Below, one piece after another: positions 1-64,000 of a stretch of DNA of 64,000 bases. A model generated the notes under the pieces. It ran no database searches. It saw only the letters and a program-made list of their open reading frames with translations, and was not told where the DNA came from. The stretch is from Akkermansia muciniphila (GTDB lineage Bacteria; Verrucomicrobiota; Verrucomicrobiia; Limisphaerales; UBA9464). How positions within the stretch are numbered: position 1 is the stretch's first letter; each line of letters begins with the position of its first letter. Where the stretch lies: the NCBI GenBank assembly GCA_945898055.1, contig CAMDGV010000006.1, positions 31,863 to 95,862 on the forward strand, written 5' to 3'. A program made the position numbers and the translations under genes.

Positions 1-3000
1 CCAGATGCTCAACTGATCGGTGATGCCCCCAATGGTCGCATCCTGATGACCGGTCTCGACTCCCATCTTACCGCGATCGAATCTCTTCTCGAATTTGTCA
101 AAAATCCGGTCGCTGCCCCAGGCCAACGAGAAACCCGAATCCTGAATCTCGAGACCGCTCGCGCTGCCGATCTTGCCGCGACGGTCCTCTCTCTTTACCA
201 AGAACAGATTCAGTCCGAAGCGATTCCTCCAGTCGATCAAGCTCTCATCCGGGCTGATCCCTCGGCTAATCGTCTTATCGTCACCGGCTCCACTAACGAC
301 CTAGCTCGTATAACTTCCCTAGTCCGAACGCTCGATGTCTCCAATGACCGCGCTGACGGCGCTCGTGTTTTTCATATCACTAATGCCGAGCCAAATCTAA
401 TCGCCGCCGCTCTTTCTAACTCCTTGGTTAAATTGACACCCGACGGTCGAAGCCTTCCCAAGGTCACTCTGGGCGTCGATAACGCGTCTCGGACTATTGT
501 GGTCTCGGGTGAACCCAATGACCTGATTTCAGCTGCTCAAATTATTTCTAAACTGGACACCAAATCGGTCCTAGCTCCGCGCGATCTTCACCTCCTTCCC
601 ATCCCCTCTGGCTCCGCCTCGGAAGCTCTGTCGCGCCTCCGCCCTCTCATCACCGACCGCCTCAAAACTCTTGGCGGTCTTACTCCTCCTCTGCTCATTT
701 CTGACGAAGCCAATAGCCGCATCCTCGTCACCGCAGATACGAATCAATGGGCAGCCATTCAAGACCTTGCCGCCCGTCTTCTCGACGCCACTACCGTCTC
801 CGGGCGTCAGATTCGACCGGTCCCACTTGAGCATGTAAATGCCACGATCGCGACCCAAATGCTAACTCAACTTTTCGCTCGGGAGCTGGAAGCCACTGAT
901 CCAGCTCAACGTCTGGTTGTCTCCTCCACACCCGATGGACGATCGCTGCTCGTCGATGCCGCCCCGGCGGTCTTCGAGCGATTGAGCTCGGTTATCCGCT
1001 CGATTGATGTCGCCGATGCTGGTGGTTCATCGGTGCTCCAAACGGTCCTGTTAAAAAAAACCTCCGCCGATGCCGTCGCCGAATCGATTAATAAGGCCAT
1101 CAGTAACCGAGGCACCGATGCCCGTCTTCGCCGAGTCACGGTTACCCCTATCACCGGAGCCAACGCTCTTCTGCTCAATGGGCCGGGTGAATCTGTGCAG
1201 GAGGTTATCAAACTCGTCCGTGATCTCGACGCAGAAAGCTCAGGCGGTGAGGTCGAGGTTCGGATTTACAAATTAGGCAGCGCCAACGCCAAAGAGATTC
1301 AGCCCATCCTCTCCCAACTCCTCGCTTCGATTAACACCCGCCTCGATCGCCGAGGTTCTACGGGGAACCGCTCACAGCCGGTTATCGCCATTGATGCCCG
1401 GTCCAATAGCCTGCTCATCACCGCCTCTCTGGTTCATTTTAAAGTGGTCGAACAAATCCTTCCAACTCTCGATAAAGCACCCGAACGGGCCGATCGCGAT
1501 ATTCAAATGGTCTGGCTCCAAAATGCCCGAGCCAATGATCTCCAACAGAAAATTAATGCTGTCTACGAAGATCGCCCTCGATCCGAACAACCGACTATCG
1601 AGACGGATCGCAATGCCAATACTCTGACCGTCATCGCGCGTCGGGCCGACATGCCCCAAATTCAGGACCTCATCCAGCGTCTCGATGCTTCGGCTCAGGA
1701 TAATTCAATCCAAGTTCGCTTGGTCACGGTCGATGATATGCCGGTCGACCAAATGCTGGGGATGCTCACCAACATCTATCCGCAGATGCACGGGTCGAGC
1801 CTCCGTTTGGTAGAGAAACTTCCCCCGCCCGATCTCTCTCGAACGAACACTCCTCTCGCTGCGCCTTCTCCTGAAGTGGTCATCGCTCTCGATCGCGCCG
1901 CAAATGCGCTTATTCTTTCCGGCTCTTCTTCCGAATTAGAAAAGATTAACCGCATGGTTCGCGATCTCTCATGGAATACGATGAGCGGCGAATCAGAACT
2001 TCGCATTATTCCGCTCCTTCAGTCGGATCCCGTCGTCCTTTCTCAAACCCTTAACCGCTTGTTCCGCCCAGAATCACCTCAAGGCCAACCTCCACCTCAG
2101 CCCAACTCTCAACAATCCTCACGGTCGCCTCGACTCTCGGTGGTCGCCGAATCTCGCTCGCGTAGCCTGATTATTCGCGCTTCGGCTAAGGACTTTGCCG
2201 TGATCGTTGGTCTGGTCAAACAACTCGATGTCTCCGGACCGGGCTCAGCTCTTACTCATCGTCTCCTTTCTCTGACCAATACTCCCGCTGCAAAAATCGC
2301 ACCGCTCGTCCAACAACTCGTCCAACAACTCAACACCTTGCACCCCGGCGATCCGCTCACTGTCCTGCCTTACGAACGTTCTCGCAGTCTTTTGGTGATC
2401 GCTCGTGAACCCATGATTGCTCAGGTCGAAGAGATGGTTCGATCTCTCGATGCTCCTTCCTCGAATGCCGATGCCGAAGTTCGCATGTTCACACTCAAGA
2501 ACTCTTCCGCGACCCAAATTACCGCCGTTCTGCAAGGGCTTCTTCGACCAGGACTCGCCGGTGAGACAACTCCCGAAGCACGCGAACTCCAAGAACAGGT
2601 CCGCCGATTGAGTGTCCGTGGAGACAAAGGTGAAGTTGCCTCTCTTGACCTCAATCAACCTATTAAAATTACCCCGGATCCTTCGGGGGGTAATCGGTTG
2701 CTGATTACTTCTACTGCCAAAAACCTCGACGCTCTGGCTCAGGTGGTTGATCTCCTTGATCGGGCCGGAAGTGCCGAAGCCGCTGATGTTAACTTTGTCG
2801 TTCTGCTCAATGCCGACGCTTCTACCGCCGCTCAAACTCTGACCACTATCTTCAGCCAAGGGAGTCGCCTCGGAAGTCGTCTCGGAGGAACTCCCGGTAA
2901 CGCTCAGCCAGAAGCAGGCTCCGGCCGTGCCTTGGTTTCCCCTCTTAATGTCACCGCCGATCGTCGGATGAATGCCCTCATTCTCTCCGGACGACGTGAC

Positions 3001-6000
3001 TCCATCGAACTCGCTCAAAGGCTTCTTCGTGATATCGATAAACCTTGGGATGCCTCAGTCACTGAGGTGAAACTATTCCGTCTCATTCACGCCACCCCAA
3101 GCCGAATCCTCCCACTCCTTGAAGCCGTCTTTAAGGAAGGAACTCCTGTCCCAGGCGCTGAAGGCCTCAGCACTTTTGTTTCTCGCCTTCAAACCCGGCG
3201 CGACGGCGGTAAGACTGTCTCTACCGAACAAGCCAAGGTGCGCTCCGCTCTCACTCTTCAAGCGGATGATGCCTCCTCAACTTTGATCGTCGCCGCTCGT
3301 GCTGATTCACTTCCACTGATCGAGGAAGTCCTCAAACAAATCGATATCTCAGATGCTTCCGGCCTCAGTACAGTTCGCATCTATCCCCTCAAACACGCCG
3401 ATGCCGCTTCACTACAGAAAATTATTACTGATCTTTACAGCGGACCTCGGACCGCCAGTGCCCGTCCCGCCGATCGTCCCGTCATCACGCTCGATGACCG
3501 TAGCAACTCAATGATTGTTTCCGGCAACGAGAAAGCCTTCGCGATCGTTGATAGTCTTCTGGCTCAACTCGACCAACCAATGGCTCTCGAACTACGCGAT
3601 ATCCGAATTCTTCCTCTCGCGCACAGCGATGCGGCACAACTTGCCACCACGCTCCAACGGCTCATGGATCAACGGGTCACCCGTCAAGGCTCTCTGGGTC
3701 GCAGTCAGGCAGAATCACTCCGTGTCCTCATTATCCCAGAGACTCGATCCAATAGCCTCCTCGTTGGCGGCAGTAAAGATGCCTTCGAATTAGTCGAATC
3801 TCTCGCCGCAAAACTGGATCAATCCGCCCCGTCTCTCTCCGGTGGCGTTCGCATCGTTCCTCTCGAATTTGCAGACGCTCGCACCCTCTCTACCTCCCTC
3901 AACCAACTGTTTTCTCAACGTTATCAGGCGTCGACTTCTCCAGAGATTCAACGTCAAAAACCAGTCATTCTTGCCGATTCTAGAATCAATGCACTCCTCG
4001 TCTCGGCCGCCCGCGATGACAACGAAATCATCGATAACCTCCTCAAAAAACTCGACCTGAAATTAGAGAATCCCGCCCTTCGACTCACGGTGATTCCTCT
4101 CAAACATAATGATGCCGCCAAGGTCGCAGGAACTTTAGAAAATGTCTTCGCCGCCCGTCAACAGGCTCGCACGCTCCCAGGTCAAACTCCCTCCCCTACC
4201 GATCGAGTCGAAGTTCAAACCGATAGCCTCAACAACTCGCTGATCGTCTCTTCAAATAAAGAGAACCTTGAAATTATCCACGAACTACTCGGCCGAATCG
4301 ATGTCGAACCATCCGTCGCCGAAGGTGTCCTCGAGACTTTTGTCCTCAAACATGCCGACGCACAACGGATCGCTACCATGCTTCGCGCTCTGGTCCAACA
4401 GGGGATGTACCGCCCAGGTCGGTCGGCAGTAAAGGCCTCCGGCCAAGCCGATCGGGATGCCATGGCTATTACCGTGGATACTCGGAGTAATACGCTCATG
4501 GTCTCGGCTAGCCCCGATAATTTAGGCCTCATTAAAGAGATTATTAAACGGGTCGATAATCCGGATTTTATCGCCGCGACGGATTTGAAAATTTACCAAC
4601 TCGACCACGCTCGTGCCGCCAATCTAGCCGGTGTTCTTAATCAATACTTTCAAGCACGTCGGACCGCTGATACCGCCGTTCTCAATGCTCCAGAACGGAG
4701 TATGCCTGTCGCTGTTATTCCCGATACTCGGCTGAATGCCATCCTCGCTACCGGTAGTAAGGAAGCAATCGACACTCTCGATCGCATTATCCCCCAACTG
4801 GATTCCGAAGATCGCTTGGCTCAACTTAATTTCCGAGTTTTCCCCCTCAAACAGGCCACTGCTGCCCGAATGCAGACGACTCTCCAAAATCTCTTCGCTA
4901 ATCGTCCTCCTCGCTCTCGGGGTGAACCTTCAGACCCGATTACAGTGATCGCCGATGCATGGGTGAATGCTCTCATTGTCGGTGCGGTGGTCGAAGATAT
5001 GTCTATGGTGGATTCTCTCATCGCTCGTCTGGATAGCCAACAGGCTGAACTCGGTCTCGCGGTTGAAGTCATCCCCCTCGCTAAAGCCGATGCCCGCCGT
5101 ATCGCTCTCACCGTTCAAGGCCTCTTCCGCGAGGGCACTCAAGGGGGACCCATTCCAATCGTCGTCACCGCCGATGAACGCGTGAATGCACTGGTCGTCT
5201 CAGCGGGCGCAACTGACCTCAAACGTATTCGCGATGTCGTTGCTAAACTCGATACCGACCAAACCGCTCGAGTCAGTGAGATTAGGGTGATTCCTCTCAA
5301 ATTCGCCCGGGCTGAACTGATGACTCAAGTGCTCAATGCCTCTCTCAATAGCAAACCCTCTCCTCTTTCTGATCTTAGCCCGAACGCCCAATCAGTGCTC
5401 CAATTCGTGACTCGGACAAAGGAGGGCCAAGAACTGGTCACCGCCGCTCTGAAGGAAGCGATTATGATCACTCCTGACCCTCGAATGAATGCACTGGTCG
5501 TATCGGGTCCGGCCGATTACATGGGCTTGCTGGAACAGATTATTGGACGCCTTGATAATAGCTCTCCGCGTGAGGCCAAAATTAAGGTCTTCACTCTACG
5601 CAACGCCGACGCTCAACAGACTTCACAGTTGATTCTTTCGATGTTTCGTATGCAGGCAACGGGGGCCGCAGGCGGAGCCAATCAACGCACCATCGAATAC
5701 ACTCTGATGCGCCCTAATTCCAATGGACTTGAAGCCCCAGGCGCAACCGCAGTCATCGGTTCCGAAGAACAGAGTGCACTCACTGTGAGTGTCGATCCTC
5801 GGACGAATACACTCCTCGTCGGAGGGACTGACCATTACGTTTCTCTCGTTCAGCAGATTATTGAAACTCTCGATTCTTCGGAGGCTCTCGAACGTAGAAC
5901 TGAAGTTTATCGACTCAAAAATGCTCAGGCGGTCGACGTCGGAACGGCGGTTCGCAGCTTCCTCGATCAGGAACGTCAAAAAGTCACTCAAGTGCTCGGG

Positions 6001-7032
6001 ACCGAAGCCGTCGGAACGGCTCAACGCCTTCTCGAACGTGAGGTCGCTATTGTTGCGGAACAGGTCAGCAATACGCTCCTTCTCTCCGCAAGTCCGCGTT
6101 ACTTCGAACAGGTTCACATGATCATCGAAGAACTCGACCACCCTCAACCCCAAGTCCTCATCCAGGTTTTACTCGCGGAAGTGACTCTTGACTCAAATCG
6201 CGATCTTGGTTTCGAGTGGAGCTTCGCCAAAAATGTGGGCGGCGGCTGGAATGTCGGATCGAGTACTGACTTCGGTATCCCTAGCCAACTCCAGAACTTT
6301 GGCGGGTACTCCGCTTTGGTCACTGGCAATAATGTCAACTTTCTCCTCCGCGCTCTGGAAAATGACGGCCGTGTCGAAGTACTAAGCCGTCCTCAAATTC
6401 TCACCTCTGATAATAAACCTGCTTCCATCAATATCGGTCAAAGGGTTCCTCTCATTAGTGGCAGTCAACTCACTCCACAGGGTGGCACTGTCAATACCTT
6501 CGACTATCGCGATGTCGGCGTAAACCTCACCGTAACCCCACGAATCACGGGTGATGGCTTTGTCAAAATTGATGTCGGCGCTACCAATAGCTCTATCAGT
6601 AGTTCCAATGTCGCCATCAATGACAAGGCGACTGTCCCCATTATTAATGAACGCCGCGCAACAACGACGGTCACTGTGCAAAGCGGTCAAACGGTGGTCA
6701 TTGGTGGCCTCATCGGCACAGTCGATGATCTGCGTCGTAAGAAGACGCCTTTCTTCGGTGATATCCCTGTCGTCGGCTTCTTCTTCCGAAGCAACAATAA
6801 GAAATCAGAGCGGCGCGAATTACTAATCATGCTCACGCCTCAAGTGCTCACTTCTGACCACGATCAACCCGCTGTTATTACAGATATCAGTGCTAAATCT
6901 CGGGAAACTCTCGATCAATCGAATCTGCGAACTACTAAACGAACTGATGGGCTGAAGAATCAATTGGTGAACCCTCTCTTCCCCGCCGATAAGGCATCCA
7001 AACAAACTAATGCTCCCGCAAGTTCTCTGTAA
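1..7032 (+). CDS. Giant secretin (GspD/PilQ superfamily), 5'-truncated by the window. About 24 tandem Secretin_N-like modules precede a C-terminal secretin beta-barrel domain.
   Basis: Frame 1 is open from nt 1 (PDAQLIGDAPNGRIL before the first ATG at 46), so the gene starts upstream. The C-terminal ~330 aa carry secretin hallmarks: QVLIQVLLAEVTLD..GFEW, VLSRPQILTSDNKPASINIGQRVP, VVIGGLIG, KTPFFGDIPVVGFFFR, RRELLIMLTPQVL. Upstream lie repeated ~85-95 aa units of the pattern (E/T)VR(I/V)xxLKxADAxxLxxxLxxLF ... VxADxRxNxLIVSGxxxxxxxIxxLIxxLD. Confidence 0.85.
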   Translation, partial: PDAQLIGDAPNGRILMTGLDSHLTAIESLLEFVKNPVAAPGQRETRILNLETARAADLAATVLSLYQEQIQSEAIPPVDQALIRADPSANRLIVTGSTNDLARITSLVRTLDVSNDRADGARVFHITNAEPNLIAAALSNSLVKLTPDGRSLPKVTLGVDNASRTIVVSGEPNDLISAAQIISKLDTKSVLAPRDLHLLPIPSGSASEALSRLRPLITDRLKTLGGLTPPLLISDEANSRILVTADTNQWAAIQDLAARLLDATTVSGRQIRPVPLEHVNATIATQMLTQLFARELEATDPAQRLVVSSTPDGRSLLVDAAPAVFERLSSVIRSIDVADAGGSSVLQTVLLKKTSADAVAESINKAISNRGTDARLRRVTVTPITGANALLLNGPGESVQEVIKLVRDLDAESSGGEVEVRIYKLGSANAKEIQPILSQLLASINTRLDRRGSTGNRSQPVIAIDARSNSLLITASLVHFKVVEQILPTLDKAPERADRDIQMVWLQNARANDLQQKINAVYEDRPRSEQPTIETDRNANTLTVIARRADMPQIQDLIQRLDASAQDNSIQVRLVTVDDMPVDQMLGMLTNIYPQMHGSSLRLVEKLPPPDLSRTNTPLAAPSPEVVIALDRAANALILSGSSSELEKINRMVRDLSWNTMSGESELRIIPLLQSDPVVLSQTLNRLFRPESPQGQPPPQPNSQQSSRSPRLSVVAESRSRSLIIRASAKDFAVIVGLVKQLDVSGPGSALTHRLLSLTNTPAAKIAPLVQQLVQQLNTLHPGDPLTVLPYERSRSLLVIAREPMIAQVEEMVRSLDAPSSNADAEVRMFTLKNSSATQITAVLQGLLRPGLAGETTPEARELQEQVRRLSVRGDKGEVASLDLNQPIKITPDPSGGNRLLITSTAKNLDALAQVVDLLDRAGSAEAADVNFVVLLNADASTAAQTLTTIFSQGSRLGSRLGGTPGNAQPEAGSGRALVSPLNVTADRRMNALILSGRRDSIELAQRLLRDIDKPWDASVTEVKLFRLIHATPSRILPLLEAVFKEGTPVPGAEGLSTFVSRLQTRRDGGKTVSTEQAKVRSALTLQADDASSTLIVAARADSLPLIEEVLKQIDISDASGLSTVRIYPLKHADAASLQKIITDLYSGPRTASARPADRPVITLDDRSNSMIVSGNEKAFAIVDSLLAQLDQPMALELRDIRILPLAHSDAAQLATTLQRLMDQRVTRQGSLGRSQAESLRVLIIPETRSNSLLVGGSKDAFELVESLAAKLDQSAPSLSGGVRIVPLEFADARTLSTSLNQLFSQRYQASTSPEIQRQKPVILADSRINALLVSAARDDNEIIDNLLKKLDLKLENPALRLTVIPLKHNDAAKVAGTLENVFAARQQARTLPGQTPSPTDRVEVQTDSLNNSLIVSSNKENLEIIHELLGRIDVEPSVAEGVLETFVLKHADAQRIATMLRALVQQGMYRPGRSAVKASGQADRDAMAITVDTRSNTLMVSASPDNLGLIKEIIKRVDNPDFIAATDLKIYQLDHARAANLAGVLNQYFQARRTADTAVLNAPERSMPVAVIPDTRLNAILATGSKEAIDTLDRIIPQLDSEDRLAQLNFRVFPLKQATAARMQTTLQNLFANRPPRSRGEPSDPITVIADAWVNALIVGAVVEDMSMVDSLIARLDSQQAELGLAVEVIPLAKADARRIALTVQGLFREGTQGGPIPIVVTADERVNALVVSAGATDLKRIRDVVAKLDTDQTARVSEIRVIPLKFARAELMTQVLNASLNSKPSPLSDLSPNAQSVLQFVTRTKEGQELVTAALKEAIMITPDPRMNALVVSGPADYMGLLEQIIGRLDNSSPREAKIKVFTLRNADAQQTSQLILSMFRMQATGAAGGANQRTIEYTLMRPNSNGLEAPGATAVIGSEEQSALTVSVDPRTNTLLVGGTDHYVSLVQQIIETLDSSEALERRTEVYRLKNAQAVDVGTAVRSFLDQERQKVTQVLGTEAVGTAQRLLEREVAIVAEQVSNTLLLSASPRYFEQVHMIIEELDHPQPQVLIQVLLAEVTLDSNRDLGFEWSFAKNVGGGWNVGSSTDFGIPSQLQNFGGYSALVTGNNVNFLLRALENDGRVEVLSRPQILTSDNKPASINIGQRVPLISGSQLTPQGGTVNTFDYRDVGVNLTVTPRITGDGFVKIDVGATNSSISSSNVAINDKATVPIINERRATTTVTVQSGQTVVIGGLIGTVDDLRRKKTPFFGDIPVVGFFFRSNNKKSERRELLIMLTPQVLTSDHDQPAVITDISAKSRETLDQSNLRTTKRTDGLKNQLVNPLFPADKASKQTNAPASSL

Positions 7033-7565
7033 TGTCCTACTCCTTTCAACTTCTCTCCACTCGCCTCGTCTGTACCCTCGCTCTACTGACCCTCGCCGCT
7101 TGCTCCTCTTCCTCACCCAAGTCGCCTAAGTCGCCCAAGCCCCTAGCTCGCACCACCACCCGCTCTGGTATTACCGAACTTCATCTTCTTACCATGCCGA
7201 TTGCCCTCAATCTAGACGCCTCCCCAGGCGACGATGGCATCGCGATTAAACTTTTTGCAAATTTCGCCGGTGCCATCAAACCGGTCGCCATTCGCTCGGG
7301 TGAGATTGAACTGCTCCTCTTCGATGGCCTTCTGCAACCGGGCAGCACTGTACCCGCCCCAGCCTTCACCTGGCACTTTACCTCTCAACAACTCAAACAA
7401 TTCGAAAATAAATCTCTGCTCGGGGTTGGCTATCAACTCACCCTGCGATGGGATCGCTTCAAACCCTCCAGCGAGCGAATCACTGTCGTCGCTCGTTATG
7501 CCCTCGGTCAGGGTCGCTTCCTTTACTCTAGTCCTAGCGTTATCGCTTGCTCCTCGACTCATTAA
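7032..7565 (+). CDS. Small lipoprotein of unknown function; candidate secretin accessory/pilotin.
   Basis: The N-terminus has a signal peptide with lipobox (LALLTLAAC-SSS) followed by an SPKSPKSPKP linker. The ATG shares one nucleotide with the secretin stop codon (TAATG). No family recognised. Confidence 0.6.
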   Translation: MSYSFQLLSTRLVCTLALLTLAACSSSSPKSPKSPKPLARTTTRSGITELHLLTMPIALNLDASPGDDGIAIKLFANFAGAIKPVAIRSGEIELLLFDGLLQPGSTVPAPAFTWHFTSQQLKQFENKSLLGVGYQLTLRWDRFKPSSERITVVARYALGQGRFLYSSPSVIACSSTH

Positions 7566-7592
7566 CTCTCAGCAGCGCTGTCTTCGTCCCAT

Positions 7593-10448
7593 ATGTCCTC
7601 TTTCTCTGTCTGGCTTGGTCTTTGTCTCGCTGCCACCGCTGTCTCGCTGTCCACTCTCGCCGCTCCAACTCTCCCCGCCCGCGACTGGCTCATTGACCCC
7701 ACCCCTTTTAAAGCACGCATCGTCGTCAATCCCGACGGCAAACAGATCGAACTCAATAACGGCCTTATCCGACGCATTATCCGTCTGGATCCCAATGCCG
7801 CTACGGTTGCTCTCGATCAACTTTCCACCGGCGAATCTCTTCTCCGTGGCGTTAAACCTGAGGCGATTGTCGAAATTGATGGCCGACGATTTGATGTCGG
7901 TGGACTTAAAGGACAACCCAATTACGCCTTCCTTCGGCCTGAATGGATTTCTGCTCTTCACGCCGATCCGGATGCTTTTCAATTCACCGGGTATTCCATC
8001 GGTCAACCTCTAGAACGATTGGCTTGGAAACGCACTCGCCATCATGCCCCCGATCTCGCTTGGCCGCCCAAGGGTGTCACTTTACGCCTCGATTTTATTG
8101 CGCCCGCAAGCAGCGTTAGTGATCAAAATAGCTCCTCAACCGGACGCCCTTTGGTCTTTGATGACCCCTTCCTGGTCCTTGATCCGTCTTGGGAAATACA
8201 TACCTCCTCACGCCACCCACGAGTTAGCTTTCGTAATGAAGGTAAGTTGGGAGAGATCTACGCCCTCAACGGCTCTTCTTGCTTCGCCGAACGCGCACTG
8301 AAGTCGCCGGTGTCAGTCATCGAAATGGTCATCAGTCTCGGCACTGATGGCGATACTAGCTGGGGACCTAGCCTCGCTCTGCTCTTCGGATCTCACTCCA
8401 TCAAGGTGAATCTTCGCCCCGGTGATCGCGGAACCCATGGCCACTTCGAACTGCGCAATAATGGGGCCGAAAGTCTCACCTCTCTTCAACAATTCGCCGC
8501 TGCTGATGGCGGCCTCGATACCGCACGCACTTACCGTCTGCGCGCTCGAATCTCACCGACTTCCATCCTTTGGGATGTCGCCGATGAGGCCCTTCTTCCT
8601 CTACAGTTCCATCGCCTCTTCGAAGTCGCTCATAAGGGCTCCCTTCCCACAACCCTGCGGGTGGGGAAATTAGACCCCCAAGGCCAGGGTTCAGACGACT
8701 CATTTACCGCCAATAGCTCGACCTGGGGGCGCAGTCGGATTTCTCGCGTTCTCGCCTACGGGCCCTTCGATCCCAGCCTCGTTGCGAGGACTCCTACCCC
8801 CCTAAACGGAGACATCCACGTCTCTGTTCACTACGAACTCTACGACGGTCTGCCTTGCTTCTCTAAATGGATTACGGTCGATAATCTCACCAGCAAATCA
8901 GTGACTCTTAACGGTTTCTCGAGTGAAGTACTCGCCGTGGTCGAACGAACCTCCGAAGTCGATGAACTCAGTGACGGTCGTACTCCTCCTAATATCCACG
9001 TCGATACCGATATGTCCTTCGGTGGCATGATGAGTTCGGCGGCGAATCGACGGTCTTTCCGCTGGCTGCCGGATCCTGAATTTCATTCTCAAGTTAATTA
9101 CGAGAAAAAAACCCCTTGTTTATTAGACGTCGGCCCTGATCTCGGTCCTGCCCAAACCCTCCTCCCGGGTGGGAAATTCGAATCCTATCGCGCTTGGATT
9201 CTTCCCTTCGATTCCTCGGATCGTGAACGCTGTGGTCTCGCGGTTCGCCGTCTTTATCGCCTCAATGCCCCTTGGACCACGGAGAATCCACTGATGATGC
9301 ATCTGGTCTCTTCTCAAGGACAAAGCGTCACCAATGCCATCGATCAATGTGTGGCGACTGGTTTCGAAATGCTCATTCTCAGCTTCGGTAGCGGTTTCGA
9401 TATGGAAAACGAAAAACCCGCTACCCTCGAAAAAGCACAAGCTTTTTCTTCCTACGCCCGAAGTCGTGGCATCGAAATTGGTAGCTACTCTTTGCTCTCC
9501 TCTCGCCACGTCGGCGGCGGCAATGATGTGATCATGCCACCCGGTCTCAAACCAACCTTTGGCCATGCCCCCTGTCTTCAAAGTCGCTGGGGTACAAATT
9601 ATTTCCGACGCCTTTACGAATTCCATCGCCACAGTGGCTTCACCCTTCTCGAACACGACGGTTCCTATCCCGGGGATCCTTGCGCCGCTACCCATCACCC
9701 AGGACACCATGGCTTGGCCGATTCTCGGTGGAATCAATGGCGCGAAATTAATAACTTCTACCGATGGTGCAGGGCCGAGGGATTCTATCTGAATGTTCCC
9801 GACCATTACTTTCTCTCGGGTTCTACCAAAACCGCGATGGGCTATCGCGAGGTCAACTGGTCTCTCCCTCGTGAACAACAAATTATTCATACCCGACAAA
9901 ACATCTTCGACGGCACTTGGCAGAAACTCCCTAGCATGGGATGGATGTTTGTTCCACTCACTGAATACCAAGGGGGCGGGGCGGCGGCTACCATCGAGCC
10001 TCTCTCTGAACATCTCTCTCACTACTCGGCGATGTTAGAGAGCAATCTCGCCCTCGGTGTCCAAGCCTGCTATCGAGGCCCTCGCCTCTACGATACCGAA
10101 ATCACTCGGGCTCAAGTCAAATCCAAGGTCGAATGGTTCAAGGCACATCGAGATATTCTGGAAAGTGACCTCATCCATGGCCGTCGCGCCGATGCACGAG
10201 ATCTCGACTGGATGCTGCACGTGAATCCTCATCTCAAATCCAAAGGACTTCTCGCCGTATTTAATCCCCTCGATCATCCCGTCTCTCGCACTCTTCGAGT
10301 CAATCTCTACTACACAGGACTCCAAAACTCGACTCTCGTCCGTGAACGCGATTCCCGAGGGCATCGACTCAAATTGGGACGAGATCACAGCATCGAACTG
10401 CCTGTGACTGTTTCGGCGCAAAGTATGAACTGGTTTGTATTCGAATAA
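7593..10448 (+). CDS. Large secreted hypothetical protein, possibly glycoside-hydrolase-like (central TIM-barrel-like region with flanking beta-sandwich regions). Function not established.
   Basis: A 951-aa ORF with a cleavable signal peptide (MSSFSVWLGLCLAATAVSLSTLAAP). The central region (GFEMLILSFGSGFD..., LEHDGSYPGDPC..HHPGHHG) resembles sugar-processing barrel enzymes only by general look. It starts 27 bp after the lipoprotein gene on the same strand. Confidence 0.55.
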   Translation: MSSFSVWLGLCLAATAVSLSTLAAPTLPARDWLIDPTPFKARIVVNPDGKQIELNNGLIRRIIRLDPNAATVALDQLSTGESLLRGVKPEAIVEIDGRRFDVGGLKGQPNYAFLRPEWISALHADPDAFQFTGYSIGQPLERLAWKRTRHHAPDLAWPPKGVTLRLDFIAPASSVSDQNSSSTGRPLVFDDPFLVLDPSWEIHTSSRHPRVSFRNEGKLGEIYALNGSSCFAERALKSPVSVIEMVISLGTDGDTSWGPSLALLFGSHSIKVNLRPGDRGTHGHFELRNNGAESLTSLQQFAAADGGLDTARTYRLRARISPTSILWDVADEALLPLQFHRLFEVAHKGSLPTTLRVGKLDPQGQGSDDSFTANSSTWGRSRISRVLAYGPFDPSLVARTPTPLNGDIHVSVHYELYDGLPCFSKWITVDNLTSKSVTLNGFSSEVLAVVERTSEVDELSDGRTPPNIHVDTDMSFGGMMSSAANRRSFRWLPDPEFHSQVNYEKKTPCLLDVGPDLGPAQTLLPGGKFESYRAWILPFDSSDRERCGLAVRRLYRLNAPWTTENPLMMHLVSSQGQSVTNAIDQCVATGFEMLILSFGSGFDMENEKPATLEKAQAFSSYARSRGIEIGSYSLLSSRHVGGGNDVIMPPGLKPTFGHAPCLQSRWGTNYFRRLYEFHRHSGFTLLEHDGSYPGDPCAATHHPGHHGLADSRWNQWREINNFYRWCRAEGFYLNVPDHYFLSGSTKTAMGYREVNWSLPREQQIIHTRQNIFDGTWQKLPSMGWMFVPLTEYQGGGAAATIEPLSEHLSHYSAMLESNLALGVQACYRGPRLYDTEITRAQVKSKVEWFKAHRDILESDLIHGRRADARDLDWMLHVNPHLKSKGLLAVFNPLDHPVSRTLRVNLYYTGLQNSTLVRERDSRGHRLKLGRDHSIELPVTVSAQSMNWFVFE

Positions 10449-10519
10449 ATGACGGCTGCGTCAGTTCCTTTGGTAGCGCAAAATCTAACTTTGCACTGAG
10501 GTTAACTCCCCGCTTTATC

Positions 10520-11680
10520 TCATTTTTCGCTGAGTAGCTTTTCCACTTTTTTGACCAAGTCAGATCGAGCCTCGAGGTCCCGCAGGTTTCCTTGCCTATC
10601 GATCAGCCACATGGTTGGAATTCCTCGGATACCGAATTCCTTGGCAAACTTATTATTCCAACCGGTTCCCTCAAAATATTGAGGCCAGACCATTTTGTTT
10701 TTCTTAACAAAATTGGCAAAAGCTTGCTTGTCCTCATCAAAACTGATTCCGACAATTTCAAACCCTTTGGGCTGTAACTGATCAAATGCCGCAACCACGT
10801 TTGTCATCTCCGCGACGCAGGGACCACACCAAGTAGCCCAAAAATCGATGAGGACCACTTTCCCTTTCATTTCCGACAGATTTATTTTCCGTCCGTCCAA
10901 CGCAGTAAATTGAACATCCACGGGCTTGCCTAACCGCTCAAAGGTCTTCTGCAGTTTCAACGCTGCATCTTTAATGTCCCGCGAAGCTCCCTTCGCTTTT
11001 AAAATTTCGGCGACCAACTCCTTGCTTTTCTCGCCGCCCCGTAATTGGGCAATTTCCATGAATGCGCGATAAATTTCGGGGCGATTCATGTTCTCTTTCT
11101 GAATTTGCCTCAACCCAGCCTCAAACTCAATGAGCACACTGTCCTTACCCTGCCCCTGTTGCCGGCGGGCTTTGGCCACGGCTTCTTCAATTCTCCGGTT
11201 TACCACGCGCGTTTCCTCAATTTCCCTTTCCGCTTCAGGGTCAGGTCGCAACGCCTTTAATTCAGGTCGCCGATTGGTGTTTCCAAGGCTAATGCTGGCT
11301 TCTAATAAACGGCGCTGAAGCTTCAAGGCTTCTCCTACTTTTGGGTGCTCCTTGAAACGACGCTGAAATTCTTTGGCCTTATCAGCAGCCAACGCCGCTC
11401 CACTCGCCTTTTTTTTCCGAAACTCAAGCACTTGCTCGCTCGAAGGCGCCTGCAGCCTCCACTCCGCTGGGGGGGCAGGCGGCTTTGCTTCAGCTTCAAT
11501 TTCACTCCAAGCTTGATCCGAATCAGCCGGTAAAAGGTTCTTGGTGGCCGACTTTGCCAAGCCTAATTCCCCCTCAAGATCGACGGCTAGAAGTCTTGCT
11601 GAGAGGGTCAAACACAGAAGAGAAGGCACTTTTAACCGCGACCAAATAGTCTGCATAAGGAGATAACGTGTGGGCATCAA
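10520..11680 (-). CDS. TlpA/ResA-like periplasmic thiol:disulfide oxidoreductase (thioredoxin fold) with a long N-terminal helical extension.
   Basis: The C-terminal domain has VVLIDFWATWCGPC (CxxC thioredoxin motif), FEIVGISFDED, and GIRGIPTMWLIDRQG (cis-Pro loop). The N-terminus is a hydrophobic signal/anchor. Confidence 0.85.
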   Translation of the reverse strand: MMPTRYLLMQTIWSRLKVPSLLCLTLSARLLAVDLEGELGLAKSATKNLLPADSDQAWSEIEAEAKPPAPPAEWRLQAPSSEQVLEFRKKKASGAALAADKAKEFQRRFKEHPKVGEALKLQRRLLEASISLGNTNRRPELKALRPDPEAEREIEETRVVNRRIEEAVAKARRQQGQGKDSVLIEFEAGLRQIQKENMNRPEIYRAFMEIAQLRGGEKSKELVAEILKAKGASRDIKDAALKLQKTFERLGKPVDVQFTALDGRKINLSEMKGKVVLIDFWATWCGPCVAEMTNVVAAFDQLQPKGFEIVGISFDEDKQAFANFVKKNKMVWPQYFEGTGWNNKFAKEFGIRGIPTMWLIDRQGNLRDLEARSDLVKKVEKLLSEK

Positions 11681-11902
11681 ATCAGATTACCAACCAAATC
11701 TTCCACCAACTTGAATTTGAAAACGACCCCTAGAGCTCCAACCCCTTTCCCTTTTAGGTTCTTTAAGGCCTTCAGCGTCTAAAAGTGCCGTCTCAGTCGC
11801 CAGTCAATTTAAGCCCTTCCGTTTAAAAAATTTAAGCAATTAAAGATTGCCAATCGCTGATCGCTGGTGACCATCTGGGAAACGAGGGCACTTGAATATA
11901 AG

Positions 11903-12640
11903 ATGAAAAATTATCTACTAACAATTTCAGTCTCGGCCTCGCTCTGCTCCGCAGTTGTCGCCGATACAACGACCGTCTCTGGGACCACCCCCGGCACCTA
12001 TGCTGGGGGCACAAGTGGCGGAACAAGCCTCAACTACACTGGGAGCATCCTGACCATTAGTCAGTGGAATCCAGCATCGTTTCCGGGTATGACCCTGACG
12101 GGCGTCGAGTACAGGCTCACCAGCTTCGCCTACGGCACCTACACAATTAATAACGGTGCTCAAATTGCTGATTTCGAGGTCAGTCTTTCCAACATTAGTT
12201 CCAGTCTAACGGGGCCTTTCGGCACATCACCTGCCCTGAGTCGAAACAACTCTACTTTTGGTGGTGGTGTTTTTGAAACATTGAGTGGTGTTGCAGCTAA
12301 TGCCTCAGTGAGTGGCACGACGACTCTAGCAACGAGCACGACGACGGCTTTCACTGCTGATTCCAATTTCCTCAGTTACGTCGGAACCGGAACTGTTTCA
12401 TTCACTCTCGCCGAATCCGGAACCTTGGGAATCGGTGGGACTGCAGTGTCTGGCGCTAATCCAATCGTTTCCTTTACCCAGTCAGCATCCAAGTTCGGTG
12501 CCAGTACCGTCGATGTCCGCTACACCTACTCGTCTAGCGCCGTCCCTGAACCTAGCACCTACGCTGCGATTGGGTTTGTCGGTCTCCTTGTCGGATCAAC
12601 CCTCTGGCGACGGCGGCAGCAGATGGCGAACCAGAAGTAA
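11903..12640 (+). CDS. PEP-CTERM sorting-domain protein (secreted, Thr/Ser/Gly-rich).
   Basis: The ATG at 11903 gives a signal peptide (MKNYLLTISVSASLCSAVVA). The C-terminus, VPEPSTYAAIGFVGLLVGSTLWRRRQ, is a PEP motif plus TM helix plus basic tail. The longer ORF from 11867 is less likely. Confidence 0.8.
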   Translation: MKNYLLTISVSASLCSAVVADTTTVSGTTPGTYAGGTSGGTSLNYTGSILTISQWNPASFPGMTLTGVEYRLTSFAYGTYTINNGAQIADFEVSLSNISSSLTGPFGTSPALSRNNSTFGGGVFETLSGVAANASVSGTTTLATSTTTAFTADSNFLSYVGTGTVSFTLAESGTLGIGGTAVSGANPIVSFTQSASKFGASTVDVRYTYSSSAVPEPSTYAAIGFVGLLVGSTLWRRRQQMANQK

Positions 12641-12662
12641 TTGGCTTTCCCTCCTTTGACCA

Positions 12663-12692
12663 ATGGACTGATTCACTCAGTCCATTTTTTGT
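12663..12692 (+). terminator. Rho-independent terminator after the PEP-CTERM gene.
   Basis: A 9-bp stem (atggactga / tcagtccat) with a 5-nt loop is followed by a T-run (tttttt g ttt). Confidence 0.65.
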
Positions 12693-12857
12693 TTGTCAGT
12701 CAAACTATCCCGCGTCCCTCACCGGCAAAATAGGAGAAACAAGAATTAAACTGCTTTTTATTTTGCAGGGTTTATGTTGAGCAAAATCCCCTGAGTCCAG
12801 GCTCTTTCTGCCTCTTCAAGGAGTGATTTCATCCTAAGACTTATTTTCCTCTCGTTT

Positions 12858-13709
12858 ATGTCGAATCCTCACTCTCGCTTCGTCCTCTGCCAGAGACGAG
12901 TCCACCACGGGTTCACCTTGATCGAACTCCTTGTGGTCATCGCGATTATTGCCATCCTCGCCGGGATGCTTCTGCCTTCTTTAGCTAAGGCCAAAGCAAA
13001 GGCTCAAGGCATCAAGTGCTTGAATAATCTAAAACAGTTGCAACTCGCACACCTGCTTTACCCCACTGACAACCGAGAAATCCTGACCAAACCCGGTAAT
13101 AGCGGAACCGAACTCTACGCTTGGGTGGGCGGTTGGCTCGACTACAATCCTGGTACTCCCGACAATACAAACAAATTAGATCTCCTAGACCCCAAACGGG
13201 CCATGTTCGCCCCCTATCTGCCCTCTGCTGAGGTTTATAAATGCCCCGCCGATTTCAGCTATGTCACCATTAAGGGCCAACGTTACCCTCGGGTCCGCAG
13301 TATGTCCATGAGCCAAGCAATGGGTGGGCCCGGGGGGTGGCTTCCACCCTCGGGTTACAACGAGGGACAGACTCGCTATAAGGTCTTCATTAAAACCTCC
13401 GATTTTCTCTCGCCCTCGATGCATTATGTACTCCTCGACGAACATCCAGACGGCATCAACGCCGGTGGTTACGCCAATATGATGGTCGAAAGTGCGGCTG
13501 CGGCGCGTATCATCGATTACCCAGCCAGTTATCACAACGGTGCCGCCGGCATCTCCTTTGTCGACGGCCATGCCGAAATCAAAAAATGGCTGGATTCCCG
13601 GACAAAGCCACCGGTCCGCTTCAACAGTAACCTCGCGCTCAATGTTGGTTCCCCCAACAATGTCGATGTAATCTGGCTCGCCGATCGGACCACCGTGCTA
13701 GCGAAGTAG
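12858..13709 (+). CDS. Prepilin-type N-terminal cleavage/methylation domain protein (pseudopilin-like, DUF1559/H-X9-DG type common in PVC bacteria).
   Basis: The N-terminus [45 protein letters not shown] is the classic type IV pilin-like leader and helix. The C-terminal [14 protein letters not shown] resembles the H-X9-DG tail. Confidence 0.85.
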
Positions 13710-13887
13710 AGAGGGCCCCAAGGGAAACGAAATTAGACTTCCCCAATAGTGCTCGGTTAGAAACCACCGATCAGTAGGGAACGGCGGCGGGGTCTAAGTG
13801 CTTAAAACAGGAAGGATTTCAGCCTAAACCTCGGCTTAGACCGAAAGGAGGATTGCTGCTCTCATCCGCTTCAGGAATCCTTCTCGA

Positions 13888-14739
13888 ATGCTTCGTCCTC
13901 GGAAAAAATACACGGTTCACGACCTCCAGCAGCTCAAGGGAAAACGCTGCCTCACCCATATTCACGTCAAATCTCCCGAGGAAGCCGCGGCAGCCGAAGC
14001 GGCAGGGGTGGACCTAATGTCCTGCAGCTTCGATTCCCCGGAGTCTCAGGCCTGCCTTCCTCGACTGGTCGCAGCGGCTCCTACTAGTTTTTTATCTGCA
14101 GCCACTCCCCACGGCATGGCTTCCGCCGAGGAGGCCATCCGGATTGGGTTTCGCGCCATCGAACTGGGTGCCAGTTCTCTTTATTGCTCCGCCAGTCCAC
14201 GCCTCATTGAGGCTATGGCGCGCGAAGGCCTCCCCGTGGTCGGCCACCTCGGTTTGATTCCAAGACATATCACTTGGACCGGTTACCGTGCGATCGGTAA
14301 AACGGAAGCTGAAGCCCGCCTCCTCTACGATCAGATGAAATCTCTCGAGAACGCCGGCGCCTATGCAGCCGAACTCGAATGCGTTCCTCATCAACTCGCT
14401 CGGTTCCTCACCTCCCAAACAAAAATGCTCCTCATGTCGCTCGGCTCTGGGTCCGGTTGCGATACGCAGTTTCTCTTCTCCTGCGATATCCTCGGCGATT
14501 ACGATGAACGCCTTCCACGACACGCCCGCGCTTATCGCAATTTCCTCGAGGAACATCGCCGATTACAAGGGGAACGTATCGCCGCATTTTCAGAATATAT
14601 CACCGACGTAAAAGAAGGCCGCTTCCCAGAAAGAGGTCATCTCGTGGAAATGGACCCCAGCACCCTCCAACGGGTCATCGATGACATCAACCGTAATCCG
14701 CTCCTCTCCACCCATTCCCGCTTGGAATCACTCATCTAA
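13888..14739 (+). CDS. PanB-like protein (ketopantoate hydroxymethyltransferase / ICL-PEP-mutase superfamily), divergent.
   Basis: It retains GHLGLIPRH, ELECVPHQLA and SLGSGSGCDTQ blocks. These align by eye with PanB GHLGLTPQS, LECVP and IGIGAG..DGQ. It lacks the PanB TAYD and GDS(L)G motifs and the KxEGG block. Confidence 0.55.
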   Translation: MLRPRKKYTVHDLQQLKGKRCLTHIHVKSPEEAAAAEAAGVDLMSCSFDSPESQACLPRLVAAAPTSFLSAATPHGMASAEEAIRIGFRAIELGASSLYCSASPRLIEAMAREGLPVVGHLGLIPRHITWTGYRAIGKTEAEARLLYDQMKSLENAGAYAAELECVPHQLARFLTSQTKMLLMSLGSGSGCDTQFLFSCDILGDYDERLPRHARAYRNFLEEHRRLQGERIAAFSEYITDVKEGRFPERGHLVEMDPSTLQRVIDDINRNPLLSTHSRLESLI

Positions 14740-14829
14740 TCACTCATCTAATCGATCATCATATCTTCAAATCAAGATGCGATGATTTCATGTTTGGAAC
14801 ATTCCATCGATCGAGAGTAGTCTCTGGCT

Positions 14830-17800
14830 ATGTTGCATCTGCCTTTTTCTCCGACTGAAGACTCCCGAGGGGGGCAACTTCGGAAGATTCTCCGCGAACG
14901 TATTGCTATCATCGATGGTGCCATGGGAACGACGATCCGGACCTACGGTAAAACCGAGGCGGATATGCGTGGAAAACGATTCGCCACCGCCAAAAAAGAT
15001 CTCCTTAACAACGGAGACCTTTTCTCACTAACTCAACCGGAAATGATCTGCGATATCCATCGGCGATTCTTGGAGGCCGGCGCAGATATCATCGAGACCA
15101 ATACCTTCTCCGCGACTCATATCGCTCAAAGCGAATTTTTCGTCGATGATCCTCGTGAACATGGCGGCCGAAAGGATCCCGAATTTTACCAAAAAATCAT
15201 CGAAGACCCCTTCCTTAATGATCTAGCTTGGGAGATCAATGAAACCTCGGCGCGCCAATGCCGAGAATGGGCCGATCGAGTGGGTTCTCGTGATGGACGT
15301 CAACGCTTTGTCGCAGGTGCAATTGGCCCACTCACCGTCTCTCTCTCCAATTCGCCCGATGCGGATAATGCTGGATTTCGGGTGGTCACCTTCGATCAAG
15401 TCAAACAGGCTTATATCCAACAGGTGCGGGCCTTAATTGCCGGCGGTTCGGACTTTTTGCTGGTTGAAACTATCTTCGATTCTCTCAACGCCAAGGCCGC
15501 CTTAGTCGCTATTCAGGAGGTTTTCGATGCCGACCGAATTCGTCTGCCGGTTTCCATTTCCGCCGCCGTCGGGTTAGGAGGTGAAACCATGATTTCCGCC
15601 CAGACCGTGGAAGCCCTCTGGAATGCAGTGAAGCACATCCGCCCGCTGTCGATCGGACTCAATTGTTCGCTCGGACCCGATTTAATGCGTCCGTTCCTCG
15701 CCGAGCTTGCGACCAAATCAGGCGCGGCTATTTCTTGTTATCCCAATGCCGGACTCCCCAACCCACTCTCCGAAACCGGCTTCGATCTCAAACCCGACGA
15801 TATGGGGCGTTTCCTCAGTGAATTCGCTGAGGGCGGCCTCCTTAATATCGCCGGTGGTTGCTGCGGCAATACGCCTGAACACATCGCGGCCATCGCCAGA
15901 TCACTCGCCGGTCGACATCCAAGAGACTTGGCGCCCCGCGAAAAAGGCACCGAACGTCTCGGTGGCCTCTCCGGCGGAACTTTCCCAGGTACTTCTGAAA
16001 TTCTCCCTCTGCGCCTTTCCGGTTCCCAACCGTTTACCCAACAACCGGGTAATTTTATGCTCATCGGTGAACGTACCAACGTCGCCGGTTCACCTCGGTT
16101 CGCTAAACTTGTCCGCGAAGGTAACTACGAAGAGGCCGTGACTGTTGCTCGTCAACAGGTCGAAAACGGCGCTAATATCATCGATATTTGCATGGATGAC
16201 GGTCTGATCGATGGGGTCGCTGCGATGTCTCGTTACCTTCAATTGCTGGGAAGCGAGCCCGAGGTTGCCAAGGTCCCTTTTATGGTGGACTCCTCTAAAT
16301 GGGAAGTCATTGAGGCCGGTTTAAAATGCCTTCAAGGGAAGGGCATCGTAAATTCTATTTCCCTCAAGGAAGGTGAATCCGCCTTTCGCGAATCCGCCGC
16401 TAAGGTGCTCAAGTACGGCGCCGCTGTGGTCGTTATGGCCTTCGACGAAAAGGGTCAAGCCGCTACTTACGCTGAAAAAATCCGTATTTGCGAACGGGCT
16501 TACCGTCTCCTCGTCGACGAAATTGGATTCCCACCGGAGGATATTATCTTCGATCCCAATATCCTCACCGTCGGAACGGGCATCGAGGAACATAACAATT
16601 ATGCGGTCGACTTCATCGAAGCGACGCGTTGGATTAAGTCGAATTTACCTCACGCCAAAGTGAGTGGTGGTGTCTCCAATGTTTCTTTCGGTTTCCGAGG
16701 TAATAATCCGGTGCGGGAAGCCATGCACAGCGCTTTCCTCTTCCATGCCATTCAGGCCGGCATGGACATGGGTATCGTCAATGCCGGAATGCTCGAGGTG
16801 TACCAAGAAATCAAACCGGAACTTCGCGATCTCGTCGAGGATGTCATCCTCAACCGCCGCCCCGACTCCACTGAACGCTTGGTCGCTTATGGCGAACAAA
16901 TGAAAGCAAGTCCGTCCGACACAATCGAGTCCAACGCCAAGAAAGAACAGGAATGGCGCAGCGGCACGGTCGAGGAACGTCTTTCACACGCCTTGGTCAA
17001 GGGTATCGATACCTTCATCAACGTCGATACCGAGGAAGCTCGACTCAAACTCGGTCGCCCGCTGGGGGTCATCGAAGGCCCACTTATGGATGGTATGGGC
17101 GTGGTCGGAGACCTTTTTGGCGCTGGCAAAATGTTCCTCCCTCAGGTGGTGAAATCCGCTCGGGTTATGAAAAAAGCAGTTGCCTACCTCACCCCCTATA
17201 TGGAAGAGGAGAAAAAAGCCGCAGTAGCCGCCGGTCAAACGGTTCGCGCCCAAGGCAAAATTGTCCTCGCTACGGTCAAAGGGGATGTTCACGACATTGG
17301 CAAAAATATCGTCGGTGTGGTCCTCGCTTGTAATAATTATGAGGTCATTGACATGGGGGTCATGGTTCCGTGTGAGAAGATTCTAGAAACCGCTCGCCGA
17401 GAAAACGCCGATCTCATCGGGCTCAGCGGTCTTATTACTCCGTCTCTCGACGAAATGGTGCATGTCGCCAAGGAGATGGAACGAACCGGCTTCAAGATCC
17501 CTCTCCTGATCGGCGGCGCAACCACCAGTCGGGCTCACACCGCGATCAAAATCGCTCAGCACTACTCCCAACCCATCGTTCATGTCCTCGATGCGTCACG
17601 GGCCGTGCCGGTGACTACTAGCCTCCTGAGTCACGACAATCGCGACGAATTTATCCGACTCCACCGAACCGACTACGAACAGATTCGGAAGCACTATTCC
17701 GGTCAAAAATCGACGCTCATTTCACTCGATGCTGCTCGAGCTAATGCCCGAAAATTAGAGTTCAATGCACTACCAGCTCCCGAGTTTACTGGCATTCGTC

Positions 17801-18684
17801 TCCTCGAAGATGTTCCGCTTAGTGATCTTCGAGAGTTCATTGACTGGTCTCCCTTCTTCCATACTTGGGAACTGCGCGGTCGTTATCCTTCCATTCTACA
17901 ACACGAAAAGTACGGCGATGAAGCCCGTAAATTATTTGCCGACGCCCAAACTCTCCTCGACGACCTCATCACTCATCGCCGGATTCGTGCTCGGGGCGTC
18001 TACGGCCTTTTCCCTGCGAATCGAGTGGGCGATTCTATCGAACTCTACTCGGGTGAAGATCGCCAAACGGTGATCGCCTCGTTCCACATGCTTCGTCAAC
18101 AGATGACCAAGGCAGACTCCTCTTCGAATAGTTCTCTTGCCGACTTTATTGCCCCCAAAGGCACGCCGGATCACCTCGGCGCATTTGCCGTGACGACTGG
18201 CTTTGGTCTCGATGAAATCGTCAAAGAGTACAAGGCCGCGCTCGACGATTATTCGGCTATTATGGCCGAAGCTCTCGCCGACCGTCTCGCCGAGGCTTTT
18301 GCCGAATATATGCACAAACGGGTTCGAGATGAATGGGGCTTCGGACGCACTGAAAATCTCTCTACGGACCAACTTCTCGCCGAAGAGTACCGAGGAATCC
18401 GACCCGCTGGCGGTTATCCAGCTAGTCCGGATCATACCGAAAAACAAACGCTCTGGTCGCTCCTCGATGTGGAGGCTAAGACCGGTATCCGCCTCACCGA
18501 AAGCTGCGCAATGTGGCCCGGCAGTAGTGTCAGCGGTCTCTACTTCGCGCATCCAGATTGCCGCTACTTCGCGGTCGGCAAACTAGGCCTCGATCAAGTC
18601 ACCGATTTGGCGATTCGTAAGGCAAGACCCTTGGCCGAAATGGAGCGTTGGCTGGGTCCATGGCTCGATTATGAACCTTCCTGA
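14830..18684 (+). CDS. metH: Cobalamin-dependent methionine synthase.
   Basis: A 1,284-aa protein with the Hcy-binding domain ([27 protein letters not shown]), the pterin-binding domain, the B12-binding [10 protein letters not shown] motif and the C-terminal AdoMet activation domain ([12 protein letters not shown]). Confidence 0.96.
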
Positions 18685-18753
18685 TTTAGAAAAAGCAATC
18701 CCCACTAGCCTCGCTCGACAAAACGAACCGCTCTCGCCACCGTCTCCGCCTTT

Positions 18754-19533
18754 ATGTCAAAGCCGTTGATCATTGCCGGACGGCAATTTTCCTCTCGCCT
18801 CTTTTTAGGCACCGGAAAATTCCCCTCCCCAGAATCTATGCGCGGAGCCCTTGCGGCCAGTGGAACGGAAATCGTCACCGTCGCTCTTCGACGAGCTGAT
18901 CTGTCCGGGCGCAGGGATCCGTTTGCGAATATCCTTGAGTTTATCGATCCCGCCCGATTCCTGATCTTACCTAACACCAGCGGAGCTATGAACGCGGAAG
19001 AAGCGGTCCGCCTCGCCAGACTCGCCGTTGCTGCAGGTCTGCCAAAATGGATCAAATTAGAGATCCATCCCGACCCTCGCTACCTTCTGCCGGACCCGAT
19101 CGAAACATTTAAGGCGGCTGAACAACTCGTTCGAGAAGGCTTTATTGTCCTACCTTACATCAATGCGGATCCGGTCCTCGCCAAACGACTTCAGGAAATA
19201 GGAACGGCAACAGTGATGCCTCTCGGAGCTCCGATCGGCTCAAATCGAGGCCTCCAGACTCGCGAACAAATCCGTATCATCATCGAACAAGCCATCGTCC
19301 CCGTGGTCATCGATGCCGGTATCGGTGCCCCAAGTCATGCCGCTGAAGCGATGGAATTGGGGGCCGATGCAGTCTTGGTTAATACCGCTATTGCCGTCGC
19401 ATCGGATCCCAATCGTATGGCAACCGCTTTCCGAAATGCGGTCGAAGCCGGTCGTACGGCCTTTGAACTCGGCCTAGCCGATCGACTCGAAACTGCCAGT
19501 TCCACCAGTCCTTTAACCGGGTTTCTAAAGTAA
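18754..19533 (+). CDS. thiG: Thiazole synthase.
   Basis: The N-terminus is [19 protein letters not shown]. Further matches are [32 protein letters not shown] and [27 protein letters not shown]. Confidence 0.93.
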
Positions 19534-19592
19534 GGCTCCCAACTTCCCTTAGCTCACCCAACCCCGACGGCCTCCTTGCTCTGCCTGTCTCG

Positions 19593-20030
19593 ATGATCCC
19601 CCCGACCGATTCAGCACAACACCGCCGGGCGAACTGGATTCGGGCCCTCGAACAAATCCACGACCCTCAATCACGCCTCGGGTGGATCCTCGATCAGGCT
19701 CGCAGCATCGCTCCCTTGCCAGTTCACCTCCGCACTGAGCCTCATTTATTTCCAGGATGTCGGGTGCGACTCTGGTGGATTCCCTCATTTCACAACGGCC
19801 AATGCGAGTTCCATACAGACTCCGATTCAGTCACTCTCAAGGCTCTAACTCATCTAATCGCTCAGATTTGTGGAAAATCGACACCTTCGGAAATAGCAGA
19901 ACTGGATTTTAGCTTTTTAGAGACATTAGGGGTCTTACGACAACTTGCCGAAAGTCGTCAGGCAACCCTTCGCCGAATTATCGAAGCAACCCATGAATTT
20001 ACTTCGCTTCACCGGGCAAAAAATCTCTGA
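19593..20030 (+). CDS. SufE/CsdE-like sulfur-acceptor domain protein.
   Basis: FPGCRVRLWW...FHTDSDSVTLKALTHLIAQICGKSTPSEIAELDFSFLETLGVLRQLAESRQATL matches the SufE pattern (GC-S-vWl ... adSDa-i-kGl ... tp-ei ... Ls-sR). The start codon is uncertain. Confidence 0.7.
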   Translation: MIPPTDSAQHRRANWIRALEQIHDPQSRLGWILDQARSIAPLPVHLRTEPHLFPGCRVRLWWIPSFHNGQCEFHTDSDSVTLKALTHLIAQICGKSTPSEIAELDFSFLETLGVLRQLAESRQATLRRIIEATHEFTSLHRAKNL

Positions 20031-20033
20031 ACC

Positions 20034-21818
20034 TCACGGATTAACAGGAACAACAACAGGATCAACTGGATCAACTGGATCAACTGGAACAGTTACCGGT
20101 GGCAACGAGTAGCGTAGTCGCCTTAAGCTCTGCTCCGCGACCATGCCCATCCGCCGATTGGCCATTTCTAGCTTCTCCAACTCATTGGTGATGACGAAAA
20201 TATCGCCGCCTTCCAATTCCCGCTCCACGGACAAAATGGCCGCAGCCAAGACACTGTCGCCAACCATCTGACTTGATCCTCGCAACGAATTTATCCGAGT
20301 CCAAGCCGCGCGCAGTTGGCCACGCGTCAGTACCGTTCTGGCGAAAGTCACTGATTCGGCCACTTGACGCCCCAACATCGCCATCAACTCGTAATACGAT
20401 TCCGCATCAATTTGTAACCGTTCCTGAGCCTCCAACGCGGCACTCTTTTGCACGAGCAGCTTATCCAGCGCAATTTGTACATTCCTGAGGATATCCTCTT
20501 TATTGAAGGGCTTAACGATGTACTGCCGGACTCCTACTGCAGCGGCGTTGACCACATCTTCTTTGTCGGTGGAGGATGTGCAGAAAATAATATCCAACGA
20601 CTCAAACCGAATGTCTTTTCGCAGGCGCTTTACCAAGTCAAAGCCATTTAATCCGGGCATATTGATGTCGCACAGGCTCACATCCACCCGCACGCCGCTC
20701 TCCAGTAATTTCCACGCGGATTCACCATCCTCCGCTTCCACCACTGTGATCTTCATCTCCGCTAGGCAAGAGCGTAAGATGGTTCGGTTTAATCGATCGT
20801 CGTCGACAATCAAAATAACCGGCTTCATTTCCTCTTCGACAACCGCCTCTGGGCTAATTTCTTCCGATCCTAACTCCTCAAATTGAGTTTCCAGTTTCAG
20901 TATCGGTAACACTAAACTCAATTCTTCATCACTCAGATCCATCACCAACCCTAACCGCCCCTCCTTGTTGAGGGTTGTTCGGCACCGCCCCCGAATCGAT
21001 TTCATGGACGCTTCCAATCCCACTTCCAACGGCCGCAATTCCAATGGGTGCACACAACTCACTGCCAGATTTAAGGCATCCACCTCTGATTTTAAACTCT
21101 GATTTAAAGACTCTAATTCCTTCGAACGTTCTGTTAATTCAGATAATTTAAGAAGGGTCTTGGCATCAATTGCTGGTTTTTTCTCTTCTAATAAGGGATC
21201 GACCAAAGCTGTCCGACTCTGCCCGTCTGTTTTTTGGAATCCCTTCGAAAAAAACAACCCAAGAATCACTAAGAGAAAAGACAAACTGCAGCCAACAACC
21301 AGCAATAAGAAATCTGACTTTAGATCCTCATCAACTAGCTTTTGGTTGCTCAGGCGGAACCCGACGAGGGCCGACTGAAGCTTGTTCCGAGCATCACTCA
21401 ACTGCAGGCGAGCAACCGGCACATCTCCTCCTCCCGGAAGACGAAACGCCAAGAATGCAGACTGAAACTTAGACTCGTAAACCTTTACTACTTGATCCCA
21501 ATCTAAGTTCTTTTGAACGACATTTGTCCTGATTAGTGCCATCCCTCGTTCAATCGAAGAATCAATCTCCTTCAAATTGACAACCACTGAGGGGCTCATC
21601 GGATCCTCAGTCCCTTTGCAAATCAGAGCCAAAAAAGTAATCTGTCGATCGATTTGCTCCACCCCATCTCGCACTCGCCGATATTTGTCGAAGGTTTCCA
21701 CCAACCGCTTCCAAGATCTCAACTGGCCTCCGATCGGAAGTAGCGCAATGAAAAAGATCGCCGCCGCTAAAACGGGCGACTTCCAATTCCTTCCATTTTT
21801 AGGTTTAATTTTCGCCAC
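20034..21818 (-). CDS. Membrane-anchored response-regulator receiver protein with coiled-coil regions and a C-terminal Hpt-like domain.
   Basis: There are two hydrophobic segments (AAIFFIALLPIGG; LLLVVGCSLSFLLVILGLFF). The REC domain is VILIVDDD...SLCDINMPGLNG...IIFCTSS...YIVKPF. The C-terminal helical block is AAWTRINSLRGSSQMVGDSVLAAA, followed by a (PVD)n tail. Confidence 0.8.
   Translation of the reverse strand: MAKIKPKNGRNWKSPVLAAAIFFIALLPIGGQLRSWKRLVETFDKYRRVRDGVEQIDRQITFLALICKGTEDPMSPSVVVNLKEIDSSIERGMALIRTNVVQKNLDWDQVVKVYESKFQSAFLAFRLPGGGDVPVARLQLSDARNKLQSALVGFRLSNQKLVDEDLKSDFLLLVVGCSLSFLLVILGLFFSKGFQKTDGQSRTALVDPLLEEKKPAIDAKTLLKLSELTERSKELESLNQSLKSEVDALNLAVSCVHPLELRPLEVGLEASMKSIRGRCRTTLNKEGRLGLVMDLSDEELSLVLPILKLETQFEELGSEEISPEAVVEEEMKPVILIVDDDRLNRTILRSCLAEMKITVVEAEDGESAWKLLESGVRVDVSLCDINMPGLNGFDLVKRLRKDIRFESLDIIFCTSSTDKEDVVNAAAVGVRQYIVKPFNKEDILRNVQIALDKLLVQKSAALEAQERLQIDAESYYELMAMLGRQVAESVTFARTVLTRGQLRAAWTRINSLRGSSQMVGDSVLAAAILSVERELEGGDIFVITNELEKLEMANRRMGMVAEQSLRRLRYSLPPVTVPVDPVDPVDPVVVPVNP
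20059..20088. repeat. 9-bp tandem repeat (ggatcaact x3, plus a partial unit) encoding the PVDPVDPVD tail of the response-regulator protein.
   Basis: Read directly: ggatcaact ggatcaact ggatcaact gga. Confidence 0.9.
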
Positions 21819-21915
21819 AATTGAAATACTCGAATTCCTTCGACTAAGCCCTCGACCGTATCGGCAGTCGGTTCTGTCTCTTAAGTAACTATTCCAAATT
21901 TCGATCTAAACTCTC

Positions 21916-23520
21916 TCAACCTTCAAACTTCAGAACGCTATCCAAAACCTTCCCGGAGGAATTAAGTCCCGGAAAATCTAGGGTGAAATGTAACCCCCTA
22001 CTTTCTCGTCTTTGCAACGCACTCGCTACTATCACCTGCGCTACTGTCGCCAAATTTCGTAACTCAAGCAAATTAGCCGTTACGATAAAGTTCCAATAGT
22101 ATTCGCGAATTTCTTCCTGAAGATTAGCTAACCGCGTCTCCGCACGCCGAAGCCGCTTCGTCGTACGAACGATTCCCACATAATCCCACATTAACCGCCG
22201 AATCTCTTCCCAGTTATGAGCTACCACCACCATCTCGTCGGCGTTGGTCGCCCCACCTGTCTGCCACGCAGGTATCTCTGGGCCCGGTCCAGCCCCGGGT
22301 TCCCCTAGCAATCGCTTGGCAGCGCGATGAGCACAGACCAAAGCTTCCAAAAGGGAGTTACTCGCCAATCGGTTCGCTCCATGTAAACCCGTACACGCAA
22401 CTTCGCCCACCGCCGACAAACCCAGCAACGGTGTCGCACCATCCAAACTCGACTCAACTCCACCGCACTGATAATGAGCCGCCGGCACTACCGGTATCCA
22501 TTCCGAAGCCATATCAATGCCGATCTCCAAACATCGAGAATAAATCGTCGGAAAGTGTCGGGCAATGAACTCCGCTGATTGATGCGTAATATCAAGGAAA
22601 ACACACTCGGCTCCTGTCCGCTTCATTTCAGAATCAATCGCGCGGGCCACGATGTCTCGAGGTGCCAACTCTGCTCTCGAATCGTAGGCCGACATAAAAC
22701 GCACCCCTCCGGCCCCTCTTAAATACCCCCCTTCCCCACGGACAGCTTCCGAAATTAGAAACGATTTAGCCTTTGGATGAAACAGGCAGGTCGGATGAAA
22801 CTGGATAAATTCCATATTACGAACCGGCACCCCAGCACGATAGGCCATCGCCACGCCGTCCCCAGTCGCAATCGAAGGATTTGTCGAATGCAGGTACACC
22901 ATTCCGCAACCGCCTGTTGCTAGAACCACGTTTCCTGTCGCAAAGACATCCACCCGCCCCTCCACTTCATTGAGCACATAAACCCCTAAACACTGGTCGA
23001 CTCCCTCCAAGCCCAACTTCCGCCGAGTAATCAAATCGATAGCTAAGTGATTCTCAAAAACGCTGATCGATGGAGCTAACGAGACCGCCTTTAGAAGCGA
23101 CCTTTCAATCTCCCGCCCAGTCGCATCCTTTGCATGCAGAATTCGCCTCTTCGAATGCCCCCCTTCGCGAGTCAGATCTAGCTCTTTACGCCCACCTCCT
23201 CCTGGTACCTCACGCTCAGTGAATCGCGCCCCCATTTCAATCAAGTGATCAATACATTCAGGCCCTTCCTCGACAATGGAGCGCACCACAGATTCCTGAC
23301 ACAAACCAGCTCCAGCCTCTAAAGTGTCCCGAATGTGCAATTCAAAACTGTCCTCAGCACTCGTCACCGCAGCGATTCCACCTTGCGCCCAGTTGGTATT
23401 GGAGTCGGCTTTGTTTTTCTTGGTGACAATTGCCACCGTCCCACGCTCAGCCACCCTCAACGCTAGGGTCAATCCCGCAATCCCACTTCCCAAAATTACA
23501 AAATCAAAATGACGAGTCAC
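21916..23520 (-). CDS. nadB: L-aspartate oxidase.
   Basis: FDFVILGSGIAGLTLAL (FAD dinucleotide fold), NTNWAQGGIAAV, FIQFHPT, EAVRGEGG, CGGV and GLHGANRLASNSLLE. Confidence 0.93.
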   Translation of the reverse strand: MTRHFDFVILGSGIAGLTLALRVAERGTVAIVTKKNKADSNTNWAQGGIAAVTSAEDSFELHIRDTLEAGAGLCQESVVRSIVEEGPECIDHLIEMGARFTEREVPGGGGRKELDLTREGGHSKRRILHAKDATGREIERSLLKAVSLAPSISVFENHLAIDLITRRKLGLEGVDQCLGVYVLNEVEGRVDVFATGNVVLATGGCGMVYLHSTNPSIATGDGVAMAYRAGVPVRNMEFIQFHPTCLFHPKAKSFLISEAVRGEGGYLRGAGGVRFMSAYDSRAELAPRDIVARAIDSEMKRTGAECVFLDITHQSAEFIARHFPTIYSRCLEIGIDMASEWIPVVPAAHYQCGGVESSLDGATPLLGLSAVGEVACTGLHGANRLASNSLLEALVCAHRAAKRLLGEPGAGPGPEIPAWQTGGATNADEMVVVAHNWEEIRRLMWDYVGIVRTTKRLRRAETRLANLQEEIREYYWNFIVTANLLELRNLATVAQVIVASALQRRESRGLHFTLDFPGLNSSGKVLDSVLKFEG

Positions 23521-23911
23521 AAAATGACGATCTCTTTACCTAGTTTTCTGCACTAACACTCACACAAACCCAAATAGGTCAATCTAGGCCACCAAAATCA
23601 GACGCTTCAAGTCCCTTCCAAACTAGACTTCTAACTTATCTAATTTATCTAAGCATCACCTCAAAGAACCCAATAATAACCGACTCGCCTCAGCATTAAA
23701 GCAATCACTCAAGTCGATTCACAATTCAACGAGCAATGACTCCCCAACTTCAAATCCGAATTTGGGAATTTTATTTTTATTCCCCCTAAGTACGCACCCT
23801 TCCGCTGGGGTGGCAACCACCCCAAGCCCCGAACCGTTCCGCCATCCCGCAGGGATGCCAGCCATTGCCCGAGGGTTGATCAACGCGATACCCCTCGGCC
23901 TCCCAAATGGA

Positions 23912-25708
23912 TCAATGCAATCGGGCATGGAACCAAGCCGAGAGTTCGGTAATCGAAACACGTTCCTGACTCCCGTCGTCTCGGTGGCGAATAGTAACTG
24001 TATTCAGTAATTCTGGCTTTTCACCGAGCGTATCAAAATCAATGGTCACCCCGAAGGGAGTTCCGGCTTCATCTTGTCGGGCATAACGGCGTCCAATAGC
24101 TCCGGAATCATCGTAAAAGGCAAGGAATTGACCCCTCAATAACCCATAAACCTCTCGGGCTTTTGCCACTAACTCAGGTTTATTTTTCATCAAAGGAAAC
24201 ACCCCTACTTTAACCGGTGCCACCCTCGGATGAAACTTCATCACCACTCGGGTTTCACTCTTGCCTTTTTCATCGGTCGAAGTTGATTCGCTATAAGCAT
24301 TCGCAATGAGAGCTAAAATCAAACGGTCCACCCCAGCTGACGGTTCAATCACATGGGGGATATAGTGTCCCTTCGTCAGGTTTTGGGCATCCTCAGCGGC
24401 GGCGGCTTCTGCCACTGCCGGAGCTACCCCCGACTTCAGCATATACTTCAAGCGCGACTCATAATACTTCCCCGATAAATGCGCCTGAGACTCAGGAGTC
24501 AACTTGCCCCAACCGGTTCTCAACTCTTCATCAAAGACCCCCATTCCCTTACCGGAATGACGCGCATGCTGACTCAAATCGAAATCGCTTCGTGCAGCGA
24601 TACCCTCCAATTCATCGCCTAAGACATCTCCATTCGCATCTCGTTTGCTAAAAGGAAATTTGAAAAGAATATCAGTACAGGCCCGGGCATAATGCGCCAG
24701 TTCCGTCGGTGTCTGATGATGAAAACCGAGTGTCTGGCGCGACAACCCGATCCCCTCATAGAACCGCACCCGTTCTTCCACCCAATAACGGTGCCACGCC
24801 TGCCAACCCCAATTGGGTTGCGGATCACCGGGATGCCCTGACTCAGCTACCGCAGCGACACTCCCATGAATCGCTTCAGTGACCTCGTCGGGTTTGATGA
24901 AGAACTCCAACTCCATTTGCTCGAATTCACGCGACCGAAAAATGAAGTTCCGCGGTGTCACCTCGTTGCGGAATGCCTTACCAATCTGTGCGACACCAAA
25001 GGGCACCTTCTGGCGAGAGGTCTCGTAGACATTTTTGAACTGTGCGAAAATCGCTTGAGCCGTTTCAGGCCGGAGATAAGCCACGTTATCCTCCGATTGA
25101 ATGGGCCCGACATAGGTCTGAAGCATCAGGTTGAAGGGTCTCGGTTCGGTTAACTGCGCCCCATTCTCCGGATTAAATCGGGTGGTGTTTTCCACCTTCT
25201 CCGAACATTCCCCTTGCAGTTGAACGGACTGAAGCCCGCGGGCCTGATAATATTGCACAGCGAACTTTCGTGCACTTTCCGGAGGCTTGCCCGCTGCTAA
25301 AAGGACAGAAAAAGAATCGTTCACCTCTTTACCAGATACCGAATCTGTCGCGCCAGAATAGGTGAAGACAAGGCCACTCTGCGGATCAATCTGATCGGCT
25401 CTAAAGCGTTTACGCGTCAAAAGACAATCGCACATTGGATCACTAAAAGTGTCGACGTGACCAGATGCTTTCCAGATCAGCGGTGACATAATAATCGTGG
25501 CCTCCAATCCCACCACATCATCTCGGAGCCGGGTCATTGTCGTCCACCACGCCTCCTTGACATTCCGTTTCAACTCAGCACCTAACGGGCCGTAATCCCA
25601 AAACCCATTGATTCCACCGTAAATTTCAGACGACTGAAAAATAAACCCTCGACGTTTACACAGGCTGACTATTTTCTCCATCAGCAGATTCTCTTTGGAC
25701 TCGGACAT
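23912..25708 (-). CDS. glyQS: Glycine--tRNA ligase (homodimeric class II type).
   Basis: The N-terminus is KIVSLCKRRGFIFQSSEIYGGINGFWDYGPLGAELKRNVKEAWW. Further matches are YLRPETAQ, QIGKAFRNE..PRNFIFRSREFEQMELEFF, PHVIEPSAGVDR and an anticodon-binding C-terminus. Confidence 0.93.
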   Translation of the reverse strand: MSESKENLLMEKIVSLCKRRGFIFQSSEIYGGINGFWDYGPLGAELKRNVKEAWWTTMTRLRDDVVGLEATIIMSPLIWKASGHVDTFSDPMCDCLLTRKRFRADQIDPQSGLVFTYSGATDSVSGKEVNDSFSVLLAAGKPPESARKFAVQYYQARGLQSVQLQGECSEKVENTTRFNPENGAQLTEPRPFNLMLQTYVGPIQSEDNVAYLRPETAQAIFAQFKNVYETSRQKVPFGVAQIGKAFRNEVTPRNFIFRSREFEQMELEFFIKPDEVTEAIHGSVAAVAESGHPGDPQPNWGWQAWHRYWVEERVRFYEGIGLSRQTLGFHHQTPTELAHYARACTDILFKFPFSKRDANGDVLGDELEGIAARSDFDLSQHARHSGKGMGVFDEELRTGWGKLTPESQAHLSGKYYESRLKYMLKSGVAPAVAEAAAAEDAQNLTKGHYIPHVIEPSAGVDRLILALIANAYSESTSTDEKGKSETRVVMKFHPRVAPVKVGVFPLMKNKPELVAKAREVYGLLRGQFLAFYDDSGAIGRRYARQDEAGTPFGVTIDFDTLGEKPELLNTVTIRHRDDGSQERVSITELSAWFHARLH

Positions 25709-25869
25709 AGAAAATCAAAGAGTCCATCAGCATCAGGAAATCTGTCAATCACCTGAAATTCAGATTATCGAACTTCATCCAAAGCCCCTTTTACTGAAAG
25801 TGGCGTGTCTAAACCGATGGCACCATCAAGTCCGATGGAAAAGTCACTAAGGGCTTGGGCCTCGTGCGA

Positions 25870-26300
25870 TTGTGATAAATATTCGTTTTGGCGGATGATT
25901 GGACTGGCAGATGCCGAAACCACCCTGAAGCCGGACCGAAATGAGCAGGCCCTTTGGGATTGATCTCGCGTCGAGCTGATTGAACCTAAGGACTTGGGGT
26001 GGGCAGGTGCCCTTCAGATTGCCCGGGTGAACCATCGGATCGGAGCCGAAGGCCAGCTGAACCCAACCTCGATGACGCCTTCACGGGCCCTGAGCGACTT
26101 GCGTGACTCCGAATGGTTGGACTTCGAACAGGGGCGCTGGCGCATCGAGAATCGCAGCCACCACCCGCTAGACATAAACCCGCGCGACGATGAAAGCCGA
26201 GTGCGCCAACCCAACGCGGTTGGTGTCCCGGGGATCTGTCGGCGTCTTTCCAATGCCTGCAAGCAAGTCCGGGCCAAGGGCCGAGCCACGCGTGAAGCCA
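25870..26300 (+). pseudogene. Decayed C-terminal remnant of an ISAs1-family (H-repeat-type) DDE transposase.
   Basis: The + frame reads GWAGALQIARVNHR...RWRIENRSHHPLDINPRDDESRVRQPNAVGV..RRLSNA. By eye this matches the conserved WPG...v-R-R ... HW-IEN-LHW-LDV-F-ED-SR-R-NA block. The upstream frame is broken (..LKPDRNEQALWD*). There is no intact catalytic domain and no terminal repeats were identified. Confidence 0.5.
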
Positions 26301-26520
26301 CTTCCAGAGTCTGGACCGAAGAGAATCAGTTCGACCGCTGGAAGGCGATCCGTCTCGTTACAGGTCGAGTCGCCCGATGAAATCTCATGCGCAAAACCAA
26401 ATCCTAGCCAATCCCGCATTGCTCAGAAACAGCTTGATGCAGCCATGAAAATTCAGCGATTCACTGAATCCGGATTTGACTCTTCTCCCTCTCACTCGCT
26501 AAATGTTCCGTTACCGCGTT

Positions 26521-27015
26521 ATGGCAAAACTCACCGTATTGTCCGAAGGATACACTGGCCTCTCTTTTGAGGTCAGATCCGAGAAATCGTCAATCGGTCG
26601 ATTGGGGGACAATGCCATCAGCATTCCCGAAGCCAGTGTCAGTAGTCGTCACTGCGAGGTCTGGCTCAAAGGCGACGATATTGCGGTCGTCGATCAGGGG
26701 TCCACCAACGGGAGCTTCATCAACGACCTCAAATTGATCGCCGAAAAAGAGGCCACGTTGCGTCCAGGCCAAACGCTCCGGTTGGGTCAGATCCAACTCC
26801 GCTTTGAGCTCGAAACGAAACACAACGATTCTGGACGACCCACGGTTCAACCCGGGATGATTCACGGCGGCGGCAATTCCCCAACGACTGCCTTCGCAAA
26901 AAAAACCAACAAAGCCAATAAAATCATCTTTGGCGTTGGGACCACCCTCCTCGTTATTATCATTGGCGCATTAGTCTACGCCTTCGGCAACCTCTCTTCC
27001 GGTCCAACTCCCTGA
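26521..27015 (+). CDS. FHA-domain protein with a C-terminal transmembrane anchor.
   Basis: SSIGRLGDNAISIPEASVSSRHCEVWLKGDDIAVVDQGSTNGSFIN is the FHA core (G-R ... S-xH ... STNG). The C-terminal hydrophobic segment is IIFGVGTTLLVIIIGALVYAFG. An alternative start lies at 26503. Confidence 0.8.
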   Translation: MAKLTVLSEGYTGLSFEVRSEKSSIGRLGDNAISIPEASVSSRHCEVWLKGDDIAVVDQGSTNGSFINDLKLIAEKEATLRPGQTLRLGQIQLRFELETKHNDSGRPTVQPGMIHGGGNSPTTAFAKKTNKANKIIFGVGTTLLVIIIGALVYAFGNLSSGPTP

Positions 27016-27148
27016 ATTTTTCTCTCACTCCCCCCACTCACTGCTGCTGATTTCCTTCTGACATTTATTTAAAATAAAATTGGGAAGGGATCAAATTCGA
27101 CGGCGGATTCGAGGGGTTAGCGCAGGAGAAGTTGGCGGGTGAAAAAAC

Positions 27149-27605
27149 TCACGCCCGCTTCGCTCAAGACGCCAAGACGCCAAGACGCCAAGGATTCAAG
27201 GGAGTGATATAAATAGCCTGCCCCATAGTTTTGCTCTCTGGTGGTGAGTCACAGATAGCCTGCCCCATAGTTCGCTCCCTGGTGGTGAGTCACAGATAGC
27301 CTGCCCCATTGGTGAGTCACAGATAGCCTGCCCCATAGTTCGTTCCCTGGTGGTGAGTAGTCACAGATAGCCTGCCCCATAGTTTCGCTCTTCTCCCCTT
27401 TGCGTCTCCGCGTCTTTGCGTGAGACCTCATCCGCCCTTTCCCCTCCTCGTCAAAAAGCAATTTCCTATCAGTTTCTCACGCCCGCTTCGCTCAAGACGC
27501 CAAGACGCAAAGGATTCAAGAGTGATATAAATAGCCTGCCCCATAGTTCGCTCCCTGGTGGTGAGTCACAGATAGCCTGCCCCATAGTTTCGCTCTTCTC
27601 TGGAC
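27149..27605. repeat. Composite repeat block made of four parts. They are an 8-mer tandem (caagacgc x3), four to five ~41-bp tandem units (cacagatagcctgccccatagttcgctccctggtggtgagt), a ~120-nt hairpin-forming element, and a second partial copy of the unit array.
   Basis: Read directly. Units start at 27211 (variant), 27250, 27291 (27-bp short form), 27318, 27362 and again at ~27530 and ~27567. ctcacgcccgcttcgctcaagacgccaagacgc occurs at 27149 and 27476, and again at 33222. Confidence 0.9.
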
Positions 27606-28160
27606 CCATGGTTCGGAGCCGAGCTTGGCTTCAACGGTAGCGGAAGTTCTGGGGCGAGGGTTCGTTCAGTCCAGTCCCGCGAGTCACATCCCACTGCGCG
27701 GTGAGCTAACCCTAGGTTTTGCGATTCATTCCAGCCGGCTTGAGTTGCTCGTCTCACGCTCGAAGAATGCACTCCGATAGTCTGGGTGATGGATTCTTGT
27801 GGGCTGTGCTCTCGGATCAATCTCGCAATGGAGTCCCGTTGCTATTGGGTTAATCGATTGTAAGATTTCATTAGCTTGGGATCTCAGTTTGGTGATCGAA
27901 CCATAAGCCTCACACGGCTTCTGACCGGTTACCATCCCCCTCGCACTAGCCACTTGAATCCGCCGAATCAGGATCGACCTCCGAGTCGTTGAATTCTCGC
28001 CCTTGGATGATCCTCTCGCTTACGCTGCACCTAACCAACCTATCGGATCCGTTGTAAATTGAGCCCAGAAGAAAACGTCCGTTCTTTCACATGAAACTTC
28101 GCATCGCCTACCTGAGTAGTTACCTTTTTGAGTCTTTACCCTACTCTTTATGACCTCATC

Positions 28161-31100
28161 ATGAGTCGCACCTCAAAACCTCGATCCGGCATGATTATCG
28201 TCCTCGGGATTGCCGGTTTCATTACCTTGGTAGCTCTGGTAGCCAGTTGGTTTCATCGATATTCTAACGAGGATTACCAATTTGCAACGCATCTGACCGC
28301 TGGACGCCTGTACCATGACGCCGGTGATTACTCTCAATCGATCAATTCCTTTCAATCAGCTCTCGCAATGAATCCGGTGAATCCGGATATCCACATCAAT
28401 CTCGCTAACCTTTTTCTTCGGGCTAATCAACCCGCCCAGACTCAGATCCATGCGGCAGCGGTTCTCCAAATCGAACCGAGAAATGCCGCCGCCCTTTATC
28501 TCGCCGGTTGCGCCTCTCTTCGGCTTGGCGCCTTTTCTAATGCCGTACAGTCCTTGACTGAGGCCTCCCAAGTCGACGAGTCACAAAACCAAGTCCGTTT
28601 TCAACTGGGCCTCGCTTATGCCGGTTGGGGCCACTTTCAAGAGGCAGCCAATCAGTTCAGCGAGGTCCTTAAATTCGATAATAGGCATCCAACAGCTCGT
28701 TATCATCTTGGCCAAGCTTACTTGGAATTGAAATCCCCTCGCGAAGCCTCAGTGGAACTTGCAGCCTATCAAGAAGGCAACCGTGGCCGATTCCAAGTAA
28801 CCAACGACCCCTCCAGCTTGGAAAAATGCCGATATACCGAAATTATTACCACTTCGACTCTGGAACAGCCTGATGAAAATTCTATTCCTGTTCGTTTCGA
28901 AGATCAAACTGCTCGAGCCTTCGGCATTAACGCGGGCGCCTTGCGAGGCCCCTTCGGCCTTTTTGACTTGAATCATCGCGGCTGGAACGACCTGCTCGTC
29001 ACCGATACCTCACGAAGACTTCAGCTTCTGTGGAACTCCAATGCGATCTTTGCTGCCCAATCAATGCCCTTGGCTTCCACCGTGGGTCTCATTAAGGATG
29101 TCAGTGTTGGAGACCTAAATAATGATGGCTATGATGACGCTCTTTTAGTCGGCACCGCGGGATCTCAACTCCTAAGCTTCGCGACCAATGGACTCATCAC
29201 CGACACCTCGGCCCTTGCGGGCATTCTCACCGTTAAGGGGATGAAAGTAGTCGTCGCAGATCCCGATTTTACCGGTAAACTTAGCCTTTTCTTTGTTTCA
29301 TCCGAGGGACGTCTTAGAACGTTCACCCCAGGTATAACCGAGCTCTTCCAAGAACATCGCTCCACGCCTGATGATGGTTTTAGAGTCTCCAGCGTCACCT
29401 CGATCCTAGTCGACGACTGGAACAACGATGAACTACCTGACCTCCTATTAACTCGCCGAGGTGAACCGCCTTGGATTCTCACGAATCGTCGTGGCGAAGG
29501 TCTCGGGGCAACGAGTCCCCGACCCGACTGGCCGATTGCTTCCTTTCTGTGTGTTGGAGATTTTAACAATGATCTCAGGCCTGACGTCGTCTTAGTGACC
29601 CCTGACACCTTCACAATTCAATTCGGTGGGCTACGCGATCCGCGCCGTATTCCAGTTCGTAAAAATGGGGTCGCCCAACTAAAGGCCCTCGATTACGACA
29701 ACGATGGTTGGTTGGATTTAGTTAGTTGGGGTTCAGATGGCCTCCGCATCTGGCGTAACCGCGGTCGCCGTGGATTCCACGAAATGACCCGAGAATTGGG
29801 TCTCAGCTCACTTTCTAAAACGCACATCACCCATGCGGCCTTTGCTGACTTCGATCAAGACAGGGATATCGATATCGTTATTAGTGTCGACGGAGAAGGG
29901 CTCCGATTTCTCCGCAACGACGGAGCAAACGCGAACGGTTTACTCAAACTCCGACCCATCGGGACGAAGTCGAACTCCAGTGGTATCGGTCTGCGGCTCG
30001 TCGTCAAATCAGATCATTGGCGCGCACTCCGAACGGTTCAAAGTAAACCGATTGAAATTGGTGTTGGGAAACATCGGCCGACTCAAACCCTCCTCGCTCA
30101 CTGGCCCGATACACACCCGCTTCTCGAAATTACCGCCGACCCTAAGCAAGTCATTGATATCATCGAACCAGCGGCGCCTCACGCTTCCTCTCCTCACCTT
30201 TTTGCTTGGGATGGAAACCAGTTCCGTTTCGTCACCGGTCTTCTGAGCGCTGCCCCCGTCGATTCCCCCTCGGGATTCGGTCCACTCATCGATCGGAACC
30301 CGCATGAATGGATCTCTTTAGGTGGATCTAAAGAATTAATACCGCGAGGAGGGCGTTACAGTTTCCAGATCACCGAAGAACTCCGCGAGGTCCTTTACCT
30401 CGATAAAGTTAAACTCGGCTGGGTCGATGCTGGCCCCGAAAACGAGGTTCACGCCACGCCCCAACCAGGGCCCAACCGACCCTTTCCCGCTCCAGCATTG
30501 CGCGTCCTCAGTGACCGGATTCCGCTCATCCAGGCTTGGGATTGCAACGGCCAGAATATCACTTTAAAGCTAAGTGAGACCGACCATCTTCGACACTCCA
30601 GCGAAAGGTCCCTGTCTCAGCTTCGAGTTCCCACCGAGGTGGAGACAGTGGTGATGGATTTCGGACTCTTACCGGCAGATTCAGACTTAACCCTCGCACT
30701 GACCGGTCGAATCAGTTTTGGCCGTGGGACGACAAACAACAGCGGCCGTGGTTACCCAAAATTGCTCTCCAAATCTCTCTGCCTCGAAGCCGAATCGGCA
30801 GAGGGTACTTGGCAAAAGTTACCCATCACAATCGAGGTTCCCCTCGGCAATCCCTCGACTTTCTTGATCTCTCTCAAGGGATTTACCCCTCGAGGTACTC
30901 GACGTTTACGCTTAGCCACTCCTTTAGAAATTCAATGGGATCGTTTTGCACTTTTCCGTGAAAATCTCTCAGCAAAAACCAGTGAAATTCATCCCTTAAC
31001 CTCCGATCTTCACTGGAGAGGCTTCAGCGACTTTGCCCAACGATCCCACGCCGAACCACCGACACCGCTTTATCGACAAGCCCATAATCAACCCCCTTGG

Positions 31101-31472
31101 AGTAAGACTCCCAGTGGTTGGGCCAGTCGTTACGGGGCTGTAGGCGACCTGATCGGTGCGGCAGACAACGGGTTAGTGGTCATCACCGCTGGCGATGAAT
31201 TAACCCTAGAATTCGACGCACTCTCTCTTCCGCCGATACCAAGTGGAACCAAGCGACATTTTTTCCTCTGCACCGTCGGTTGGCGTAAGACCGATGAGTA
31301 TCGCGTTGCTACCGGTGGCAGTCTTGAACCCCTCCCTTGGGCAGGTGCAGACAGCCTAAATTATGGAAAGAAACAGCGGCCTCCCTTTGCCAGCGATGCG
31401 ATGAACCTCCGATTTAATTCTCGGTGGATCGGTCCAATCACTTACGACCACAGATCCAATGAACACAGATAG
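28161..31472 (+). CDS. TPR plus FG-GAP/VCBS-repeat plus ASPIC/UnbV-like protein (CRTAC1-family architecture) with an N-terminal membrane anchor.
   Basis: The ATG at 28161 gives MSRTSKPRSGMIIVLGIAGFITLVALV. TPR-like helices follow (YHDAGDYSQSINSFQSALAMNP..). Five Ca-binding-like FG-GAP loops are present: GDLNNDGYDD, DDWNNDELPD, GDFNNDLRPD, LDYDNDGWLD, ADFDQDRDID. Then comes NSSGIGLRLVV (UnbV/ASPIC-like). The TTG at 28128 is less likely as start. Confidence 0.8.
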   Translation: MSRTSKPRSGMIIVLGIAGFITLVALVASWFHRYSNEDYQFATHLTAGRLYHDAGDYSQSINSFQSALAMNPVNPDIHINLANLFLRANQPAQTQIHAAAVLQIEPRNAAALYLAGCASLRLGAFSNAVQSLTEASQVDESQNQVRFQLGLAYAGWGHFQEAANQFSEVLKFDNRHPTARYHLGQAYLELKSPREASVELAAYQEGNRGRFQVTNDPSSLEKCRYTEIITTSTLEQPDENSIPVRFEDQTARAFGINAGALRGPFGLFDLNHRGWNDLLVTDTSRRLQLLWNSNAIFAAQSMPLASTVGLIKDVSVGDLNNDGYDDALLVGTAGSQLLSFATNGLITDTSALAGILTVKGMKVVVADPDFTGKLSLFFVSSEGRLRTFTPGITELFQEHRSTPDDGFRVSSVTSILVDDWNNDELPDLLLTRRGEPPWILTNRRGEGLGATSPRPDWPIASFLCVGDFNNDLRPDVVLVTPDTFTIQFGGLRDPRRIPVRKNGVAQLKALDYDNDGWLDLVSWGSDGLRIWRNRGRRGFHEMTRELGLSSLSKTHITHAAFADFDQDRDIDIVISVDGEGLRFLRNDGANANGLLKLRPIGTKSNSSGIGLRLVVKSDHWRALRTVQSKPIEIGVGKHRPTQTLLAHWPDTHPLLEITADPKQVIDIIEPAAPHASSPHLFAWDGNQFRFVTGLLSAAPVDSPSGFGPLIDRNPHEWISLGGSKELIPRGGRYSFQITEELREVLYLDKVKLGWVDAGPENEVHATPQPGPNRPFPAPALRVLSDRIPLIQAWDCNGQNITLKLSETDHLRHSSERSLSQLRVPTEVETVVMDFGLLPADSDLTLALTGRISFGRGTTNNSGRGYPKLLSKSLCLEAESAEGTWQKLPITIEVPLGNPSTFLISLKGFTPRGTRRLRLATPLEIQWDRFALFRENLSAKTSEIHPLTSDLHWRGFSDFAQRSHAEPPTPLYRQAHNQPPWSKTPSGWASRYGAVGDLIGAADNGLVVITAGDELTLEFDALSLPPIPSGTKRHFFLCTVGWRKTDEYRVATGGSLEPLPWAGADSLNYGKKQRPPFASDAMNLRFNSRWIGPITYDHRSNEHR

Positions 31473-31493
31473 TTAAGAATGGGCACTGCCCAG

Positions 31494-31817
31494 TCAGGAC
31501 TCGACGGCACACAATTCGACCGGTTCAACGCTAACTCCCTGTTTTTTCAACCATTTGATCCCGGCACTAATTTCAGAAGCAGCACCCTCGACCTCCAAGC
31601 AGACGATACCGACTACATCGGTCACACTTGCCTGCCGAATACTGGTCATCAACTTAAACTGATGGCCTAATTGCCAAATCACTGGTGCCTTAATCCGTTC
31701 GGGTGGATAAGTTAACCAGAAACGAGCCGTGGAGGCCGCCGATGGCGCTTTGAGTAGTACCTTTTTCTTCGGTGCAGACTTCATGACGGCGGATATTTTT
31801 GAACTCTTGGTGGCCAT
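31494..31817 (-). CDS. NIL-domain protein (stand-alone ferredoxin-like fold domain, as found at the C-terminus of MetN).
   Basis: FWLTYPPERIKAPVIWQLGHQFKLMTSIRQASVTDVVGIVCLEVEGAASEISAGIKWLKKQGVSVEPV fits the NIL pattern as I remember it. It has a Lys-rich N-terminal tail, and the start codon is uncertain. Confidence 0.55.
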   Translation of the reverse strand: MATKSSKISAVMKSAPKKKVLLKAPSAASTARFWLTYPPERIKAPVIWQLGHQFKLMTSIRQASVTDVVGIVCLEVEGAASEISAGIKWLKKQGVSVEPVELCAVES

Positions 31818-31850
31818 GGTTTGAAAGCGTTGAAAACGAAGTAATACCGA

Positions 31851-32126
31851 TTACCCACCAGCAATCGCTGGAATGATGCTAATCTCGTCACCATCCTTAA
31901 TCGGAGTCGCCTGATTATCGAGAAAACGAATATCTTCCTCGTTCACGTACATGTTCACAAAGCGCCGCACCTCGCCTGCCTCATCAATCAATCTTTCGGC
32001 AATACCCGGAAACTGCGCCTGCAATTCGGTAATTGCGCTTGCAACGGTGCCAGGACTGACTTCGACAAGGTCCAAGTCGTGGGTGAGTTTGCGGAGCGGT
32101 GTAGGGATTCGGACTTTTACGGACAT
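31851..32126 (-). CDS. MoaD/ThiS/CysO-family ubiquitin-like sulfur-carrier protein.
   Basis: A 91-aa protein ending in ...GDEISIIPAIAGG (C-terminal Gly-Gly), with a beta-grasp-like pattern (VKVRIPTPLR...VNMYVNEEDIRFL). Confidence 0.75.
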   Translation of the reverse strand: MSVKVRIPTPLRKLTHDLDLVEVSPGTVASAITELQAQFPGIAERLIDEAGEVRRFVNMYVNEEDIRFLDNQATPIKDGDEISIIPAIAGG

Positions 32127-32235
32127 AGTCTTGAGCGATTAACAGGCGTAGTTTCAATAGACAGCGACCGAAGGCAAGCGGTCAGTCAGAAGAGTCAGCA
32201 AGATTTTACCGGTTCGGCGTCTTCTGCAACCCACC

Positions 32236-33070
32236 TTGAACCCACCTTTCAAATGGCAACCAACGACTGAACATGAGGAAAATGATTTGTTCAGCCTTCC
32301 GGTTCGGATCGTCGGTCAGGATGGAGACCTGCATTTTGCGCCCGTTGAGTACCAGCCCTTCAACAGATTCAAATCCACGACTGGACCGCCCAGACGACGC
32401 AGACGGCTGAGGTATTGGCTAAAAAAGCAGTTTTCTATCGGTACAAAGGTGAAGCTGTCCCAGTCCGGCAGGGCCGAGACATCAAGGGACAGCCCGGTGT
32501 TGTCAGCGAAGCTGAAGACCGTCCGGGACAACTGTGGCCTCAAACTCCGCTCGTTGTGCGAGACCTTCACCCTCGCCCCCAAGACCCTGCGTCGCTCCGG
32601 CCGGGCTTTGCAGAGTTCTCCGGAAAAAAGGGTTCGCCTCCTGCAGGGTCGGTCCGCCGCCCGCCCACAACCCGCACTCCTCTCCCTGTTCTCCCAAGGA
32701 TCCCCAGCCGGGTAATTACTGGTGCGAACACGCCGGGGCTTTGATCTTTGCCGCGCTGCTGGGGGCCATTTCGAAGGTCAGTGGAAACACCCAAGACATC
32801 CTCGCCCAATGGATGGCGGCACTCTGACTGGGAGCAGTCCATCTTGAACAAACCAAGTTCCTCCATTGGGAGGATTTGGAACTGATCCTCGGCCCGGGCG
32901 TGCGCTATCCGACCCACCAACGTGAAAAGCTCCAGGCGTTGGCCGCAGATCCCCAGCTGATCCTGGCGCCCTTTGGCCAATCAGCACTGGTTGGGCGCCG
33001 CCGTGGGCTCGGACCTCTACTTCGATCCCCACGTCAAGCACGGCACCGGCGAGCCGAATGTGTTGGTGGG
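32236..33070 (+). pseudogene. Probable heavily decayed DDE transposase (IS4/IS5-like N-terminal part) with multiple frameshifts.
   Basis: This locally GC-richer stretch has overlapping ORFs in all three + frames and on the - strand, and none looks protein-like throughout. Fragments SLRPGFAEFS, LLGAISKVSGNTQDILA and QREKLQ..L.PFG resemble (by memory) the PSESTFSRAFAEF / LVGHISRDSTAIEA / RLERQ blocks of one IS4-like transposase family. It ends where the repeat block starts. Confidence 0.35.
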
Positions 33071-33071
33071 C

Positions 33072-33300
33072 TGGTGAAGCACAGATAGCCAGCCACAGAG
33101 AAATAAATAGCCTGGCCCTTAGTTTGCTCTCCCTTCTCCCCTTTGCGTCTCCGCGTCTTTCCGTGAGACCTCATCCGCCCTTTCCCCTCCTCGTCAAAAA
33201 GCAATTCCCTCTCAGTTGAATCTCACGCCCGCTTCGCTCAAGACGCCAAGACGCAAAGGATTTAAGGGAGAAAAATAAATAGCCTGCCCCATAGTTTTGC
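33072..33300. repeat. Second copy (direct orientation) of the composite repeat seen at 27.15-27.6 kb.
   Basis: ggtgaagcacagatagccagcc... then aaatagcctggcccttagtttgctct...ctcccctttgcgtctccgcgtctttccgtgagacctcatccgccctttcccctcctcgtcaaaaagcaattccct...tctcacgcccgcttcgctcaagacgccaagacgcaaagga...aaatagcctgccccatagtt. This is near-identical to 27366-27560. Confidence 0.9.
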
Positions 33301-33610
33301 CCCGCTGCGTCTTGGTCAAAAACCAGGACGATCACCTCCTCTAGAACTGATCCTTACCGTCAACTCGTGAATGCACGGGAACAACACCTTCGATCCACTG
33401 CGATCGCTGCCCAATGGGATTCTCTCCGCGATTAGTCGTTTAATTTAGGCAAATTTGCTTGGACAAAATAGTGAATCTAGATCCTTGAAGTGCTCCGCAG
33501 GACAAAGAAATTAGCTCCCTTCCAAAAAAACGAAGTGTCGGGGAAAATTTCCGCCTCGCCCGATCTGACCCAACCTAAGTAGTCTTCAACTTTAGATCGC
33601 AACCAGAACT

Positions 33611-35083
33611 ATGAGTACTCCTACCGGTGACATTGCCCTGATCGGCCTCGCAGTCATGGGCCAAAACCTGATCCTCAATATGAACGACCACGGCTTTAAC
33701 GTCGTGGCCTACAACCGCACCACCGCCAAAGTAGACGAATTTCTCGCCAATGAAGCGAAGGGAACCCGCGTTCAAGGGGCTCATTCCATTGAAGAAATGG
33801 TGTCAAAACTGAAGTCTCCACGACGGGTCATGATGCTGGTCAAGGCAGGCCAAGCGGTCGACGACTTCATCGAACAGTTGATCCCTCATTTGTCGGCAGG
33901 AGATATTATCATCGATGGGGGTAATTCTCTCTATGGAGATACCGAGCGTCGGGTGAAATACTGCGAATCCAAGGGGCTTCTGTTCATTGGGACGGGTGTT
34001 TCCGGTGGGGAAGAAGGGGCGCGCCGTGGTCCCAGTATCATGCCAGGTGGATCAACCAAGGCTTGGGACGCGGTCAAAGATATTTTCCAAGGTGTCTCTG
34101 CGAAAGTAGACAACGGAGTTCCTTGCTGCGATTGGGTTGGTGACGGCGGGGCAGGTCACTATGTCAAGATGATCCATAACGGCATCGAGTACGGCGACAT
34201 GCAGCTAATCTGCGAAGCCTACAACATCATGAAAAGCGGCCTCGGCATGAGTGCCGACGAAATGCACGAAGTCTTTGCTGAATGGAATCAAGGCGAACTC
34301 GACAGTTTTTTAATTGAAATCACACGGGATATTCTTGGTTTCAAAGACGTCGACGGCTCCCCACTGGTGGATCGAATTTTGGATACCGCCGGACAAAAAG
34401 GAACTGGCAAATGGACTGTGATTGACTCAGCCAATCTCGCCCAACCAGTTTCCTTAATTGCTGAAGCTGTTTTCAGCCGTTGTGTCAGTTCGATGAAAGA
34501 CGAACGCGTCAAGGCGGCACGCAAACTCAAAGGTCCCAACCCACTTATGGCAGCCGCCAAGAATCCGACGGCTAAAAAAGCGTTTATCGCTGATATTAAG
34601 AGTGCCCTTTATGCCTCGAAAATTGTGAGTTATGCGCAAGGATATATGCTTTTGCGTGCGGCAGCGGTTGAGTACAAATGGAAACTTAACTACGGAGGGA
34701 TCGCCCTAATGTGGCGCGGCGGTTGTATCATTCGCTCTCGCTTTCTCGGTAAAATCAAAGAGGCCTATGATACAAATCCGAAGCTAGCCAACCTCTTGCT
34801 CGATGATTATTTCCGCGGTGAAATCAAGAACTCCCAAAAAGGATGGCGTACTGTTGTCGCTGCCGCCGCACGAAAGGGCATCCCAGTCCCCGCCTTCAGC
34901 ACGGCACTCGCTTTCTTTGATCAGTACCGTTCAGCGTCTCTGCCGGCTAATTTACTCCAAGCCCAACGCGACTATTTCGGTGCTCATACTTACGAGCGAA
35001 CCGACAAACCTCGGGGTGAATTCTTTCACACCAACTGGACCGGTCGCGGCGGCAACGTGAGTTCGAGCACTTACAACGCCTAA
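33611..35083 (+). CDS. gnd: 6-phosphogluconate dehydrogenase, decarboxylating.
   Basis: DIALIGLAVMGQNLILNMNDHGFNVVAYNRT, IIDGGNS, GTGVSGGEEGAR.GPSIMPGG, GHYVKMIHNGIEYGDMQLI, WRGGCIIRS and QRDYFGAHTYER. Confidence 0.96.
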   Translation: MSTPTGDIALIGLAVMGQNLILNMNDHGFNVVAYNRTTAKVDEFLANEAKGTRVQGAHSIEEMVSKLKSPRRVMMLVKAGQAVDDFIEQLIPHLSAGDIIIDGGNSLYGDTERRVKYCESKGLLFIGTGVSGGEEGARRGPSIMPGGSTKAWDAVKDIFQGVSAKVDNGVPCCDWVGDGGAGHYVKMIHNGIEYGDMQLICEAYNIMKSGLGMSADEMHEVFAEWNQGELDSFLIEITRDILGFKDVDGSPLVDRILDTAGQKGTGKWTVIDSANLAQPVSLIAEAVFSRCVSSMKDERVKAARKLKGPNPLMAAAKNPTAKKAFIADIKSALYASKIVSYAQGYMLLRAAAVEYKWKLNYGGIALMWRGGCIIRSRFLGKIKEAYDTNPKLANLLLDDYFRGEIKNSQKGWRTVVAAAARKGIPVPAFSTALAFFDQYRSASLPANLLQAQRDYFGAHTYERTDKPRGEFFHTNWTGRGGNVSSSTYNA

Positions 35084-35191
35084 ATCTGGCGACCAAAAAC
35101 TCAGTCATAAAGTCGCCGGATAACCTCTGGCGACGCAACTTCTCTCTATGAAATCAAACTATTCGCCGACAGTCTTCTCCCTCTTTTTCAA

Positions 35192-37012
35192 ATGAAGCGC
35201 ACGCACCACTGCAACGAATTGCGTCCCTCTGACGCCGGTCGCTCTGTTATTTTGACCGGTTGGGTTCATTCACGTCGAGATCTGGGTGGCGTCCTCTTCA
35301 TCGACCTTCGAGATCGTGAAGGTCGCACCCAAACCGTCTTTGATCCCTCAGACCTTTCTACCGTCGTCTTTGAGTCGGCGGCACGCCTGCACTCTGAGTC
35401 AGTGATTGAGGTCGCTGGCAAGGTCCGTGTCCGACCAGAGGGCACTCGCAATTCCAAAATTGCCACCGGTGATGTCGAGGTTCACGTCGAGTCGATTCTC
35501 ATTCTTAATCACGCTGAAGTTCTCCCCTTCCAAGTGGACGATCCCGAGGTGGCAAATAAGGTGAACGAAGAACTTCGACTCCAATATCGGTATTTGGATC
35601 TTCGGCGCCCAGAGATGCTCCGCAATCTGAGGCTACGTTCAAAGGTGGCAATCGCCACCCGTAGTTACATGGATGAACAGGGGTTTCTCGAAGTTGAAAC
35701 CCCAACACTCTTTAAATCCACCCCAGAGGGGGCACGGGAATTTTTGGTACCTAATCGCCGCGATCCCGGTACATTTTACGCCCTTCCTCAGTCTCCACAG
35801 CAATTTAAACAGATCCTAATGGTGGGAGGCATCGAACGTTATTTCCAAATTGCCCGCTGTTATCGCGACGAAGATCTCCGCGCTGATCGTCAACCCGAGT
35901 TCACTCAAGTGGATATCGAGATGTCCTTCATTGATCGGGAAGATATTTACGCCCTGATCGAAGGATTGCTGAAGAAGGTATGGAAGACCGCTTTAAACGT
36001 GGAGATTCCCACACCCTTCAAACGGATTAGCTTTGAAGAAGCTTTGAATCGCTGGGGTATCGATAAACCAGACTCCCGTTTTGGGATGGAACTTGTTGAT
36101 TTCACTGAGGATTTTAAAGGGTCCAAGTTTGGTGTTTTTGGCAATACGGTTGCCGGTGGAGGCGTGGTGAAAGGCATCAATGCCAAAGGACTGGCCGGAG
36201 CGACCCAAGGTCAAATTGAAACCATGACCGAGTACGCCAAGAGCTTTGGGGCCAAGGGCCTTGCTTTCATTAAAGTCGAAAAGAACGCGACCGGTTCGGT
36301 CGAATGGAAGTCGCCGATTGTAAAGTTTTTTTCCGACGTGGAAAAAGCCGCTTTAACGGCAAAATTAGCGATCGAAGAAGGCGACCTCCTTCTTTTCGCT
36401 GCGGATCAATGGCTAAACGCCTGCGAAATTCTTGGTAAAATCCGACTCTACTGCGCCGATGTTCTCAAGGGACAAGGCAAACTCACTCTCGACCCAGCTC
36501 AATTTAATTTCATGTGGGTTATTGAATTCCCATTGCTCGGATTTGATCGCGAACTGAACCGCTGGTATTCTAGTCATCATCCCTTTACGGCACCGGTTGC
36601 CGACGATATCCCCTTACTCAAATCAGACCCGAAAAAAGTCCGTGGTCAGCATTATGATATTGTGGTCAATGGCGTGGAACTGGGTGGTGGTTCGATTCGG
36701 ATTCATCAACCGGATGTTCAGAAAACGCTTTTCGAAGAACTTTTGCAGATTTCTCCCGCCGAAACACAACTGCGCTTCGGTTATATGCTAGAAGCTTTCA
36801 AGTACGGCGCACCGCCCCACGGCGGCATTGCGCTCGGATTCGATCGTCTTTGCGCCATCCTTTGTGGGACGACCAGCATTCGTGATGTCATCGCCTTCCC
36901 GAAGACAGCCAAGGGTGTTTGCCTCATGACCGATAGCCCGAGCCAGGTAACACCTCGCCAACTCCGGGATTTGCACATCGAGGTCAAGGCAGCCGTGAAA
37001 CCTGTGGCCTAA
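35192..37012 (+). CDS. aspS: Aspartate--tRNA ligase.
   Basis: RTHHCNELR...GWVHSRRDLGGVLFIDLRDREG (OB-fold), LRYRYLDLRR, class II motifs FYALPQSPQQFKQ, YFQIARCYRDEDLRADRQPEFTQ.D.EMSF and GGGSIRIH...GAPPHGGIALGFDRL. Confidence 0.96.
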   Translation: MKRTHHCNELRPSDAGRSVILTGWVHSRRDLGGVLFIDLRDREGRTQTVFDPSDLSTVVFESAARLHSESVIEVAGKVRVRPEGTRNSKIATGDVEVHVESILILNHAEVLPFQVDDPEVANKVNEELRLQYRYLDLRRPEMLRNLRLRSKVAIATRSYMDEQGFLEVETPTLFKSTPEGAREFLVPNRRDPGTFYALPQSPQQFKQILMVGGIERYFQIARCYRDEDLRADRQPEFTQVDIEMSFIDREDIYALIEGLLKKVWKTALNVEIPTPFKRISFEEALNRWGIDKPDSRFGMELVDFTEDFKGSKFGVFGNTVAGGGVVKGINAKGLAGATQGQIETMTEYAKSFGAKGLAFIKVEKNATGSVEWKSPIVKFFSDVEKAALTAKLAIEEGDLLLFAADQWLNACEILGKIRLYCADVLKGQGKLTLDPAQFNFMWVIEFPLLGFDRELNRWYSSHHPFTAPVADDIPLLKSDPKKVRGQHYDIVVNGVELGGGSIRIHQPDVQKTLFEELLQISPAETQLRFGYMLEAFKYGAPPHGGIALGFDRLCAILCGTTSIRDVIAFPKTAKGVCLMTDSPSQVTPRQLRDLHIEVKAAVKPVA

Positions 37013-37029
37013 AACCGATCGGCCCTTGG

Positions 37030-37066
37030 GTCCCATAGGACTTATCAATCATCAATCCTATGGGAC
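37030..37066. repeat. Perfect 11-bp inverted repeat (hairpin) just after aspS; possible terminator without a U-tract, or a protein-binding palindrome.
   Basis: gtcccatagga (37030-37040) and tcctatgggac (37056-37066) are separated by a 15-nt loop and followed by aaaaag rather than T residues. Confidence 0.4.
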
Positions 37067-37121
37067 AAAAAGCCGTTGTTGCATCCTTCTTCGGAAGACG
37101 ATTTTTCGGTAGACTTCGCTG

Positions 37122-37907
37122 ATGGACACTGGGCTGACCTCCGCCGCCACTCTTCCGCCGTTGATCTCTGGCACCCTCTATCTGGTGGCCACTCCCATCG
37201 GTAACTTAGAGGATATCACTCTCCGCGCCCTCCGAGTGCTTAGGGAATGTGATGTGGTCGTCGCCGAAGACACCCGACACACCGGCCAATTACTGACTCA
37301 TTTTGGGCTGCGCAAACCCTTAATTAGTCACTTTCGCTTCAATGAGGCCAGACGCGCTGTCGAAATTCTGGATCGATTACGGCGCGGAGAAAAGGTCGCG
37401 CTGGTCACAGATGCAGGCACCCCCGGCATCAGTGATCCTGGAGAACGCGTCGTGGCGGACGCCATTGCCGCCGGTCTCCGAGTGGAAGCGATTCCAGGAG
37501 CCTGCGCTCTGATTGCCGGGCTGACGGCCAGCGGACTGCCTTCCGCTGAATTTCATTTTGCGGGATTCCTCCCACATAAATCTGGCCAACGGCTCAAACG
37601 ACTCGAACACCTCGTCAAACTACCGGGCACTTTGGTGCTCTACGAATCTCCCTTTCGAGTGGAGCGGTTGATGGAAGAACTGACTCGCACGGTTCCTAGT
37701 CGCCGGGTCGTTCTGGCTCGAGAGCTCACCAAGAAGTTTGAAGAATGGATACGTGGGACTCCCACTGAACTCAGTGCGGAATTGGCGAGGCGACCACGAA
37801 AGGGTGAATTCGTCGTTCTCATTGGACCTGACTCTTCCATCACCTCGGATCCCACCTCTCCAGCCTTAGACGTTAACGAATCCAGCGAGTCTTCTGAGAT
37901 CATTTGA
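37122..37907 (+). CDS. rsmI: 16S rRNA (cytidine1402-2'-O)-methyltransferase.
   Basis: GTLYLVATPIGNLEDITLRALRVLRECDVVVAEDTRHTGQLL, DAGTPGISDPG, IPGACA and YESP.R form the tetrapyrrole-methylase-fold RsmI signature. There is an acidic/Ser-rich C-terminal tail. Confidence 0.9.
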   Translation: MDTGLTSAATLPPLISGTLYLVATPIGNLEDITLRALRVLRECDVVVAEDTRHTGQLLTHFGLRKPLISHFRFNEARRAVEILDRLRRGEKVALVTDAGTPGISDPGERVVADAIAAGLRVEAIPGACALIAGLTASGLPSAEFHFAGFLPHKSGQRLKRLEHLVKLPGTLVLYESPFRVERLMEELTRTVPSRRVVLARELTKKFEEWIRGTPTELSAELARRPRKGEFVVLIGPDSSITSDPTSPALDVNESSESSEII

Positions 37908-38142
37908 AGGAGAGTTAGAAATTTTTCTTATTCTTTCGGTTCGCAACGATTGCACCAAAAATGACCAGCCTCGACATTCCAACCCGAAAGAGGGTTCAGA
38001 GATCGATTTCACCGTGAACTTTTAAATTCTATTCTGCTGCTTGGCTGGTTCAGTGGCTTGCGCAGGAAATTGGCGCTGTTAATCTGACGGCGCCGTCTGG
38101 GAACCTTTTAACCTGTCCCCACCGACGATACACACTTCAATT

Positions 38143-38766
38143 ATGGCTCACGAACTCGCTCCACTCCCTTATTCCAAGGACTCCCTCGAACCGCACATCG
38201 ACGCTCTAACGATGGAAATCCACCACGGCCGGCATCACAAGGCTTACGTGGATAACTTAAACAAAGCAATTGCTGGTACGCCATTCGAAGGGCTTTCTAT
38301 TGAAGCTCTAATCGCCGACATTTCCAACGTCCCAGAAAACATCCGAGGTCCGGTTAGAAACAATGGTGGCGGCCATTGGAATCACACCTTTTTCTGGAAC
38401 ATCCTCGCCCCAAATGCGGGTGGTATTCCAACCGGTGAATTAGCAGAGGCGATCACGGCCAACTTCGGATCATTTGCCGACTTCCAAGCTAAGTTTGAAG
38501 CCGCCGGTGTGGGGCGCTTCGGTTCTGGTTGGGCTTGGCTCGTCCTCCAGGGTGGCAAACTCGAAGTCGTCTCGACCGCCAACCAAGACAACCCGCTGAT
38601 GGGCAAAGCGATCGCTGGAGTCGAGGGGAAGGTCCTTCTTGGAGTCGATGTCTGGGAGCATGCCTATTACTTGAAATACCAGAATCTTCGTGCTGGTTAT
38701 CTAAAGGCGGTCTGGAATTTGGTGAACTGGTCCAGAGTGTCGGCACTTTACGCGGCATCTAAGTGA
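38143..38766 (+). CDS. sodA: Fe/Mn-family superoxide dismutase, with Mn-type signatures.
   Basis: [48 protein letters not shown] and [15 protein letters not shown]. The GGGH and NQD blocks resemble MnSOD rather than FeSOD. Confidence 0.9.
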
Positions 38767-38800
38767 TTTTGCGAAACTGATTTTGCCGAGTCACTCAACA

Positions 38801-38832
38801 GGGCCGCTTCGATTTCGGGGCGGCCTTTTTTG
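38801..38832 (+). terminator. Rho-independent terminator after sodA.
   Basis: The GC stem ggccgc ... gcggcc is followed by tttttt. Confidence 0.7.
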
Positions 38833-38877
38833 GAACTCAAGAGACCGACGCCGAAACTCCGAAGAAAAAATAACCAG

Positions 38878-38909
38878 CAAAAAGGGCCGTTTTCCTAAGA
38901 AAACGACCC
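38878..38909 (-). terminator. Rho-independent terminator after tRNA-fMet (minus strand).
   Basis: The minus strand reads gggtcgttttc ttag gaaaacggccc ttttt, an 11-bp stem including one G-U pair followed by a T-run. Confidence 0.65.
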
Positions 38910-38915
38910 TGAAAG

Positions 38916-38992
<77 letters not shown>

Positions 38993-39079
38993 GTCCGATG
39001 GAAGGGATAGGTTATTTCTTGAGGTCGAATCCGACAAGCAACATCTTCAAAAATTTGCGAAATCTTTTATTTCTGGCCT

Positions 39080-39979
39080 TCAAGCTCGACCTAAATTTTT
39101 CAGGATTTGGAGGGTCGAGTGAAACTTATTGAGCGTGTAAAAATGTACCCCAGGCGCCCCTTCCCGGAGTAATTCTTCGATTTGCCGAGTGCAATACTCG
39201 ATCCCGAAGGCCGTGACCGCCGCATCGTCGTCACCCAAGGCCTCTAGTTGGTCTAGGAAGGGAGTTGGCAATCGCGCCCCACACATCGCTGTAAACCGTT
39301 TAGTCTGATTACGGGAAATGACTGGCAACAAACCTGGAATGATCGGCACCGTAATCCCCATTTTATTGACCAGATAATCCCGAAAACGGAAGTAGTCGCT
39401 GTTGTCAAAAAAAAGTTGAGTCACCACAAACTGGGCCCCTTGCCGGATCTTGTGAGCGAGATGCTCCCAGTCTGCTTCACGACCAGCAATTTGAGCGATA
39501 TGCCCCTCGGGAAAACCGGCGGTAGCAATACTCATATCCGGAAAGGTTTTTAGAAAAGCAACCAGCTCCGATGAGTACTGAAATCCTCCTTCGGTTTTCA
39601 CCCAATCTCCCGTCCCACCCGGAGGATCCCCCCGCAACGCTAAGATATTTTTAACTCCCCGTTTTCGTGCCTCTTGGATTACCTCCGATAACTCATCCCT
39701 CGTTGCATTCACACAGGTCAGATGCATCACCGTAGTTAAGTCAAAATCATCTTGGATCCGTTTCACCATCCCCAGCGTTTTATCGCGAGTCGAACCACCG
39801 GCCCCGTAAGTGACTGAACAGTAATCCGGATTGGCGGCGGCTAATGTCGGGAGCGTCTTCGAAAAAAGCACCGATTCGCCTTCCTCCGTTTTAGGCGGAA
39901 AAAACTCGATCGAAAAGGAAGGACGCCCTCGCTTGGCATTGTCGCGATGAATCTCTGGGACGGACCGGATCATGTTCAA
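39080..39979 (-). CDS. metF: 5,10-methylenetetrahydrofolate reductase.
   Basis: FSIEFFPPKTEEGE, SVTYGAGGSTR, HLTC, NILALRGDPP and a QLFFD block. Confidence 0.9.
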   Translation of the reverse strand: MNMIRSVPEIHRDNAKRGRPSFSIEFFPPKTEEGESVLFSKTLPTLAAANPDYCSVTYGAGGSTRDKTLGMVKRIQDDFDLTTVMHLTCVNATRDELSEVIQEARKRGVKNILALRGDPPGGTGDWVKTEGGFQYSSELVAFLKTFPDMSIATAGFPEGHIAQIAGREADWEHLAHKIRQGAQFVVTQLFFDNSDYFRFRDYLVNKMGITVPIIPGLLPVISRNQTKRFTAMCGARLPTPFLDQLEALGDDDAAVTAFGIEYCTRQIEELLREGAPGVHFYTLNKFHSTLQILKNLGRA

Positions 39980-40117
39980 ATCCTGCCCTAAATTTAACCT
40001 GAAGCAAGTATCGAATCAACGGATCAAGATTCGTTGATATGAAATATAAAAGGTCTCTAAATCAGATTGAGGATGCCTGTGCTTGAGTTGGGGTCTAGGA
40101 AAGTCTAGCACGAGGGA

Positions 40118-41482
40118 ATGACACGACGCCGTTTTATTGAATCCAGTGCCGCTGTATCCGCTTTGGCCTTTGTTCCAACCACCTTTGCCCAAGACCGTCC
40201 GCTCCGAGTAGGGCTCATCGGCGCAGGTTGGTACGGAAAGGGAAGTTTGTTACGAGCCCTGCAAGTGGCCCCCATCGAAGTGATCTCTCTGTGCGATACG
40301 GATCGGGTCATGTTGGCCGAGGCGGCAAAGTTGGTCTCCCAACGGCAGAAATCCGGTCAGACGCCACGAACCTATGCGGATTTCCGTCAAGCCATTGCAG
40401 CCAAGGATGTTGATGTGATGATGGTATCTACCCCGGATCATTGGCATGCAATTCCAGCCATTGCGGCGATGCAAGCGGGGATGGATGTCTACTGTGAAAA
40501 ACCAACAGGGGTCGACATCATCGAGAGCCAATCGATGTTGGCCGCAGCCCGAAAATACAATCGGGTGGTTCAAGTGAATACGCAGCGGCGGAGCACCCCG
40601 CATTTGATTGAGGCCAAGAATGAGATTATCGCCTCAGGGAAGCTCGGGAAGATCATCAAGGTTGAGACTGGGGTCTGGTGGCATATGAGAAATCGGGACA
40701 CCTTAACTACTGCCCCCGATATCGCCCCGCCGGCGTCGCTTGACTATGATCTCTGGACTGGGCCCGCTCCGATGCGACCGTATTGCAAAATCAATCATCC
40801 ACGCGGTTGGCGTTCTTTCAATGAGTACGGCAACGGGATTGTCGGTGATATGTGTGTTCATATGTTAGATATGGTCCGTTGGCTGCTCGATTTAGGTTGG
40901 CCGCAGGAAGTGACTTCCTGGGGAGGAATTTTGAATGATCGCCAAGCCCGAGCGAATATTAGCGACACTCAAACGGCGGTGTTTAAATTTCCCGAATTTG
41001 ATGTGACATGGAATCACCGGACTTGGGGCCGATCCCCAGAGCCCGATCCCGATTTTCAGTGGTTTGGGACGATTCATGGTGAGAATGGAATCTTGAAATG
41101 TGGGGTTTTTCGTTATGAATGGATTCCTAACGGAGCATCTAAGCCGGAGAAAAGTCGCAAGGCCTTGCTGGAGTATGCGACGTATCCAGAAGACGAAACC
41201 GAAAAGGATCTCGAACGTCATGTCGCCTCGGCCATGCGAGGGCATTGGAGAAATTTCCTCGAAGCACGCCAAAAGCGAGGACTGATGCGGCCCGTGGCAG
41301 ATATTGAGCAGGCGCATATTTCGAGCAGTTCCTGTTTTCTCGCTAATCTCTCTATGAAACTGGGGCGATCTCTCAAATGGGATCCCACCACCCACACGGT
41401 ATCCGGGGATGCGGAAGCCAATCGCCAATTGATGCGACCCTACCGAGGACCTTGGGTCCATCCGACCCCTGCAACGGTCTAA
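40118..41482 (+). CDS. Gfo/Idh/MocA-family oxidoreductase with a twin-arginine (TAT) signal.
   Basis: MTRRRFIESSAAVSALAFV (RRxF TAT motif), LRVGLIGAGWYG (Rossmann fold) and EKP in VYCEKPTG. Confidence 0.85.
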   Translation: MTRRRFIESSAAVSALAFVPTTFAQDRPLRVGLIGAGWYGKGSLLRALQVAPIEVISLCDTDRVMLAEAAKLVSQRQKSGQTPRTYADFRQAIAAKDVDVMMVSTPDHWHAIPAIAAMQAGMDVYCEKPTGVDIIESQSMLAAARKYNRVVQVNTQRRSTPHLIEAKNEIIASGKLGKIIKVETGVWWHMRNRDTLTTAPDIAPPASLDYDLWTGPAPMRPYCKINHPRGWRSFNEYGNGIVGDMCVHMLDMVRWLLDLGWPQEVTSWGGILNDRQARANISDTQTAVFKFPEFDVTWNHRTWGRSPEPDPDFQWFGTIHGENGILKCGVFRYEWIPNGASKPEKSRKALLEYATYPEDETEKDLERHVASAMRGHWRNFLEARQKRGLMRPVADIEQAHISSSSCFLANLSMKLGRSLKWDPTTHTVSGDAEANRQLMRPYRGPWVHPTPATV

Positions 41483-41521
41483 GGGGCACACGGATCAAGG
41501 CGCGCGGTCCTGCTCTTGATC

Positions 41522-43621
41522 CTACGGGCTGGGGTCAAGCGGAAGTGCTTGATTGGAAACTCGAAAGAGAGCGAGACAAGCGCGCGCGGTTGCGGGATCG
41601 TTCAGTGGGATGATCCCAGAGGTCAATCGGGCAGTCGGTTGACCTGATCTTTCCACCGGATGGAAGGCTGTTTCTGAGGCAGCATAGTCGCTAAATGTCG
41701 AATATCCTGCCGTTTGCAATTGGGCTCGATTGATAAGGCGTAACAAACCGTGTCGCCCCGGAGCAACAAAGCGCATCAGCTCCAGAGTCAGTCTTCCCAT
41801 GGTATAACGAGGATTAATCTCCACTACAGGCTTCATCCGCATCATTCCAGCTTCACGATAGAGGAATGCATCAATTCCGATCGGGCCGTGATAGCCTACA
41901 GCGTCGAGTTCCTTTCCAAGATGCTTTCGGATATGGTCGAAAACTTGATGAATCCACAAAGGATCACGGCCACGGAAAGCCTCCAGTACCGCAGTGGGTG
42001 GACGTCGATCGAAGCACGGTTCGGCGGCATTGGCTCGGAATTGGCCGCGGTGATCGGTGTGGAGAACGGCATATCCAACCCAGCGAAGTTCGCCCAAGCC
42101 TTTCTCGAAATGAACAGAAAAGTCAGCGGTTCGTTCCAACCACGGCTCAATCACCACACGACCACCCCGCCGAAAAGAGGCGCTGATCCAACGTCGTTGA
42201 GCTTCGGAAAGTTCCGGTTCCCAGAGTCTCAGTGCATTTCCTCCGGCGAGACCTAAAGCACGTTTAATGACCACCCGATGGTGACCTCCACCGCGGAGGG
42301 CTTGGACAGCGTCGAGGGCTTGGTCGAAAGAGTCAGCGATGGTGCCAATTTGATCCGGACGATTCAGGAACGATGGGGGCGCGATGTCCTTAAGTTGGGG
42401 ATACAGCTTGTGAAAGAACTGAGCACTCCAGTCCTTAGCAAAGAGGGGGAATTGTCGAACCAACTGGTCCTTGGAAGGAGTAGGGACAGTCCCCGTGACA
42501 CTGGAACTAAGGGAATGAAGACGCTGAAAAGAGTCCGGTGCCCAAGCCCAAGGTCGCAGTTCACCCACCTTCCGTGAAACCAGAGACTGAGCGTCATTGA
42601 TCCGAATAAATTCTGGGACGGGCAAACCGGCCAACCGCAGAGAACTCAAAAAGGCGGGCGACGGTACTTCAGGTACTAGGACGATATCGTCGTCGCCGCC
42701 GAGAAACTGAGGAAGAGAGGAGAGATCGGCGGTCAGTTGAATTTGTGGAAGACTTAAAGTAGGCGGCCTGACCTGGTCGATAGACGCCTCGGCCAGTGGA
42801 TTAAAGAGGAAGACACGAGGTGTTCGACCCTTGGAACGAGAAAAGGTTTGTAGCCGTTGAATGAAATCGTCGTCCAAACCCGCAGCCCGGCGGCCCGCAG
42901 CATTGAGTGTATCGCCCCGCGCTCGGCGGGGCGAGAGAGGGGGCCGGAGTGCTTGAGTAAACGCATCCCAATCACTGTGTTGGGGATTCTTCCAACGACG
43001 AAACCATTTTAACCCATGGGCGACATGGGCGATTTCATCTCGATAAATACGATCGAGAAGATCGGCTGTGGCGGTGTCGCCAACTTGGGCAAAACCCTGC
43101 GCAAAGTCGCGTGAAAAATCGAGATTTGCCTGTTCAAAGGTGAGACTGAGTCCGGAGACGAAATCCATCGGACAACCCATCGGAGAAATACTGCGCCAGA
43201 AATAACCACTCAACGGCAAATCACCGAAATGGGTACCACATTCTTGCATACGACCGAGGTAAAGACGGAAGTGTTCCTGTTCATCTTGCAGGGTTTTCAG
43301 GATTCCACGACGGAATGGGATGGGAGCATCAGGAAAGCGAAGGAGCACCAAAGCCATTAGTTCGGTCGCCAATAATTCGTGATTGGCAAAGAAGTGTAGA
43401 ATCCGGCCGCGCCCCAATTCCGAGCCTAGCCCCGCAAGCCCGGGGAAAGTTGATCCACCCTTAGCACACTCCTTAAATTTCAAACCGATGGGACGACTGG
43501 GAGACTCTGGGGCGTCCAATGAGAGACCGGGCCGCTCGTCAGTAATGACTCCCGGTCGGATCAGTTTTTCTTCAAGGCTGGTGCCGAATACAATCCGTTC
43601 GGCGAGTTCGCGCAACTCCAT
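41522..43621 (-). CDS. Fusion protein: an N-terminal DUF455-like (ferritin-like/diiron-type helical) domain plus a C-terminal ATP-grasp-like domain.
   Basis: The N-terminal LHFFANHELLATELMALVLLRFPDAP..FRRGILKTLQDEQEHFRLYL...IYRDEIAHVAHG resembles DUF455 (E..H pairs). The C-terminal HHRVVIKRALGLAGGN...GPIGIDAFLY...KPVVEINPRYTMG resembles the ATP-grasp C-terminal fold. Confidence 0.55.
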   Translation of the reverse strand: MELRELAERIVFGTSLEEKLIRPGVITDERPGLSLDAPESPSRPIGLKFKECAKGGSTFPGLAGLGSELGRGRILHFFANHELLATELMALVLLRFPDAPIPFRRGILKTLQDEQEHFRLYLGRMQECGTHFGDLPLSGYFWRSISPMGCPMDFVSGLSLTFEQANLDFSRDFAQGFAQVGDTATADLLDRIYRDEIAHVAHGLKWFRRWKNPQHSDWDAFTQALRPPLSPRRARGDTLNAAGRRAAGLDDDFIQRLQTFSRSKGRTPRVFLFNPLAEASIDQVRPPTLSLPQIQLTADLSSLPQFLGGDDDIVLVPEVPSPAFLSSLRLAGLPVPEFIRINDAQSLVSRKVGELRPWAWAPDSFQRLHSLSSSVTGTVPTPSKDQLVRQFPLFAKDWSAQFFHKLYPQLKDIAPPSFLNRPDQIGTIADSFDQALDAVQALRGGGHHRVVIKRALGLAGGNALRLWEPELSEAQRRWISASFRRGGRVVIEPWLERTADFSVHFEKGLGELRWVGYAVLHTDHRGQFRANAAEPCFDRRPPTAVLEAFRGRDPLWIHQVFDHIRKHLGKELDAVGYHGPIGIDAFLYREAGMMRMKPVVEINPRYTMGRLTLELMRFVAPGRHGLLRLINRAQLQTAGYSTFSDYAASETAFHPVERSGQPTARLTSGIIPLNDPATARACLALFRVSNQALPLDPSP

Positions 43622-43803
43622 GCTTCGCGGAAGACTCTACGGGGTCCAGCGTCCGGCTGAATCTTTTTTCGCAGAATTCTGGACCGAAGACACTGGGATT
43701 GAATCACGTCTTAAACCCATCGAATCGAGGAGAATCTGCCAACGAATCAGCCAAAAAATACCACTTTACTTGGAGAGATTAGAACCTCTTCAGGTGGCGC
43801 CCC

Positions 43804-44817
43804 CTACGGCAAATAGTGTAATGCTTCCACCTGTGCGTCCGCTGACGTCCGAGACCCGAGAAGATAAGTGTTGGTTGCCCTCAGTGTTTCCCCCGACTTC
43901 AGCAAGGCCGAGGGGCCGAGGGTTTCTAATTCGACGTAGTCTGCTTCTCCGCCGTTGGTATAAAGTTCCACTCGGCAGCCTTCATCGAGGGGCTTTGCCA
44001 AGGGTGCTGCCTGATTGGTAAGACGCCGCTTTATCCCTCGCGGAATGGTGTCTGGAAATTCAGTCGACACCTCAATTTTCAGAACATCTTTCGTTCCAAC
44101 CCAAACAATCTTCTTCGAATCATTGCCAATTTTGTAACTCCCCTGTGGCTCGCGCCGCATCGAAACCAGACCGTCCTTCACCCGAACCTTATCTGGTGGG
44201 GCCTTCCACTGAGCAGACCAACCGTCAACAAAAGCAGGGTTTTCTGATGCCATAAAAAACACCCGATCTGGATCCTTTAATTGTGTAATAACCCAGACCG
44301 CCATCGGCATCGGATCACCGGAGAGTTTGTGGTAAATCGTATCAATACTCATGCGCGCCGCATTGGGAGCCAATCGAATGCGACGCTCGGTCACTATGCC
44401 AAACAGAGGGCTCACCGGTGATGTCATCACAACCGAATTTTCCTCGATTTTAGCAGCTAATCCGACTCGATCGAAGACATCTGGCGGAGGCCAGTTCCAA
44501 GCGGACTGCGGTGCTGGCCAGGTCTTGTCGCCGCCGAAACTTCCGACCGCGGTTCCCCATGGATCCAGAGGCATTGATTTACCTAACATCTGGGGATTCT
44601 CCCAAAACACCCCCGGTCGATCCTTCAATCCAAATTGCATCACCCGTCCAATCGAAGGAACAATCACTACCCAACACAGGTGATTTTCCATGCGGATAGC
44701 ATCCGACCACCCTTGGTAGGGTTCGCCCCTAATACGGACTCCGGAACCGATTTTTGAAACACACCCAGCCAGTGGTGCGAAGACGGTCGCAAGTTTGATA
44801 AAATGTCGTCGATGCAT
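43804..44817 (-). CDS. Hypothetical exported protein (TAT-like signal plus lipobox).
   Basis: MHRRHFIKLATVFAPLAGC carries an RRxFIK motif and a LAGC lipobox. No family recognised with confidence. Confidence 0.55.
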   Translation of the reverse strand: MHRRHFIKLATVFAPLAGCVSKIGSGVRIRGEPYQGWSDAIRMENHLCWVVIVPSIGRVMQFGLKDRPGVFWENPQMLGKSMPLDPWGTAVGSFGGDKTWPAPQSAWNWPPPDVFDRVGLAAKIEENSVVMTSPVSPLFGIVTERRIRLAPNAARMSIDTIYHKLSGDPMPMAVWVITQLKDPDRVFFMASENPAFVDGWSAQWKAPPDKVRVKDGLVSMRREPQGSYKIGNDSKKIVWVGTKDVLKIEVSTEFPDTIPRGIKRRLTNQAAPLAKPLDEGCRVELYTNGGEADYVELETLGPSALLKSGETLRATNTYLLGSRTSADAQVEALHYLP

Positions 44818-45033
44818 TAAAAGACCCTCCTCAATGGGCTCTCCCTCTTCAACTTATTTGCATTAGGTCGGAGGGTGATCAACACAATTTGACGGCCCCA
44901 TGGCTAACGGGGTTTAGGCAAGATTCTCGGAGAGATTCCTTCACGGTAAGCTTTCCCCCGTCTCAGGTGAGAGCGATAGGGGCTTGCCAGTCTGCCATGT
45001 GTGTCCAACTATTAGGTCTCTGAACCATTCAAT

Positions 45034-47397
45034 ATGAACACAAAATTACTCCACGGATTGGCAGTCGCAGCACTCCTGCCTCTCTTGAAGTCAGTGCCCG
45101 CTCAGGACGTGGCAACCGGACCTATCCGCGGCCCATTTTGGTCGGGAACGGTCATGCGAGCCAAGGGCGGCGGGGCAGCGGCAATGAAAGGTCTGGCCAT
45201 TAATCTCGGCCCAGATAAACGCAATCATGTGGTCTATGATCTCGATACCCTCCGACTCTCTGTGGCCTGGATGGGTGATTTTCTCGAATTTGGAAACACC
45301 CTCACCAAGATTGAATGGCCCCCTCCCCCCTCGGTCAAGGGCACCAATATCGTGTTCGACACCGCCATGGGCCCAGGTTGGGCTGATGCCTCTGGAAATT
45401 TTTCTGACCCACGCGATCGTCAACAGGGGCCACTCCCAAAAAACTGGGCTCATTATGAAGGCCTCTATCGGCACGGCGATCAGGTCGTTCTCAAATATAC
45501 CGTCGGGAACGTCGATATTCTGGAGAGTCCCTCCCTGCTGAAGTCAGGCGATCAAACTGTCTTCATTCGTACCGTACAACCCCTCGCCGCTCTTAAAAAG
45601 GCGAGTATTGTGGTCGCCTCGGTTAATCCGACTTTAGAACCTAAGATCAGCGCCAATTCGTTTAGTCTCCAGGATCCGAGCAAAGGCACCTTCTTGGCCG
45701 TTACCGTGGATGGACCGGTTCAAGGAACCTTCCAAATGGAAAAAGGCCAAGTGGTCTTTACCGTTGCGAATGCTAAGGCGGGTGACGCATTTCGACTCAG
45801 CGCGGTTACCGGTTCAGGCACCCCAACCCTGCCCGTCTTGACGGGTAAACCCGCTGATTTACGCAAACTAACCAAGGGCGGTCCGGCCCAGTGGGCGGAG
45901 ACGGTCACCACTCAAGGTAAACTTGATACAGGCGGTGGCGATGGGAGTTACGTGGTCGATACCTTGACCGAACCCTTTCCCAATCCATACCGAGTTAGTA
46001 CCTTCATCGGAGGCTTTGATTTTCTTCCCGACGGCCGGGCGGCAGTCTGCACTTTCCACGGAGATGTCTGGATCGTCTCCGGCATCAACGCCACCTTAGA
46101 GAAGCTGACTTGGAAACGCTATGCGACCGGGATGTTTCAACCGCTCGGATTGAAGGTCGTGAAGGGCGATATCTATGTAGCGGGCCGAGACCAGATTACT
46201 CGCCTAAAGGATTTGAATGGCGACGGTGAAGCCGACCTATACGAGAACTTCAACAACGACACCGTGGTCACTCCGAATTACCATGAGTTCGTTTTGGATC
46301 TCCATACTGATTCCAAGGGGAATTTTTATTATGCCAAAGGTGCGCCGTGGGAACCGGGGGTCACTTCACCGCATCAAGGCACCATCCTAAAAGTATCGGC
46401 TGATGGTAAAAAAATGGAAATTTTTGCGACCGGTTTACGGGCACCTAACGGAATGACCGTAGGCCCTGACGACACGGTGTTAGTGGGTGATAATCAAGGG
46501 CATTGGATGCCCTCTTCAAAATTGAACTTGGTGCGGCAAGGTTCCTTTATGGGTATGGTCCCATCCGCTCAAAAAGAGGTGACTCTTAAATACTCAGATG
46601 GGCGCGAAATCCGGCTGAACCCCAGTGATCCGGCGGCCCGAAAAGCGAATGGGCTCAAGGGTTGGGATGGAGCGATGCCAATCCCGACAACCTATGATCA
46701 ACCGATTGCTTGGTTGCCGATGCGCTGGGATAATTCCAGTGGAGGCCAAGTTTATGTGACCAGTGACAAATGGGGACCTTGGAAGGGATCACCTCTTTTT
46801 ATGAGCTACGGCAAGGGCCTTTTGTATGGAGTCTCGATGGATACCGTCGACGGCACGGTTCAGGCTTCAATGGTCCCCTTTGGATTAAAGTTCCAAAGCG
46901 GCATTATGCGCGGCCGATTTAGTGAAAAAGATGGTCAACTCTATGTGGCTGGATTGAAGGGTTGGCAGAATGCAGCAACACGGGACGGCGGTATTTATCG
47001 AGTTCGCTACACCGGCAAACCGGTTCGTCAGGTCTTGAAGGCGCATGCGGCCAAGAATGGTCTACAATTGAGCTTCAGTACCGCCTTGGATCCAAAAATT
47101 GCCGTCGATCCAACCGGCTATTCGGTGGAGGTTTGGAACTATAAATACAGTGGCAGCTATGGCTCTCCCGAGCTCTCCGTCAAAACAGTTGGTAAAAACG
47201 GCCATGATAAACTCGAGGTGAAGTCGGCAAAGCTCTCGGCTGATGGCAAAACGGTGTTCCTCGAAATCGACGGACTCACTGTCGCCGATCAGTTTAGCGT
47301 GAAGTACACAGTAAACGCCGCAGACGGTGTCGAAATGAGATCAGAAGTCATTGGGACGATCCATAAGTTAGGGGCCGAAATAACTCAACTTCGTTGA
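45034..47397 (+). CDS. Secreted beta-propeller protein of the PVC 'membrane-bound dehydrogenase-like' class, with no heme motif.
   Basis: It has a signal peptide (LLHGLAVAALLPLLKSVPAQD) and propeller-like blocks (FLPDGRAAVCTFHGDVWIVSG; ITRLKDLNGDGEADLYENF; GLRAPNGMTVGPDDTVLVGDNQGHW). No CxxCH motif is present in the sequence. Confidence 0.6.
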   Translation: MNTKLLHGLAVAALLPLLKSVPAQDVATGPIRGPFWSGTVMRAKGGGAAAMKGLAINLGPDKRNHVVYDLDTLRLSVAWMGDFLEFGNTLTKIEWPPPPSVKGTNIVFDTAMGPGWADASGNFSDPRDRQQGPLPKNWAHYEGLYRHGDQVVLKYTVGNVDILESPSLLKSGDQTVFIRTVQPLAALKKASIVVASVNPTLEPKISANSFSLQDPSKGTFLAVTVDGPVQGTFQMEKGQVVFTVANAKAGDAFRLSAVTGSGTPTLPVLTGKPADLRKLTKGGPAQWAETVTTQGKLDTGGGDGSYVVDTLTEPFPNPYRVSTFIGGFDFLPDGRAAVCTFHGDVWIVSGINATLEKLTWKRYATGMFQPLGLKVVKGDIYVAGRDQITRLKDLNGDGEADLYENFNNDTVVTPNYHEFVLDLHTDSKGNFYYAKGAPWEPGVTSPHQGTILKVSADGKKMEIFATGLRAPNGMTVGPDDTVLVGDNQGHWMPSSKLNLVRQGSFMGMVPSAQKEVTLKYSDGREIRLNPSDPAARKANGLKGWDGAMPIPTTYDQPIAWLPMRWDNSSGGQVYVTSDKWGPWKGSPLFMSYGKGLLYGVSMDTVDGTVQASMVPFGLKFQSGIMRGRFSEKDGQLYVAGLKGWQNAATRDGGIYRVRYTGKPVRQVLKAHAAKNGLQLSFSTALDPKIAVDPTGYSVEVWNYKYSGSYGSPELSVKTVGKNGHDKLEVKSAKLSADGKTVFLEIDGLTVADQFSVKYTVNAADGVEMRSEVIGTIHKLGAEITQLR

Positions 47398-47418
47398 CCT
47401 AAGCTTTCATTGGTTGCG

Positions 47419-47456
47419 ACGCCCAGAAAGACGTTTTGTCGTTCTGGGCGTTTTTC
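47419..47456 (+). terminator. Rho-independent terminator.
   Basis: A 10-bp stem (acgcccagaa / ttctgggcgt) with a 13-nt loop is followed by ttttt. Confidence 0.75.
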
Positions 47457-47515
47457 GCCTCTATCTTTAGATGAGATCCGTTGACCTAGTTCCATTCAAT
47501 GGATCTGATTGAACA

Positions 47516-48766
47516 ATGTTCCTCAGATACTTTCAGACAGCGTGTTTTATTAGTGTTCTTTTGACAGGACCCCAGGCTGTTGGAGCGCCCTATTTTCCAA
47601 AGCCAGATGCTCAAGGTGGATGGCGTGCTGCGACCAACGGAACGACAACCTTTAGCCGAGCCGGGTTAGATCCTCAACGGTTGGAACAAGCTTGGAACTA
47701 CACGCGTCGTTGTTCTCAGAACGCTGGACTACTGGTGGTCCGGCACGGTTGGTTAGCACACGAGCGTTATGTCGGCCGGGCAAGTCGACAGGTGAATCCC
47801 GACATGGCTTCTACCGGCAAAGCTTACACCAGTATTGCCTGCGGTATTTTGTTAGAAGAATTCCGCAATCGCCTGTCGGAAGGTTTAAATACAAAAGTAT
47901 TCACCCGCGAATTTCTGCCCGAGGCCTTTGCCAAGGGGGATGCGCTCGATGATCCTCGACGTGCCGATATTACCCTCGGTCATCTTCTTTGCATGAGTGG
48001 CGGCTACACCGGCGAGGGAGGGGCACCGACCGCCGTGGTCTTGGGACGTTCCTTCCCGCTCAAAGCAGTTCCTGGGCAGGATATTCGGGACTTGGATGGT
48101 TCCTCGCTCCGGTGCGCAATGTGGACAAATGCAGGGGCAGGTTATTCCTATTCGTCACCCGAACCTCACATCGCCTCGATGGTCTTACGTCGGGTCAGCG
48201 GCCTGGATCTCAAAGACTATCTTCACGAACGTTTAGCTAAGCCGATGGGGTGGGGGCCTTGGGACTATTGCCTACGGCGAGGTGACTTTGTAATGCCCCA
48301 TTCCAATGGAGCCGGAAGTATCGCTGTCCATGCAACGGATGCTCTCCGGTTTGGCTATTGCCTTTTGCACGAAGGCCGCTGGAACGGACAGCAATTAGTC
48401 CCTGCAAATTACATCAGACTTTGTCACAGTCCCTCGCCCTACAATCCTCACACCCCCTACAGCCTCATGTTTGAGCACAATGCCGATGGTCACGTCGCTG
48501 GAGCCCCTAAGGATGCCTTCTGGAAATCAGGTGCGGGTGGATTTGCTCTCATCATCGTGCCCTCTCTTGACTTGGTGATTTATAAAATGGGCGGCCATCA
48601 CGGACAGTACGATCCAAATTTTACTCGTATCCCACAACCCCAGATGAGCGGGGAACGCGACGACTGGAAGCCGATCCCTCGGACGCCCTTCAATGAAGGG
48701 AGCAATGGGGGAGACGATGGAATCCGGCGAGTGCTCGAAATGGTCTGTGCCGCTACAGTGAACTAA
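47516..48766 (+). CDS. Beta-lactamase-family serine hydrolase (exported).
   Basis: It has a signal peptide and an S-x-x-K motif in MASTGKAYTSIACGILLEE. Overall length and pattern fit class C/esterase-like serine hydrolases. Confidence 0.7.
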   Translation: MFLRYFQTACFISVLLTGPQAVGAPYFPKPDAQGGWRAATNGTTTFSRAGLDPQRLEQAWNYTRRCSQNAGLLVVRHGWLAHERYVGRASRQVNPDMASTGKAYTSIACGILLEEFRNRLSEGLNTKVFTREFLPEAFAKGDALDDPRRADITLGHLLCMSGGYTGEGGAPTAVVLGRSFPLKAVPGQDIRDLDGSSLRCAMWTNAGAGYSYSSPEPHIASMVLRRVSGLDLKDYLHERLAKPMGWGPWDYCLRRGDFVMPHSNGAGSIAVHATDALRFGYCLLHEGRWNGQQLVPANYIRLCHSPSPYNPHTPYSLMFEHNADGHVAGAPKDAFWKSGAGGFALIIVPSLDLVIYKMGGHHGQYDPNFTRIPQPQMSGERDDWKPIPRTPFNEGSNGGDDGIRRVLEMVCAATVN

Positions 48767-49239
48767 TCTTTGCAATTCAAACCAAAGAGCGCCGATGGGG
48801 CACTCAGTGGGCCGCACTCTTCACATCGCATATTTTCAGGGCACAGACTTTAGAAACTGAATCGACGACGCCACCCTAAAAAGGACGACTACAGGAAACT
48901 TGCCTAAGTAAACGAGTCGGTTGTCTGCTCATTGCGACAGGGATTAACAAAAGGGTTTCTCCATCAAATTTAAAAGTTGGAGAACTGATTTAACTAGTCA
49001 TCCCAAGGGGCAACGATTTATCCGAGACAAAGAGACCCCGAGCCGAATTAGGAGGAATGACGTTAATTTTAGGGGATAATCGATCAATTTTGAGTGTAAA
49101 TAAAACGGAAAACTACCCGTTTTACCCTCTCGATCACGGCTGATTTCAATCCCAAGGAAGTCTACTTCCCGAAGAACTTTTAAAAGAACTTCTTGCTCAG
49201 TTCTAGAACAGGCGGTTACTGGTGAGACAGCGTTCACTC

Positions 49240-52065
49240 ATGGGAAAAACTCTTGTCATAGCAGAAAAGCCGTCGGTAGCCGCCGATATTGCTAAATCTC
49301 TGGGCGGCTTTAAACGAGTCGACGACTACTTTGAACGAGAGGACTACATCATTGCCTCAGCGGTTGGTCACCTGCTGGAGATCCGTGCGCCCGAAGAATT
49401 TGAAGCCAAGAAAGGCAAATGGAGTTTTAACGCCCTCCCGGTTATTCCGCCGTATTTCGCCCTAGAACCGCGCGAAAAATCCATCGCCAAACTCAAAACG
49501 CTCCAGAAACTGATCAAGCGCAAAGATGTGGATGCCTTAATCAATGCCTGTGACGCGGGTCGGGAGGGTGAATTGATCTTTCGGTATATCGCCCAGTACT
49601 CTCAGGCTAAACAACCGATCAAACGCCTCTGGCTCCAGTCCATGACGGCGACCGCCATTCGCGATGGCTTCCAACGCCTGCGATCGGATGCCGAAATGCA
49701 ACCCCTCGCCGCTGCCGCAACCTGCCGATCTGAATCCGATTGGCTAGTGGGCATTAACGGTACCCGCGCCATGACGGCCTTCAATTCCAAGGGCGGCGGC
49801 TTTAATAAAACGACGGTCGGCCGCGTTCAGACTCCTACCTTGGCAATCCTCGTCGATCGCGAAGAAAAAATCCGCCGCTTCGTTTCTCGTAATTATTGGG
49901 AACTTCACGCCACATTCGATTGCGCTGCCGGTTCTTACCCGGGTCGATGGTTCGATGAACGCTTCACCCGCCCTCAAGCCGGGAAAGATGCGGGGAAAGA
50001 TGCCGGCGAAGCTTTGCGAGCTGAACGTCTTTGGGATGCGACTCGAGCGGCAGAAATCAAGGCTCGGTGCCTCGGTAAACCCGGGGTCGTTACTGAAGAA
50101 AGCAAGCCGTCTTCTCGAGTTTCACCCCCGCTTTTTGATCTCACCAGCCTGCAGCGCGAGGCCAATAAACGCTACGGGCTTTCGGCGAGTCGGACGCTTC
50201 AGATTGCTCAGGCTCTCTACGAACGACATAAAGTCCTCACTTATCCGCGTACCGATTCCAAAGCCCTGCCGGAAGACTATCTCGGAACCGTCCGCGGAGT
50301 TCTCGATACTATGTCTTCCAGTTCGTATGCCCGGTTCGCTGGCACCATTCTCCAACAAGGCTGGGTACGCCCCAATAAACGGATTTTTAATAACGCGAAT
50401 GTAAGTGATCACTTCGCGATCGTTCCCACCAATGTGGAACCGAAAAATCTTAGCGATATCGAACTGCGAATTTATGATCTCGTCACCAAACGCTTCCTCG
50501 CCGTCTTCTACCCAGCCGCGGAATACCTCATTACGACTCGGATTACTCGGGTGGTCGGTGAACCTTTCAAAACCGAAGGTAAAGTTTTAGTCAAAGCCGG
50601 TTGGTTAGAAATCTATGGCCGCGAATCGGTTGCTAGTTCCGATAGCGAGGAATCTACAGCCAACCTCGTTCCAATCGCCTCGGGTGAATCAGTGACCACG
50701 CGAGAGATCGAAATCAAGGCCAACCAAACGAAGCCGCCTCCTCGCCATACCGAGGCCACTCTACTCGGTGCCATGGAAGGAGCGGGAAAACTGGTCGATG
50801 ACGACGAACTCCGTGAAGCGATGGCGGAACGAGGTCTCGGTACCCCAGCGACCCGTGCCTCAGTCATTGAAGGGTTAGTCGACGAAGAATACCTGCATCG
50901 CGCTAACAATGAACTTCAACCCACGGGTAAGGCTTTTATGCTCCTCGCCTTGCTCCGGGGACTCGGTATCGAAGAACTGAGCAAACCGGAACTGACCGGC
51001 GAATGGGAACATAAGCTCAAAGAGATGGAGGCTGGCCGCTATACTAGGCCCCGTTTCATGCAGGACATCGCCGAGATGACCCGCCGTATCGTCGAACGAA
51101 CTAAGGCCTTTCAAGGCGATGAAGTTCCCGGTGATTTTGGTAATCTAAAAACCCCCTGCCCCAAATGTGGCGGGACTGTAAAAGAGAATTATCGTCGATT
51201 CCAATGCGGTCATTGTGACTTCAGCCTTCCTAAATTCCTCGCGAGTCGCTTGATGGAATCGACGGAAATGGAACAACTCAGTATCGAGGGCTGTCTGGGG
51301 CCTCTCCAAGGTTTTCGTTCTCGGCAGGGATTCCCGTTTGCCGCATTGCTCAAACTCGATCCCGAAAAGAAACTGGTCTTCGACTTCGGCGATGACAAAG
51401 CGGCCGATGGTAGTTCCGTTGACGTTGATTTCACCGGCAAGGAACCCGTTGGTCACTGCCCGAAATGCAAATCAGATGTCTTTGAGAACGGACTAAATTA
51501 CGTTTGCAAAGCCTCGGTTGGGTCTGCCAAAACCTGCGATTTTAAAACAGGAACACTCATCCTTCAGCAATCCATCGACCGGACCCAAGTTGCCAAACTT
51601 CTCGAGGTCGGCAAAACTGATCTTCTCAAGGACTTTGTTTCCAAGAAAACAGGCCGGAAATTTGAGGCCTTTCTTACCTTTAAAGAGGGCAAAGTTTCTT
51701 TTGAATTCGCTCTCCGCGAAAAAAAGTTTCCTCTGAAGGGCAAAAAAGCCACTGAACCTGAACCTCCCCTCGATTTCACTGGTCAGATATCTCTGGGAGC
51801 TTGTCCTAATTGTAAATCAAAGGTTTTCGAAGGACCGACCTATTGGATTTGCGAAAAATCCCAAGCTGAAACCCGCAAATGCACCTTCAAAGTCGGAAAG
51901 AAAATTCTCGAACAGCCCGTGGATCGTGCCGAGGTCGAAAAACTGCTCAAGGACGGTCGAACCGAACCGCTAACTCAGTTTATCTCTAAAGCGGGCAAAC
52001 CTTTCACCGCACATCTGGTGCTCGGCCAACGGGGTAAGGTCGAGTTTGAATTCCCCGACCGTTAG
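49240..52065 (+). CDS. topB: DNA topoisomerase III with three C-terminal zinc-ribbon/'topoisomerase C-terminal repeat' modules.
   Basis: MGKTLVIAEKPSVAADIAKSLGG (Toprim), ASAVGHLLE, NACDAGREGELIFR, QSMT and LTYPRTDS (active-site Tyr region). Three CxxC...C modules each end in a ...F(E/D)F block (PCPKCGG.., GHCPKCKS.., GACPNCKS..). The ATG at 49240 is preferred over the GTG at 49222. Confidence 0.88.
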   Translation: MGKTLVIAEKPSVAADIAKSLGGFKRVDDYFEREDYIIASAVGHLLEIRAPEEFEAKKGKWSFNALPVIPPYFALEPREKSIAKLKTLQKLIKRKDVDALINACDAGREGELIFRYIAQYSQAKQPIKRLWLQSMTATAIRDGFQRLRSDAEMQPLAAAATCRSESDWLVGINGTRAMTAFNSKGGGFNKTTVGRVQTPTLAILVDREEKIRRFVSRNYWELHATFDCAAGSYPGRWFDERFTRPQAGKDAGKDAGEALRAERLWDATRAAEIKARCLGKPGVVTEESKPSSRVSPPLFDLTSLQREANKRYGLSASRTLQIAQALYERHKVLTYPRTDSKALPEDYLGTVRGVLDTMSSSSYARFAGTILQQGWVRPNKRIFNNANVSDHFAIVPTNVEPKNLSDIELRIYDLVTKRFLAVFYPAAEYLITTRITRVVGEPFKTEGKVLVKAGWLEIYGRESVASSDSEESTANLVPIASGESVTTREIEIKANQTKPPPRHTEATLLGAMEGAGKLVDDDELREAMAERGLGTPATRASVIEGLVDEEYLHRANNELQPTGKAFMLLALLRGLGIEELSKPELTGEWEHKLKEMEAGRYTRPRFMQDIAEMTRRIVERTKAFQGDEVPGDFGNLKTPCPKCGGTVKENYRRFQCGHCDFSLPKFLASRLMESTEMEQLSIEGCLGPLQGFRSRQGFPFAALLKLDPEKKLVFDFGDDKAADGSSVDVDFTGKEPVGHCPKCKSDVFENGLNYVCKASVGSAKTCDFKTGTLILQQSIDRTQVAKLLEVGKTDLLKDFVSKKTGRKFEAFLTFKEGKVSFEFALREKKFPLKGKKATEPEPPLDFTGQISLGACPNCKSKVFEGPTYWICEKSQAETRKCTFKVGKKILEQPVDRAEVEKLLKDGRTEPLTQFISKAGKPFTAHLVLGQRGKVEFEFPDR

Positions 52066-52276
52066 CCCTTTACGAAAGACAGTATCAACCGTCTTAAACC
52101 GATTCGTACACCAACCGAACCAGTGGCCAAGGCTAACACGCCCTCAGAAAACTACCGCTCTCAGGGTTGCAGAGAGCCATTCTAACGATAAGCTTGTCTG
52201 CTGACCGTAAACCTCACCCCTCCAGTGAAGCCAATCCGACAGCCTCCAATTTTTCCTATTTAAGCCCAAAAATTCT

Positions 52277-52936
52277 ATGAATCAGACTCAAATCAACTCT
52301 CTCGTTCTCGCTTCTGTTTTAAGCGCCCCTTCTCTTTTAGCAGGTACCAATGGCTTTTACGTCCCCTCTTTCCGAGGTGCCGCAGGTACCGATGTCAGTG
52401 GTTGGGATCGCTTCACCTCCGGTGCAACAATCGCCAACTTGCCCGACCTGTTGAGATCCACTACCGGCACTCGCGCCACTCTCACCCAGTTAGATCCCAT
52501 CGGAGCGGTGCTCGGTAGCGGCAATCTCTACGTTGGCTTCGGCACTGGTAACTTTAATATCGCCTACAACAACAGTAAGCCAATCGCTGAAATTAATCTT
52601 CAGATCCGAACCTTAGGCACTGAGATGGACTATTCCGGGCTGCGCCTGAATTTCACCGGCGCTCAGGGCGCAGTCTCTCTCCCCGCCTCAGGTCGCATCC
52701 TCAATGAAACGCTCGCACAACCCGCCGGTAAAAATATTTCGATCGACTACACTTGGACTCTCTCTGACCCCACCGTCAAAGCATTTAATGTCACCTTCAA
52801 ATCCTCAGGCGAACATCTCAGTCTCGATGCCGTCACCTTAGATGTCCGTTCCCAAGGTGCCGTACCAGAACCCGCTGCTTGGACCCTCGCCTGCCTCGGG
52901 GTCGGTGCACTCGCATGGTCCATTCGTCGGCGTTGA
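52277..52936 (+). CDS. PEP-CTERM sorting-domain protein.
   Basis: It has a signal peptide (LVLASVLSAPSLLAG). The C-terminus is VPEPAAWTLACLGVGALAWSIRRR. Confidence 0.8.
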   Translation: MNQTQINSLVLASVLSAPSLLAGTNGFYVPSFRGAAGTDVSGWDRFTSGATIANLPDLLRSTTGTRATLTQLDPIGAVLGSGNLYVGFGTGNFNIAYNNSKPIAEINLQIRTLGTEMDYSGLRLNFTGAQGAVSLPASGRILNETLAQPAGKNISIDYTWTLSDPTVKAFNVTFKSSGEHLSLDAVTLDVRSQGAVPEPAAWTLACLGVGALAWSIRRR

Positions 52937-52975
52937 TCCACAAATTCTCAGGTAACTCTCCTCGGGAATCCTCTG

Positions 52976-53002
52976 AACCAGCCTAAAACGCTGGTTTTTT
53001 TT
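52976..53002 (+). terminator. Rho-independent terminator.
   Basis: The stem aaccagc / gctggtt with a 7-nt loop is followed by a T-run of about eight T residues. Confidence 0.75.
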
Positions 53003-53081
53003 GAGTCAAGTCCTCAAAACTTTCAAAAGAATCAAGCCGGCCCTTGCATCGGCGTGCGGCGCAAATACCTTTCCCGACTTT

Positions 53082-56000
53082 ATGCGTTCACAGATTGCTC
53101 ATCGTGCACCTTGGGTCTCCTCTTTGACTGCCCTCCTCGCCCTTGCTGCTCCTCTTTCTGCAGAACACAAACTCGGCCCTCAACAAACCTCGTTCCAAGC
53201 TCCTAAGATTGCCGCTGCTTCCGATGAAGGCTTAAAGGCAATTAAACGTTTCTCCTATCCCGCCGGTTGGAAAGCCGATCTTTGGTCCTCTGAACCTGAT
53301 GTGGCTCACGGCGTTGCCTTTCACGTCGCTGACGATGGGCGTGTCTTTGTAGCGGAAAGCTTCCGCGCTTGGCGTGGGGTCCCAGATATTCGCGGAATTA
53401 TGCCTTGGCTCGATGAAGATCTGGCCTGCCGCTCGGTCGATGACCGTCTCGCAATGATGCAACGGAATCTTAAACCAGAGGAAATGGCCGGCTACTTCCT
53501 CAATACTGAACGTGTTCGGCTTCTTCGCGATACCAAAGGCACCGGTAAAGCAGATATTTCAACGGTCTTCGCCGAGAACTTTGCTACCCCTCTCGATGGC
53601 GTCGCATCCGGTGTCTTTGCTCTCGGTAAAGATGTCTTTTTCGCTAATATCCCCAATGTTTGGCACCTGAGCGACATTGATGGCGATGGCATCGCTGATA
53701 CCCGACGCAGCATCAGTTACGGTCATGGAATCCGAGTCGGGTTCCTCGGTCACGACCTCCATGGGTTGGTCTTCGGTCCGGATGGCAAACTCTATTTCTC
53801 CATCGGCGACCGAGCTTCAATGCTTAAAACGGAAGGTCACACCGTCGGCACTCCCGATGCTGGAGCCATCTTTCGCTGCCAACCCGACGGTTCAGGGATG
53901 GAAATGGTCTATATGGGCCTCCGTAATCCTCAGGATCTGGTGTTCGATGAGTGGGGAGATCTCTTCACGGGTGATAACAATTCCGACGGTGGCGATCAGG
54001 CTCGTTGGACTTGGCTAGTCGAAGGCGGTGATAGCGGGTGGCGTATTGGTTGGCAATTTCTCGAAGGAGCTAACGCCCCGAATCCTCGCGGTCCTTGGAA
54101 CTCAGAAAAAATGTGGTATCCACAAAACGACCTTCAACCCGCCTACCTCACTCCGCCGATCAAAAACATTACCTCAGGCCCCAGTGGGGTAAGCTACTAC
54201 GAGGGCACCGGCGCGGGCCCTGAGTGGAACGGCACCTTTACCCTCTGTGACTTCCGCGGTAGTTCCAGTGGGTCTGGTCTTTGGAAGTTTAAACTTAAAC
54301 CAAAGGGAGCCGGCTTCGAAATCGTGGGTGATGAAAAATTTATCTGGTCGGTCAATGCGACCGATGGCCATTGGGGCCCTGACGGCGCCTTTTGGGTGCT
54401 AGACTGGTACGATGGCTGGGAACCGGTCGGCAAAGGTCGCATTTATCGCTTCAGCGATCCCAATGTCGCCGCCTCAACTCTCGTCACCGAAACTCGATCC
54501 CTCCTCGCTCAAGGCTTTACCCATCGAACAGTCGGAGATCTCTCCCGATTGCTGGCCCACCCCAACTACCGAGTCCGCCTCGGTGCTCAGTTCGAACTCG
54601 CCGCGCGCAATGAAGACAAACCTCTTCTCCAAGCCGCTCTCTCGGGTAAAACAATCCAAAGCCGTTTGCACGGTCTGTGGGGTTCTGGCCAAATTGCTCG
54701 CGCCTCTGGAAAGACAACTCGACCCGAGGCCAAAATCGAAATCCTCGAACGTCTTATCCCCCTCTGTGCCGATCCTGAACCGCACGTTCGGACCGTGGCC
54801 GCTCGGGTCCTCGGCGATGCCGCTTATGGTCGCGCTTATTCTGCACTCGTCCAACTCACTACCGACTCCGATCCTCACACGCGGGCCCTCGGAACGATCG
54901 CCCTCTCCAAACTCGGTCGACGCGAATCCATTCCTGCCGCTTTCGCTCTCCTCGCGGACAATGCCGACAAGGATCCCTACCTGCGGCACGCCGGCGTCCA
55001 AGCCTTGCTCGGGGCCAATGATATCGATGCTCTTCTTAATCAGGTAAAGCATCCCTCCGAATCGGTTCGCTTGGGTATCGTCCTCGCTCTTCGCAAATTA
55101 GAGCGAAATGAAATCGCTCTCTTCCTCAATGACCCCTCTCCCAAAGTCGTCACCGAGGCCGCCCGCGCTATCAATGATCAACCCATCACCGGTGCGATGG
55201 AGGCTCTCGCCAAACTCATCACCCAACCCGCTACCGACCACGCTCCCCTCCTCCGTCGCGTTCTCAACGCCAATTACCGCTTCGGCACTCCGGCCACCGC
55301 CAAGGCACTCGCCAATTTCGCTGCCATGGCTTCGGCCCCTGAATCTCTTCGCGCCGAAGCCCTCGATGCTCTCGCTCTCTGGCCTTCCAATCCCGGTCGT
55401 GACCGCGTTACTGGACTCTGGCGCCCAACCGCTTTTGCCCGCAATACCACCACCCCGAGCGACGCCCTTAATCCCTTGGCCGTCAGCCTTCTCACCACGA
55501 CTCCCAATAAAGTCCGGGCCGCTGCGGCCCGCGCTGCTGGCACTCTAAAGCTCACTCAAGCAGGCCCCTCCTTGGTCAAACTCATCATTGACCCACAGGC
55601 CGATGGTGCCACCCGCGTCGATGCTCTCCGTGCCCTCTCGCTTCTTCAAACGGCCGACTACGCCGAGGGGTTGGCGGCAGCAGCTAAAGATCCGGACGAA
55701 AAGGTCCGCAGTCTTGCCACTAAACTCGCGGTCGAACAACCGCCGCTCACGCAAAAGGCCACGCCAGCAACTGCCGCAACTGCCGCAACTGGCCTTGCCA
55801 CGCTAGAATCAGTTCTTCTCTCCGGCACTCTGATCGAAAAACAAGGTGCTTTAGCCACCCTCGCCGGGCTTCCTGGTCTAGAGGTTGACGCCCTGATCAC
55901 CGCTTGGATGAACCGAGTTCTTGCGGGGACTGTGCCCGCCGAACTTCAACTCGACGTCCTAGATGCCGCTGCCAAACGTCCAAGCTTAAAGTCGCTCTTA

Positions 56001-56483
56001 GCAAAATACGAAGCCGCTCTCGATCCCAAAGACCCGACGGCTCGTTGGAAAGTATCGCTCCTAGGAGGTAATGCTGAAGAAGGTAAAAAAATCTTCGCAG
56101 AACGAGCCGAAGTGAGTTGCATTCGTTGCCATAAAATCAGTGGAGAAGGTGGAGAAGTCGGACCAGAACTTACTGGCTTAGGGAAGAAAAACGGACGCGC
56201 TTACCTCCTCACCAGTATCGTTTTTCCCAATGCTGCTATTGCTCAAGGTTTCGAAAATATCCTCGTCACGCTCAAGGGAGGGCAAGCTTATGCTGGCATT
56301 ATCAAATCGGAGTCAACGGATGAACTCCTGCTGAATTCGCCAGAGGATGGTTTGGTGAAAATCAAAAAAACAGAAATTCAAAGCCGAGAAAAGAGTCTGT
56401 CAGGGATGCCAGAAGGCTTTGGTGAGCTGCTTTCGGGTCAAGATCTACGCCATCTCATCGAGTACTTGGCTACCGCCGAATGA
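53082..56483 (+). CDS. PVC-type tripartite protein: a beta-propeller dehydrogenase-like domain, HEAT repeats, and a C-terminal c-type cytochrome (CxxCH) domain.
   Basis: The ATG at 53082 gives a signal peptide (..WVSSLTALLALAAPLSA). Propeller blocks are present (SDIDGDGIADTR; GPDGKLYFSIGD; DNNSDGGDQ). HEAT-like repeats include DPEPHVRTVAARVLG, DSDPHTRALGTIAL, HPSESVRLGIVLAL and DPDEKVRSLA. The C-terminal CIRCHK heme-binding motif is followed by GPELTG. The TTG at 53001 lies inside the upstream terminator. Confidence 0.8.
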   Translation: MRSQIAHRAPWVSSLTALLALAAPLSAEHKLGPQQTSFQAPKIAAASDEGLKAIKRFSYPAGWKADLWSSEPDVAHGVAFHVADDGRVFVAESFRAWRGVPDIRGIMPWLDEDLACRSVDDRLAMMQRNLKPEEMAGYFLNTERVRLLRDTKGTGKADISTVFAENFATPLDGVASGVFALGKDVFFANIPNVWHLSDIDGDGIADTRRSISYGHGIRVGFLGHDLHGLVFGPDGKLYFSIGDRASMLKTEGHTVGTPDAGAIFRCQPDGSGMEMVYMGLRNPQDLVFDEWGDLFTGDNNSDGGDQARWTWLVEGGDSGWRIGWQFLEGANAPNPRGPWNSEKMWYPQNDLQPAYLTPPIKNITSGPSGVSYYEGTGAGPEWNGTFTLCDFRGSSSGSGLWKFKLKPKGAGFEIVGDEKFIWSVNATDGHWGPDGAFWVLDWYDGWEPVGKGRIYRFSDPNVAASTLVTETRSLLAQGFTHRTVGDLSRLLAHPNYRVRLGAQFELAARNEDKPLLQAALSGKTIQSRLHGLWGSGQIARASGKTTRPEAKIEILERLIPLCADPEPHVRTVAARVLGDAAYGRAYSALVQLTTDSDPHTRALGTIALSKLGRRESIPAAFALLADNADKDPYLRHAGVQALLGANDIDALLNQVKHPSESVRLGIVLALRKLERNEIALFLNDPSPKVVTEAARAINDQPITGAMEALAKLITQPATDHAPLLRRVLNANYRFGTPATAKALANFAAMASAPESLRAEALDALALWPSNPGRDRVTGLWRPTAFARNTTTPSDALNPLAVSLLTTTPNKVRAAAARAAGTLKLTQAGPSLVKLIIDPQADGATRVDALRALSLLQTADYAEGLAAAAKDPDEKVRSLATKLAVEQPPLTQKATPATAATAATGLATLESVLLSGTLIEKQGALATLAGLPGLEVDALITAWMNRVLAGTVPAELQLDVLDAAAKRPSLKSLLAKYEAALDPKDPTARWKVSLLGGNAEEGKKIFAERAEVSCIRCHKISGEGGEVGPELTGLGKKNGRAYLLTSIVFPNAAIAQGFENILVTLKGGQAYAGIIKSESTDELLLNSPEDGLVKIKKTEIQSREKSLSGMPEGFGELLSGQDLRHLIEYLATAE

Positions 56484-56601
56484 TCTAATTCGCGTAAATC
56501 AGCGTGTAGCTCATAATAACGGGTGCTTGAATCGACCTCCTGCTTCACCATTCCTTGAGTTCAAATCATAGCCCATCTCACTGTTATCTCTCACGGTTAG
56601 T

Positions 56602-57507
56602 ATGCTTCCCACGGATTATATTAGACGACTGCGGCAGATCGAGGTGCGCGCGCGGGTTATTAGCGAACAATTGATGGGCGGACGAATTCCTAGTGTCTTC
56701 AAGGGACGAGGAATGGACTTCGCCGACGTTCGCGAATACGTCCCAGGTGATGATGTTCGCCGAATCGATTGGAATGTCACCGCACGCTTACGCAAACCTT
56801 TCATCAAACGTCATGTCGAAGAACGTGAGTTGGTAGTGATGCTACTGATCGACCTTTCTGCGAGCGGTCACTTCGGCACGGCCCTAGGTCCCGATGCCCC
56901 AGAATCCAAGCGCGAATTGGCCGCCATCCTTGCCGGAGCTCTGGCGTTCAGTGCGGTCCGAGACGGGGATCGCGTCGGAGCTATTTTCTTCACCGACCGA
57001 GTAGAAAAATACATTCCCCCTCGCAAAACTCGGGCTCATATCACCCGACTCCTCCACGCTCTTCTCTTCACCACTCCAAAGAGTTCCCGTACCGCAATCG
57101 CATCGGGTCTAAATTTCCTCAATAACCTGTTTCGCAGACCCACTCTCGCCTTTGTTTTGTCGGACTTTCAGGAAACCGACGACGCCGATTGGACCCGCCG
57201 ACTCAAAGCCACAAATCAGCGTCACGCAGTGATCGCCCTTCGCTTAACCGACCCTCGGGAATTGGAATTACCCAACGTCGGGATCGCACTCCTTGAAGAC
57301 GCAGAATCTGGCGAAGTCGTCGAAGTCGATACCGGCGATCCAAAAGTCCGCGACGCTTGGTCCGCGATTGCCAACGAGCGTGCCCTCGAATTACGTGCCA
57401 CTTTCCGCCGCAGTCGTGTCCCCGAATTAGAAGTCCGCACCGATCAACCTTGGGCCCAAAATCTCCAACGTTTCCTGGATGTCGCCGCTAAACGGAAAAT
57501 CCTATGA
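56602..57507 (+). CDS. DUF58-family protein (MoxR-associated, vWA-like).
   Basis: FKGRGMDFADVREYVPGDDVRRIDWNVTAR is the DUF58 signature. LLIDLSASGHFG is a degenerate MIDAS-like motif. Confidence 0.88.
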   Translation: MLPTDYIRRLRQIEVRARVISEQLMGGRIPSVFKGRGMDFADVREYVPGDDVRRIDWNVTARLRKPFIKRHVEERELVVMLLIDLSASGHFGTALGPDAPESKRELAAILAGALAFSAVRDGDRVGAIFFTDRVEKYIPPRKTRAHITRLLHALLFTTPKSSRTAIASGLNFLNNLFRRPTLAFVLSDFQETDDADWTRRLKATNQRHAVIALRLTDPRELELPNVGIALLEDAESGEVVEVDTGDPKVRDAWSAIANERALELRATFRRSRVPELEVRTDQPWAQNLQRFLDVAAKRKIL

Positions 57508-58037
57508 CCAACCAGATTCTCATCGAAGATCTTTCTCTGGTGGCACTTCCTGCTTGGTGGGAGAATCCTTGGCTTCTTTTCACTCTGCCGGTTCTTGTTG
57601 GGGTTCTTTTCTACCTAATGACTCGCTGGTGGCAATCCCGTCGTGCCCCCATCCAATCTAGGCCGGTTACGGAAGGCCCCCCCGTGCACGATGAATTCCT
57701 TCGTCGCCTCCAAGCACTACGCGACCGCCGCCCCTCCATCGAAGCTTATCTGCTGGGAATTGAGGTAAGCGAAATTTTGCGAGGCTACTTGGAAGCTCAA
57801 TTTCGTTTCGATATCCGCTACCAAACCACTCGTGAATTCCTCACTTCGGTCGCTTCTGATTCTCGATTTACTTCAGAAAAACGAGAGGCTTTAGCAGGTT
57901 TCCTCCAACACTGTGACGCCGTCAAGTTTGCCAACCAAACCCCCTCAGGCGCGGAACAGGACGGTCTACTGGATACAGCCGAAAAGGTGATCCGCGGGAA
58001 CTCACCTCCAACGCTTAAAACCGAGGGAAACCGATGA
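57504..58037 (+). CDS. Small membrane protein at the DUF4381-like position of bat operons.
   Basis: It has a single TM (PWLLFTLPVLVGVLFYLMTRWW) near the N-terminus and an ATGA overlap with the DUF58 gene. The assignment rests on position and topology only. Confidence 0.5.
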   Translation: MTNQILIEDLSLVALPAWWENPWLLFTLPVLVGVLFYLMTRWWQSRRAPIQSRPVTEGPPVHDEFLRRLQALRDRRPSIEAYLLGIEVSEILRGYLEAQFRFDIRYQTTREFLTSVASDSRFTSEKREALAGFLQHCDAVKFANQTPSGAEQDGLLDTAEKVIRGNSPPTLKTEGNR

Positions 58038-58987
58038 CGGACCTTGGCTCGATCGAGTTTCTACATCCCTGGTTCCTCGTCGCCTTACTCATCCTTCCGC
58101 TCATCGCTTGGTGGCGAAATCCCAAGGGACCGATCCCAGCCTTGGTCGTTCCCACGTTGACTCGACGTACCCATCTAGGGATACCAGTTCGCCGCCACCG
58201 AGGCGTCTTTGCTTGGACTTGGCCTCTGATTCCCATCGCCTGCTTCATCTTGGCTTTGGCTAGGCCACGGCTGCCTCGTGGTGATACGCCGGATCCCAGC
58301 AAAGGCATCGATATTATGCTGACTCTCGATTTCAGCCGATCGATGGCCGAAACTGACTTTCGACTGGAACGTAAACGGGTAAGCAGACGCGCTGCTCTGG
58401 AAGTAGTGACCGAAAAATTTATTGAAGGGCGTCCCAATGATCGAATCGGTATTGTTTGCTTTGCGCGCACTCCTTTCCTCGTGAGTCCACTCACTCTTGA
58501 CCATAACTGGGCGATCGCTTCGATGAAACAAACCGATCTAGCCACCGGCACTGGAATCGGGTGGGCAGTAATGGCCGCAGGTAATTTTATCCGCAAAGAC
58601 AGCGATCGCAGCAAAGTGATGATCCTGATTACTGATGGCGATAATTCCTCCGGCCCAAGGGCCTCGGAAGTCGTCAACCAATTGGTCAAAGATCGGATTA
58701 AGATGTACTCCGTCTTGATCGGCCCTGAAATGGTCACCCCCTCACTCGCTGCAACCCATGATCTCAATAAAGCCTCCCGAGCAACGGGCGGACAATTCTT
58801 TCAGGCAAATGACACTCGATCGCTCCAAGGAATCTATAATTTGATCGATCGTCTGGAAAAACGGGAATTGATCCAAAAAAGATTCGTCTTGTGGCGCGAA
58901 CTCTTTCCTTGGCCTCTCGCTATCGGTGCCTTGCTCTGGTTGACTGGATGGGTCATAAGCCAAACAATCAGAAGGCGGCTCCCATGA
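58034..58987 (+). CDS. BatA-like vWA-domain membrane protein.
   Basis: N-terminal FLHPWFLVALLILPLIAWW, MIDAS DxSxS in IDIMLTLDFSRSM, ILITDGDNSSG, and a C-terminal TM. It has an ATGA overlap with the upstream gene. Confidence 0.85.
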   Translation: MTDLGSIEFLHPWFLVALLILPLIAWWRNPKGPIPALVVPTLTRRTHLGIPVRRHRGVFAWTWPLIPIACFILALARPRLPRGDTPDPSKGIDIMLTLDFSRSMAETDFRLERKRVSRRAALEVVTEKFIEGRPNDRIGIVCFARTPFLVSPLTLDHNWAIASMKQTDLATGTGIGWAVMAAGNFIRKDSDRSKVMILITDGDNSSGPRASEVVNQLVKDRIKMYSVLIGPEMVTPSLAATHDLNKASRATGGQFFQANDTRSLQGIYNLIDRLEKRELIQKRFVLWRELFPWPLAIGALLWLTGWVISQTIRRRLP

Positions 58988-60036
58988 GATTCGCACATCC
59001 TGAACTTCTCCTTATCGCTCCGGTCACCCTCGCTCTATTTCTGATCGTAAACCGAGTCGGAACCCGTCGAGGTCGCGCTGCTCTGACAACTTTTGCCGGC
59101 GATGCCACCCGAGCTTGGGTTGCCAGTTCTTCGGTAACTTGGCGCAAACGTTTGGATCGCGCCTTGGTCTTCTTCGCCACCATTTGCCTCAGCCTCGCTC
59201 TCGCTCGACCCCTCCTTTATCGCACCGACGAACACTCCGAACTCCGTGGGGTCCCCTACTTGGTCGCACTGGATCTCTCAAGGTCAATGCTTACCGCCGA
59301 TGTTCGGCCTAACCGCTGGTTCTCAGCCACCAATGCTCTCGCTCGTTTTCTGGAATCAGCGTCATCTGACCGCGTCGGTCTTGTCACCTTCAGTGGGGTT
59401 GCTTACCTCAATGCGCCCCTTAGCTTCGATCCTCGCGCCGTCTTATCCATTCTTCGTTATACCTCTCCTCTCTCGATCGATATGGATGGGGAAACTGCTG
59501 GGTCAGATCTCGGCTCAGCGATCGAACGGGCCGGTCGTTACTTTGTTAGCAATGCTATTCAGCCTCGAGTCGTGATTCTCGTCACTGATGGCGAAGATTC
59601 TGGAACTCAGTTACTTGAAATCGGACGTCGCTGGGCCCGCCAAGGGGTCAAGGTCTGCGCTATTGGGGTGGGCACTCGGGCCGGTGCTAAGGTTCCCCGG
59701 ATTAATTATAGCACGCCGGCCCTCAATTCCTCAGGACAAGAGGTCATCTCGCGTCTGAATGAAGCCAATCTTAAACGGATCACGGCTCTCACCGGCGGCC
59801 GCTATTACCCGCTCGGTAACCAAGGGGAAGGATTTACTCAACTGCGTGAAGAATTTCTCAAACCTCTCCAAGAAACTGCCTCCCGACTCGATTTGAAAAA
59901 TTATACGGAGGGATTTCAAATCCCACTGTCACTCGCTGTCCTCGCTTTTCTCCTGCGCTTTTGTCTCGGTGCTGGACGCTCGGTCCAAACCAAAAGTCTT
60001 CCCTCCATCCGACTGCTTCCGCCTCTTAAGCCATGA
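58984..60036 (+). CDS. BatB-like vWA-domain membrane protein.
   Basis: The ATG at 58984 gives MRFAHPELLLIAPVTLALFLI. MIDAS is in YLVALDLSRSM, followed by VILVTDGEDSG and a C-terminal TM. The ATGA overlap with batA-like is the reason to prefer 58984 over the ORF-track start at 58891. Confidence 0.85.
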   Translation: MRFAHPELLLIAPVTLALFLIVNRVGTRRGRAALTTFAGDATRAWVASSSVTWRKRLDRALVFFATICLSLALARPLLYRTDEHSELRGVPYLVALDLSRSMLTADVRPNRWFSATNALARFLESASSDRVGLVTFSGVAYLNAPLSFDPRAVLSILRYTSPLSIDMDGETAGSDLGSAIERAGRYFVSNAIQPRVVILVTDGEDSGTQLLEIGRRWARQGVKVCAIGVGTRAGAKVPRINYSTPALNSSGQEVISRLNEANLKRITALTGGRYYPLGNQGEGFTQLREEFLKPLQETASRLDLKNYTEGFQIPLSLAVLAFLLRFCLGAGRSVQTKSLPSIRLLPPLKP

Positions 60037-61601
60037 CTCTCCTCCTCTTGTTGGTCGCAGTGCTGATGGCAACCACCGCCTTACCCCAGGTTTCTGCCGC
60101 AAATCCCCTCATCGATATCGCCTCGTTACAACGCCAATTGACCAACGGTTCAGCGGCCTCTGTCGCGGATATTCTCGGTGCGGCCGCAGAAAGAGACAGT
60201 GGCAACGTTCATCTCAATTACGATCACGGCGTCGCAGCTTATGCCGCCGGTCGATGGGAAGATGCTTTAGTCGCCTTCGATCAAGTGGAAACCGCACGCA
60301 ATCCTCGATTAGCCGCCTTAGCTCGCTTTCAGCGTGGCAATGCCGAATTTCAACTGGGAGCAGTGTCTCGTAATGCAAATTTAGACGAGACAATTTCACG
60401 CTGGAAGGCCTCGTTGGAAGCCTTTACGAGTCTCATCAAAGACTCCCCAAAAGAGGAGCGCGCTCGTCGTAATGAGGTCTATGTGCGAGGTCAACTCGCG
60501 GGTCTTCTTTTGGAAGAAGCCAAGAAATCCGCTGAGCAATCAAGAAAAACGGGGCAAACTCCAGCGCAACGCACACCTGCCTTACGAAATGCCTTCGAGA
60601 AATTCACCGATGCCAAAGACGTTGTGCCCGATAATTCTGAAGCCATAACCGGTGAAGCAGAAATGCGTCAAGAACTGGCGAGTGCCCTCAAACAGGAAGG
60701 GATTAAAAATGCCCAAGCACCTCTCTCCTTAAAACCCAACCGGCGCGAACCTCGGTTGCCCGATGTCGACGCTTCGCGTTTGGAAAAAGGCCTGGCTCAA
60801 CTGGAAGAAAGCGCAGAATTACGCCCCAACGATCCAGAGACAAAGGCGGCCCTAGACCAAGCCAAGGAGCGGCTAGCCAGTGCCAAGGTGAAGCAGGCGG
60901 AAACCTTTTTGACTCTGGAAGAACAGGTGCCAGTTACCAGGGAAAAACTGGCGCTTCTTCGGATGGCTCGTGAGCAAATCGACAAGGCATTGGATCAATC
61001 TCCGAAACACGCGGAAGCACTTCAATTAGGGGAAGAAATCGACCGGCGCCTCTCGCAAATTCATGAAGAAGAAGGTGATTTTCTGGAGCAACAATCCCAA
61101 TTCAGCCCTCAGGAACAACAGGCAATGCAACTGGGTCAAGCTCTCGACCATTTCCAACAAGCGGGCGAGTTGCGACCGGACGATAAACGCCTGAAAGCAA
61201 AGCAACAACAGGCTGAAAATAAGCTCGCTGAAGCCCTCGATAAGTTGGCTGATAAATTGATGCAAAGCCCTGAGGGTGCAGAGCCGATGGAATCACAAGC
61301 CGCTCGACTTGAGGGCGCGGAACAGGCACTGGGTGAACTACAAGCACTCAAACCCAGTGATCGCACGGATCAACGAGCAAAGCAGGTGGGTAAAGAACTC
61401 GACGGCTTGCGGGAAAAAATGGGTGATAACGGTAAGGAACCCGGCCAAGGCCAACCCGGTTCTCTCCCCGGTCAAGGCCAAGGCCAGCAACCTCAACCCC
61501 AATGGATAGGGCAACCTCTCGACGGTCCACCGCGGATCAACCAACCCGGTTCCAAGGGACAGTCCCCAAAAAATGCGGGCAAAAATATTCGCGACTACTA
61601 A
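60033..61601 (+). CDS. BatC-like TPR protein with a long helical/coiled region and a Gln/Gly/Pro-rich C-terminus.
   Basis: It has a signal peptide (LLLLVAVLMATTALPQVSA), a TPR-like segment (YDHGVAAYAAGRWEDALVAFDQ..FQRGNAEFQLG), then repeated helical A-L-D-Q-A blocks and GQGQPGSLPGQGQGQQPQPQ. It has an ATGA overlap with batB-like. Confidence 0.65.
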   Translation: MTLLLLLVAVLMATTALPQVSAANPLIDIASLQRQLTNGSAASVADILGAAAERDSGNVHLNYDHGVAAYAAGRWEDALVAFDQVETARNPRLAALARFQRGNAEFQLGAVSRNANLDETISRWKASLEAFTSLIKDSPKEERARRNEVYVRGQLAGLLLEEAKKSAEQSRKTGQTPAQRTPALRNAFEKFTDAKDVVPDNSEAITGEAEMRQELASALKQEGIKNAQAPLSLKPNRREPRLPDVDASRLEKGLAQLEESAELRPNDPETKAALDQAKERLASAKVKQAETFLTLEEQVPVTREKLALLRMAREQIDKALDQSPKHAEALQLGEEIDRRLSQIHEEEGDFLEQQSQFSPQEQQAMQLGQALDHFQQAGELRPDDKRLKAKQQQAENKLAEALDKLADKLMQSPEGAEPMESQAARLEGAEQALGELQALKPSDRTDQRAKQVGKELDGLREKMGDNGKEPGQGQPGSLPGQGQGQQPQPQWIGQPLDGPPRINQPGSKGQSPKNAGKNIRDY

Positions 61602-61761
61602 TGGCTTCGTATCCTGCAGGACTCCTTGAATTCTACCGCAAACGACGACTCTAAAAGAGCTCGATCGAGGGTATCCTAACCTAGCCTTAAACTCTGAGAC
61701 TCCGCCAAAGATTTCACGCTTCCGGGACACGTATTAAAGCCCCGATTTTGCCAAAAAAACC

Positions 61762-62430
61762 GTGACTCAAGCCCCTCTTCTCCCTTCTCTTGCTCGAGTT
61801 GTTCGTGGGCTTTCGACTCTTTTCTGGGGGCTTCCTTTTGCTTTGCTGGCCTGTATCCGGACGAGCATGGGTGACTTAGGCGCCCAAGGTGGGATCTGGC
61901 TACCGCTCGCCTCCTGCATCCTTATTTGGTTCGGGCTTCGACAACTCGCGTCGTTCCAAACTCAGGAACGAATCTGGATAAACGCCCTCGCTCGTGCTGA
62001 AATTTTCGCTCTAGCCAACTGTGCTCTCGCCCCCTTTACCTGGTGGTGGAACCGCAATCCGTCTTCACTTTTCTTTGCCCAAAGCATTCTTCTCTTGCTC
62101 TTCTCGGCACTCGCCTTCCTTTTCGCTTTAAATCATGTCCTCCGCCGTCTCGCTGCACTTCTACCCGACGAAACTCTTCGAACGGACATCCGTTTCTTTA
62201 CCCGACTCAATGCCGCTTTAATCCTCTGTCTAACGCTGATTGCCGGAGCTTGGAGCCTCTCCTTTTATCTGCCGATTATCCCCGAATCTTTTGATTGGAT
62301 CATTGAGGCTATTGAACAAAATCGACTCACCCTGATTGTTACCCTCGGACTGCTGCCCGTGGCTGTCACTATGACCCTCATCTGGAAAGCCAAGGAAGCA
62401 ATCGTCGCCGACGTCTTCCACTCTCGCTGA
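61762..62430 (+). CDS. Hypothetical polytopic membrane protein.
   Basis: A 222-aa ORF (GTG start) with about six hydrophobic helices. No family recognised. Confidence 0.5.
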   Translation: MTQAPLLPSLARVVRGLSTLFWGLPFALLACIRTSMGDLGAQGGIWLPLASCILIWFGLRQLASFQTQERIWINALARAEIFALANCALAPFTWWWNRNPSSLFFAQSILLLLFSALAFLFALNHVLRRLAALLPDETLRTDIRFFTRLNAALILCLTLIAGAWSLSFYLPIIPESFDWIIEAIEQNRLTLIVTLGLLPVAVTMTLIWKAKEAIVADVFHSR

Positions 62431-62442
62431 CCTACTTCCTCC

Positions 62443-62486
62443 AAAAGTGGAGCGGATCACCCTCTTTCGGGCGATCTGCTCCACTT
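62443..62486. terminator. Long hairpin between convergent genes. It is a likely terminator for the minus-strand ThuA-DUF1080 gene and possibly bidirectional.
   Basis: An outer stem (aagtggagc ... gctccactt) encloses an inner stem (gatcaccc / gggcgatc, one mismatch). On the minus strand it is followed by tttt. Confidence 0.5.
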
Positions 62487-62505
62487 GATTCACACCGGCT
62501 ATCCC

Positions 62506-63870
62506 TTATTTGAGCGACTTAATCCGGATATTTCGGAAAGCCACAGCACCATGATCGCCTTGAAGCAAAATCGGCCCAGGTTGATCCACGAGATCATCCA
62601 ATTGACCTCCAGTTCCCTTCGCCGATACCACCTGATCGTGCACCTTCATTCCGTTTAGGATGAGCGAGATTTTATTTCCTACGAGTGTCGCTTCCGCTGT
62701 CTGCCATTGACCTGCTTTTCGAGAGGCGAAAAGTGAAACAGGCTTCAAATTGTAAATAGCGCCATTGCCCCCTGCCGTCGGTTTGCCAGAAGCAAAATCA
62801 TCGAACACCTGGATTTCATGACGTCCGCGTAAGTAAAAACCAGAGTTTGATTTCGGAGCCACTTGAAACTCGTATCGCACCACAAAGTCGCGAAAGGTTT
62901 CGTCCGTCAAAATGTCAGTGCCGTGCTCAGTAAAGTTCCCGTCCTTATCCACTTTCAGTACATTGCAAAGCATCCCATTCTGAACACTCCACGACTTCAT
63001 TCCTCCCTCGCGACGATACTTCCACCCTTTCATACTCTGACCGTCAAACAAGAGCCGGAACCCCTCCTTTTCCTCGGTCGCACTCAGCACGTTGGCCGTG
63101 TCTGTCACTTTTCCAGATCCTTTGGCTAATCCAAGTCCCCAACGAATCCCTCCAAGAATATGTTTCTGATAGGCTTCACTGGTCCACACATCCTCACGAT
63201 GCCCAAGTGAAGTATAGAACATTCGGCCTCCACCCTTCAAATCCTTGGCCCAAGCCACTGGAAAATCACCCGGTACATGGGTCTGCGGATGCTTGTCCAA
63301 GGTCAATAATCCATGAACTCGCTTCCGGTGAAATTCCTTAAACTCATAAATCTCATCATACATCGTCCAGTTATCACCCAAATGCGCGTTGGCCGGGTGG
63401 GTTGGATCCTGATTGGCCATATTTACCGTCACCTGCGATCCGTGGGTCAAAAAGAGACCTCCTAACATCCCGTAATAGGGAGGGTATCCATGGAAAGTAT
63501 CGCTGCTGGAATGCATCCCAATAAACGCATGACCGTTCTCAACCCACTTGATAAACCCATCCTTGTCCGGGATCGCCAATTCACCCGTGGTGTTGGCAAA
63601 AATCACCGCATCAATGGTCGCCAAATTCGCTAAAGACAGCTTTTGACCCACTTCCGCATCATCCTGACCGTTGGCACCGCCTCGCACAAAATCAACGACA
63701 GTGTAGTCACCTGACGTGGCTCCTAACGTTGCAATGACGTTCTCGGCTGTGGCAATGGAGCTATGCCGAAACCCCTTGGTAGCGGTGACGACCAAAACCC
63801 TCTTCGGGGCGGCTTCCGCAGCAACCAGTGCAGCAGAAAGAAAAACGGCAGCTGAAAGGACGGATTTCAT
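62506..63870 (-). CDS. Exported ThuA-like domain plus DUF1080 (3-keto-disaccharide hydrolase-like, concanavalin fold) fusion protein.
   Basis: It has a signal peptide (VFLSAALVAAEAAP). The ThuA-like part reads RVLVVTATKGFRHSSI...FIGMHSSSDTF...FYTSLGH. The DUF1080-like C-terminus reads GFRLLFDGQSMKGWKY...WSVQNGML...DFVVRYEFQV..NSGFYLRGRHEIQVFD...GPILLQGDHGAVAFRNIRIK. Confidence 0.8.
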   Translation of the reverse strand: MKSVLSAAVFLSAALVAAEAAPKRVLVVTATKGFRHSSIATAENVIATLGATSGDYTVVDFVRGGANGQDDAEVGQKLSLANLATIDAVIFANTTGELAIPDKDGFIKWVENGHAFIGMHSSSDTFHGYPPYYGMLGGLFLTHGSQVTVNMANQDPTHPANAHLGDNWTMYDEIYEFKEFHRKRVHGLLTLDKHPQTHVPGDFPVAWAKDLKGGGRMFYTSLGHREDVWTSEAYQKHILGGIRWGLGLAKGSGKVTDTANVLSATEEKEGFRLLFDGQSMKGWKYRREGGMKSWSVQNGMLCNVLKVDKDGNFTEHGTDILTDETFRDFVVRYEFQVAPKSNSGFYLRGRHEIQVFDDFASGKPTAGGNGAIYNLKPVSLFASRKAGQWQTAEATLVGNKISLILNGMKVHDQVVSAKGTGGQLDDLVDQPGPILLQGDHGAVAFRNIRIKSLK

Positions 63871-64000
63871 AATCTGTTAAATGACCCTCTCCTCAGGAAC
63901 GCCCAAAGTTTATGAGCTACTATTCGCAAGGATGTCCCCCTACTTCGGACCTATCGCGTTCGGATGGCAAGCCCAGTGCAGCAAAATCTTCGACTCGGAT

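Follow-up and report, generated by a model that had tools for sequence, protein, structure and literature searches.

The locus and the layout of the giant secretin gene

The window, the 64,000-nucleotide stretch of contig analysed here, opens inside a giant gspD gene on the forward strand. An uninterrupted frame of 2,343 codons runs from nt 1 to the stop codon at nt 7030–7032 and represents the 3′ 60% of the gene (nt 1–7032, stop codon included; codons 1594–3936 of a 3,936-codon ORF), encoding the C-terminal 2,343 residues of the product. The remainder is supplied by contigs 99.2–99.7% identical in DNA to the window, in which the upstream frame stays open, giving 11.8 kb without interruption and a full product of 3,936 residues. 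The part encoded in the window is 100% identical to this full-length protein (P0001), window residue 1 being P0001 residue 1594. An earlier note on this DNA had rightly placed the start outside the window and the gene in a PVC bacterium (the host belongs to the Verrucomicrobiota), but its figure of more than 2,340 residues understates the size of the protein.

The full-length protein starts with a Sec signal peptide and a GspD-type N0 domain, continues through 43 contiguous modules into a single secretin barrel, and ends in a short tail. Modules were counted with an HMM trained on the repeats of the protein itself, which recovered every module: 43 in the full protein, with exactly 24 complete modules in the window (window residues 37–2046) and one truncated at nt 1. 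The earlier note had arrived at the same count within the window, and its total of about 25 is an underestimate. The modules are N1/N3-like, that is, Secretin_N domains with a β-α-β-β-α topology. Pfam Secretin_N (PF03958) matches 22 stretches in the window (724 bits) and 41 in the full protein. The …LIxxLD ending ascribed to every module holds for 21 of the 24 in the form [LIVM]xx[LIVM]D; the other three are variant.

Module 19, cut by the window edge, retains nt 1–93 (P0001 residues 1569–1624; own HMM). The own HMM and the module alignment place the first complete modules at nt 109–336 (module 20), 337–558 (module 21, a paralogue of module 17 with 44% identity), 559–783 (module 22, a variant ending in …ARLL whose conservation of 0.50 is among the lowest of all positions), 784–1008 (module 23), 1009–1230 (module 24), 1231–1473 (module 25) and 1474–1686 (module 26). 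Module 27 (nt 1687–1971) has a loop insertion and ends in …RDLS; it is followed by modules 28 (1975–2229) and 29 (2230–2451), module 30 with a long α1–β2 loop (2452–2760), module 31 (2761–3039) and module 32, also with a long loop (3040–3345). The best Pfam Secretin_N stretch (residues 1125–1194) lies in module 33 (nt 3346–3573). Beyond it, the same two methods delimit modules 34 (3574–3819), 35 (3820–4056), 36 (4060–4302), 37 (4303–4557), 38 (4558–4803), 39 (4804–5034), 40 (5035–5253) and 41 (5254–5556), the last being highly conserved (0.82). Module 42 (nt 5557–5874) lies inside the stretch that aligns to GspD structures, and module 43 (nt 5875–6138) occupies the place of N3 beside the barrel and aligns to the PulD/GspD N3 region.

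The barrel/gate domain spans nt 6139–6870, with a Pfam core at nt 6352–6849 (PF00263) and supporting PDB matches. It begins at about residue 2047 (Pfam core from 2118), whereas the boundary first proposed, about residue 1985, falls inside the last N-module. A tail of about 53 residues (nt 6871–7029; conservation 0.42, without family match) precedes a gene for a conserved 177-residue lipoprotein (nt 7032–7565, forward strand), whose start codon shares bases with the stop of the secretin gene (TAATG).

Assignment to the GspD-type secretins

A Pfam scan, one of the checks that the earlier note had suggested, scores the modules as Secretin_N and the barrel as Secretin. PF00263 is present in a single copy at window residues 2118–2283 (169.5 bits against a cutoff of 27.5); together with the PDB matches this identifies one C-terminal barrel of GspD type, as anticipated. 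The C-terminal region matches 23 solved secretins at E ≤ 1e-5, including PulD (4.7e-43) and E. coli GspD (1.7e-41). PilQ structures reach about 1e-30, pIV and RcpA also rank below GspD, and InvG and MxiD reach only 1e-11 to 1e-12. The TIGR02517 GspD model scores 825 bits against an equivalog cutoff of 351; the module repeats inflate this total through 13 matching stretches, and the best single stretch covers profile positions 126–596 of 600. The T3SS secretin model TIGR02516 also exceeds its cutoff, at 316 bits, yet remains far below the GspD score. We rejected the T3SS secretin SctC/InvG as an identity on the basis of these far weaker model and structure scores and of the lack of T3SS genes nearby in orthologous loci.

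Although Pfam N0 stays below its cutoff at the N-terminus (21.2 versus 27 bits), we consider the presence of an N0 domain to be met: an N-terminal orthologue profile aligns to E. coli GspD residues 12–319 (N0–N3) with E = 3e-12, and the model topology and Foldseek matches described below agree. The usual GspD domain count of N0-N1-N2-N3 is not met, as 43 modules follow N0, which makes the giant secretin a variant rather than an ordinary GspD member. The C-terminal tail resembles no known S-domain and matches no Pfam family; it is possible, by inference alone, that it acts as an S-domain-like pilotin-binding tail.

Genomic context agrees with the domain assignment. An otherwise canonical type II secretion system is encoded directly upstream of the giant gspD, in the order gspE-F-G-H-I-J-K-L, orf333, giant gspD, lipoprotein. 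All of these T2SS genes lie outside the window and are documented only in near-identical and orthologous contigs, where the search for upstream neighbours proposed earlier recovered a full operon. The gspL C-terminus and orf333 lie immediately before the giant gspD in one contig that shares 99.2% identity with the window, and the orthologous loci L008 and L010 carry gspE, F, G, H, I, J, K and L-like genes and orf333 upstream of that gene. Synteny of gspG through orf333 with the giant gspD ranges from 50/52 to 69/72 across genome loci. Pfam matches in the operon include T2SSG, GspH, T2SSJ and T2SSK-type pseudopilins, and the gspL-like gene carries a PilM_2 domain.

No GspC or PDZ protein is recognisable among the neighbours. 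The model of the orf333 product shows a PilO/GspM-like fold (Foldseek TM 0.60–0.68, probability 1.0), a Pro-rich linker and then a β-domain that resembles PilP, a structural homologue of GspC-HR, with TM 0.56 and probability 0.95 but a weak Foldseek E-value of 0.16. An identification of orf333 as GspC or GspM by sequence was rejected: the PDB profile search was empty, and Pfam T2SSM matched only 5 of 25 members, below threshold.

The PilM_2 domain and the resemblance of orf333 to PilO plus PilP could instead point to a secretin that serves a type IV pilus or another type IV filament machine, in which a long PilQ-like neck would guide the pilus fibre. The TIGR02515 PilQ model is indeed above its cutoff (347 versus 284 bits), and, as a mechanism, a tube that guides a fibre is more readily imagined than a 150 nm piston. 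We nevertheless judge this reading very improbable. The operon contains gspG (T2SSG), gspH, gspJ and gspK (T2SSK) matches in the E-F-G-H-I-J-K-L order typical of T2SSs, the E-values of GspD structures are better than those of PilQ by about 12 orders of magnitude, Pfam finds no AMIN domains in the window part or the full protein, and there is no pilT near orthologous loci. That the window gene encodes a genuine giant T2SS GspD-type secretin we hold to be almost certain.

The downstream lipoprotein gene is translationally coupled to the giant gspD. Its product has the lipobox LTLAAC, and in homologues at the same position (61% and 36% identity) the signal peptide is invariably followed by a Cys. 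From its position, we infer that it is a candidate pilotin or accessory protein; it cannot be equated with a known pilotin, as no Pfam or PDB sequence match was obtained. An ORF of 951 residues (nt 7593–10448) was discarded as a system component: it has no family match and is absent at this place in orthologous loci.

Authenticity, conservation and distribution

The window was assembled from short metagenomic reads (k141 contigs), and genes with tandem domains are notoriously prone to mis-assembly; the repeat number could have been inflated by mis-assembly of similar repeats, or the gene could be a decaying pseudogene. This explanation is effectively refuted. No module-sized tandem DNA arrays were found in the window gene, whose best direct DNA repeat family is 38 nt long at 61–74% identity, with no repeat beyond 38 nt at more than 74% identity. 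Six independent assemblies yield the same 3,936-residue product, the architecture recurs, with 44–45 modules, in a long-read (Canu) contig and in hybrid contigs, and the uninterrupted 11.8-kb frame has collinear positional orthologues in at least 165 species. The earlier note had reported no long exact nucleotide repeats and argued against an artefact; both statements are borne out, and the long-read support that it called for exists at contig level.

The giant gspD family comprises at least 165 species-level genomes of Limisphaerales/Pedosphaera-type Verrucomicrobiota, in which the T2SS operon carrying it is conserved. Module number in the family is 40–45, with a mode of 43. Module i best matches module i across species, at 50–80% identity, and the median identity between positions is 28%. 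This positional orthology and the held module number support the proposal of an old, selectively maintained expansion. The most conserved part is N0 with modules 1–3 (0.79–0.82, versus 0.72 for the barrel); the central modules show the lowest conservation and a variable copy number, and duplication and loss of a four-module block, represented by modules 15–18 and 19–22, are tolerated. No cultured carrier was identified among the 80 genome loci listed or the named proteins, all of which are MAGs.

A survey of 1.84 billion proteins revealed a wider PVC class with up to 6,885 residues, in which module counts form a smooth series between 27 and 74. Multi-module proteins number 1,941 representatives. 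All named members belong to the Planctomycetota or Verrucomicrobiota, and the class appears confined to these two phyla. The database label, 'type II secretion system protein D', is an automatic annotation of the kind the earlier note expected, and its statement that no functional or structural characterisation was known agrees with our full-text searches, which found no description of poly-N giant secretins. A 2025 paper on a 'slime nozzle' secretin deals with PilQ/GspD of normal size, and giant-gene surveys in the literature do not mention secretins. The multi-module secretin design is uncharacterised and common to many Verrucomicrobiota and Planctomycetota.

Fold of the modules and junctions between them

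An AF2 model of the N-terminal part (pLDDT 72) displays an N0 domain with β-α-β-α-β-β topology followed by β-α-β-β-α modules, and its best Foldseek matches are PulD, XcpQ and ETEC GspD N0–N2 (probability 1.0). Structure prediction, another check suggested beforehand, supports the module assignment at the level of monomers only. Monomer models have a low pTM of 0.33, which leaves the inter-module orientation undefined. The junctions between modules have a constant length of about 10 residues, length variation is restricted to a single internal loop, and no Pro/Gly-rich linkers were seen at the junctions. KH-family Pfam matches over the modules were rejected as evidence of RNA binding; they are weak, fold-level cross-matches of the β-α-β-β-α unit.

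The low pTM would be compatible with a flexible tether, in which the barrel oligomerises, most N-modules form no closed rings, and 12–15 bead-on-a-string chains hang in the periplasm, so that the pore stays loosely connected to an inner-membrane platform that can move as the distance between the membranes changes, for example where cytoplasmic membranes invaginate in PVC cells. Even in solved secretins the N0–N2 rings are often disordered (PMC5745081), and low conservation with variable copy number is what would be expected of central modules serving as a spacer. We find this unlikely: the junctions are short and constant and lack the Pro/Gly-rich linkers of a flexible chain, whereas the partner orf333 does have a Pro-rich linker; conservation of each position at 50–80% between species goes beyond the needs of a passive tether; and homologous domains form rings in all solved secretins.

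Strong position-specific conservation combined with 28% identity between positions could also reflect a docking scaffold, in which distinct modules each recruit their own partner (cargo enzymes, chaperones, peptidoglycan or other envelope components) and module number would measure the partner repertoire rather than a distance. The Secretin_N/KH-like fold lends itself to binding of many kinds, as the weak KH-family matches recall, and secretion of many carbohydrate-active enzymes has been described for such Verrucomicrobiota and Planctomycetota (PMC11131199). The neighbourhood shows no co-varying partner genes, however, and synteny there is limited to the T2SS core, orf333 and one lipoprotein; the tolerated four-module duplications and losses, the restriction of partner binding in known secretins to N0/N1, and the smooth 27–74 range, which suggests that length is the variable, also weigh against a scaffold, and we regard it as distinctly improbable.

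A proposed stacked-ring model

We favour a giant T2SS secretin whose modules form a stacked-ring conduit or ruler across the enlarged PVC periplasm, and assign this complete statement a probability of roughly 0.55. Its mechanistic part taken alone, the long conduit or ruler, is at best an even bet, with ring formation by the approximately 40 extra modules being inferred without an oligomer model. The homo-oligomeric outer-membrane channel itself, a 12–19-mer in the secretin superfamily, is likewise inferred from other secretins, without multimer prediction or experiment. By analogy with these, the giant secretin would assemble as a 12–15-mer in the outer membrane, and the same-numbered modules of all chains would come together in one ring. 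With one ring per module number, N0 and 43 modules would give about 44 stacked rings and, at 3–4 nm per ring, a tube or rigid spacer of about 130–175 nm; the ring heights are taken from published structures and not from models of the giant secretin. Such a channel could be about five times longer than the width of a normal periplasm. To our knowledge, 130–175 nm is far beyond any characterised trans-envelope machine, and we know of no precedent for a pseudopilus 'piston' acting over that distance.

At the distal end, the C-terminal domain of orf333, which is PilP/GspC-HR-like, may connect the N0 ring to the inner-membrane platform, in which case the array would link the inner-membrane motor and pseudopilus base to the outer-membrane pore. 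The array might thereby span a much enlarged PVC periplasm ('paryphoplasm'), with module number as a genetically fixed ruler and with the divergence between positions keeping the chains in register during assembly. A paryphoplasm compartment is present in Ellin514, a cultured relative from subdivision 3 (PMC2647929). The conjectured tie between a long conduit and an enlarged PVC periplasm, which the earlier note had raised conditionally, is consistent with our findings; the width of the periplasm in these uncultured Limisphaerales is not known.

The strictest form of the model remains doubtful: a closed homo-oligomeric tube of 44–75 N-rings, about 0.13–0.3 µm long and 6–10 MDa in mass, that bridges the PVC periplasm and combines ruler and register code. 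Through such a tube, the T2SS motor on the cytoplasmic membrane would send folded proteins or a long pseudopilus to an outer-membrane pore far away, and the inter-position divergence would serve as the code by which 12–15 chains assemble in phase. If so, no longer trans-envelope conduit would be known from bacteria, and the tube would give molecular access to the disputed cell plan of the PVC group.

Comparison with known secretins

Ordinary secretin pores carry the N-type domain three or four times. Current secretin models assume few N-rings, with a piston pseudopilus, cargo loading at the GspC–N0/N1 interface and a vestibule of 20–35 nm. A conserved class with 27–74 N-modules in complete T2SS operons does not fit these models: either secretion acts over 5–10 times the assumed distance, or N-domains serve a purpose other than ring formation that has gone unrecognised. 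Since the class is apparently confined to Verrucomicrobiota and Planctomycetota, it offers a sequence-encoded probe of the debated enlarged PVC periplasm, and the giant secretin is a natural test case for the in-register assembly of tandem homologous domains in a homo-oligomer.

The design is shared by the giants of the Phycisphaerae/Planctomycetota (e.g. OQB85541.1, 6,805 residues; P0282, 6,885 residues), which also have N0, many Secretin_N modules and one C-terminal barrel, and differ in having up to 74 modules and in belonging to a different PVC phylum. They exist as database entries only, annotated 'Type II secretion system protein D precursor', and our literature searches found no studies of them.

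GspD, PulD, XcpQ and EpsD (solved 15-mers, e.g. 5wq7, 6hcg and 5wln) share with the giant secretin a signal peptide, N0, Secretin_N-type domains and a C-terminal barrel, and GspD-type secretins provide the best sequence and fold matches at both of its ends as well as a common gspE–M-type gene context. GspD has N0 and three N-domains in about 650 residues, whereas the giant secretin has N0 and 43 modules in 3,936 residues, with about 40 extra modules between an N0–N3-like start and an N3–barrel end. Its operon also differs from GspD systems in lacking a recognisable separate GspC, with orf333 (PilO/GspM-like plus a PilP-like domain) in the adjacent slot, and, unlike in usual GspD systems, gspD comes last and is followed by a novel lipoprotein.

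Among secretins adapted to unusual envelopes, the Deinococcus radiodurans envelope secretin (PMC10828601; 8co1) similarly serves an atypically thick or complex envelope, and it is among the PDB matches of the giant secretin. Its adaptation is reported to rely on accessory belt and cap proteins around a secretin of normal length (740 residues), without N-domain multiplication. The only characterised precedent for a secretin lengthened by added N-rings is Thermus thermophilus PilQ (PMC5745081; PMC4463427), which works in a machine for type IV pili and DNA uptake and has six rings, 757 residues and a 35-nm complex; the giant secretin differs from it in its inferred number of about 44 rings (7-fold more), its T2SS context and its phylum.

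A giant GspD-type secretin with 43 N-domain modules

Nucleotides 1-7032 (+) form a single open frame of 2,343 codons that lacks a start within the window, runs off its 5' edge and terminates with a TAA codon at 7030-7032. Pfam assigned 22 stretches of this frame to Secretin_N (724 bits summed) and one copy to the Secretin domain (aa 2118-2283), whereas a hidden Markov model (HMM) derived from the protein's own repeats resolved a gapless tiling of 24 complete modules (aa 37-2046) and one truncated at the edge. The module count and the single canonical secretin domain put forward in the earlier note from the sequence alone are reproduced exactly, and the modules do score as Secretin_N; the barrel, placed there at ~aa 1985, begins somewhat later, at ~aa 2047, with the Pfam core from aa 2118. 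The modules are diverged, with a mean column identity of only ~23% in our alignment of the window modules, and no module-sized tandem arrays were detected in the DNA of the module region, the longest repeat being a 38-nt motif at 61-74% identity, in line with the reported absence of long exact nucleotide repeats. Weak Pfam matches to the eukaryotic KH_DEAH11 and KH_PARP14_2 families lie over N-modules at aa 623-657 and 1813-1849 (nt ~1867-1971 and ~5437-5547); we read them as probable fold-level cross-matches of the β-α-β-β-α unit.

The 177-aa ORF that follows the secretin is present on nine contigs from different samples, and the preceding product comprises 3,936 aa in 6/6 contigs listed. The best local alignment between the window part and a database protein of this length, P0001, shows 100% identity, and the tail of P0001 is 99.8% identical to the product of L001, a contig near-identical to the window; judged by sequence, P0001 is a near-identical variant of the window's protein. 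The frame of the missing 1,593 codons is uninterrupted in L001 and in a second such contig, L007 (99.65% and 99.2% DNA identity to the window, respectively). P0001 has an N-terminal Sec signal peptide (...FAGSALA/QQ), contains 43 contiguous modules at aa 145-3639 with our HMM (41 by Pfam) and yields a mature chain of 422 kDa with a pI of 6.0. The size of more than 2,340 aa and roughly two dozen modules initially described therefore holds for the window part and understates the whole.

Residues ~50-125 of P0001 are assigned to an N0 domain from sequence and model. The Pfam N0 model remains below threshold (21 vs 27 bits), and a profile of 16 orthologues aligns with E. coli GspD residues 12-319 (N0-N3; E=3e-12). 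The AF2 model of the N-terminal region (pLDDT 72) adopts a β-α-β-α-β-β fold followed by β-α-β-β-α units, and its top Foldseek matches are PulD, XcpQ N0-N2 and ETEC GspD N0-N2 (probability 1.0). The C-terminal part, made up of the last modules and the barrel, gives its best matches to PulD (4.7e-43) and E. coli GspD (1.7e-41), with PilQ (~1e-30) and then pIV, RcpA and InvG far behind, and TIGR02517 (GspD) scores 825 bits, one stretch spanning profile positions 126-596 of 600. Since both the start and the end are GspD-like, the protein is a GspD with ~40 extra N-modules in between.

Module number and position are conserved

One Canu contig and two hybrid contigs encode 44-45 modules without a break in the frame, which offers long-read support of the kind that had been called for. 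Together with the concordance of independent assemblies and the lack of DNA repeats, this indicates that the architecture is not an artefact. The N-terminal region occurs in 165 species-level genomes; those listed are all MAGs, essentially all of Verrucomicrobiota (Limisphaerales/Pedosphaera). Several carrier MAGs bear the labels 'Akkermansia muciniphila', 'Klebsiella', 'Cyanophyceae', 'Methylomirabilota' or 'Proteobacteria', which probably reflect submitter labelling or the misbinning of contigs from freshwater Verrucomicrobiota.

In 25 orthologues, the most distant at 38% BLASTP identity, module number is 40-45 (mode 43). In 4/5 orthologues tested, window module i best matches module i almost everywhere, at 50-80% identity, compared with a median of 28% among modules within one protein. 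Fixed number and positional orthology support the earlier reading of an old, selectively maintained expansion. Exceptions to positional matching are concentrated in modules 14-22 (M14-22), where a younger four-module block duplication is apparent (15~19 and 16~20 at 50%, 17~21 at 44%); window nt 1-783 holds modules 19-22 of this zone. Lineage differences in module number (40, 43, 45) fall in the same zone, and these comparisons suggest block-wise gain and loss.

Conservation is high at the ends of the chain (N0, 0.81; modules 1-3, 0.79-0.82; M41, 0.82) and low in the centre (0.48-0.56 for M14, M19, M22, M23 and M31), with the barrel, at 0.72, below N0 and modules 1-3. A scaffold on which multiple partners dock is one rival explanation for so many modules. 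Nearly all module length variation resides in the α1-β2 loop. From the closing '...LD' helix of one module to β1 of the following one, the junction measures about 10 residues in ~38/42 cases and is not Pro/Gly-rich. These junctions speak against a second rival, a flexible tether that forms no rings; the low pTM (0.33) of the monomer model would fit it.

The giant gspD closes a T2SS operon

In orthologous loci, the giant gspD ends a complete T2SS operon in the order gspE-gspF-gspG-gspH-gspI-gspJ-gspK-PilM_2/GspL_C-orf333-secretin-ORF of ~180 aa, with Pfam domains MshEN and T2SSE in gspE, T2SSG in gspG, T2SSK in gspK and PilM_2/GspL_C in a 551-aa protein. Of 80 genome loci, those with enough sequence have the gspG-orf333 block upstream and in the same orientation in 50/52 to 69/72 cases; about half also have adjacent gspE and gspF. 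The lineage of the window itself has the C-terminal part of gspL and then orf333 immediately before the giant gspD. Extension into near-identical and orthologous contigs located both the true start and the T2SS genes.

The 333-aa product of orf333 (L007 96-1097; L010, an orthologous locus, 8956-9957), encoded just upstream of the giant gspD and outside the window, has no sequence relative in Pfam or the PDB; T2SSM is below threshold in 5/25 members, and all 662 database homologues are labelled 'hypothetical'. Its AF2 model (pLDDT 78.5) comprises a long TM/coiled-coil helix, an α/β unit, a proline-rich linker and a six-stranded β-domain. Foldseek relates the first part to PilO (TM 0.60-0.68, probability 1.0) and, more weakly, the last part to PilP (TM 0.56, probability 0.95, E=0.16). 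PilP and the GspC HR domain are known N0-binding modules of T4P and T2SS systems. A PilP/GspC-HR-like, N0-binding role for the β-domain is a lead rather than a proof, without binding data, and orf333 may merge the roles of GspM and GspC-HR in one predicted protein. A pilus-type rather than a secretion-type machine is a third rival; the PilO and PilP matches would fit it, and the gsp gene order and the GspD-first ranking of the last modules and barrel speak against it.

The secretin stop codon overlaps the ATG (TAATG) of a 177-aa lipoprotein gene (7032-7565, +; lipobox LTLAAC). Orthologous loci encode the lipoprotein at the same place (61% and 36% identity), a Cys following the signal peptide in every case, and neither Pfam nor the PDB contains a relative; the lipoprotein is possibly a pilotin, perhaps of a new family, an inference from position only. 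A 951-aa ORF with a signal peptide (7593-10448, +), starting 28 nt past the lipoprotein gene, has no Pfam match, is not at this position in the orthologous loci L008 and L010, and probably lies outside the secretion system. The remainder of the window holds housekeeping genes. A few kb 3' of the secretin, beyond an oppositely oriented thioredoxin-like gene, are genes for a PEP-CTERM-motif protein (11867-12640, +) and a protein with a prepilin-type N-terminal methylation motif (12858-13709, +). GC skew is negative across nearly all of 1-64000 (cumulative -3.4), yet most long ORFs are on the + strand.

A wider class of giant secretins

We searched 1.84 billion representative proteins with a profile built from the window's 24 modules; 16,821 proteins matched at E<=1e-3, of which 1,941 reached E<=1e-30, with 21-57 matched stretches in each of the best 150. 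Among 163 proteins retrieved, a C-terminal barrel is present in exactly one copy in 145, and an N0 is present in 141. Those of full length, 126 in all, contain 27-74 modules (median 39) in 2,794-6,885 aa, and named members come from Phycisphaerae/Planctomycetota or Verrucomicrobia MAGs. This places the window protein in the middle of the range of a PVC-wide class. The largest found, P0277 (6,805 aa) and P0282 (6,885 aa) from Phycisphaerae MAGs, each combine 74 modules with a single N0 and a single barrel. As anticipated, public entries carry type II secretion system labels, such as OQB85541.1 (6,805 aa, 74 modules; 'Type II secretion system protein D precursor').

Discussion

Our data identify the protein as a GspD-type secretin, encoded in a T2SS operon and bearing 43 N-modules whose number and positions are conserved. 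From the solved secretins, all of which serve here as the analogy, we infer that the barrel would oligomerise and like-numbered N-domains would form rings; at 3-4 nm per ring, N0 and 43 modules would extend roughly 130-175 nm, and a 15-mer would have a mass of ~6.3 MDa. Such a conduit would link two functional interfaces by a stiff spacer of fixed length, a view that fits the high N0-M3 conservation, the PilP-like domain on the Pro-rich tether of orf333, the constant short junctions and the variable centre. With positions so dissimilar to one another and each so well conserved, 12-15 chains would also be kept in register. We know of no precedent for a piston acting across 150 nm. The paryphoplasm compartment of Ellin514, a cultured subdivision-3 verrucomicrobium (PMC2647929), and the enlarged periplasm noted for Planctomycetota (PMC11131199) make a place for a long structure plausible. 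With no data on ring formation or on the carriers' periplasm width, we consider the long conduit plausible, not demonstrated, at a probability of about 0.45-0.5.

The components and the family are already known, and the sequences are public and auto-annotated. Our literature search, from which most subscription journals were out of scope, found no papers describing or analysing poly-N giant secretins, and secretins go unmentioned in surveys of giant bacterial genes; this agrees with the earlier note, which knew of no characterisation, and does not exclude prior mention. The observation made there is confirmed and was understated, and the interpretation is supported in all its testable parts. 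Current secretin models leave unexplained a 10- to 20-fold periplasmic-domain expansion, its tight conservation and its apparent PVC restriction.
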